From the NCBI GenBank assembly GCA_038740615.1, contig JAVYLQ010000017.1, forward strand, positions 1 to 11,761: 11,761 nucleotides of DNA, written 5' to 3'. Shown one piece after another: positions 1 through 11,761 of this stretch. The translations under genes and the position numbers were made by a program. Origin of the DNA: Candidatus Anstonellales archaeon (GTDB lineage Archaea; Micrarchaeota; Micrarchaeia; Anstonellales; J096). Every line of letters begins with the position of its first letter. The stretch's first letter is position 1. The notes under the pieces are model-generated. The model had not been told where the DNA came from and searched no databases. It saw only the letters and a program-made list of their open reading frames with translations.

Positions 1-2
1 CT

Positions 3-515
3 ATGTTAAGTAACTTAGCTCTGGCAGTCTATTTAAAGGATAATATCGTTGTAGAATTGGACGTATTAAACCTTAGAAAACAAGAGTGCATATATGGTAA
101 TATCGGAGATAGAGTAAATATAATACAATTGCATAAGGAAATTAGAGTCTTAGAGTTAAAGAATGGCACATGTTATACATATCCAAGTATGGAACAAGTT
201 GATTGTAAGAGTTGCAGTGGTGAACTGGGTATTATGAAGATATCGAAACATGTGAATATTTATCAAGATGCTCCCATCGCACAGAAACAGACTATAGCTC
301 AGAAGCAGAGCACAGATGATGACATGGATATGAATTATATAAAGAACAGAGCTAAAGAGATAGCTGCAGAGAATAAAGCTAAGATAAAAAGAATAGAGAT
401 AGATGAGGATGGAAATGCCTATGTGGTTGTGGATAGACCTATGAGGTTGATATTCATAGAACTTCCAATCAGAGAGGAAGCTAGAGTGGTAATAAAAAGG
501 AAATCTTATCCATAA
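3..515 (+). CDS. Hypothetical protein, possibly secreted or surface-associated; may be 5'-truncated by the window edge
   Basis: 170-codon ORF with purine-rich coding-like composition. The N-terminus (MLSNLALA|VYL) looks like the end of a signal peptide. It has four Cys (C29, C57, C68, C71), a low-complexity linker and a hydrophobic beta-like C-terminal segment (YVVVDRPMRLIFIELPI). No family recognised. Confidence 0.7.
   Translation: MLSNLALAVYLKDNIVVELDVLNLRKQECIYGNIGDRVNIIQLHKEIRVLELKNGTCYTYPSMEQVDCKSCSGELGIMKISKHVNIYQDAPIAQKQTIAQKQSTDDDMDMNYIKNRAKEIAAENKAKIKRIEIDEDGNAYVVVDRPMRLIFIELPIREEARVVIKRKSYP
276..311 (+). repeat. Imperfect 18-bp in-frame tandem duplication (IAQKQT/IAQKQS)
   Basis: ATCGCACAGAAACAGACT followed by ATAGCTCAGAAGCAGAGC; the differences are mostly at synonymous positions. 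Confidence 0.7.
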
Positions 516-532
516 GACATATAACTAATAAA

Positions 533-550
533 TTTCTTTTTATTTCTTTT
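533..550 (+). terminator. Oligo-T tract: candidate terminator for the upstream ORF, overlapping a candidate TATA box (TTTTTATT, 537-544) for ychF
   Basis: TTTCTTTTTATTTCTTTT begins 18 nt after the stop at 515. TTTTTATT starts 29 nt before the ATG at 566. Confidence 0.4.
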
Positions 551-565
551 GTATATATTTTACTG

Positions 566-1699
566 ATGATAGAGATTGGTGTTGTTGGCAAACCTTCTGT
601 GGGTAAATCCACATTCTTCTCTGCAGCAACGATGATAGATGTAGCTATAGATCCTCGTCCGTTTACCACTATAGAACCTAATACTGGTATAGGGTTTGTT
701 AGAGTTGAAGATATAGGTTTTGAGCTTGGTGTAACCTCCCAACCCAGAAATGGATTTATACTAGGTAAATATAGATTTGTTGGTGTAAAAATGATAGATG
801 TTGCAGGTTTGGTTCCTGGTGCGCACCAGGGACGTGGTCTTGGAAACAGATTTCTAAATGATCTAAATCAGGCAGAGGGATTAATCCATATTATTGATAT
901 GTCCGGATCTACTGATGAGGAAGGTAGGTTTATAGGTGTGGGAGCTAGAGATCCTGAGGATGATATCAAGTTTTTAGAGTATGAACTTGATATGTGGTAT
1001 AGAGATATATTAGAGAGAAACAGAGATAGGATACAGCGAGAGATTAGAGCTGGAAAGGAACCATGGGAAGCTCTTTATAATGTCTTCTCCTCCCTAAGAT
1101 TGAATAGGCAGGATGCTGAAATTGCTATGAAAAATTACGATCTCAATTCTGAAGAACTTCCTAGATTTCTGAGAGAGAGAAGTAAGAAAATAGTTATAGC
1201 TGGTAATAAGATGGATGTGGGGAAAGCTATGGAGAATTATGATAGGCTTAAGAAGAATTATGATATCATACCTGTATCTGCTGAGGCAGAATTAGCATTG
1301 AAAAGAGCTTCAAAACACGGCATTATAAGATATATTTATGGAGAGAAGGATTTTGAAATAATAGGGGAGTTAAGTGATCAGCAAAGGATAGCGTTAGAGA
1401 AAATAAGAAAAGTATTGCCTACGGGGGTTCAACAGGTAATTGAACATCTGGTCTTTGATGTTCTGAACTACATTGCTGTATTTCCAGCAGGAAGTAAATT
1501 AGTAGATAAGCAGGGTAGAGTATTACCTGACTGTTTTCTATTAAAAAGAGGTTCTAATCTAGAAGACTTTGCTTCAGCTATACATACAGATCTAGCTAAA
1601 CATTTGCTATATGGAATAGATGTTAGAACTAAACGCAGATTAGGTAAGGAATATATTTTACAACACCGAGATGGTATAGAGATAGTTGCTGCAAAATGA
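566..1699 (+). CDS. ychF: Archaeal YchF/Ola1-related OBG-family translation-associated GTPase/ATPase with C-terminal TGS domain
   Basis: G1 GKPSVGKST, G2 PFTTIEPN, G3 DVAGLVPGAHQGRGLGNRFL, G4 NKMD, PVSAEAEL, and a TGS-like C-terminus (LPDCFLL..GS...DFA..IHTDL). Confidence 0.93.
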   Translation: MIEIGVVGKPSVGKSTFFSAATMIDVAIDPRPFTTIEPNTGIGFVRVEDIGFELGVTSQPRNGFILGKYRFVGVKMIDVAGLVPGAHQGRGLGNRFLNDLNQAEGLIHIIDMSGSTDEEGRFIGVGARDPEDDIKFLEYELDMWYRDILERNRDRIQREIRAGKEPWEALYNVFSSLRLNRQDAEIAMKNYDLNSEELPRFLRERSKKIVIAGNKMDVGKAMENYDRLKKNYDIIPVSAEAELALKRASKHGIIRYIYGEKDFEIIGELSDQQRIALEKIRKVLPTGVQQVIEHLVFDVLNYIAVFPAGSKLVDKQGRVLPDCFLLKRGSNLEDFASAIHTDLAKHLLYGIDVRTKRRLGKEYILQHRDGIEIVAAK

Positions 1700-2529
1700 A
1701 CTACGAACAGTTATTTCAGAATGAGCTAAACAGAGTATTAATAGATTTATCTAGAGTTGATCTTTATAAATACAGAGCCTATAGACAGCTTAGATTGGAA
1801 GGATTCTACCCAGAATCTGGGGTATCTAATATAGATATTAAAGAATTGGCTATTGGGGAATGTCCAAAGATAAGACCTTTTGATTATACTTTGAAAGGTG
1901 ATATGATTATTAGCTTGTCTCGAGAGGCTTATAGGATATATAATGAATATTGGCTAGGAACAAAAGGGGCTTACAAAAAAGAAGAATTCAGCCCATATGT
2001 TATATTTGATAGATACGAGAGCGATTATATTCTATATAAATTAGGTAAGATTGATCAATTGAGAGAGGATTCTGAGATCTTTACACTGTTTAGAGATGCT
2101 GGTTATATAGTAAAGACTGGTTACAAGTATGGGGGGATATTTAGGATATATGGTTTGAACTATAAGAGAGATAGTAGAGAACATTCAAAGTATATTTTTA
2201 ATATAAATAGAGTGCTGAATTCCATAGAATTGCAGAGAATAGTGAGAGTCACAGAAGGAGTAAATAAGATTCCAATCTTTCCATATAGAAAAACTAATAA
2301 GAGATATAGAGAGCAATTTACAATGAGAAAGAATGATTATTATGGAATATACGTTTTTGGAGAGAATAGTAAAATAGATCTATCTATGGTTGTAGATTCT
2401 GCAATTCTAAACAGACGTAAACCACTCGTTACAATAGTAGATAGGGAAGGAGATATCCTTAGACTAGATATTGAGTTATTGAAATTAAGGGATAAATATT
2501 TTATAGCTATTTATAGAAATAGATCATAG
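1696..2529 (+). CDS. endA: tRNA-splicing (intron) endonuclease, probably a compact epsilon-type (alphaN-alpha-betaC) subunit
   Basis: The catalytic unit has FRDAGYIVKTGYKYGGIFRIY (Y152), REHSKY (H163) and RVTEGVNK (K191). A second YRQLRLEGF-type motif lies in the N-terminus and an L10-like VDREGD at the C-terminus. ATGA 4-nt overlap with ychF. Confidence 0.88.
   Translation: MNYEQLFQNELNRVLIDLSRVDLYKYRAYRQLRLEGFYPESGVSNIDIKELAIGECPKIRPFDYTLKGDMIISLSREAYRIYNEYWLGTKGAYKKEEFSPYVIFDRYESDYILYKLGKIDQLREDSEIFTLFRDAGYIVKTGYKYGGIFRIYGLNYKRDSREHSKYIFNINRVLNSIELQRIVRVTEGVNKIPIFPYRKTNKRYREQFTMRKNDYYGIYVFGENSKIDLSMVVDSAILNRRKPLVTIVDREGDILRLDIELLKLRDKYFIAIYRNRS
2499..2506 (+). promoter_or_regulatory. Candidate TATA box for tRNA-Ser, embedded in the endA 3' end
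   Basis: TTTTATAG at -30 to -23 relative to tRNA G1 (2529), preceded by purine-rich BRE-like AAGGGATAAA. A second TTTATAG lies at 2510-2516. Confidence 0.5.
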
Positions 2530-2612
2530 CCGGGATGGCAGAGCGGTCGATTGCGCTGGACTCGAGATCCAGTGCCCGAAAGGGTTCGGGGGTTCGAATC
2601 CCTCTCCCGGCG
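2529..2612 (+). tRNA. tRNA-Ser (anticodon CGA), intronless, CCA not encoded
   Basis: Acceptor stem GCCGGGA/TCCCGGC with discriminator G2612. D arm GCAGAGCGGTCGATTGC. Anticodon arm CTGGA-CTCGAGA-TCCAG (CGA at 2563-2565). Long variable arm GCCC-GAAA-GGGT. T arm GGGGG-TTCGAAT-CCCTC. Confidence 0.97.
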
Positions 2613-2614
2613 AT

Positions 2615-3130
2615 CTATATAAAATAGTTCTTGTAATTAAGCTTTATCTGTGCATTTGGTCTTATCATGGTAGAGAGATAATTTCCATTCATATAAACCT
2701 TTAGTTGGAGAGACGATTTATCATAAATTGGATTTTTTAAGAAAAGGGGTCTACCATAGGGATTGGGAGAAAACTCAAATACCACATCATTCACTCTAAA
2801 TACGATATCTGTGTAGTAATTACTTTTATTATTTATTTGATTCATATATCCATATCCTAAGTATAAGATTCTTGGATTTTCAAAGGCCAATATAAGTCTT
2901 AATAGTATATCTAATAGCTGTACAGCGCCAAACTCTGCATCAGTATCTATAAGCAACTTCCTATGCTCATGTGGTATAGATTTAATTATAATTCCTTTTA
3001 GGAACTTGTGAGTATTCAAGATCAGTTTTTCCTCATTTTTAGTATTCATAATTCTTCTTGCTAGACTCAATTCGCCATGAAGTTCATCCGCTCCATAGAT
3101 TATCTCAGCAAATCTTTTGGCTTGAATCAT
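2615..3130 (-). CDS. Hypothetical protein
   Basis: Open frame of about 171-174 codons with coding-like composition. Possible starts are ATG 3130, TTG 3139 or ATG 3049. The stop ends 2 nt from the tRNA 3' end. No family recognised. Confidence 0.7.
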   Translation of the reverse strand: MIQAKRFAEIIYGADELHGELSLARRIMNTKNEEKLILNTHKFLKGIIIKSIPHEHRKLLIDTDAEFGAVQLLDILLRLILAFENPRILYLGYGYMNQINNKSNYYTDIVFRVNDVVFEFSPNPYGRPLFLKNPIYDKSSLQLKVYMNGNYLSTMIRPNAQIKLNYKNYFI

Positions 3131-3532
3131 ATCACACAATACAGTGAGACAAGATCATCTAGAGCTATCGCCTCTATTATAGGAGCAAGGAGGATAGATG
3201 AAATAAAACAGAAACTGATAGATGCTAAACTAGAGTCCTATGAAATGTGGAAATTAGATTATATATTAAATAACGATTTAGAAATATACAGATCTATGAT
3301 AAATCCTTATGATGCAAGAGAGGTTAGATCTATGATAAAAAAATATTTAGAACTTATGAAAAATATAGATATGATAGAGAGGGTAGCTAGAAAAATACAT
3401 TTATGGGTGAAACTAGATTCTACTATTAAGAATTTCGAGAATATCGATCAGCAAACAGCAAGAGAGTTGATGAATTATCTATCAGGGGCTGTAGATAGTT
3501 TAAAGAATGTTAATTCCAGATCAGGTCCGTAG
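3077..3532 (+). CDS. Hypothetical, predicted alpha-helical protein; start uncertain
   Basis: 151-codon ORF, long for chance in AT-rich DNA, with a purine-rich + strand from about 3140. It overlaps both flanking minus-strand ORFs. Confidence 0.6.
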   Translation: MKFIRSIDYLSKSFGLNHITQYSETRSSRAIASIIGARRIDEIKQKLIDAKLESYEMWKLDYILNNDLEIYRSMINPYDAREVRSMIKKYLELMKNIDMIERVARKIHLWVKLDSTIKNFENIDQQTARELMNYLSGAVDSLKNVNSRSGP

Positions 3533-4368
3533 AAATCATCAGCTAGATTACCAGTTTTAAGATCGTTAAATGTAATCATATTTTGAGTAGAGTTATATCC
3601 TGGAGAAGGGAGTATCACATGGTATTTTAGATATTCCTTAGAGGTAACTGGATAATAGTAGCTTGCTACGCTATTAATCTCCTCTGTTTCTTCAGTGTTA
3701 AAATAAACTTGAAACAATTCTGGTAAGGTTTTTGAATCATATTTGTTTCTTTTCCTAGCATTTCTATAGAGATGAACATTAGATTTGGGATCCTGTAACA
3801 TAAATTCAAAATCTTTTAATTCTCTGAGGGTTTCTGCTAGTAGTTTTATCTCAACTTCCCATACAGGCGAAATATCTCCATTCAGATAAAATCCTTGTAC
3901 AGTATGAATGAGAATTTTATTTTTATGTAATATAGAGATAGGTATTCTATATAACTTTGATATTTGTATGTCAGAAACTATTCTATATATCACTAGATCC
4001 AGCATGCCCTCCCAATGAGGAAATGCAAAACTTACATTTCTTTTAATTCCAATTCTATTTACATAATTTGGTCTTTTACTCAAATATCTCTGTAATTTGT
4101 TATTGAAATGATATTCTATATCCTGTCTTAACCTATCCATGTTTTTCAATATATTTACATAACCATCAAAATCATAGCCAAGGTATTTTGCCCAGGCTGC
4201 AAGTATTACACTATAATTGTTTCTAAAATACATTTCAATCTGTAATTCACCTCTTAAAAACCTTGTTTTTGAACTTATATCAAATTTCTCCATTTCCTCC
4301 CAGATATTCTCTGGAGTAACTATAAACGGTTCTCTAGGTCTAACTCTAGCATTTATAGAGTTATTCAT
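3475..4368 (-). CDS. Hypothetical protein (weak resemblance to PD-(D/E)xK nuclease motifs)
   Basis: 297-codon ORF with its own TATA-like box (TTTAAAAA on the minus strand, 4399-4392) at -31 to -24. Confidence 0.8.
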   Translation of the reverse strand: MNNSINARVRPREPFIVTPENIWEEMEKFDISSKTRFLRGELQIEMYFRNNYSVILAAWAKYLGYDFDGYVNILKNMDRLRQDIEYHFNNKLQRYLSKRPNYVNRIGIKRNVSFAFPHWEGMLDLVIYRIVSDIQISKLYRIPISILHKNKILIHTVQGFYLNGDISPVWEVEIKLLAETLRELKDFEFMLQDPKSNVHLYRNARKRNKYDSKTLPELFQVYFNTEETEEINSVASYYYPVTSKEYLKYHVILPSPGYNSTQNMITFNDLKTGNLADDFYGPDLELTFFKLSTAPDR

Positions 4369-4391
4369 GTTCTAATTTTTCCAAAAAATAC

Positions 4392-4399
4392 TTTTTAAA
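4392..4399 (-). promoter_or_regulatory. Candidate TATA box for ORF 4368-3475
   Basis: TTTAAAAA on the minus strand, 31-24 nt upstream of the ATG at 4368. Confidence 0.5.
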
Positions 4400-4411
4400 T
4401 CAAAACTATTA

Positions 4412-6142
4412 TTAATTTACTTTTTTGCTATCCTTAGACCCTAGGTTTTTAAGTAGTTCTCTACCGATCTCCTCCTCTTTACCCTCTAACTCTTTAAATA
4501 TTTTTTCCAACTGATCTCTGGCCTTATTTATAACAATTCTATAATCTTGCTCTCCTTCTTGTACTTTTTCCAATTCTTCCTCTAATGCTCTAGTAAAACT
4601 TTCACTGAATAGATCAGGAACATAGTTATATAGAACATTCTTAATAACTCTACCTAATTCCGTAACATAGATTTTTCCCTTTTCCTGGTATATGTAACCT
4701 CTGCTAAAAAGAGTCTGAATAATTGCCGCTCTAGTAGCTTTAGTACCTAACTTTAGCTCTTCTAATCTGGACAGTATAGATACTTGATTATATCTAGAAG
4801 GCGGTTTAGTTTTGGATTTTCTAATTCTATAGTTTACTTCATATAAACCCGGATCAATAGATACTTCTTGGATATCTATTTTAGTATAAGGAAAAATTTC
4901 AAGATATCCTTGATCTTTTATAACTATTGATTTTGTTGTAAATATATCTCCTACATCTAATCTATATTCGCGTATTTCTAAAATCATAGGATCGGAGAGA
5001 GTTGCTAAGAAGGTTCTCACTATTATATCATATATCTTAGCCTCATCAGTAGTGATTTCAGCAGATATCCCTGTAGGATATATTGCAGGATGTGCAGGAT
5101 CTGTTTTCTTACCTGAAGTTGGGATAAGTCTATCTTTTGATATAATTTTTTGAATATAGCTTTTATGAATATTCAAGGATTCTAGTATTTTACGTATATT
5201 AAGATCTGGTGGATATCTCTGAGATGAAGTTCTAGGATAACTTATCATCCCTTTCTCATACAGGGACTGGGCTAAAGACAATGTTTTATTAGGAGGAATT
5301 TTATATATATAATAAGCTCTTTCCTGTAGCGTCATTAGATCTGGAGGGTAGATGTATCTTCTCTCTTCATTTATAATAAGTTCAACATTTCCCTCAGTAC
5401 TGAGATTAGAGATATATCTCTCTGCATCATCTTTAGAATCAAATCTCCTATCATTACTAAACTCCACATCACCAACTGTAGCAACCACACTAAAAATGTC
5501 TTTAGGAATAAATCTGTCTATATCATCATCTCTCTGAATTAATAGATTTAAAGAAGGGGCCTGCACTCTACCAATGCTTAATATATCCAAACCAGTATTC
5601 TTCACTGCTCTTAGACTTGCCATCAGAAATCTGGACAGATTAATTCCATAATACCAATCTACAATATGTCTTGCCTCTCCCGCATAAGCATTTGAATAAT
5701 CAAAATCAATCAGATTATTCCAGGATCTATTGAGTTCAGAGTAAGTTATTGATGAGAATTTCATTCTTAAAATATCTCTATCTCTTCCTAGAGCATATCT
5801 AGCGATGTTGTATCCAATTAAACTTCCTTCTATATCAAAATCTGTAGCAACTATCACTCTATTTGCATTCTCTCTTAGCATCTCCGCTAACTCTATGTAT
5901 GGTTTAGTATGCATAAGGTCTCTATCAACTTGATAAGCAGGTTTCCATGATATATCGAAAACAGGGTATCTCCAGTTCCTATCAATCTGATCTAGTTGAT
6001 AAACATGTCCTACTCCAGAAATAACCGCAATATCATCAGATCTAAAATATCCTATGTTCTTGTATCGAATGTATTTTACATTCCTGAATATTGATGCAAT
6101 TTTCCTAGCAACGTTAGGCTTTTCAGCGATTATAATATCCAC
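4412..6142 (-). CDS. topA: Type IA DNA topoisomerase (archaeal TopA/Topo III-like), core only, no C-terminal zinc ribbons
   Basis: TOPRIM motifs IIAEKP, GHV and ATDFDIEG; SIGRVQ; active site GMISYPRT; AHPAIYPT; LGTKATRA. GTG start at 6142. The protein has no Cys. Confidence 0.95.
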   Translation of the reverse strand: MDIIIAEKPNVARKIASIFRNVKYIRYKNIGYFRSDDIAVISGVGHVYQLDQIDRNWRYPVFDISWKPAYQVDRDLMHTKPYIELAEMLRENANRVIVATDFDIEGSLIGYNIARYALGRDRDILRMKFSSITYSELNRSWNNLIDFDYSNAYAGEARHIVDWYYGINLSRFLMASLRAVKNTGLDILSIGRVQAPSLNLLIQRDDDIDRFIPKDIFSVVATVGDVEFSNDRRFDSKDDAERYISNLSTEGNVELIINEERRYIYPPDLMTLQERAYYIYKIPPNKTLSLAQSLYEKGMISYPRTSSQRYPPDLNIRKILESLNIHKSYIQKIISKDRLIPTSGKKTDPAHPAIYPTGISAEITTDEAKIYDIIVRTFLATLSDPMILEIREYRLDVGDIFTTKSIVIKDQGYLEIFPYTKIDIQEVSIDPGLYEVNYRIRKSKTKPPSRYNQVSILSRLEELKLGTKATRAAIIQTLFSRGYIYQEKGKIYVTELGRVIKNVLYNYVPDLFSESFTRALEEELEKVQEGEQDYRIVINKARDQLEKIFKELEGKEEEIGRELLKNLGSKDSKKVN

Positions 6143-6164
6143 AACCTATTATAGAATCAAATCG

Positions 6165-6172
6165 TTTAAAAA
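6165..6172. promoter_or_regulatory. Candidate bidirectional TATA box shared by topA and cmk
   Basis: The palindromic TTTAAA (6165-6170) in a 49-bp divergent spacer starts 27 nt before the cmk ATG and, read on the minus strand, 28 nt before the topA GTG. Confidence 0.55.
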
Positions 6173-6191
6173 TCTATGGATATATTAAAAC

Positions 6192-6737
6192 ATGAAAATA
6201 GCTATATCTGGATATGTTGGTGTTGGTAAGACTACATTAGCGTATGAATTAAGTAAGTATATACTAAATAGATATGGTATTAAGATAGAGCTGATAATAC
6301 CATCATTCAAAGACATAGCTGCCTCTATGGGAATAACTCTTGAGCAGTTTCAGGAGATGGCAAAGAACAATCCTAATATAGATAAGGAGTTTGATAGATA
6401 TATAAAGGAGGAGGTGAAAAAACACAAGCATGCTATAATTGCAACATGGCTTGCAGTATGGACTATCCAGGATGCAGATCTGAAAATATTCTTAACAACT
6501 GATTTTGAAGAGAGGGTTAGAAGAATTATGAATAGAGATAATATGGATTACGAAGCTGCTAGGAAGCATATTCTATTAAGAGATAGACAGAACTATGAGA
6601 GGTACTTAGATGTGTATGGAATCGATATCAGCAGACCTTTTGATGTAGCTCACCTAATAATAAATACAACCTATTTTAGTGTTGATGATGAAATAGCTAT
6701 TATAGAAACAGCTTTGAGGAGAAAAGGTCTGTTGTAA
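6192..6737 (+). CDS. cmk: Cytidylate kinase, archaeal type
   Basis: P-loop ISGYVGVGKTT; FKDIA...G.TLEQF; IDKEFD; ADLKIFL; RVRRI..RD; RD..NYERY..VYGID; INT. Its position next to cbf5 matches the conserved archaeal neighbourhood. Confidence 0.9.
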   Translation: MKIAISGYVGVGKTTLAYELSKYILNRYGIKIELIIPSFKDIAASMGITLEQFQEMAKNNPNIDKEFDRYIKEEVKKHKHAIIATWLAVWTIQDADLKIFLTTDFEERVRRIMNRDNMDYEAARKHILLRDRQNYERYLDVYGIDISRPFDVAHLIINTTYFSVDDEIAIIETALRRKGLL

Positions 6738-7453
6738 TGGATGGGTTTATAATAGTTGACAAACCAACCAATATCATATCACACGATCTGACTGCTAAGA
6801 TTGGGAGATTATATAATAGTAGAGCTGGGCACTCTGGCACTCTGGATCCAAACGTAGGAGGTCTGATGATTATAGGCTTAGGTAGATACACCAGATTGCT
6901 AAGATTTTTTACCAGACTTGATAAGACATATGTATGTTTGGCAAAATTCAGAAAGCCGGTAGATGAGATTGTTGTTAGAGAATTGATGTCAAAACTGGGT
7001 AAGAATCTTCAGATTCCACCCTTACAGAGTGCTGTTGCTAAACGACCTAGATACAGGAATGTTTATGAATTGGAGATTCTAGAAATCTTTGGAAATAGAA
7101 TTCTGTTCAGAGCTAGAGTTGAATCCGGATTCTATATGAGAGTACTATGTGAACAGATAGGGGCGGAGATGGAGGATTTAAGAAGGATTGCAATAGGTAG
7201 AATTGATGAGAATTATGCGATGAGTGCTTATAGATTATTCAGATCTCCAGAGAGTGCTAGAATTTACAATATCGAAGAATTATTTCCGTATCTGAATATG
7301 GATAGATTGGATGTTGATATAAATATTTATAATAAGATAAAGAATGGAGCTCGAATAGATATTAAGCTCAAGAATTATACCGGTATGTTCTTTGAAAATA
7401 GATTGGTAGCTATAATGAACAGAGAATCAAAATACGAGATTGTTCTACACTAA
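6737..7453 (+). CDS. cbf5: Cbf5/TruB-family RNA pseudouridine synthase, shortened (no N-terminal extension, reduced PUA-like tail)
   Basis: Motif I IVDKP at the very N-terminus, catalytic motif AGHSGTLDP, archaeal-type QIPPLQSAV.KR.R.R.VY, ESGFYMR and MEDLRR. TAATG overlap with cmk. Confidence 0.9.
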   Translation: MDGFIIVDKPTNIISHDLTAKIGRLYNSRAGHSGTLDPNVGGLMIIGLGRYTRLLRFFTRLDKTYVCLAKFRKPVDEIVVRELMSKLGKNLQIPPLQSAVAKRPRYRNVYELEILEIFGNRILFRARVESGFYMRVLCEQIGAEMEDLRRIAIGRIDENYAMSAYRLFRSPESARIYNIEELFPYLNMDRLDVDINIYNKIKNGARIDIKLKNYTGMFFENRLVAIMNRESKYEIVLH

Positions 7454-7825
7454 TTATTTCTTATTCTTGTTAGAAGGTGTATGTGTAGGTTGCACTGATC
7501 CACTTTCAACAACAATGGCATTTACCTGAACAATATCATTAGTATATACATTTCCTCTAAACAGTTTTCTAGCTCTCTCTCCTTTTCTCTTAGCTCTATA
7601 TCCAACACCTCCTGATACCAATAAGTATTTCTTAACGGGACCTTCAAGATCAGGCCTCATAGGTACTCCTGAAACATCTGAACCCCCAGTTAGCTTGATC
7701 TTATAGCCTGGTAAGATTGGAGATATATCTATAATATCACCTATTCTCTTGTTAAGGAATAGATATTCTTTACCATCTACCACTATTCTATAACTCTTAC
7801 CTGCATTGCTCAGATTTAGTATCAT
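7454..7825 (-). CDS. rps6e: 30S ribosomal protein S6e
   Basis: GKSY, KRIGD, LPGYKIKLTGGSD.SGVPMRPD, GVGYR....GER.RK..RGN and IVQVN. Confidence 0.95.
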   Translation of the reverse strand: MILNLSNAGKSYRIVVDGKEYLFLNKRIGDIIDISPILPGYKIKLTGGSDVSGVPMRPDLEGPVKKYLLVSGGVGYRAKRKGERARKLFRGNVYTNDIVQVNAIVVESGSVQPTHTPSNKNKK

Positions 7826-7849
7826 GGTTTATTTTATATATTGCAAACA

Positions 7850-7855
7850 TTTAAA
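7850..7855 (-). promoter_or_regulatory. Candidate TATA box for rps6e that contains the eif2g stop codon
   Basis: TTTAAA 30-25 nt upstream of the rps6e ATG (7825). The TAA of eif2g (7853-7851) is part of the box. Confidence 0.45.
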
Positions 7856-9014
7856 TAATCTTCCCCATACCAGCAAATCTCCACCTATTCTGTAGCTTTC
7901 TGAAAATTGCAAAATTATCATCTATTGGGGTAATTGGTTTCTTCAGAACTATTGTTACCACTTTCTTAGATATGTTCTTTACAATTGCCTGAGTTGATAT
8001 TGATAGGCTATTGATGATTATATTCTCCCCTATTATTAGAGGGGGATTGTTTATATCATGTCTTGGGATTAGGTCTATCTTGGCTTTTATCTCTCGAATT
8101 GGTTGGGATAGCTGACCTGGTTTAGATATTATATTTCCAGCAAGCAAATCCTCTCTAGTTATTGAAGGATCTAGAGTTGTACCAAAAGCCACCAAACCAC
8201 TATTCCTATCAGCTACCTCTAGACTCTCATTCTCCCTGTGTATACTGGTAATTTTTGTAATTATTGGTTTATAATTTTGTAATTTTTCTATATACCTTCC
8301 AGGCGAAATCTCTATAGTATCTCCAACTCTAAACACACCATCTAGAACTGCTCCTCCAATCACACCCCCATGCATATTCTGAACATCAGTTCCAGGCCTG
8401 TTCACATCAAAACTCCTCACAGCTAAAGCTAAATCATTCACTCTAAAAGATCTAGATCGCTGTGGAATTTTAACTAATTCCTCAAGCAAATATTCTAAAT
8501 TTAATTTATAGGTAGAGGATATGGGGATGATAGGGGCGTTCTCAGCCACCGTACCTTTAACAAATTCCTTAATCTCCTGATAATTCTTCAGTGCCTGTTC
8601 TTTGCTTACTGTGTCAACTTTGGTCTGAACTATTACTATATTTTTCATACCTAAATAATTTAACATATACAAATGTTCTCTGGTCTGAGGCTGTGGGCAA
8701 GGTTCATTTGCTGCGATAACAAAGATAGCTCCATCTAATAGAGCTATCCCAGATACAGCTACAGCTAATAATGATTCATGTCCTGGAGCATCAACTATAG
8801 AGATTCCTTTAATAGGTTTAGCTCCATCCACAGGGGTATTGTAGTATTTTCCATCTTTTTCATAGATTATAAACTCTGCATGTCCTAGTCTTATGGTAAT
8901 GCCCCTCTTTATTTCTTCACTATGACGATCTGTTCTCACTCCTGTTAGCGCAGTAGTTAAAGTAGATTTACCATGATCAACATGTCCAAAAGTACCGATA
9001 TTTATGAATTCCAT
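7851..9014 (-). CDS. eif2g: Translation initiation factor 2 gamma subunit (aIF2-gamma)
   Basis: NIGTFGHVDHGKST, TDRHSEEIKRGITIRLG, DAPGHE, AANEPCPQPQTREH, RSFDVNRPG, GGVIGG and RWRFAGMG. The ORF extends to ATG 9023, but ATG 9014 fits the TATA spacing better. Confidence 0.96.
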   Translation of the reverse strand: MEFINIGTFGHVDHGKSTLTTALTGVRTDRHSEEIKRGITIRLGHAEFIIYEKDGKYYNTPVDGAKPIKGISIVDAPGHESLLAVAVSGIALLDGAIFVIAANEPCPQPQTREHLYMLNYLGMKNIVIVQTKVDTVSKEQALKNYQEIKEFVKGTVAENAPIIPISSTYKLNLEYLLEELVKIPQRSRSFRVNDLALAVRSFDVNRPGTDVQNMHGGVIGGAVLDGVFRVGDTIEISPGRYIEKLQNYKPIITKITSIHRENESLEVADRNSGLVAFGTTLDPSITREDLLAGNIISKPGQLSQPIREIKAKIDLIPRHDINNPPLIIGENIIINSLSISTQAIVKNISKKVVTIVLKKPITPIDDNFAIFRKLQNRWRFAGMGKII

Positions 9015-9036
9015 CAATTTCATAAATGATTATATA

Positions 9037-9042
9037 TTTAAA
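9037..9042. promoter_or_regulatory. Candidate bidirectional TATA box between eif2g and a small ORF at 9064
   Basis: TTTAAA starts 28 nt before ATG 9014 (minus strand) and 27 nt before ATG 9064 (plus strand). The 49-bp spacer has the same geometry as topA/cmk. Confidence 0.5.
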
Positions 9043-9063
9043 TCAATTTCTCTGTATATCAAC

Positions 9064-9198
9064 ATGGCTTTAGTTCAAAAAGATAAGGATATCATAAGCA
9101 TACTAAATCTAGAGATAAAGAAAATTCATAGATCAAACAGAGAGCTATCTACATTATTTAATCTGTTTGAAAATATCAATAAGGAACAGTTTCACTAG
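9064..9198 (+). CDS. Candidate 44-aa small protein (MALVQKDKDIISILNLEIKKIHRSNRELSTLFNLFENINKEQFH)
   Basis: Fills the only large gap in an otherwise gap-free region and has a TATA box at the local standard spacing. Its 3' end overlaps the phosphoesterase gene by 23 nt. Confidence 0.4.
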   Translation: MALVQKDKDIISILNLEIKKIHRSNRELSTLFNLFENINKEQFH

Positions 9199-9697
9199 CG
9201 ATTATTTTATTATCTTTGAATAATTCAAATTTTATAAAATTCATATTTATCTCTAAGATCCCAAATGAATAGGTCATACTGAAACTACCTGGATTGAAGA
9301 TTAATCTATTTGATTCGTTGATTAAAATAGGGATATGAGTATGACCTGAGATGAATATATTTGCATCCAGAGATTTCATCATATTAAATATTTTTTCTCT
9401 ATCACCTCTTGGCCTTATAATATCTCCATGTGTTATCAAAATTCTATTAATTCCTATATCAACTATCACAATTCTAGGTGCAATAAATTCATCTATATTT
9501 CCTTTTACCACGATATATTCTTCTGGATTAAATTCATCTATCACATCATCATAGGAGGTAAGGTCTCCAGTGAATATTATTTTGTTGGTATTGAATTCTC
9601 TAAATGATCTTAACATGTGTTCAGGAATTCTATCAATTCTATCTGGGTAATGTATATCCCCTAAAACTCCTATTCTGTCACCTGGTTGAAACCTCAT
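9176..9697 (-). CDS. Calcineurin-like metallophosphoesterase, YfcE/MJ0936/Vps29 family
   Basis: All five metal-site motifs are present (GDIH, TGDL, KGNID, THGD, SGHTH), plus NPGS. Confidence 0.9.
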   Translation of the reverse strand: MRFQPGDRIGVLGDIHYPDRIDRIPEHMLRSFREFNTNKIIFTGDLTSYDDVIDEFNPEEYIVVKGNIDEFIAPRIVIVDIGINRILITHGDIIRPRGDREKIFNMMKSLDANIFISGHTHIPILINESNRLIFNPGSFSMTYSFGILEINMNFIKFELFKDNKIIASETVPY

Positions 9698-9720
9698 ACA
9701 TTTATTGTATTCAAACAGGA

Positions 9721-9727
9721 TTTTAAA
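9721..9727. promoter_or_regulatory. Candidate bidirectional TATA box between the phosphoesterase gene and ORF 9751
   Basis: TTTAAA (9722-9727) starts 30 nt before ATG 9697 (minus strand) and 29 nt before ATG 9751 (plus strand). Confidence 0.5.
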
Positions 9728-9750
9728 TGTTTCTATATAATAATAATATT

Positions 9751-10401
9751 ATGGAGAAACAAATAGATAATGAGATCAAAATAGACGAAAGTAGGATAGC
9801 ACAGGAGATAGCACAGGAATTGAAAAACATAAATCCTAATAATGTAGATCGTGAACTTTTAAAGAAAATTTTAGGACTTCTTGAAGATAAAAATTACCCC
9901 AGTTCCTCAAATGAAAGTCAAATAAAAATAAATGATGTAAAACCATTTCAGGATAATAAAATTAATATTAATGAACTATTGTACAACGAATACCTATCTA
10001 GAATGAAAGTAGGGGGAAGTAACCTATTAGATCGTATAACAAGATTTCAAGTGTTGTTTAATTCTCTAAATATATCACATTTACTAATGGAGAAGGGTTT
10101 ACATATCGATCATGAAGCATATAAAACAACATATCATCTTGCAAAGCAGACTCTAGAGAACTGGCAAGGGTCTTTGGAGGATTTCTTCAAATTGATGTTA
10201 GGAGAGGAATTTGGAAAAATGGCCCATATGTTATACCAACGCTCGCCAAGAGTTTCCATACCTAGATATATAGCTACAATTGCATTTCTTATGAATGAAA
10301 TGCTTAAAGATGCAAATTCGCCGGAGGATGTGCTAAAGAATTTGGATAGGATGATTAAAGATCTTATGGAAGAAAAATACAAATTTGTACCTGAAATATA
10401 A
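9751..10401 (+). CDS. Hypothetical, predicted helical protein
   Basis: The ORF opens at 9727, but that ATG overlaps the TATA box, so ATG 9751 (MEKQID..., 216 aa) is preferred. No family recognised. Confidence 0.75.
   Translation: MEKQIDNEIKIDESRIAQEIAQELKNINPNNVDRELLKKILGLLEDKNYPSSSNESQIKINDVKPFQDNKININELLYNEYLSRMKVGGSNLLDRITRFQVLFNSLNISHLLMEKGLHIDHEAYKTTYHLAKQTLENWQGSLEDFFKLMLGEEFGKMAHMLYQRSPRVSIPRYIATIAFLMNEMLKDANSPEDVLKNLDRMIKDLMEEKYKFVPEI
9795..9818 (+). repeat. Perfect 12-bp tandem duplication GATAGCACAGGA x2 (IAQE-IAQE)
   Basis: Directly visible; preserves the reading frame. Confidence 0.85.
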
Positions 10402-10403
10402 AA

Positions 10404-11039
10404 CTACCTACTTATAAAAGAGTTATAATTATCTAGAATCAATTCAACAACTCTATCTAGGTTTTGTCCAGATACCTCTGCAATAAATTTATAACTCTCG
10501 ATAACTCTATCGGGCGAATCTGTTACATATGGGGAATCTGTCTCGCATAGTAAATGTGATGTATTATACTTTATAGCATGTTTTCTGACAGATGACGGTT
10601 TTGGAGGTATGGATATATACCATCCTCTATCTATTATTGTTCTGTAGTGATTTAGATTTCCGGAAAAGAAATGGAATATTACTCTTTTAAGATTATATGA
10701 AGACATTATATTTAGAATATCCTCATATGCATCTCTGCAGTGTATTTCAACAATTCCATTCATCTTCTCTGCGATTCTCAATTGATGTTCAAATACTTCT
10801 CTCTGAGCTTTTCTTTCTGAATCCTCTCTGATCCAATAATAATCCAATCCGATCTCCCCCACCCCTAATTTACCACTAATATATTGTTCTAGATCGTATT
10901 GATATTCTTTGTAATTCTGAGGAGCAATCCCAACCAGATCAGATTTATGAAAATTATTATATGAATAGGCAACTTTGATAGTTTTCACATTTCCCTGATA
11001 ATCATAATCATGGGTGTGTACATCTATTAAATCTTTCAT
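10404..11039 (-). CDS. tatD: TatD-family metal-dependent DNase/hydrolase, short form (211 aa)
   Basis: IDVHTH, VGEIGLDYY, Q..VF..QL..A, IHCRDA, FHFFSG and CETDSPY. Confidence 0.92.
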   Translation of the reverse strand: MKDLIDVHTHDYDYQGNVKTIKVAYSYNNFHKSDLVGIAPQNYKEYQYDLEQYISGKLGVGEIGLDYYWIREDSERKAQREVFEHQLRIAEKMNGIVEIHCRDAYEDILNIMSSYNLKRVIFHFFSGNLNHYRTIIDRGWYISIPPKPSSVRKHAIKYNTSHLLCETDSPYVTDSPDRVIESYKFIAEVSGQNLDRVVELILDNYNSFISR

Positions 11040-11053
11040 GCTTATATAGATAT

Positions 11054-11761
11054 ATGAACACTATTTTAAATCTAATAACCAGGAACATTCCAAAGAACAA
11101 GGAATTAGGAATAGCTTTCTCAGGAGGAATAGACAGTTCTTTACTATCAATTCTGTCTAGAATGAATGGAAATCGGGTTACACTATACACTCTAGCCTTA
11201 CATCCAAACTCCACTGATCTGGAATACAGTAGAAGATTCTCCTTGGATTTAGGATTTGATTTAGTAGAAGTAAAAGCTGATGATACAGCTATATTATTTG
11301 ATAAATGGAATCGATTAATAGGTAGGGTAAAAGCTGAGGTAATGGTTGGGGCAGAAATAGTAATAAGAGCAGTTAGAGAGAGAATTATAATATTTGGTAG
11401 TGGTAGTGAAGAGATATTCGCAGGTTATGATAGACACCTCAAATCTGAAAATCTTAAGAATCTATTGAGAGAGGAATTTGAGCAGTTGGAGCATAATGAA
11501 ATCAAGCACATTAGATCAGTTGCCAATCAATATGGTAAAGAGGCATTATTTCCCTTCTATAATCGGGAACTATTTGATTATGTAATGATGAATTATTCTG
11601 AGGAGGATCTATTAAGAGACAAGATTAGGAAAAAATGGGTACTTAGAGATGCAGCTAAAGAGCTATTGCCCAATTATATATTAGACAGACCTAAAAAGGC
11701 ATTGCAATATGGTAGTGGTATAAATAGAATCATTTCGAAGTATCTCTCTTCAGATTCTCAA
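11054..11761 (+). CDS. Stand-alone asparagine-synthase C-terminal-type (PP-loop ATP pyrophosphatase) protein; runs off the window
   Basis: Translated by hand; it is not in the ORF track because there is no stop in the window: MNTILNLITRNIPKNKELGIAFSGGIDSSLLS...IFGSGSEEIFAGYDRH...FPFYN...KKWVLRDAA...LP..I..RPKKALQYGSG. These are the AsnB synthetase-domain motifs. No glutamine amidotransferase domain precedes them. Confidence 0.85.
   Translation, partial: MNTILNLITRNIPKNKELGIAFSGGIDSSLLSILSRMNGNRVTLYTLALHPNSTDLEYSRRFSLDLGFDLVEVKADDTAILFDKWNRLIGRVKAEVMVGAEIVIRAVRERIIIFGSGSEEIFAGYDRHLKSENLKNLLREEFEQLEHNEIKHIRSVANQYGKEALFPFYNRELFDYVMMNYSEEDLLRDKIRKKWVLRDAAKELLPNYILDRPKKALQYGSGINRIISKYLSSDSQ

Follow-up and report, generated by a model that had tools for sequence, protein, structure and literature searches.

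The epsilon2 tRNA splicing endonucleases, in which an alphaN unit, a catalytic alpha unit and a betaC unit follow one another in one chain, are known from two proteins of near-identical length, those of ARMAN-1 and ARMAN-2 (387-390 aa). An open reading frame of 277 aa in the DNA analysed here (the window, a stretch of 11,761 nucleotides) raises the question of how far this architecture can shrink, and of which RNAs so small an enzyme would cut. The frame is genuine: it appears in the list of open reading frames as previously described. Its ATG overlaps the stop codon of a GTPase gene upstream (ATGA), and the last base of its own stop codon is the first base of a tRNA-Ser(CGA) gene. The analyses presented here assign the protein, which belongs to an Anstonellales/Micrarchaeota genome, to the epsilon-type (ARMAN-2-like) tRNA splicing endonucleases, and the short form is a new compact variant of an already known enzyme type. 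While its activity is something that we infer, the ORF very probably encodes a functional, self-sufficient, miniaturised epsilon-type enzyme.

The protein carries the Tyr-His-Lys catalytic C-terminal domain of the EndA family, with PF01974 matching residues 128-201 (E 3.4e-15; 56.3 bits against a cut-off of 27) and Y152, H163 and K191 in place. TIGR00324 reaches 46.7 bits, under its cut-off of 59.6, and four whole-protein EndA models of NCBIfam score far under theirs, which makes the 277-aa EndA an outlier by sequence. Its predicted fold is well defined (AF2 model, mean pLDDT 94.4, pTM 0.89). Foldseek places two entries for ARMAN-2 EndA on top (E 3e-18 and 9e-18; TMq 0.77 and 0.76), and VIA-align superposes all 277 residues of the model on residues 41-387 of chain 4fz2_A (Z 23.6, rmsd 3.0 Å). 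This enzyme, from Candidatus Micrarchaeum acidiphilum, is the structurally characterized epsilon2 EndA (PDB 4FZ2, 9W2K; Hirata 2012, PMC3488258; Miyata 2025, PMC12397907). Its length is given as 390 aa in a table of PMC6379350 and as 387 aa in the text of PMC3239211, in keeping with the roughly 390 aa quoted in the preliminary description. The features of the locus are collected in Table 1.

Table 1. Features of the compact EndA gene and its downstream neighbour, with positions in the window
Feature	Positions	Strand	Basis
Whole ORF, compact epsilon-type tRNA splicing endonuclease (EndA), 277 aa, stop codon included	1696..2529	+	ORF list, PF01974, structural matches 4fz2/9w2k
Vestigial alphaN unit, residues 1-39	1696..1812	+	AF2 secondary structure, 35-sequence alignment, VIA alignment, weak PF01974 match
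Linker 1, residues 40-61	1813..1878	+	35-sequence alignment, AF2 secondary structure, unit borders from PMC3488258 section 10
Catalytic alpha unit, residues 62-197	1879..2286	+	PF01974 match, alignment to 4fz2
ARMAN-specific loop core, residues 85-95 (YWLGTKGAYKK)	1948..1980	+	phmmer alignment to 4fz2, 35-sequence alignment
Catalytic Tyr Y152 (ARMAN-2 Y236)	2149..2151	+	Invariant 35/35, alignment
Catalytic His H163 and S164 (ARMAN-2 H251 and S252)	2182..2187	+	Invariant 35/35
R184, first arm of the base-sandwiching pincer (ARMAN-2 R275)	2245..2247	+	Invariant 35/35
Catalytic Lys K191 (ARMAN-2 K282)	2266..2268	+	Invariant 35/35
Linker 2, residues 198-206	2287..2313	+	35-sequence alignment, borders taken from ARMAN-2
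betaC unit, residues 207-277	2314..2526	+	35-sequence alignment, NCBIfam beta-subunit match, VIA alignment to ARMAN-2 residue 387
Acidic L10 loop, D249-R250-E251-G252-D253	2440..2454	+	DNA gat agg gaa gga gat
R274, at the ARMAN-2 W384 position (second pincer arm)	2515..2517	+	35-sequence alignment; VIA alignment ends
tRNA-Ser(CGA) gene (neighbour, not part of the enzyme)	2529..2612	+	ARAGORN, Rfam tRNA 56.1 bits, sequence

The order alphaN-alpha-betaC proposed in the preliminary description for a much reduced epsilon-type enzyme agrees with both the superposition on 4fz2 and an alignment of 35 epsilon-type sequences (nine short forms and 26 others), with the qualification that alphaN is a two-helix remnant. 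In the predicted secondary structure only helices 3-11 and 23-34 are left of this unit; the N-subdomain beta-sheet is absent, and no strand precedes residue 48 apart from one bridge residue at 38. A complete alphaN, comprising residues 2-97 in ARMAN-2, is thus not present. The model begins at ARMAN-2 residue 41, lacking residues 1-40 and most of 52-78 (the alphaN beta-sheet). The segment measures 37-42 aa in the nine short proteins (39 aa here) versus 68-125 aa in the other 26. Residues 1-40 had been read as an N-terminal subdomain motif throughout, which holds for the first helix only: helix 3-11 aligns with the 'EALYL' helix of the N-subdomain, while helix 23-34 is of the C-terminal-subdomain type, being the first helix of that subdomain and aligning with ARMAN-2 alpha4. 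Residues 25-43 also match PF01974 profile positions 4-22 weakly. The size loss sits mostly in the alphaN unit, and since only its two helices remain, essentially just a C-terminal subdomain is left of the structural pseudo-unit.

The remaining units are more complete. A short strand in linker 1 (residues 48-50) may, judging from the alignment, be the counterpart of ARMAN-2 beta7. The catalytic unit is full, as the preliminary description had it for residues 60-195, with its PF01974 match and invariant triad. It spans 136-138 aa in the short forms versus 144-168 aa in 24 full-length longer forms; the exceptions among the longer forms are P0023 (136 aa) and P0016, a truncated sequence (135 aa). 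The segment at about 215-265, previously taken for the C-terminal half of a structural unit with an acidic L10 loop, lies within residues 207-277, which align with betaC and include D249-R250-E251; the NCBIfam beta-subunit model matches residues 209-255 weakly (E 0.021). Lengths are also reduced, compared with ARMAN-2 EndA, in the linkers, the alpha-unit N-subdomain, the His loop and betaC, and identity in the structural alignment is about 20%. The two enzymes nevertheless have in common the unit order, the Tyr-Lys loop, the catalytic triad, the acidic L10 loop and the homodimeric state, which is predicted for the compact protein.

Despite this reduction, the residues that surround the active site are retained. 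W86, G88, Y93, K140, K144, Y152, H163, S164, R184 and K191 are invariant across the 35 sequences, and D249 is found in all 34 that have the L10 region. A phmmer search against the PDB aligned residues 77-223 with ARMAN-2 EndA 144-316 (4fz2), bringing Y93 onto Y160 and K94 onto K161 and thereby bearing out the earlier proposal of an inserted ARMAN-like loop with K94 in the N-subdomain of the catalytic unit. Position 94 is Lys or Arg in every one of the 35 sequences. Further residue pairs common to the two enzymes are R184/R275, K144/K228 and S164/S252. The roles of Y160 and K161 in ARMAN-2 have been described (PMC12397907, sections 12-13), as has the base-sandwiching role of R275 (PMC12397907, section 12). 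The Arg-Trp clamp that R275 and W384 of ARMAN-2 form on the first bulge base is not conserved in the compact enzyme: R184 is kept, and R274 takes the place of the base-stacking W384. This column holds Arg in 9/9 sequences of the short clade versus Trp in 25/25 longer epsilon sequences, and the register of R274 is supported by the ends of the VIA alignment, in which residue 277 falls on 387 and 275 on 385.

The tRNA genes of the host give an indication of the substrates available to the enzyme. The assembly, of a very small genome, is 83.23% complete in 31 contigs, and 33 tRNA genes were detected in it. Introns interrupt five of them, all in the anticodon loop at 37/38; none of the 33 has a non-canonical intron, and no split, permuted or hidden tRNA gene was found. 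The earlier expectation that the genome may hold such genes was therefore not borne out in this 83%-complete assembly. ARMAN-2 differs in this respect, with 56% of its tRNA genes interrupted (PMC3488258, section 14). A strict scan for the bulge-helix-bulge (BHB) motif found the perfect 3-4-3 form for tRNA-Cys only, one of the five introns. When the scan was relaxed to three of four central pairs, with the arms folded, three introns showed one mismatch in the 4-bp helix, and pre-tRNA-Met showed an irregular BHB with internal loops around a 3-bp helix. Some substrate tolerance seems to be needed, because four of the five motifs are imperfect.

One tRNA gene required separate consideration. A tRNA-Phe at C11:81-152, found by ARAGORN at a lowered threshold and by Rfam over model positions 8-63 only, is missing its 5' acceptor strand and lies 80 nt from the contig end. 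Searching the genome for its 7-nt strand and for leader complementarity gave nothing convincing; the best duplex (z about -4) falls, on inspection by eye, in what we take to be coding sequence. The gene is contiguous in 7/7 relatives, and the same-genus copy matches it exactly from U8 through the 3' end. It was consequently rejected as a split or non-canonical tRNA, and an assembly break is more likely. Hidden tRNA halves were likewise rejected. A T-arm pattern scan gave 34 matches, 33 inside known tRNA genes and one apparently by chance. Among 271 islands of at least 60% G+C, 32 larger ones outside tRNA and rRNA genes were checked: 29 lie in open frames of at least 130 aa, and at Rfam the other three proved to be 5S rRNA, SRP RNA and one without a match. 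Since these scans for hidden exons were negative, the missing tRNAs (Asp, His, several Arg and others) more likely lie in the absent 17% of the genome. In a relative, G251, tRNA-Asp and tRNA-Arg are plain genes.

These observations bear on the alternative that survives best, namely that the compact enzyme has narrowed specificity. After losing the Trp arm and most of alphaN, it would cut only near-canonical BHB motifs at 37/38, like the alpha4 and alpha'2 types, and the ARMAN-type loop would be kept for catalysis in general instead of for relaxed substrates. The uniform position of the five introns is consistent with this, as is the pairing of two arginines at the clamp, which is how alpha4 and alpha'2 enzymes hold the bulge base (PMC12397907, section 12). 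Loop mutants of ARMAN-2 EndA also lose activity on a strict BHB substrate (PMC12397907, section 13). Relatives with short or mid-length forms have 35-43 full-length Rfam tRNA matches (G251, 41; G176, 35; G080, 43), as against only 23 in G031 with its 383-aa open frame, where several matches are incomplete or score low; the comparison covers four genomes only. The imperfect motifs argue in the other direction, given that a perfect one occurs in a single intron, and so do the invariance of Y93 and the restriction of position 94 to Lys or Arg. Narrowed specificity is a possible reading, put forward tentatively.

The preferred reading, a self-sufficient enzyme, implies that the chain pairs with itself. 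Modelling as a homodimer, suggested in the preliminary description, predicted a dimer with a score of 0.89 in three runs, the best of three controls reaching 0.00; contact agreement between the runs was at least 100% and partner pLDDT at least 91. The calibration mark for this score was reached by 20/30 proteins solved as same-chain pairs and 1/23 solved as single chains, counts that are only rough here because our own alignment was used. In the predicted dimer, L10 residues 249-251 contact residues 140-144 of the other protomer, and residue 181 contacts its own counterpart, so the acidic loop (D249-E251) is predicted to dock in trans. The predictors had probably been exposed to the ARMAN-2 structures, and the result may thus reflect likeness only.

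That the protein is instead the catalytic partner in a heteromer, where a structural subunit from another gene, in a part of the genome missing from the assembly, replaces the lost alphaN, would be compatible with the incompleteness of the assembly and with an alphaN of about 39 aa. It is nonetheless very unlikely. Both PF01974 matches of the 83%-complete assembly fall in this ORF, PF02778 has none, and no gene for a separate structural subunit was found; such a gene, if needed for activity, is what the preliminary description had named as refuting its reading. The chain already contains betaC and L10, a homodimer is predicted well above the best control, and the whole chain superposes on a homodimeric enzyme. 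The beta subunit of Pyrobaculum aerophilum, to judge by its size, probably lacks an N-subdomain. At 96 aa, as listed in the table of PMC6379350, it suggests, by inference only, that this subdomain is dispensable in a structural unit. In the P. aerophilum (alpha-beta)2 enzyme (PDB 2ZYZ) the structural unit is likewise cut to roughly the C-terminal subdomain, and Foldseek aligned its 93-residue chain 2zyz_A over 93 columns (TMt 0.54). There, however, this unit is a separate gene product, whereas in the 277-aa EndA the structural parts flank the catalytic unit within one fused chain; the crenarchaeal specificity loop of P. aerophilum is also unrelated to the ARMAN-type loop.

That the protein is a plain alpha'2 tandem, or one unit whose extensions are unrelated, and that it resembles ARMAN-2 only superficially, can hardly be credited and is already contradicted by Foldseek, VIA-align and the tree. 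In its favour, the NCBIfam EndA models cover only the catalytic part, and alpha'2 structures do match. The Archaeoglobus fulgidus alpha'2 enzyme (PDB 2GJW, 1RLV), also a homodimer of a fused chain, matches in the catalytic domain at E 9e-9. Its structural match is far weaker than that of ARMAN-2 (Z 11.4, 199 residues), and it has a full structural unit before the catalytic one, while an ARMAN-type loop and a betaC behind the catalytic Lys are both lacking. An alpha'2 tandem ends soon after this Lys; here K191 is followed by about 86 residues that align with betaC, while only 61 precede the catalytic unit, so the protein is not a simple tandem of two full units, as originally noted. ARMAN-2 leads the next alpha'2 matches in Foldseek (about 1e-7) by 11 orders of magnitude in E-value and the VIA-align runners-up (Z 13.5 and about 11.4) by 10 Z units, and the loop motif is common to ARMAN-2 residue for residue.

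The phylogeny points the same way. Nine sequences of 269-283 aa, with identities down to 26-29% and the same start, form one clade (SH-aLRT 97), which lies inside an epsilon clade supported at 99 against alpha'2 and alpha4 outgroups. One of the nine comes from a same-genus genome; in G176, a genome of the genus (88% complete), the 277-aa protein had no match. A word-index protein search returned six relatives only, and a full HMMER scan was needed to recover the longer forms. A scan of the phylum found a match in 223/251 genomes, and among the 150 matches listed all other open frames measure at least 335 aa, most of them 383-420 aa. Reduction of a longer epsilon enzyme is the most likely origin of the short form, a direction suggested by these comparisons; as the deepest branches of the epsilon clade form a polytomy, the tree is no proof of 'reduced' over 'primitive'. 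Searches of the literature, at the level of titles and abstract openings, gave no account of so short an epsilon form, and the text of PMC12397907 mentions none of DPANN, Micrarchaeota, ARMAN-1, 'truncat' and 'shorter'. A decaying, functionless remnant, which the short gene, the long tree branches and the very small genome might suggest, is extremely improbable given an intact frame, nine of nine short homologues of the same length class and start, invariance of every catalytic and RNA-contact residue, and five tRNA introns that need removal with no other endonuclease gene found in the 83%-complete assembly.

Taken as a functional epsilon-type enzyme, the protein would work as a pair of identical chains, each contributing one active site formed by Y152, H163 and K191 with the aid of K144 and S164. 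In each chain, N-terminal helix 23-34 would pack against the C-terminal betaC sheet as a structural pseudo-unit. The acidic L10 loop of betaC would insert into the basic groove of the partner's catalytic unit, and this docking would space the two active sites as the two bulges of BHB RNA are spaced. The ARMAN-type loop, through Y93 and K94, would hold the bulge backbone beside the scissile phosphate, while the flipped-out bulge base would be held by R184 together with R274 of the partner chain, in a putative Arg-Arg clamp in place of ARMAN-2's Arg-Trp. In this assembly the enzyme would probably act on the five pre-tRNAs that contain an intron, namely those for Tyr, Cys, Trp, Leu-CAA and one Met-CAT. 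Loss of the alphaN beta-sheet would have been the chief step in deriving the short form from a longer epsilon enzyme.

The short clade indicates to what extent the epsilon2 architecture can shrink while catalytic and RNA-contact residues are kept. The structural pseudo-unit can apparently do without its N-subdomain sheet, and Arg appears able to replace the Trp in the base clamp. The 277-aa EndA offers a naturally minimal construct with which to study the structure of the ARMAN-type loop and how it acts. The co-evolution proposed for endonuclease type and disrupted tRNA genes can likewise be tested on it, because it combines a broad-specificity loop with a genome that shows only ordinary intron positions. 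The strict conservation of the loop in lineages with few, anticodon-loop introns, alongside a clamp that has gone from Arg-Trp back to Arg-Arg, raises the tentative idea that the short clade represents the smallest self-sufficient splicing endonuclease protomer, in which the ARMAN-type loop belongs to the catalytic core and is not an add-on for odd introns. If true, this would uncouple enzyme architecture from tRNA-gene disruption, against the co-evolution model drawn from ARMAN-2 and the Crenarchaeota.

The 277-aa EndA works like an epsilon2 tRNA-splicing endonuclease and by most tests belongs to that type, from whose described form it differs in two features: its alphaN unit is incomplete and it has no Arg-Trp clamp. 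An AlphaFold2 model built with alignment A1 (the query and 34 relatives; mean pLDDT 94.4, pTM 0.89) retrieves the two ARMAN-2 EndA structures first in Foldseek (9w2k_B, E 3.2e-18, TMq 0.77; 4fz2_A, E 9.3e-18, TMq 0.76), followed by alpha'2 enzymes at about 1e-7. In VIA-align 2, 277/277 residues align on 4fz2_A (Z 23.6, rmsd 3.0 Å; model 1-277 on chain 41-387) and model residues 1-275 on chain 41-385 of 9w2k_B (Z 23.5), the next entries being 5x89 (Z 13.5) and alpha'2 enzymes (Z about 11.4 with 199 residues). Since the first model residue falls on chain residue 41, the first 40 residues of ARMAN-2 EndA have no counterpart in the query.

At the sequence level, Pfam assigns residues 128-201 to the catalytic C-terminal endonuclease domain (E 3.4e-15). 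The NCBIfam endA model scores 46.7 bits, under its cut-off of 59.6, and an NCBIfam beta-subunit model weakly matches residues 209-255 (E 0.021). Among PDB sequences, A. fulgidus enzymes give the best local matches, through their catalytic units (E 9e-9), and ARMAN-2 EndA gives the longest (4fz2, also 9w2k; residues 77-223 on chain 144-316). A HMMER scan returned 45 proteins at E ≤0.001, 12 at ≤1e-10 and 2 at ≤1e-30. The closest database proteins, 96-97% identical and also of 277 aa, are annotated by NCBI as hypothetical proteins from 'Candidatus Anstonellales archaeon'; one 47%-identical relative is filed under 'Candidatus Micrarchaeota archaeon'.

The relatives in A1 are 34 of 50 proteins retrieved by homology searches, chosen by eye for the loop motif; the 16 left out resemble alpha'2 or alpha4 types. 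Lengths in A1 run as a series of 269-283 aa (nine short forms, the query among them), 311-368 aa and 371-420 aa; P0016, at 235 aa, has no betaC and seems truncated. ARMAN-2 numbering was transferred into A1 through P0034 (390 aa; E 3.4e-162 against 4fz2, residues 6-390 on 7-387), the ARMAN-2 unit borders being alphaN 2-97, linker 1 98-125, alpha 126-288, linker 2 289-300 and betaC 301-387 (PMC3488258). The resulting segment lengths (see table) show that the shrinkage is concentrated in alphaN.

Ahead of the catalytic unit, the model contains two helices (3-11 and 23-34) followed by one short strand (48-50). The second helix (23-34, YRAYRQLRLEG) corresponds to alpha4 of ARMAN-2, and PF01974 matches there a second time, though weakly (residues 25-43 on profile positions 4-22, E 0.31); both observations identify it as the helix that opens a C-terminal subdomain. 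The preliminary description, which read residues 1-40 as an N-terminal subdomain motif, was thus half right and fails for this helix. In ARMAN-2, the betaC sheet lies sandwiched between alpha4 and alpha10 (PMC3488258), and by analogy helix 23-34 would pack on the betaC sheet of the query.

In the 4fz2 sequence alignment, YNEYWLGTKGAYKK of the query falls on YENFWLGQYGTYKV of ARMAN-2, and Y93 and K94 therefore correspond to Y160 and K161, which bears out the Lys-bearing, ARMAN-like loop proposed at first reading. These two ARMAN-2 residues lie within the ARMAN-specific loop, bind the bulge backbone and are required for cleaving both BHB and BHL substrates (PMC12397907). Position 94 is K or R in 35/35 rows of A1, and W86, G88, Y93, K140, K144, Y152, H163, S164, R184 and K191 are invariant (35/35). 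By alignment the query keeps ARMAN-2 Y160, K161, K228, Y236, H251, S252, R275 and K282; all the RNA-contact and catalytic residues named in section 12 of PMC12397907 have counterparts apart from W384. In ARMAN-2, this Trp and R275 from its own protomer jointly stack on the first bulge base. The W384 column holds Trp in 25/25 longer rows and Arg in 9/9 short rows (R274 in the query). Two arginines occupy the clamp position in alpha4 and alpha'2 enzymes (PMC12397907).

Homodimer prediction, a check suggested in the preliminary description, yielded a dimer, with 0.89 in each of three runs versus 0.00 for the best of three controls, contact agreement of at least 100% and partner pLDDT of at least 91. 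The calibration mark of the tool is reached by 20/30 proteins whose solved structures pair two copies of one chain and by 1/23 solved as single chains, counts that are only rough here since our own alignment was supplied. In the lowest-error contacts, L10 loop residues 249-251 (D-R-E) meet residues 140-144 of the partner chain, and the two copies of residue 181 meet each other; residue 89, in the loop, contacts 251 in trans. These predicted contacts match the L10-pocket arrangement given for ARMAN-1/2 (PMC3239211), and the dimer pass may reflect only likeness to the solved ARMAN-2 dimer. Across the assembly (541,905 bases in 31 contigs, the window being C17; estimated completeness 83.23%), PF01974 has two matches, both within the EndA ORF, and PF02778 none; a partner gene could conceivably sit in the unseen 17% of the genome.

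Genes around EndA (window nucleotides), units of the protein (residues) and intron positions of precursor tRNAs (tRNA numbering)
Feature	Position	Strand	Description
Obg-like/YGR210-like GTPase gene	566..1699		Pfam families; upstream of EndA
EndA ORF	1696..2529	+	277 aa
tRNA-Ser(CGA) gene	2529-2612	+	same strand as EndA; first base is last base of EndA stop codon
alphaN	1-39		short forms 37-42 aa; other A1 rows 68-125 aa
linker 1	40-61		short forms 19-22 aa; other A1 rows 20-29 aa
alpha	62-197		short forms 136-138 aa; other A1 rows 144-168 aa (P0023 136, truncated P0016 135)
linker 2	198-206		short forms 8-10 aa; other A1 rows 7-17 aa
betaC	207-277		short forms 68-74 aa; other A1 rows 73-102 aa (P0016 left out)
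pre-tRNA-Cys	37/38		perfect 3-4-3 motif
pre-tRNA Tyr, Trp, Leu	37/38		motif with one mismatch in 4-bp helix
pre-tRNA-Met(CAT)	37/38		no frame with ≥3/4 central pairs and ≥3 outer pairs

In the host genome, ARAGORN detects 32 tRNA genes and the Rfam tRNA model 33, the extra one being a tRNA-Phe. Five carry introns (Tyr, Cys, Trp, Leu-CAA and one Met-CAT). The precursors were tested against the 3-4-3 geometry of the bulge-helix-bulge motif, which is cut after the second base of each bulge; for Cys this rule gives a 5-bp outer helix and cleavage 3' of position 37 (see table). The minimum-energy fold of pre-tRNA-Met(CAT) (contig C25:2226-2319) is not a 3-4-3 motif but an anticodon helix of 3 bp with a 3x4 internal loop on one side and a 2x1 internal loop on the other, and this precursor is a candidate relaxed substrate of EndA. 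Non-canonical-intron, split or permuted tRNAs had been suggested as possible from the sequence of the enzyme; the 83%-complete assembly does not support this, as all five introns lie in the anticodon loop, none of the tRNA genes detected has an intron elsewhere, and searches of the assembly for hidden or split tRNA genes found none.

The tRNA-Phe(GAA) gene (locus L003, contig C11:81-152) lacks its 5' acceptor strand and begins 80 nt from the contig start. The gene is intact in 7/7 relatives, and the tRNA-Phe of G176, a genome of the same genus, is identical from U8 onwards. The defect is likely a contig-end assembly artefact, a rearrangement being conceivable. ARAGORN also reports a tRNA-Pro with anticodon AGG (contig C21:1846-1919), unusual for Archaea. 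Rfam tRNA matches are all full-length in G251 (same genus, short-form EndA; 41), G176 (35) and G080 (362-aa open frame; 43). G031 (same family, 93% complete, 383-aa EndA frame) has only 23, among them several that score low or cover only part of the model (positions 6-65, 8-63), which hints that G031 carries many disrupted tRNA genes, unlike the short-form genomes.

The EndA ATG overlaps the TGA of the upstream GTPase gene (ATGA, 1696-1699), which suggests translational coupling. The downstream tRNA-Ser(CGA) may be transcribed from a TATA-type promoter located within the 3' end of the EndA coding sequence, or may be cut from a co-transcript. The last EndA codons contain two TTTATA hexamers, at 2500-2505 (29-24 nt upstream of the tRNA gene) and at 2510-2515 (19-14 nt upstream); they may also be due to chance in this A+T-rich genome (window G+C about 33%). 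In G251 (contig C45, L015, 1273-2331), the 283-aa EndA gene is likewise followed by tRNA genes on the same strand, with tRNA-Asn 28 nt downstream, then tRNA-Asp, and tRNA-Arg(GCG) further on. Two ORFs without a Pfam family at E ≤0.1, 2615-3139 (-; 174 aa) and 3475-4368 (-; 297 aa), separate the tRNA-Ser gene from a topoisomerase gene (4412-6142; Toprim and Topoisom_bac).

Across the phylum, 223/251 sampled genomes match the query at E ≤1e-5. Among the 150 matches listed, open frames are mostly 383-420 aa, and those of the same family 335-383 aa, one 335-aa frame being at a contig end; the query's own frame measures 293 aa, or 277 counted from its ATG. Within the genus, G251 (outside the 251-genome sample) has a 283-aa form identical to P0008 and 29% identical to the query. 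G176 (88% complete) gives no match even at E 10, its EndA gene probably being located in the unassembled part. In a quick maximum-likelihood tree (51 rows, 35 epsilon and 16 alpha'2/alpha4-like outgroups; 346 columns; SH-aLRT support only), the epsilon rows group together (99), and within them the nine short forms make up a single clade (97), with P0016 and P0023 as sister (93). P0023 (311 aa) retains Trp at the clamp position, and the replacement of Trp by Arg, like the loss of alphaN, maps to the stem branch of the short forms. As the deepest branches of the epsilon clade collapse into a polytomy, descent of the short forms from a longer enzyme by reduction is the parsimonious interpretation rather than a demonstrated one.

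The structural unit of the query is essentially cut to a C-terminal subdomain, for which the 96-aa beta subunit of P. aerophilum (PMC6379350), presumably devoid of an N-subdomain, is a likely precedent. No description of a short epsilon form was found by literature searches or by a term search of the 2025 ARMAN-2 paper (PMC12397907). The tRNA counts, from four genomes and so too few for a rule, fit the idea that short-form lineages have ordinary tRNA genes. The short epsilon form is a variant of a known enzyme type, apparently new.
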